Shown piece after piece: positions 1 to 20,193 of a stretch of DNA of 20,193 nt (positions within the stretch are counted from its first letter, which is position 1; every line of letters begins with the position of its first letter). The stretch spans positions 1 to 20,193 of the forward strand of contig JBHGNT010000576.1 of NCBI GenBank assembly GCA_043228905.1. Reading direction: 5' to 3'. The notes beneath the pieces were generated by a model that saw only the letters and a program-made list of their open reading frames with translations, ran no database searches and was not told the origin of the DNA. Source of the stretch: Azolla caroliniana. Its lineage: Eukaryota; Plantae; Polypodiophyta. Position numbers and translations under genes: made by a program.

Positions 1-133
1 ATCAGAAAAACTCAAGCAATGAGGGCATATAATTAAATATTTGAAACATTAATAGCCACAGTAAAGAACTTTGCTCAGCTATTTAAGAAATTGACGGTGT
101 TGCTTTTAATGATTAATAAAGAGAAGCAGTAAC

Positions 134-229
134 CTCTGCAGCAACTGCTTCGGCCACTCTCATGGTCTTTGGATGTGCTGCTATCTCATCTAGAAATGAG
201 ACAGATTCTGTCTCACAAAATTTGACCAT
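134..229 (-). CDS. NDX: NDX exon 8 (MVKFCETESVSFLDEIAAHPKTMRVAEAVAAE)
   Basis: Acceptor TTTTAG|, donor GAG|GTTACT, 96 nt. ESVSFLDE motif. Confidence 0.9.
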
Positions 230-3200
230 CTAAAATAATTAAAAACAGAAGCTTTCAAAATTTGTCTGCAATTTCAAGCACATGTAGTGGAACCAGTCCA
301 TCAATATTACGATATATAAATATGTGAGAAATAAATCTTACATCCACAATAAATTCTCACCAAAGCTAGAACTTTTGACTTGATTCTGGAGATAAGTGAT
401 ACAAGATACTTCGATTCAGTGAGCAATATTGGCAACTGTAATTTCAAGGCAACTAATGCTAGACGTAGGAGTCCCCCATGCTTGCACAATTCCTGAATAG
501 ATAGAATAGTTCAATGTTAACATCATCCAAGGTGTTGATTTTAAAAAATCATTACCTACTATGCCAGTCAAATTTGCGTATGATAACCCTTGGACAAAAA
601 CATACAACTTTGCGCAAGCCAAAAGAGATTCATATTAACAGAAGCCACAAAAGTATTTCAGTTAAGGCCCCAGCAGCCCCCAGCAGGTGAACCATAGGAG
701 GTAGCCCAAGGAGCTTGATTTCACTACCAATCAAACTCAGTCATTCCTGGCTCAGGGAATACCTTCAGCATTTTGGGAAAGCTCAGAAATACCTATATGT
801 TCGTAATATTGGGTTTTGTTTTGTAGCAAAAATAATGTGTGTAAATGTTGTTTACGCATACCATGTGTGCAAGCACTCGATCGCGGAAAGCAATTGGTTG
901 ACTGAGAGACTGTAAGACCTGCACAGAAGCTTCACATTGCTGTGCTATTACTTGGGCCATGCTTTCTGCTACAGCTATAGTCACTTTGTTTGCCATCAGT
1001 TTAGCATTTAATATACGGAGTTTGGAATGTAGAAGTCCAATTGCTCTCCTCACTGCATCAAATGCTACATCCATGAAGATGTCGACCTGCAAGATGCAAT
1101 TAAAAATAAAAAAGGAGTTCAGGAAAGGACGATCAACTCATATAACAATGTTCGGTCATTATAAACTTTGCCCCCTGAAGAACAGAAACAGACATTTACA
1201 AGTACATCTAATCTTCCCTTTTGAATACACAGAACAAAGGTGAACGGACAATCATTGTTCCCATCATATATACAGCATTATTACCAGAGCAGGCGATTCA
1301 TAACATAACCAAAGAACGAACTTCCATAACTTGTTGATAGGAGATGAGAAGGAAATTGAGGAAGAAGGGAAAGAAGAAAAGGGAAACTTTTGATGGTTCA
1401 ATCTTTCTAGCAGTTGAAACATAGTTTATTACATCATTATACATCCTAAATATTACACCGAGACAGTTTGTTAAAAGAATAACCTTTTTGACAAACTATA
1501 TGGAAAAGATTACATCTAACAAGGAAGAATGAAAGAAATATTAATGTCTTTTAAGAGGCTAAAATGGCCTATTAGACCAAACAAGACATTACATCTTAAG
1601 TGTAGTCTCGTCTTTGAGAACAACAAACCAAAATAAATGCTACTAAGTAAATAAAATAAAAAGTGACTAAAGAATCTTGTTATCAGTACATTCAAGATTC
1701 TCATGTCAGATATATTGCAATTTTTGTTTTCGAAAGATCTCTAGCATATGTCGACCCAAACTGGAGAGGTCTCTGAAGAAAGGGAAGCAATTAAGATGGC
1801 AGGAGATAATGGCCTTAATCTGTCAATGAGGAGGATGGTGAGATAGTGGTTGATGAGGCTGGGTCTACATGCATAGAAAATTGCGATTGCTCAATCTATT
1901 ATAACCCCTTTGCTATGTCATGGTCAGGAGGCCATTTGTGTAGCCCTTCATTGCGTTGTAACATGAGTGGGAGTGATGGGGTAAAGAAAGTTGTGATTGT
2001 TCTTTGTTGATAAGCTTGTGTGGTTGTATTGTTGTCCCTCAACAACTTTTCCATGTGTCTCTTGAGTTCTAGCAAGACACCAAGAACAGTTGGTCCTCAT
2101 ATTCCATTACCTTGCCTAGTGGGTCAAAGCCTTGCTTAAAGAAGAAAGAAAGAAATATTGATGTCTTTTAAGAGGCCAAAATGGCCTATAAGACCAAACA
2201 AGAGATTGCATCTTAAGCATTGTCTCATCTTTGAGAACAACAAATCAAAATAAAATAAATATTACTCCGTAAATAAGATAAAAAGAGATGAGGGAATCTG
2301 GTTTTTGGCACACGTGAGATTCTCAAGTTAGGTATACTGTAGCTTTTGTCTTCGAAAGATCTCTGGCATAGGTCGATCCAGAATAGAAAGGGGCAAAGGT
2401 ATCTTCCTCTTATTTCATAAATAATGCTACAATTCCACTCCCTGATGACATCATTGGCAAACTCTTCCTTCTAGAGGTATCTGTGCATATCTGTCTTCCT
2501 CAATCTCTAATTGATGTGATGAAGTTTGCAACCACCCTATCACATTGCACATTGCATAGATAGATGTATGTCCATATAAGATGGTCTGATGATGAATCCA
2601 TCCTTTGACGTGTGTACCAAGTGATATTTTGGGGTTTATCCATGTTATTTGTTTTCCAAGTCAATAATATCAGTTCTGATCACTCTATTTTTTTCCACTT
2701 TGGTCATGTTTAGATGGGGACAATCAAGGCTATATTGGAACAGGGGTAGTGCATGTACATTTATGGCATGTGGCTCAAACAGTTGTTGAATTGCAGCATA
2801 CTAACAATGAATATCTCCATGTTCAAGAAGTTGTTTTGATGACATAAGTGCTAACATTGAATACCTCTGTTTAGGGAGCTCCCAAAGCCGTTGAATACAG
2901 ATTACTGATCGGAATAATGCCTCGATGGTTATAGGGCTGCTCTCGTATCCCCCTGGATTATATCATGGGACACCGATGCTTTGCTCCTTATCATGCGGGC
3001 AATTATTGAGACTGTAAATTTTTCTAACTATTTTATTTGTTAAGACTCAGGTTCCCACGTTTCTACTCAGTAGAAAAGAGTTGGTGTGACAAGTGTATCA
3101 AATAGCCACCATTTAGTTTGTGGCTCTTGGAACTGCAAATGTGCACATTATCTTTCAAGAGCACCAAGGGCTGCATATCCGCAAGAAACTCGCTGCATAT

Positions 3201-6200
3201 CCGCAAGAAACTCAACCACAAGCAGCCTGCCATAAGGAGAACCTAAGCCCTGAGAATGTTATTCCTAGGTATGAGTAGGAGTGTGTGTATGCTACCTTTT
3301 CCTCTTCCAAGAAGAATCCAGGTTCTGATCTTGTTACCATGCTTGAGTGGTGTTAAACACCATCGACAAACCCCATACAAAATACTTTTAAGGCGTTTAG
3401 ATGTCTTTGTGGTCCATTCAGAGAGTTGGAGATCAGCATAATAACATTGTCATACAGTAATAATTGTATGTCTAAACCTGCTAGGCATGCTCCCAAATTC
3501 CCGAATCTCTCTATGTAATATGATACCTCATCTATATAGAGACCGAAGAGAATGGGTGATAGTATGCAACGAACCTAAATAACTAGGTGTGGATGAGTTC
3601 TTATTTAGTAGTATCTGAAAAGTCTGAGGAGACATAGCATTCAACCTTATTGTTAAGTTCATGTTCCTAAGATGACATTGTTATAGAAATCTAGCAAACC
3701 TAGATTAAGCTTTTCTATATTTGCATTCAAACATAACCCTAATTTAGTTAATTAAAGAATTTAACAAATTCATTTGACATATTGTTAATAGTTCATGGAC
3801 TTGTTCTTTAATGAGAACAATCAGCACATTGTGAATGAAATATCCCAGACTTGTGTGCCTTAACTCTACTATATACGTCTCGTATTCTGGAAACCAACCT
3901 GGTTCTCGTTACAAAGCAGAATGTCCAAGTTACTACTTGAGTACAGCCTCTGTAATCATGTCTTTTTGTCATGTTCTTGATTGCAAATATGGACAATCTC
4001 AGCCAAACAGCATATAATTGCAAACCAATTGAAAAAAAAAAAACACCAATAATATTATCAGTGTACTGAAAAATATTACCTTAGGGTGTGCCAAAAGTAC
4101 AGGCACAATCTCTACCCACTCTGCCGCTACAAATGCAGGAAGTAGATGAAGCGAGCAAGCAACAAGGGATGTATGCAGCATTATGGTAGAATTTCTAACT
4201 CTATTACCCTGGATGCATTACAACAAACAACTTGAGTAGTGCTATTTATAGCTTAAAAACTCAGCACAGCATACAACCATGATTATATGCACCTGCTGTG
4301 GGCCTGCTAGAGTTATAAGTGTGTACACAGTAAGATCAATAATTTGCTGCCTTATCATAACATCCTGAAGAAATATCTGCAAGACACCAAATATGCTTTC
4401 AGAAGTCAGCAATGTAAATTTTTGCATCACCGTCAATTCTCCAAGTGAGATATTCTCAATTGGTAGTTGAGCTGTAAAAGATAAACTAGATTCAAGCCTT
4501 TCCTCCATTAGTAGTTAGATATCTGTAAAATAGAGTAATAATATGAAAGAGAAATAAAAATTGTATGGTTAAAAAAATTTGTACTGCATTGTTAGAATAA
4601 GAGGTAAAATTTGATAGTATTTTACTATTCAACTGTTAATGAAATAAATAAAACTGTGTTTTAGCATAGGTGCACACAAATATAATGCTGTTCTGGAATA
4701 TGAACTCTTATGGAAGTCCAGAGAATAATTTCAGATATCTCAGTGAGAACTTTGACTCTAAATGATGGGTGGATATAAGAGTTTATGGTCTACATGCAAA
4801 GTAGAAATAAAATTCAGGAAAGTTGTACACAACATTTCTCTATGACTATTTGGCCAAGGTTATGAATTCTTCGACATGCAATGAATAAGCATAGTATATC
4901 TTGCATGCGTTGAAGTTCATTTGGCCCAAAGTACTGTTCGACAAGGCAATGGCATCTTCTCCTTATCGCATAGTAGATTGTGAAATGAAAACATAATACT
5001 CCTCTAATTTCAGGTCTGTGTTAGCCTGTGTAAACAGTGTAAATCTGAGGTGCAGTATTGTATTGCTGTTAATTCATGAGTCTACTCCCCACTAAGCTTG
5101 CTCGGTTCACGCAGTTCATACAGAAGAAATCCATCAGTAAGAGACAAGAGCAGAGACTTCCCAGGTAGAAGGTTGCTCATACTGCCATAACACCCTTCTA
5201 GGCAGCATCAATGGCAGGAAAACCTCAGGTAATATAGATCAAGTAAACCTTAGGGTATCCTAGTGGGTTCTGTCTGTATGTTGTAGTTTACAGAATAAGG
5301 AGATTCGAATAGTCACCATTTCGGCAGATTATGATAAATACATAACTGAAACCCATGGTGATCTAGACAAGAGCCATCAACAACATTGCCATTACATATT
5401 TTATTGTGTGATATAGTCACGAAAAGGTGTTTGATGATACATTCACAGTTCTATTTTGTGCTAGCCATAGCATGCGTGAATAATTTATAACAAGCTAAAA
5501 GAAACTGTTACTGAGATTACCTGATCGAGCTTAGGGTGGCGGAGAGAAAGGTCGCTGAGAGAATGAAGAAGGCGGACACCACGTAATAAGTAGCGCAATC
5601 TACATTCAGATGCTCTCATAGCCACACAAGCCAATAAATGCAAAGGAAGGCCTACAACCAGTTGTTGCAAATCGACCTATTTTTCAAGCATGACTTATAT
5701 GTGAGGACTCAAACTAAAAACTACATTTGAGAATAAAAGTCAGAAAGAACTTCAATCTGATTTCTCACTCTAACAAAAATGCCTCGACCAGTTCTCAGTC
5801 GTAAAGTTAACAACCGTGGTGAGTCTTTTAATAGCTTATAGATTTCTTTTGCACTCAAATCATGAAGTTCTTCAACAGCTCCAAAAATATCAATAACCTG
5901 CCATGATAATTGTTTCATCAGAAAGATTCTGTAAGCACAACATGCATTACCAAGTTACATTTTTGAAAGTTTAAAAATGTAGATCTTTGGATGCCTACAG
6001 GGGAAGTTGAACAAACATAAAATTGTAAATCAAATTGAAGAGAATGGATAAACAACGAAACCCAAATGATGGGGGCAATGATTAATCCCTTCCTTTCTGG
6101 ATCGACCTATGCTAGAGATCTTTCGAAAACAAAAGTTACAATACATCTAACTTGAGAATCTCACATGTGCTGAAAACCAGTTTCCCTCGTCTTTTTTTAT

Positions 6201-7625
6201 CTTATTTACTTTTATATTTACGGAATAAAATTAATTTTATTTTGATTTGTTGTTCTCAAAGACGAGACAATACTTAAGATGTAATCTCCTGTTTGGTCTT
6301 ATAGGCCATTTTGGCCTCTTAAAAGACGTTAATATATCTTTCTTTCCATTCTTTTTGTATGTTTTTCATTTTCATATAGGGGATGTCAGCCAATATAACA
6401 GTATACCTTCTGCAATAAGTGGATGATAAAATGCAAATTTCATTCTACTTAAGACCTTATGAATGAGTCAATTATCCTTTTTGGGGGGTACAACCACAAA
6501 AGGCATGTCAAATCATATTGTGAATGGGTATTACACATTTACTTATCTTAAATCTACCTATGCTTTCTCCTCAACCTGACAAAGGCATCTATATCAATGT
6601 AGAGTCATATATAGATCTCAAATGAGGCAACCATAATACCAAAGTTTATAATACAGTTCCTTAATGAAATATGCTACAGAATGCATTGACATGGGGATGC
6701 ATCCAGATCTATTCAGACAATTTGTAACTCCACCTCCTGAAATATGGCATTTTCCCCTGTGTCAATAATTTACATATATGGGAAATGATCTATTGATCAC
6801 ATTCAACTGGATATGAACCTCCTACAATCTAGCTAGCTACACAATATGCTTATGCATACACAAATAGATATATCTGACGTTTTCATACATAATCATATGC
6901 TTTACCTTCATCCCAAAGAAATATCAAGTTTCTACATTCACTTAAAACGTCCTTATAGATTATAAAAACATCAAAATAGCCTCAATTTTGCTACAACATA
7001 AAGAACCCAACCTACTGAAGATATTTAATATACTGACCACATTAAATCGGCATGGAATCTTCTACTCTTGCGTATACATACAGAAATTATTATTCATATT
7101 TTTTCCTTTCATAAAAAAGGAAAACATGTTTCTACAGTTTCTTGAAATACCACTATAGCTAATTAGAATATAAAGAAAGATAACAATTTGTTACCACATG
7201 AAGAAATCTAAATGTAAAGATCTGCCTATTGATCACATTCAATTGAGATTTTCTGCCTAGCAATAGGATAGGCATAAGCATTGCATAAATATATATACAC
7301 ACATTATTAATTCACACATAATGACATTAGAAAAAAGCATGTTTCTATAGTCAGTTAACATATCCCTAGAAAAGATGAAAGTATGTAAGATTCCCCCAAT
7401 TTACTGCAACATGTAAGAATCCAATGATGGGATCATCTGCAGATAGACTAGTACAAAAGATCCGATTACTTAATAGACAGATCGCAATCTGACAGTTAAC
7501 ATAAGACTGAAAATAAATTAAATGAAACGAAAAAGGAAAAAGGAAAAAGAGAAAGAGAAAGTCTTTTTTCTCGTTGTTCATATAGATAGACTGACCTTGC
7601 AGAGAGAATCTTTCTCGTAGCTCAT
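134..7625 (-). CDS. NDX: NODULIN HOMEOBOX (NDX) gene, 5' part. Spliced CDS: complement join(7596..7625, 5769..5897, 5521..5676, 4293..4376, 4080..4208, 862..1086, 361..492, 134..229). Continues beyond the left edge.
   Basis: Eight exons with GT-AG boundaries join in frame (981 nt, 327 aa, no stops). The peptide follows the remembered Arabidopsis NDX N-terminal domain in order: AVEELHDLSAKEIYKLLKDS, LPLHLLA..RYLLRGVRLLHSLSDL..HPKLDQ, LVACSLHL..VLLAHPK|VDIFMDVAFDAV, QQCEASVQVLQSL, ELCKHGGLLRLA, SRIKSKVL, CETESVSFLDE. The homeodomain is not in the window. Confidence 0.93.
361..492 (-). CDS. NDX: NDX exon 7 (ELCKHGGLLRLA...KSKVLAL)
   Basis: Acceptor ATTCAG|, donor TTG|GTGAGA, 132 nt. Confidence 0.92.
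862..1086 (-). CDS. NDX: NDX exon 6 (VDIFMDVAFDAV...DRVLAHM)
   Basis: Acceptor TTGCAG|, donor ATG|GTATGC, 225 nt. Confidence 0.92.
2138..2386 (-). mobile_element. ~250-bp LINE 3'-end copy nested in the older LINE, same orientation
   Basis: Reverse complement runs TTCTGGATCGACCTATGC...CCTCTTAAAAGACATCAATATTTCTTTCTTTCTT and splits the host element between EIRGRYxC and FKQGF. Confidence 0.88.
3170..3213. repeat. Perfect 22-bp tandem duplication inside the LINE
   Basis: GCTGCATATCCGCAAGAAACTC occurs twice (3170-3191, 3192-3213). Confidence 0.95.
4080..4208 (-). CDS. NDX: NDX exon 5 (GNRVRNSTIMLHTSLVACSLHLL...VLLAHPK)
   Basis: Acceptor ATCCAG|, donor AAG|GTAATA, 129 nt. Confidence 0.9.
4293..4376 (-). 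CDS. NDX: NDX exon 4 (IFLQDVMIRQQIIDL...AGPQQ)
   Basis: Acceptor TTGCAG|, donor CAG|GTGCAT, 84 nt. Confidence 0.88.
5521..5676 (-). CDS. NDX: NDX exon 3 (VDLQQLVVGLPLHLL...HPKLDQ)
   Basis: Acceptor AAATAG|, donor CAG|GTAATC, 156 nt. Confidence 0.92.
5769..5897 (-). CDS. NDX: NDX exon 2 (VIDIFGAVEELHDL...GRGIFVR)
   Basis: Acceptor TGGCAG|, donor AGA|GTGAGA, 129 nt. Confidence 0.88.
6095..6346 (+). mobile_element. ~250-bp LINE 3'-end copy in NDX intron 1
   Basis: Closely matches 19738-19990 from TTCTGGATCGACCTATGCTAGAGATCTTTCG to TTAATATATCTTTCTTTC. Confidence 0.9.
7596..7625 (-). CDS. NDX: NDX exon 1 (MSYEKDSLCK)
   Basis: ATG at 7625-7623, in-frame TAA 15 nt upstream, donor AAG|GTCAGT, phase 0 matching exon 2. 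Short and not homology-supported. Confidence 0.65.
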
Positions 7626-9671
7626 AGCTTCTGTACTGATTTACAAGCTTTCCTGGCTATGGAGAATGGGAAAGGACAACTGAACTGTTCTTTAGAGAAG
7701 GGATTCTTGGGTTTCCGTCGGTTTCCGTCGTCTACTTCGTCAGCTGCTGCTGCTGCTTTTCTGTCTTTTCTTCTGTTCTTTGTTTTTCGCTTATGAGATG
7801 GTGTATTTGGGTGGTAGGGTGGTTACTTCTGCTTAGTGGTGATGGTGGTGAAGGTCAAGATCAAAGGGTGTAAAAACTGTTAAAATAAAATTAAAAAAAG
7901 AGCTCTTCCAAAGAAAGGAGTCCTAAATTCTCTACTATGGACTAGTCTAGTCGAGGTCCAGGTCCTAGTCTGCTCTGCTCTGCTCTGGGATTCACAATCA
8001 CTCGGGTCTTGACACAAGCATGCATTCATACCGGCTTTAGCAGCGTTCAACCCCTCTTCCTCCCAGAACAACAAACCCAAGTTGATGGTGTATGCCAATT
8101 TCTATTTGTTTAGGGCACCTCAACGGGGGGGGTAGGTCAATTGCATTGTCTAGTTTCCTGGTGCAAATTGGACTCTCACTAATGTGGATTTGTGGAAGAG
8201 AGCTACCAGGGCTTGGCTCAACTTGTGCTTTCATATTAATGAAGTGGAAATTTGATTCCAGTTTGTCATAATTACACTTTGTTGAGCTTAGGTGCACTAG
8301 TTTGAGTCAAGGTTTCCCCTTTGGTTTTCAATTAGGACATTCTATGCGAGCAACATAAGGGTTTTGTTTGACTGAACTTTGCTCACGTTAGTATATGGAA
8401 ATCAACTTGCTTTGTCTACCGCAAATGAACTCCTTGGGGTTAGTAAACACCTCTCTTAACTGTAAAACAAACAATTGACATTATGAAGTGATTTATCCTG
8501 AGGGGATTGATGCTTGCATAATAGATGTTTGTGTGTACAAGATGCCCTTCATAATCTCAAATGGATGAACACTTTTTTATTATTTTGTTTTAGTTGAAGT
8601 TGAAACAAGTTATCACGCACTGCTTTGTTTATTAACTTAGTTGTTCATCGCCTTTTGTTTTTGTTGCCGCGAGTTTCGATTATGTTCTTTAGTCCACTTT
8701 AACAAAGAAATTCCCGACCTCCATGCCTTGCAAAATAGATACCCAAGTTTAGATGAGTTAACATTATCCCAAGATCTGTTTACATTCCACCTCACTCCAA
8801 AGGAGGGCAAATGTACTTTTGAGTGATGATCTACCTCGAATGCCCTTGCGTGATTGTGCACACAACACACTTAAACAGAACACGATTATAATAGGGAGGC
8901 AAAGTGAATGTTTGTGGCTTAGTGTACCTAGATAACTACACATCGATTACACCGCAGACACGATTATGCAAAGATACAAGGAAAGGAGGTAGTTCATTGC
9001 TTGAAATAGAACAATGATAAATTGTTATAAGCTATATATTATATGTTATGGATGTCTCTGTTATAAATGCACCCTAGGGGTGAGTTATATAGGTCACTAT
9101 CATGCTCAACGTCAAGTACTTAATCGTTGGTCTCTATAAAACTGAATTAGTCCTGTGATCATCTTAAGGTATATTTAAATTTCCTTTTATACAATCTGGT
9201 CTTTCGATAGTTTCATAGTTGTTGGACAACCGAAAACCGCTATTATTTTCAAAAGTGAATTTGTCAAAAAGAAAAAACATTTTTTAGAAGAAAAACGAGA
9301 ATTGTTGTTGTGATGATCTTGATTCTCAATGTACAAAGTAAAACATCAATGCTTTCGAAACTCGTAATCATAATTAGTACAAGACATGTGCCAAAGCACA
9401 ATGTCAATGAATTGTTTTATCAATTTATCGTTGATGGTGGAGAGGTTGTGCTATTCTTTTGAAGATTGTATTCGACATAAAATCTCATCATATTTTAGGT
9501 TAATAACATACACATTACCAATTTTACTCCCAACATAATGGCGTTACAACTTTGAAGTTGCCCCATTTTCCATAATACAAAGAGCAAAAGCAATACCACT
9601 ACTTTTTTAAATATGTAAACTCAATTACATGTGTGTTAGTATTATTTTCTTATTCCTCCAGGTACAATAGT

Positions 9672-9835
9672 GGAAATGTGGGTAGTTGGTTGACCTTATT
9701 GATAGCATGTACATGCTTTGGCAATATAGATAGGGGGAAATTATGCTCGAATGAAGTTATGAAATTGGATCTTGATACAATAGTAGGATATGCATTGATG
9801 TCAAGCATGTATGCTGAAAGTCACATAGTGGAGGC
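9672..9835 (+). pseudogene. Fragment of a PLS-class PPR gene (E-type motif)
   Basis: SWLTLLIACTCFGNIDRGKLCSNEVMKLDLDTIVGYALMSSMYAE fits the E-domain pattern W-x2-LL-x-AC-x3-GN...P..Y-x-L-x-S-N-x-YA. No flanking PPR repeats are seen, and there is an apparent frameshift at the following (M)W. Confidence 0.7.
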
Positions 9836-12800
9836 TTCTCCTAATCATTTCTCATTTTTGTAAAATAAGTGGGTTGTATTTTGTAGCAGATATGCTTTTT
9901 AAAACTAATGGAAGGATATCTTGTTTAGAAAAAAATTAAATAGTGGATTGAACTTAAAACTTAGAGTTGTATTTATTATCATTCCAATCTTTTTCAAAGT
10001 GGGTTTGTGAAGCCATTTTAGAAGGAAAGTGTCAACTAGTTGTGTCGCAATGTCAAAGTACAATAGGACAATACTTTCTACAAAGAACTCTACATTTTAT
10101 GCATTCCTTTAAAATTGAACTAATGGGCTTAATATTATGAAAGCATAGGAATTATAACCTTTAATAATCTTTAAGGTTTATCTCTACATAATCATTTTGT
10201 TTGGGATTGGATTTCCAATAGACACATTAAATGATTTCATATCATGCTCTGACATCCCATTATCTAGTTAAAACCTACCTTGTTTTTCCTTCTCATATAA
10301 ATACAATTTTTGAGGGAGGGGGATTAATAGGTTGGGGAATTTATCATGTGGCAAGGATGGACTGAGGTTGAGATTATATTTTGTATGTAAGACAAAATAT
10401 TCAAGTTAAGCATCCTAATATTTAGGTAGGTAATTGATGAACACCAAATACCTATGCATGTAGTGTGCTGATGGAGGGAAGAAATAACCCTATCATGTGC
10501 CAAGACGGGATTGATCGTCATAGTGACAATGGGTTAATCTTAACTAAGCAAGTTTATTCTCAAACTCCAACTTCCACATGTCCTACAAAAGTAGTGTCCA
10601 AGGAATAGCTGACAATGATACTTTATGAAGATGAATTACAAGTACCTTAAGTAATTGGTTGGTGATGATTGTCACATTAATGGTACATTTGGATGAAGTG
10701 ATAAAGCTTGCCCATTTGAATTAGGAAAAATTTGGACCTCATAATAGGGCCTTGTAAGAAAGTGTACTTTTCAATCGAAGGGAATTCTGACTTTTTTAGA
10801 TGACATTGTATATATTGCACTTAACATAAGCTTACAATGTGCCACTCGTTAGAAAACACCCTAAGAGACAATTCTATATCTTCGATTGGAATTCGATTTC
10901 GATTTCTTATGAAAGTGCTATTCTATGGACTTCCCTTTAAAAGTAAATGAACCCAATTTGTTACCACAATACTCTTCCTATTGGACATGCACGACATCCC
11001 ATAATCTTTAGAACGGGGGTGTTTTGAGGTCCATGATACAGTGTTTCAATGTATTTTCAAAGCTCTTCAAGTTTGGGATGGGGGTCCACATTCTTTATAA
11101 TTATGTGGTTGTTGCAGAATGCCACTATAGCCCTCCATAACGTTACCATATTGTCAAGCACATTTAGTATGTCCTATGGATGGCACTTCATATGTTTCTT
11201 CTATACTAATACACATTTTTCATTAGACGAAAAAGTATGCATTTCAAAGATGTTGTAGATAGATACAAAAATGCAATATACCAAATTTCTTGTATTGCGA
11301 CATGGCTTATGTGACATCACAATAAAATAGTCAACAAGTTTTCGATTTTCATGTAGTGGAAGGTTTGAATGAATTGTTCCAAATAGGCATAAGGTCCCAT
11401 CAATTTTAGTACTCATCATTATTGCGATTGGGAAATTGTGTGTTTTTGTGGGATAGTCAAATCAGTGAATGGTTCCTCCTGCCCAAGCAAAGTAAGCTCG
11501 CCTTCATGTTGGTCTTTAAAGTTGGCGTCAATTGTAATTGGCCCTAGTTGTGTGTCGAGAACCCCACATTAGAAATCGACTCCGGTGCACACAAACGGAG
11601 GTGGTCAAGGGTGATGATGGGTATGATTGAGGGATTAGGAATAAAAATGAATAATCCATTTTTTACAAAGTACAACCTTACATACTACGTAAGCCTCTTC
11701 GTACATGCACTTTCATAACACTTGATAAGAATAAGAGGGATACAAAGAGCATTGAATGCATAGCGGGGATAATAGGAATAGAGCATTAAATAAAATGCAA
11801 GATCATTAAGTGCATTGAATGTGATTATGTTGCATTAAGCACATATCCCATGGAATCCCTTAATTTGAAGCCAAGAGCCTTATAAGGCTATAAGTTTTTA
11901 AGGTTTGTAGCTTCAACCTTGTGTTTGTTCATTTATCCACATATTCATATAGTCATTATTTTATGGCTTCATTCACACAATGGTCCACTCCATCTACTTG
12001 GTTACCACTCAAATCATCCATTCTTGGCAAAGACATTCATGGAGTGCAAGGGCTTGTTCACTTCTACATCTTCTTTGCCACAAGGTTAGAGGGGTGGAGC
12101 AAACACTTTGCACTTTGCTTCAAAGATTGTTGTTAGAGAATAACAAAAGCTATCCACGATTATGTTAATGCTTTATCAAGGAGTTTAGTCTCAAAATGGC
12201 ATGTGAAAATTTATTGTCCCAATTTATATTCCACTGAAAATATTTGCAAGTAAGACATGGATATCATGTTATATGATCAAGAAGCCCAAGCATTTTTGGG
12301 GGTTTATTGATAAGGGATTGAAAACCATGTACTTGGCATGCTCATAATCTCCACACTTCCAAGATGTGTTATTAGCTTTCTTGACTCACATTAGACCATC
12401 ACACAACCATATGGTCCTACACTTCAAGACCAATTACATTGTTTAATTTAACAATACCTGAATTCAAGATGAGCTTCTCATATGAACTATACCCTAAGTA
12501 TAACTAAGCTTTTCATCATATAGAGGCCTTACCACTTTGAAGCTTTGTACTATTGATTGGTTATCTTCATGTGAGGCCCTACATCTCCTTAGTCATCTAC
12601 TACTATTACCATCATTAAAGACAAACACAATTAATTACTCGTCTAGCTTAGCCATCTTCTATTGTTACCATCATCGTGTTTTAAGAAACATGCAATGTTT
12701 AGTTCTTATTATTTAAAGTACATAGCAAAGTTGCCTTAGAGAGTATCAAGCATTGTGTTTTGGTTGTGCGCATTCACATTAGGTATGTTGTACATGCAGC

Positions 12801-13138
12801 AATATTGCATTCGAAACGCATGAGGTTTAACTTTGAAAGACATATAAATGATGCCTCCATCTTGACAACCATTCAAAACGCAGCAATAAAAATGTCATGA
12901 AGGAAAAGTGAGATTGATGGCCAATATACAACCATGGTCATTCCATCTTTTGTTGATTATCAATATCACATCCATATGACACTCAATATAATAACATAAA
13001 AATATACAAGGTACTTGGAATACAAGGCTTCATTAAAACATTTTAGTTATATATCCGAATCAAAGAGCCTCAATACAAATCTCTATCATGCCTCCGGATA
13101 GAGGAAGAAACCACATAAAAATTCACCCTGAACATGGA

Positions 13139-13378
13139 TTAACTAATGGAACTCACTTGCTTCGACAAACGTTTTATTTTCTCATGTTGCCTTTCATCAT
13201 TCAAGCTAAGAAGACAGCACGTTGTGAACATGTTATATCGTGCTTGAAACAATAGCCTATTTTGCACTAGTTCCTCCCTTAGCAGAATTACCCCAAAGAC
13301 CAACAAAAGAATGACACCCACAAGAATAACTGGATTTCCAAGCCATTGTACGATGACTCTAAAGACCACCGGCGTTTG
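13139..13378 (-). CDS. TMC-like exon I (QTPVVFRVIVQWLGNPVILVGVILLLVFGVILL...; TM10 and C-tail), probably the last coding exon
   Basis: Acceptor TTTGTCAG|, TAA at 13141-13139. A consensus donor CAA|GTGAGT at 13157/13156 makes the true end uncertain. Confidence 0.8.
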   Translation of the reverse strand, partial: QTPVVFRVIVQWLGNPVILVGVILLLVFGVILLREELVQNRLLFQARYNMFTTCCLLSLNDERQHEKIKRLSKQVSSIS

Positions 13379-16300
13379 CTGACAAAAAAGAAAGAATGAT
13401 GGGAAGCACTATCAATAAAAAAGGAGAGAATTTTTTGAGTTTCATATACCACAGTGACACAGGAGAGCAATAATATATTACAACACACAAACATCTAAAT
13501 GAAGTACCTCAATGTAGCTCGAGAGGGTTTGATACATGGAACTGTCCTTCATAATCGGACCACATACTCCACTGCTCTTTTGTACCAATGTTACTGATGC
13601 AGGTAGACTGCATAGTATAAGCGCTAACAGCAGAAGTCCATGCGTAAGATTAGAGGTTCTTGATGCACTATATGGATTCTTCATAGGTCCATAGAATTGT
13701 CTCAAAGAGAACTGCCATGTTATAGAAAAAGAAGTTAATGACGAACACTAATCATAGCAAAAACTAACATGCATCACAAATATAAAATAAGACAATAATT
13801 TGAAGTAAAATACAACTACATGAAAATGAGAAAGTCATTGAAGGTTATAGAACTTTGCTACGCATACGATTTAGCAAACTTTAAGCATTCAATAATAAGA
13901 ACTTGCAAAAAGCTGCATGCTACTTGCCTTCATGTAAGAGAACGTTATAAAGTTGCAAAATAAGCCAAGAAATGCTGCTACTGGGCTGAAGGAAGAACCA
14001 ACCCAAACTAGAGATTCAATATAGACAATATCAATCACCAAATTCTCGATTGAAAGTTGTCTCCGAGCCTGTAAAGATTTAGAACTTGTGTATGTGCATA
14101 TATTTATTGACATAAATTGTGCAATGCATATTATTCCCATAAATTTATGCCGTCACCAGCTACTGACATGGAAAAGCTTTTTATAGATGAGTCCATAGAA
14201 AAAGTCGCACGCAATGTTTACGACCGTGCCTGTCAGTATCAATCGCAAAAGTTGTTTGGCAACTGCATTCTCCATGCATCCTGGCATGCACACATTTCCC
14301 TGTGACATGAAAAAAAATGAAAACTCATATCATGGAACATAGTACACTTTTTACTAAACTCATAGATCTCCTACACTCTAAAAAAAGTTTCATTTCTCTA
14401 TGCATGTAACCTGATCCAGTGTGCAAAAGACCCATTCATTTCCTCCTTCAAGATTGCAGCAAGCAAAACCCTCAGGGCAAGCCTTATGAGATTTACAGCT
14501 CAGTATTTGGTTTCCAGAACGTACATATGTTGCCTGTGCAAGAGCCATATATAATCTGAAAGAAAACCGTATTTCATATTTACTTAGAATTACATGAATG
14601 AAGTGTGTTACATACATAGTACGTAAAATTCGTGTTCGTCTAGTATAACATTCGTTTTCCTACGTTGGAAAACGAATGCGAATGTTATCCAAACATTCTT
14701 GTGTTTTTTTTTTGTTTTTTTCCCATTTTTTTAATGTTTTTTTTGTTTTTTTTTTCATTTTTAGGCTTATCTACCTCATAATAAATAGTTAATCCAAAAG
14801 TATGATATTTATCATTCTTTGAGGGTGTTTTTCTTTCGCGAATGTTTGAATCATTCGCGAATGCGAATGCACGTATGTTACGTATGGTTCATACTATGGT
14901 TACATATAATAGCAGCAATATATTATAAAGAAGGTACTTCCAAAGGTATTGCTGCTTTCTCTCTTTTTTAGTAATGTAGTTTCATAACTTTCTAATTTTT
15001 CCTCTCTCTGCAACTTGTTTTCTAGAATTCCGAGCTACAGTTTAGCCTCAACTTACCTAAAGCCCTTTAGTCTATATGTGGACATTCTTTGATTTATAAC
15101 TTGTGCTCGAGTTTACAACATATTGCATCTATCACATTTCTATTTGTAAACATATGATGAAGCGATAGCATGATAGGTTAGGATAATAGGTTAGAATAGA
15201 TCACACACAATGGGTAGCAACAGGCACGGCCTGAACTTATTATTAGGGATGTTATGATGATGAATGCTAAGGTCATTTGAGTCCCTTTTTAGAGTAAAGT
15301 GTAAAGGAAGTAGTGGAAATGGAAAAGACCTGGCAAATAATGTACATACATTCACCAATCTCAAAGAAAAAAGCTTCACTAGTACAATATGTTCAGACTT
15401 TGCAGGAGTCCAGTCTTCTAATTTAACAAGGAAAGGAATCGATAATGGTGATATCATGCTTACTGCCGTCAGCAGTATGGATTGAGCATAATCTGTCTCT
15501 GTGTATGTAATAAAAAAGTCATCAATAAAGATGTAATTCCATTCAGCCATTTAAGAACAAACTTTCCTTTTCAGTGACTTACTGAGCTTCTTGTTGACTC
15601 TATCACTTTGTGAAACCAATGCAATGACAATTGCCACATTTCCAGCAATTTGTAAAGGCCACAAGACACCTAAAGCTATGTATCTCTGCATAAAGATTAA
15701 AGTTGTATTAAAAATAAATCTCAGGCTGCCAAAAAATACAAAAACAAAATTGACTTCCACTTAATGGAAGGAGCCAAGCATCTTTCGAAACAAGTTTCAA
15801 CCACACATTAGTGGAGACTAGATATATTAAGCAACATCACATGGCGCATGATGTTAGGATCTGAATTGTTGAGATTGTGCATCCATCTTCTGATCAACAG
15901 AATTTACCATGTAGTCAAGCATAGGTGCTAAGGAAAAGGAACACAATGTTTTCTATATTGAAATTTGTTTTCGAAATTTTAATCAATGAATTTTATTTCA
16001 GAGTAGCTTCTCCCCTCCTCTCTTTCCTTGCATTATAGACCTCTCTTTATCTTCTTTTGGTATGGATAAAACATCCCACAAATTTTATATTAGCTAACCC
16101 CCCTCCATCCTAAATCATGCAATCTCTCTACCCATATCTTCCTTTGAGAGTTTTTGAAATTTTCTGTCCTATGCGTTTTCCACAATGCTCGCTCAATCTC
16201 CACATTCCTGCCCTCTGTATTTTGTTACAAGGTTTACTTAATCTAATGTCTGTGTTTCTGCAGAGAGTTTTCTCAATCGTTGTGTTCTTGCCTTCTTTGT

Positions 16301-18117
16301 TTTTCAGCAAGGTTTACTTAACCTAATCCTCGTGAAGCAAATGAAGATATGGCTCACAATACCGATGAAGATGGACTACATTACATGTGCATGTTCCATT
16401 ACATGTCAAAGAAGGGAAAGACGACCTCTTACACCATTTAACAAAAAGACATCAGAAGTTTTGTAAAAAGATTAAACTTACAACTCAAGGATGACATGGC
16501 GAAGTATCTAGAGGATGAGGTGTCCTTACATAAGGTCAAACTAGTAGAACAATTAGAGTTGACTTATGAAAAGAACAAGTGGAAATCGAAAAACGTGTAT
16601 CCATAGTTAAAGACAATGTAAACATTGGAAAGAGATGGTCAAAGATACCAAAGCTCGAGCCGAGCATGTTGAAAAAGAAATTAAACTACTTGTTCCTTGG
16701 ATAGAGGTACTGAATAAAAAGGAAAACCAATGGATAAGATAGGAATGATGAGGGCTACATTAGAAGAAGATGAAGACAAAAGGAAAGCTCATGCATTACA
16801 TGTACAAGTTGTAGGTTGGGCTCAAAAAGAAAGCCCACAAGAAGATGCCAAGAATCTCAGAGCAAAGATCAGGGCATCAAATATTCCATTTGCTTTAGCA
16901 TGGAGTGTGGGAAGCCTTGACCATACATTTCATGGATATGAAAAAGAAAAAAGCTTTCCTTCCAAGAGAATAGAATAGATTATCCACGAGGAGGCCAATG
17001 TTGTCCTATGGGTTACAATAGATCGAGAAATAGCAATTTTTCATGCATGTAACCTCTGCCCCCCAGGACCATGATCTCATCAACATTGTCCTTGACAGAC
17101 AAATAAGCTGAAAACTCCCGTTCCGTTGATAAGACACAATTATCTCCTGCAATCATAGGTGTTTCCCAAGCTTTGAAGTTCTCTCCATTTTGGAGCAACC
17201 TATGCTAAAGATCTTCCGATTTCATAGATAACAGGACTCTTTAGTCACTTTTATTTCAAAGACAAGACAACATTTTAAGATGTAATCTCTTGTTTGGTCT
17301 TATTAGCCATGTTGGCCTCTTAAAAGACGTCAATATATCTTTCTTTCTTCATCTTTCTGTTTCAAATGTCAATGCATCACTATGAATTCACAATAGATTA
17401 CTAATACAGATATATTCTTTTCTGGGTTCCAATAATTGTGGCATATAATCCTTGTTGTAGGCTGAAAACAAAGTTTCTACGTTCTCAACAGAAACATGTG
17501 CTGCAGTCACATGTTTGACTGTAATTATAGTTCTAATGTGAACTAGATATGTTATAAAAAAATTTATTTTGTTTTAGGTGTAAACAATTGCTTCTCTTGT
17601 AGAGAAATCTGCTAGCTAAGACTTGTGGCATATAATCCTTGTTTAGACTTAAAAATGAAGTTTGTATATTCTCAACAGAAACATGTGCTGCAGTCACGTG
17701 ATTAACTGTAATTATAGTTCGTTTATGTCAACTTGATACCTTATAAAGCTTTGATTTTGTTTTAGGTGTAAGAAATTGCTTCTCTTGTGTAGAGACATCT
17801 GCTAGCATTTCCCGAAAACGCATCCGTATGCCCTTTCGTAATCTTGATGCTGCCTGCGCAATTCAAGAGAAGCTATATCATTTATGGAATAATATACAAT
17901 AGATAGTCTTTATATATACCTTCACTAAATTTTCGAAGTAAACCCCTGATAACAGATATTTTATCTCACAATGATAGGAAACTACTACAGGACCAAACTT
18001 ACATCCATTGATTTTATACCGAAGTCCCACGATCCAAATACTGCTGTGCAAAATGGATGTGTCATGGTACCAGATGAAATCAATATTTTATTTGTAACAT
18101 TGAGCCTTTTTGTTATT
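13139..18117 (-). CDS. TMC (transmembrane channel-like) family gene, 3' part. Spliced CDS: complement join(18003..18117, 17740..17853, 15583..15685, 15330..15498, 14411..14555, 14168..14299, 13928..14068, 13508..13711, 13139..13378). 5' exons probably lie beyond the right edge.
   Basis: Nine exons join with consistent phases (entry phase 2, then 0,0,1,2,0,0,0,0) into about 453 aa with no internal stop. TMC hallmarks occur in the expected order: FCTAVFGSWDFGI (cf. VFxSWDY), SMISP..LEDWTP..KLFSLRLVN (cf. GMFCP..LEDYHP..RIFALLLGN), CMENAVAKQLLRL (cf. CWETxVGQExxRL), LVWVGSSFSP (cf. MIWMGSFFAP), PYSASRT (cf. FKASRS), SGVCGP (cf. PSxxCGPF), and a final TM after WLGNP. Confidence 0.88.
13508..13711 (-). 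CDS. TMC-like exon H (FSLRQFYGPMKNPYSASRT...SGVCGPIMKDSSMYQTLSSYIE; TM9)
   Basis: Acceptor TGGCAG|, donor GAG|GTACTT, 204 nt. Confidence 0.88.
13928..14068 (-). CDS. TMC-like exon G (ARRQLSIENLVIDIVYIESLVWVGSSFSP...FSYMK; TM7-TM8)
   Basis: Acceptor TTACAG|, non-canonical donor AAG|GCAAGT, 141 nt. Confidence 0.87.
14168..14299 (-). CDS. TMC-like exon F (GNVCMPGCMENAVAKQLLRLILTGTVVNIACDFFYGLIYKKLFH; TM6)
   Basis: Acceptor TCACAG|, donor CAT|GTCAGT, 132 nt. Start of the TMC domain. Confidence 0.88.
14411..14555 (-). CDS. TMC-like exon E (LYMALAQ...CKSHKACPEGFACCNLEGGNEWVFCTLDQ; Cys-rich loop)
   Basis: Acceptor TTTCAG| (phase 2), donor CAG|GTTACA. Confidence 0.82.
14615..14898. mobile_element. 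284-bp hAT-type MITE in the TMC intron between exons D and E
   Basis: Perfect 8-bp TSD GTTACATA (14607-14614 and 14899-14906). TIRs CATAGTACG / CATACTATG. Repeated subterminal CGAATG/CATTCG motifs and a T-rich core. Confidence 0.88.
15330..15498 (-). CDS. TMC-like exon D (TDYAQSILLTAVSMISP...LEDWTP...LRLVNVCTLFA; TM4-TM5)
   Basis: Acceptor ACACAG|, donor CCAG|GTCTTT (phase 2). Confidence 0.88.
15583..15685 (-). CDS. TMC-like exon C (RYIALGVLWPLQIAGNVAIVIALVSQSDRVNKKL; TM3)
   Basis: Acceptor ATGCAG|, donor CTCA|GTAAGT (phase 1). Hydrophobic helix. Confidence 0.85.
16330..16980 (+). mobile_element. Probable decayed LINE ORF1 remnant
   Basis: A charged, coiled-coil-like stretch is followed by KAHALHVQVVGWAQKESPQEDAKNL...AWSVG and, after a frameshift, ALTIHFMDMKKKKAFL. 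This resembles the RRM/CTD region of LINE ORF1 proteins. It lies directly upstream of a LINE 3' end on the same strand. Confidence 0.5.
17010..17350 (+). mobile_element. Diverged LINE 3'-end copy with internal deletions
   Basis: From GGGTTACAATAGATC (cf. 19594) to GGCCTCTTAAAAGACGTCAATATATCTTTCTTTCTT. Confidence 0.85.
17436..17806. repeat. Diverged tandem duplication of ~183 bp (17436-17616 and 17623-17806) spanning the 3' half of TMC exon B and its donor
   Basis: Both copies run TTGTGGCATATAATCCTTGTT...TTCTCAACAGAAACATGTGCTGCAGTCAC...TTTTGTTTTAGGTGTAA...AATTGCTTCTCTTGT...ATCTGCTAGC. Confidence 0.92.
17740..17853 (-). CDS. TMC-like exon B (AASRLRKGIRMRFREMLADVSTQEKQFLTPKTKSKLYK)
   Basis: Acceptor GCGCAG|, donor AAG|GTATCA, 114 nt, phase 0/0. 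Confidence 0.82.
18003..18117 (-). CDS. TMC-like exon A (ITKRLNV...HPFCTAVFGSWDFGIKSMD)
   Basis: Acceptor TACTAG| (phase 2), donor GAT|GTAAGT. Missed by the ORF track. Contains the SWD motif. Confidence 0.87.
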
Positions 18118-18542
18118 CTAGTATAAAGAAAGGCAAATGGACAGTTTCAGTATTAAGACATTAAAAGGAGTAGTTAAGGCTACTAATTTCATAAGTTTTT
18201 AGCATTTTTATCATCATTTTTATCCCCTTTCGTATGACAGATGTCCAAGGTACCAAAATGCACATGATTCGTACAATGATTATGGGGCTTAGGATTGATT
18301 GAAAACCCAAAGAAAGACAGAGATTCCCAACATTTGAAACCATCAACAAATACTTTGACGAGTTCCCCTAACATAAAAAAAGTTCAGCTTTTTTAATTTT
18401 GTGCTTTCAGAATCATTTTCACTTGCCTTTTGCCAATTCATGCATGCCTTTCCTGACATATGTACAAAAAACTTAGTTCATGAGGTGACAGTGCAAGACT
18501 TCAAGATGTATGAAGTACTAATTGGTAAGAAAGAGAATTGAT

Positions 18543-20193
18543 AGAAAGAAAGAAAGCAGAGACAAAACGACTTATACAACCAAACAACATATTACATCTT
18601 ACAATCTTTTCTCATCTCTGAGAACAAAAACCAAAATAATTAAAATTGAACATATGGTACTAAATAATCTACATATCTAAGAACTTGATTCTAAACTTAG
18701 ACCAAAACTTTTATCTTCAGAAAATCTCCGACTTGAGCCACTCCACGAAAGAGAGATTCCAAAGCAACAAAAGCACCTTCGGGATGGTGACAATTGGTCT
18801 TTACATGTTGCTGCTAAGTTGGCTGTAGTTCAGATGGTTGTGGCCTATATGCATAACACATTGCTATTGCCTGACTATTGTAGCCCCTTTTTGAGTGTCT
18901 TGGTCAAAAATCCACTTGCATAGTTCTTGATTGACTTGTACGATGTGACGGAGTGATGTGGCTAACGGAGGTCGTGATTGATCTCTGTTGCTGACCTGTT
19001 GTGATTGTATTGTTTTCCTTCAACAACTTTTTTCTATGTCTCTTGGATCAACCCCAAAATATCACTTGCTACGAAAATGGCCCACTAAAAGACACTTCTT
19101 ACACACATCGGAGGATGGATTCATCATCAGGCCACCTTATATAGACATACATCTATCCTATGCTCTGCGCAATGTGATATAGCAGCTGCGAACTTCATCA
19201 CATCAGGCACAGATTGAGGTAGGCAGATATACACAAATAACTCTAGAAGAAAGGATTTGCCAATTGTGTGTCATCAAGGAGTGGAATCCGAAGAACACTA
19301 TGTTTGTCACTATAGTGTCTTCTATGAAATCAGAGGGAGATACCATTGCCTCTTTAAACAAGGCTTTGGCCCGCTACACAAGGCAATGGAATATGAGGAC
19401 CAACAATGCCTAGGAGTTTTCATGCTAGAACTCAAGAAACATAGGGAAACGTTGTTGAAAGACAATAATACAGTCACACAAGCTCATCCACAAAGAACAA
19501 TCACATCTTTCTTTAGCCCCATCACTCCTACTAATGCTATACAAGTCAATCAAGGGATACACAAATGGGCTCCCAACCAGGACATAACAAAGGGGTTACA
19601 ATAGATCAGGCAATAGCAAGTTGTCGTGCATCTAGGCCCCGGCCCCATGAACGATGACCTCAGCACCCTTGTCATCGACAAATAAAGGCCATTATCCCAC
19701 CATCGCAGGTGCTTCCCTCACTTCGGAGATCTCTCCATTCTGGATCGACCTATGCTAGAGATCTTTCGAAGACAAAGTTACAATATATCTAACTTGAGAA
19801 TCTCAAATGTGCCAAAAACCAGATTACCTCGTCTCTTTTTATCTTATTTAGTTTTATATTTACTGAGTAATATGTATTTTATTTTGATTTGTTGTTCTCA
19901 AAGACGAGACAACACTTAAGATGTAATCTCTTGTTTGGTCTTATTGGTCATTTTGGCCTCTTAAAAATCATTAATATATCTTTCTTTCTTCTTTAAGCAG
20001 GGCCAAGCACCTTCGGCCATCTTTTTTCATGATCTTGCGTAGCAGGCCAAAGACTTGTTTGAGAAGGCAACAATATCTCCCTCTTATTTCATAAAAGACA
20101 CCAGAGTGTCAAACATAGTGTTCTTCTGCTTTCACCCCCCAAAGTAACAATTGGCTTATCCATTCTTCCAGAGGTTTGCGTCCATATCTGCAT
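18543..20193 (-). mobile_element. Old, diverged LINE of the same or a related family (18543-19044 plus 19995-20193), interrupted by a younger antisense copy. Continues off the right edge.
   Basis: Minus strand reads AEEHYV*HSGVFYEIRGRYCCLLKQVFGLLRKIM...RCLALL on the right, resumes with KRHRKKLLKENNTIT...QRSITT on the left, and ends in a TTTC tail at ~18543-18556. Confidence 0.8.
19045..19994 (+). mobile_element. 5'-truncated LINE: ORF2 C-terminus with zinc-knuckle remnant, 3' UTR and TTTC tail
   Basis: QLRTSSHQAQIEVGRYTQITLEERICQLC/(frameshift)HQGVESEEHYVCHYSVFYEIRGRYHCLFKQGFGPL is the CCHC-type C-terminal motif of non-LTR ORF2. Ends ATATATCTTTCTTTCTTCTTT. Confidence 0.9.

Follow-up and report, generated by a model that had tools for sequence, protein, structure and literature searches.

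The closest described systems to the gene studied here are, on the animal side, TMC1/2 and the TMC-1/TMC-2 of C. elegans and, on the plant side, the single-copy Tmc of Marchantia, Physcomitrella, Selaginella, Klebsormidium and Coccomyxa, which belong to the same family and lineage as the fern gene. In the worm, D683 and D695 lie near putative cations and H731 (human A579) contributes to the narrowest constriction (PMC9605866), and in the mouse D528 and D569 affect permeation (PMC12075566). The plant and algal genes, one in each genus, were reported by Erives and Fritzsch, who set the carriers against the clade that comprises ferns and seed plants, proposed rigid walls to be incompatible with TMC function, and stated clear Tmc duplications for Choanozoa only (PMC7003098). 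Selaginella and Coccomyxa are also listed as TMC carriers in PMC12806904, and Viridiplantae are listed in PMC5868767.

In this study, a gene on contig JBHGNT010000576.1 of Azolla caroliniana (the window, a stretch of 20,193 nucleotides) was compared with these systems. The gene belongs to the TMC family, and is the fern "clade A" copy of a vertically inherited streptophyte TMC. Though the presence of TMC in land plants is already known, its occurrence in ferns, its duplication there, and the plant features of the loop and pore appear to be undescribed.

Gene structure and completeness

Nine exons on the minus strand (18117-13139) were joined by script into a model of 453 codons plus the stop, with no internal stop and with exon phases consistent at all eight junctions; seven of the eight introns are GT-AG, and a GC-AG intron follows exon 7 (Table 1). 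The predicted lengths of introns 1-8 are 149, 2054, 84, 774, 111, 99, 216 and 129 nt, and spliced joints of the predicted length were observed for every one of them in contigs from four public runs, each with a different organism label; two of these runs contain all eight joints. The runs were taken as RNA by guess only, and the spliced joints indicate that the contigs derive from cDNA. The stretch is present in 17 runs, which come from 7 studies and do not state the tissue, and the transcripts extend past the stop to about 13070. Hydropathy analysis of the model gave seven hydrophobic peaks, and the family motifs occur in the order SWD (residue 29), LEDWTP (137), CME (223), WVGSSFSP (281), ASR (322) and CGP (356). 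The first-pass annotation had read nine exons splicing into an uninterrupted protein of about 453 aa with these motifs in this order, which the phases, the stop-free frame and the spliced contigs bear out. The gene is thus real, intact in its exons, spliced and transcribed.

Table 1. Coordinates of the TMC gene and its neighbour in the window
Feature	Position	Strand	Content
NDX gene, four exons identified	310..5954	-	Pfam Nodulin_N, E 4e-5, 1e-4, 8e-20, 6e-10
TMC exon 9	13139..13378	-	TM10, C-terminal tail, TAA stop
TMC exon 8	13508..13711	-	ASR motif, TM9, CGP loop; worm TMC-2/TMC-1 matches in PDB
TMC exon 7	13928..14068	-	TM7-TM8; GC donor; Pfam TMC positions 51-91
TMC exon 6	14168..14299	-	End of cysteine module, CME motif, TM6; Pfam TMC positions 1-34
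TMC exon 5	14411..14555	-	Outer TM5-TM6 loop; five of the six extra cysteines
TMC exon 4	15330..15498	-	TM4, LEDWTP loop, TM5
TMC exon 3	15583..15685	-	TM3; alignment to Adiantum and spliced joints
TMC intron 2 (2054 nt)	15686..17739	-	Repeat fragments common to NDX introns; 187-nt duplicate of exon 2 end
TMC exon 2	17740..17853	-	Remainder of intracellular loop 1; CIB-binding segment in animal TMCs
TMC exon 1 in window, not the gene's first	18003..18117	-	Start of intracellular loop 1, SWD; Adiantum residues 339-376
Intron upstream of TMC exon 1	18118..20193	-	Largely repeats; no exon matching Adiantum residues 1-338

The earlier description of the gene as intact holds for its exons and has to be narrowed for the model, which is the 3' part only: the exons span residues 339-790 of the 790-aa Adiantum orthologue gap-free, and tblastn located no exon for residues 1-338, with TM1-TM2, within 18118-20193. 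The N-terminal half with TM1-TM2 is present in the fern orthologues, and since the orthologous genes extend over 178 and 144 kb, the lack of the first 338 residues from the window is expected. It could be argued that the locus is a 5'-truncated or decaying copy without a full channel product, as no TM1-TM2 exon stands in the 2 kb upstream of exon 1 and some contigs continue unspliced from exon 1 into 18118-18371. However, orthologues of such size would place the upstream exons beyond the window, the AG acceptor of exon 1 is in the phase expected, a transcript contig stops two bases beyond it, where a splice branch would be, and the exons are under strong purifying selection, making decay very improbable. 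A 61-codon ORF from 18374 was also considered as an upstream exon and rejected; it stops before exon 1 and matches nothing in the orthologues.

Family membership and host origin

The searches used single exons or full-length orthologues, with the Adiantum orthologue as the full-length stand-in. Exon 7 matched the Pfam TMC domain (PF07810, TM6-TM8) at E 2.9e-5 with 25 bits, equal to the curated cut-off of 25, exon 6 matched it at E 0.057, and the Adiantum orthologue reached 47.8 bits over positions 1-111. No match to RSN1_TM, PHM7_cyt or RSN1_7TM was noticed for the exons up to E 10 or for six full-length homologues up to E 1, and Anoctamin (PF04547) matched neither the exons nor the full-length homologues. 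In the PDB, exon 8 matched worm TMC-2 (E 1.6e-4) and TMC-1 (E 2e-4) and no other entry, and exon 7 alone matched no chain. Against worm TMC-1, E was 1.3e-27 with the Adiantum orthologue as query and 3e-44 with a plant profile; this profile also matches, at the sequence level, the CIB3-bound TMC1 peptide 6wud_B (E 2.4e-4).

The structural evidence concerns the Adiantum orthologue and not the window's own protein. With an AlphaFold model of the orthologue's core (pLDDT 62.5, pTM 0.66), Foldseek placed the four worm TMC structures first (E 2e-14 to 3e-13, TM 0.66-0.69), while TMEM16 followed at E 4e-5 or worse (TM <=0.46) and OSCA at 2e-3. An Atlas search with the same orthologue gave TM 0.84 to TMC versus 0.60-0.63 for TMEM16/OSCA. 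The modelled orthologue accordingly has the ten-helix fold of TMC. The label "hearing-channel-type" in the first-pass annotation is right at the family level but not in implying closer kinship to TMC1/2, because the Tmc duplications are placed inside Choanozoa (PMC7003098), and the plant gene is therefore no closer to TMC1/2 than to TMC3-8.

Exon by exon, the gene is 72% identical to Adiantum, 67% to Ceratopteris, 35-43% to the other plants (bryophyte, lycophyte and Coleochaete proteins) and 25% to insect-type TMC, values that mark the genome as that of a fern. Its intron positions agree with those of A. nelumboides, and positions as well as phases are common with a moss-like contig, demonstrating vertical descent. 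Related transcripts show 25 listed coding differences, of which 22 are synonymous and 3 non-synonymous, and dN/dS for exons 5-9 against Adiantum nelumboides is about 0.06, a rough value as dS is near saturation; the gene is under purifying selection. As previously proposed, the adjacent gene is NDX, which also lies on the minus strand; its four identified exons match Nodulin_N in order, and repeats common to the introns of both genes are 66-90% identical. The first-pass annotation had described these as shared LINE insertions; the sharing stands, and the LINE identity is weakly supported, by an RVT_1 match (E 0.06) to another piece, itself within an NDX intron. The NDX-TMC synteny was not seen in Adiantum or Ceratopteris within flanks of 10 kb.

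That the gene might instead be an OSCA/TMEM63 or anoctamin gene, or an animal contaminant or transfer, has a negligible probability in our judgement. OSCA/TMEM63 and TMEM16/anoctamin share the structural clan and the groove architecture with TMC and do occur lower in the Foldseek list, but they have no Pfam match here and a much weaker structural match, the TMC structures leading by nine orders in E-value, and this identity was rejected. Contamination, which had been called unlikely from the start, is opposed by the higher identity to fern than to insect TMC, by the introns common with moss, and by host repeats inside the introns.

Fern paralogues, pore residues and the cysteine-rich loop

A search of 1.84 billion representatives with exon 7 returned 16 matches, among which Adiantum, Riccia, Diphasiastrum, Sphagnum, Selaginella and Coleochaete were named and no seed-plant protein occurred, though 50% clustering can hide relatives. 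Later word-based searches, with 5, 13 and 2 matches, added Ceratopteris and Marchantia paleacea and missed known carriers such as Physcomitrella and Klebsormidium, so that their blanks are weak. Ceratopteris, A. capillus-veneris and A. nelumboides carry one gene from each of two clades, A and B; the two Ceratopteris genes are 25G065300 and 16G079800. Support is strong for both clades, which are about 42% identical to one another, and weak for their sister relation (69/71). In the tree, the window's gene falls in clade A, with A. capillus-veneris KAI5081136.1 (GOP47_0004319) and Ceratopteris richardii KAH7298936.1 (KP509_25G065300), both of which have collinear exons. The reported single-copy plant genes share the cysteine module and introns with the fern gene; the difference is that ferns have two paralogues against the single copy of the carriers in PMC7003098 and PMC12806904, among which ferns are not reported.

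The two fern paralogues appear to be old and, apparently, undescribed. No mention of fern TMC was found in the literature searched, most subscription papers being outside its reach; no paper was found for the Ceratopteris gene ids, and the ids and TMC terms are absent from the supplements of three papers. Similarly, no functional study of a plant TMC (current, localisation or mutant phenotype) was found in the literature searched, mostly without subscription papers, which agrees with the earlier statement that no land-plant TMC has been functionally characterised. The word "overlooked", used for this system before, fits the lack of functional study and the unreported ferns, but not land-plant TMC as such, which was published in 2019-2022, nor the sequences themselves, as UniRef labels the fern orthologues automatically as "TMC domain-containing protein". 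Two intact paralogues in ferns, with their lignified walls, weaken the published proposal of loss through rigid secondary walls, and the loss of TMC shifts to the seed-plant line, versus the published loss in ferns and seed plants.

Compared with animal TMC1/2 and the worm TMCs, the plant proteins share the fold, the helix order, the CIB-binding segment of loop 1, the CWE-type and CGP cysteines, the ASR motif and the second TM6 acid, at about 20% identity. They differ in a non-acidic residue at D683/D528, an Asp at H731/A579, and a short, cysteine-rich TM5-TM6 loop. CIB proteins such as CIB2/3, TMIE, LHFPL5 and the tip links with which TMC1/2 work are not known from plants. The residue equivalences between worm, mouse and plant rest on sequence alignments. 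By these, the TM6 position of worm D683/mouse D528 holds Gly, Asn, Ser or Thr and is neutral in all tabulated plants, worm D695 aligns with a plant Asp/Glu, and the plant TM6 is four residues (one turn) shorter. The window exons have Gly at the D528 position and Ser at the D569 position, the hair-cell-type acids being absent. On TM7, Adiantum D610 aligns with worm H731, and Asp is found here in 11 of the 12 tabulated plant sequences, Selaginella being the exception; the window's Asp codon is at 14032-14030. We infer that an acidic site of the pore may have shifted from TM6 to TM7 in plant TMC. The Met at the mouse M412 position is retained in clade A; in the window it is encoded at 15457-15455 and, like M412, precedes the conserved Pro by three residues.

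Within about 39 residues of the TM5-TM6 loop, seven cysteines (the family CWE-type cysteine plus six extra) are invariant in 14 of 14 streptophyte sequences, from Coleochaete to ferns. Insect-type TMC lacks the module, and the worm alignments break off there. Its first half resembles granulin N-terminal peptides non-significantly (PDB E 0.14 and 1.2), Pfam Lustrin_cystein occurs below the cut-off in 2 of the 14 sequences, the model of the module is of low confidence (pLDDT 54), and the Atlas matches are below threshold. The six-cysteine module lies on the outer or luminal side of the membrane and could bind a partner in the wall or the lumen.

Possible functions of the fern TMC

The field still asks how TMC channels gate and what role the family had before the evolution of ears. 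A plant TMC, amenable to knockout in Marchantia, Physcomitrium and Ceratopteris and seemingly without the animal partners, offers a simpler test case, and would be an added candidate among plant mechanosensitive channels. By analogy with the family, the protein would work as a dimer, each subunit having one groove, formed by TM4-TM8, through which cations pass. The product is most likely a cation channel that is non-selective and permeable to Ca2+, a reading to which we give an even chance; it is favoured because two acidic residues still face the pore. Opening or tuning by membrane tension is probable within this scheme, although mechanical gating of the fern protein as such would have somewhat less than an even chance. 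Loop 1 is among the best-conserved segments, which suggests an EF-hand partner, and it probably docks a CBL or calmodulin-like protein replacing CIB. The fold of the six-cysteine module is probably held by three disulfides, and its role is probably to bind a partner on the outside. Since TMC5 mediates Ca2+ entry in response to mechanical stimuli with neither TMIE nor LHFPL5 (10.64898/2026.09.26.754653), those partners are not obligatory.

The main rival to the cation channel is an ER/Golgi ion-leak channel or lipid scramblase, like TMC6/7/8, working without force and with the cysteine module in the lumen. Such a protein would keep lumen pH, ions or lipid asymmetry. TMC7, for its part, reportedly acts in the cis-Golgi. 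Taken with this, the finding that TMC1/2 also scramble lipids (PMC12236488) means that the TMC fold does not fix the activity; moreover, TMC proteins expressed alone stay in the ER (10.64898/2026.09.26.754653), and TMC7 loss leads to acrosome biogenesis defects (PMC11398861). The loss of the TM6 pore Asp in plants and the many runs and studies with transcripts, which fit broad expression, would also suit this rival. Nevertheless, acidic residues are kept at two pore-facing places and loop 1 is strongly conserved, and we consider an endomembrane role rather unlikely, the cation channel remaining our preferred reading.

As to its biological role, the channel might serve mainly in making or steering flagellated sperm or zoospores, and be kept only where such cells exist; this idea is combinable with either mechanism, cation channel or endomembrane. 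The named land-plant and charophyte carriers are all seed-free lineages or Coleochaete, every named land-plant carrier has motile sperm, and seed plants are missing from the exon 7 matches. Rozella and Blastocladiomycota form zoospores. Among fungi, TMC survives in these two groups only (PMC7003098), and mouse TMC5 (10.64898/2026.09.26.754653) and TMC7 (PMC11398861) are spermatid genes needed in sperm formation. The mammalian pair, which has EF-hand partners and works without TMIE or LHFPL5, is a precedent for such a role, but both are late, animal-specific duplicates, the sperm link is documented for them rather than for the fern gene, and the parallel may be chance. The recovery of the gene from many runs and studies, of tissue not given, also tells against the idea. 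Capsaspora carries TMC and has no flagella. Likewise, Coccomyxa subellipsoidea carries TMC (PMC7003098) and yet is non-motile (PMC5781313). A link with sperm is thus plausible, while on balance doubtful.

The fullest form of the proposal, a mechanosensing Ca2+ channel kept by seed-free plants without the animal subunits, with a disulfide module and a relocated acid, required to form or guide flagellated sperm and lost with swimming sperm in seed plants, is improbable as a whole. If true, it would link sperm development in plants and in mammals through a single ancient function of TMC, and would provide a simple system for studies of TMC gating.

Gene boundaries and splice sites

In two sequencing runs, contigs continue past exon 1 of the TMC gene and enter the intron upstream of it; they may stem from pre-mRNA, from a retained intron or from an alternative 5' end of the transcript. 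The position of the earliest in-frame ATG of exon 1 is listed in the table. The intron following exon 7 is of the GC-AG type, whereas the equivalent intron of the Adiantum nelumboides locus (L003) is GT-AG.

Features of the TMC gene and its surroundings
Feature	Window positions
Contigs spanning exon 1 and upstream intron sequence	18097-18371
Earliest in-frame ATG of exon 1	18065
Tandem duplication units	17436-17616; 17623-17806
Multi-copy element, intron 4	14610-14905
GC donor after exon 7	13927-13926
Repeat family common to TMC and NDX introns	17256-17360; 6091-6358; 1496-2623; 18563-20191

Duplication and repeats

A tandem duplication of 187 nt, with two units 84% identical, places a copy of the 3' part of exon 2 inside intron 2; the GT donor is missing from this copy, which splicing does not include in the transcript. 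Intron 4 harbors a MITE-like multi-copy element of ~290 nt, with a T-rich middle and short inverted ends, whose high depth in the transcript contigs is contributed by other loci. The repeat family common to the TMC and NDX introns is very abundant, reaching transcript-contig depths in the thousands, and partly resembles LINE 3' ends.

TMC genes in relatives

The window's gene shares ~42% identity with the second fern TMC paralogue, whose members are Ceratopteris 16G079800 (P0038), Adiantum GOP47_0020491 (P0011) and L7F22_014059 (P0013). Two metagenome contigs (L007; L008, P0001) carry the window's TMC gene at ~95% protein identity, and their source is a close relative of the window's fern. Two streptophyte TMC genes (L001, encoding P0012, and L006) were also observed, originating from consecutive sequencing runs. 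P0012 does not group with any named lineage and could inform the question of TMC distribution.
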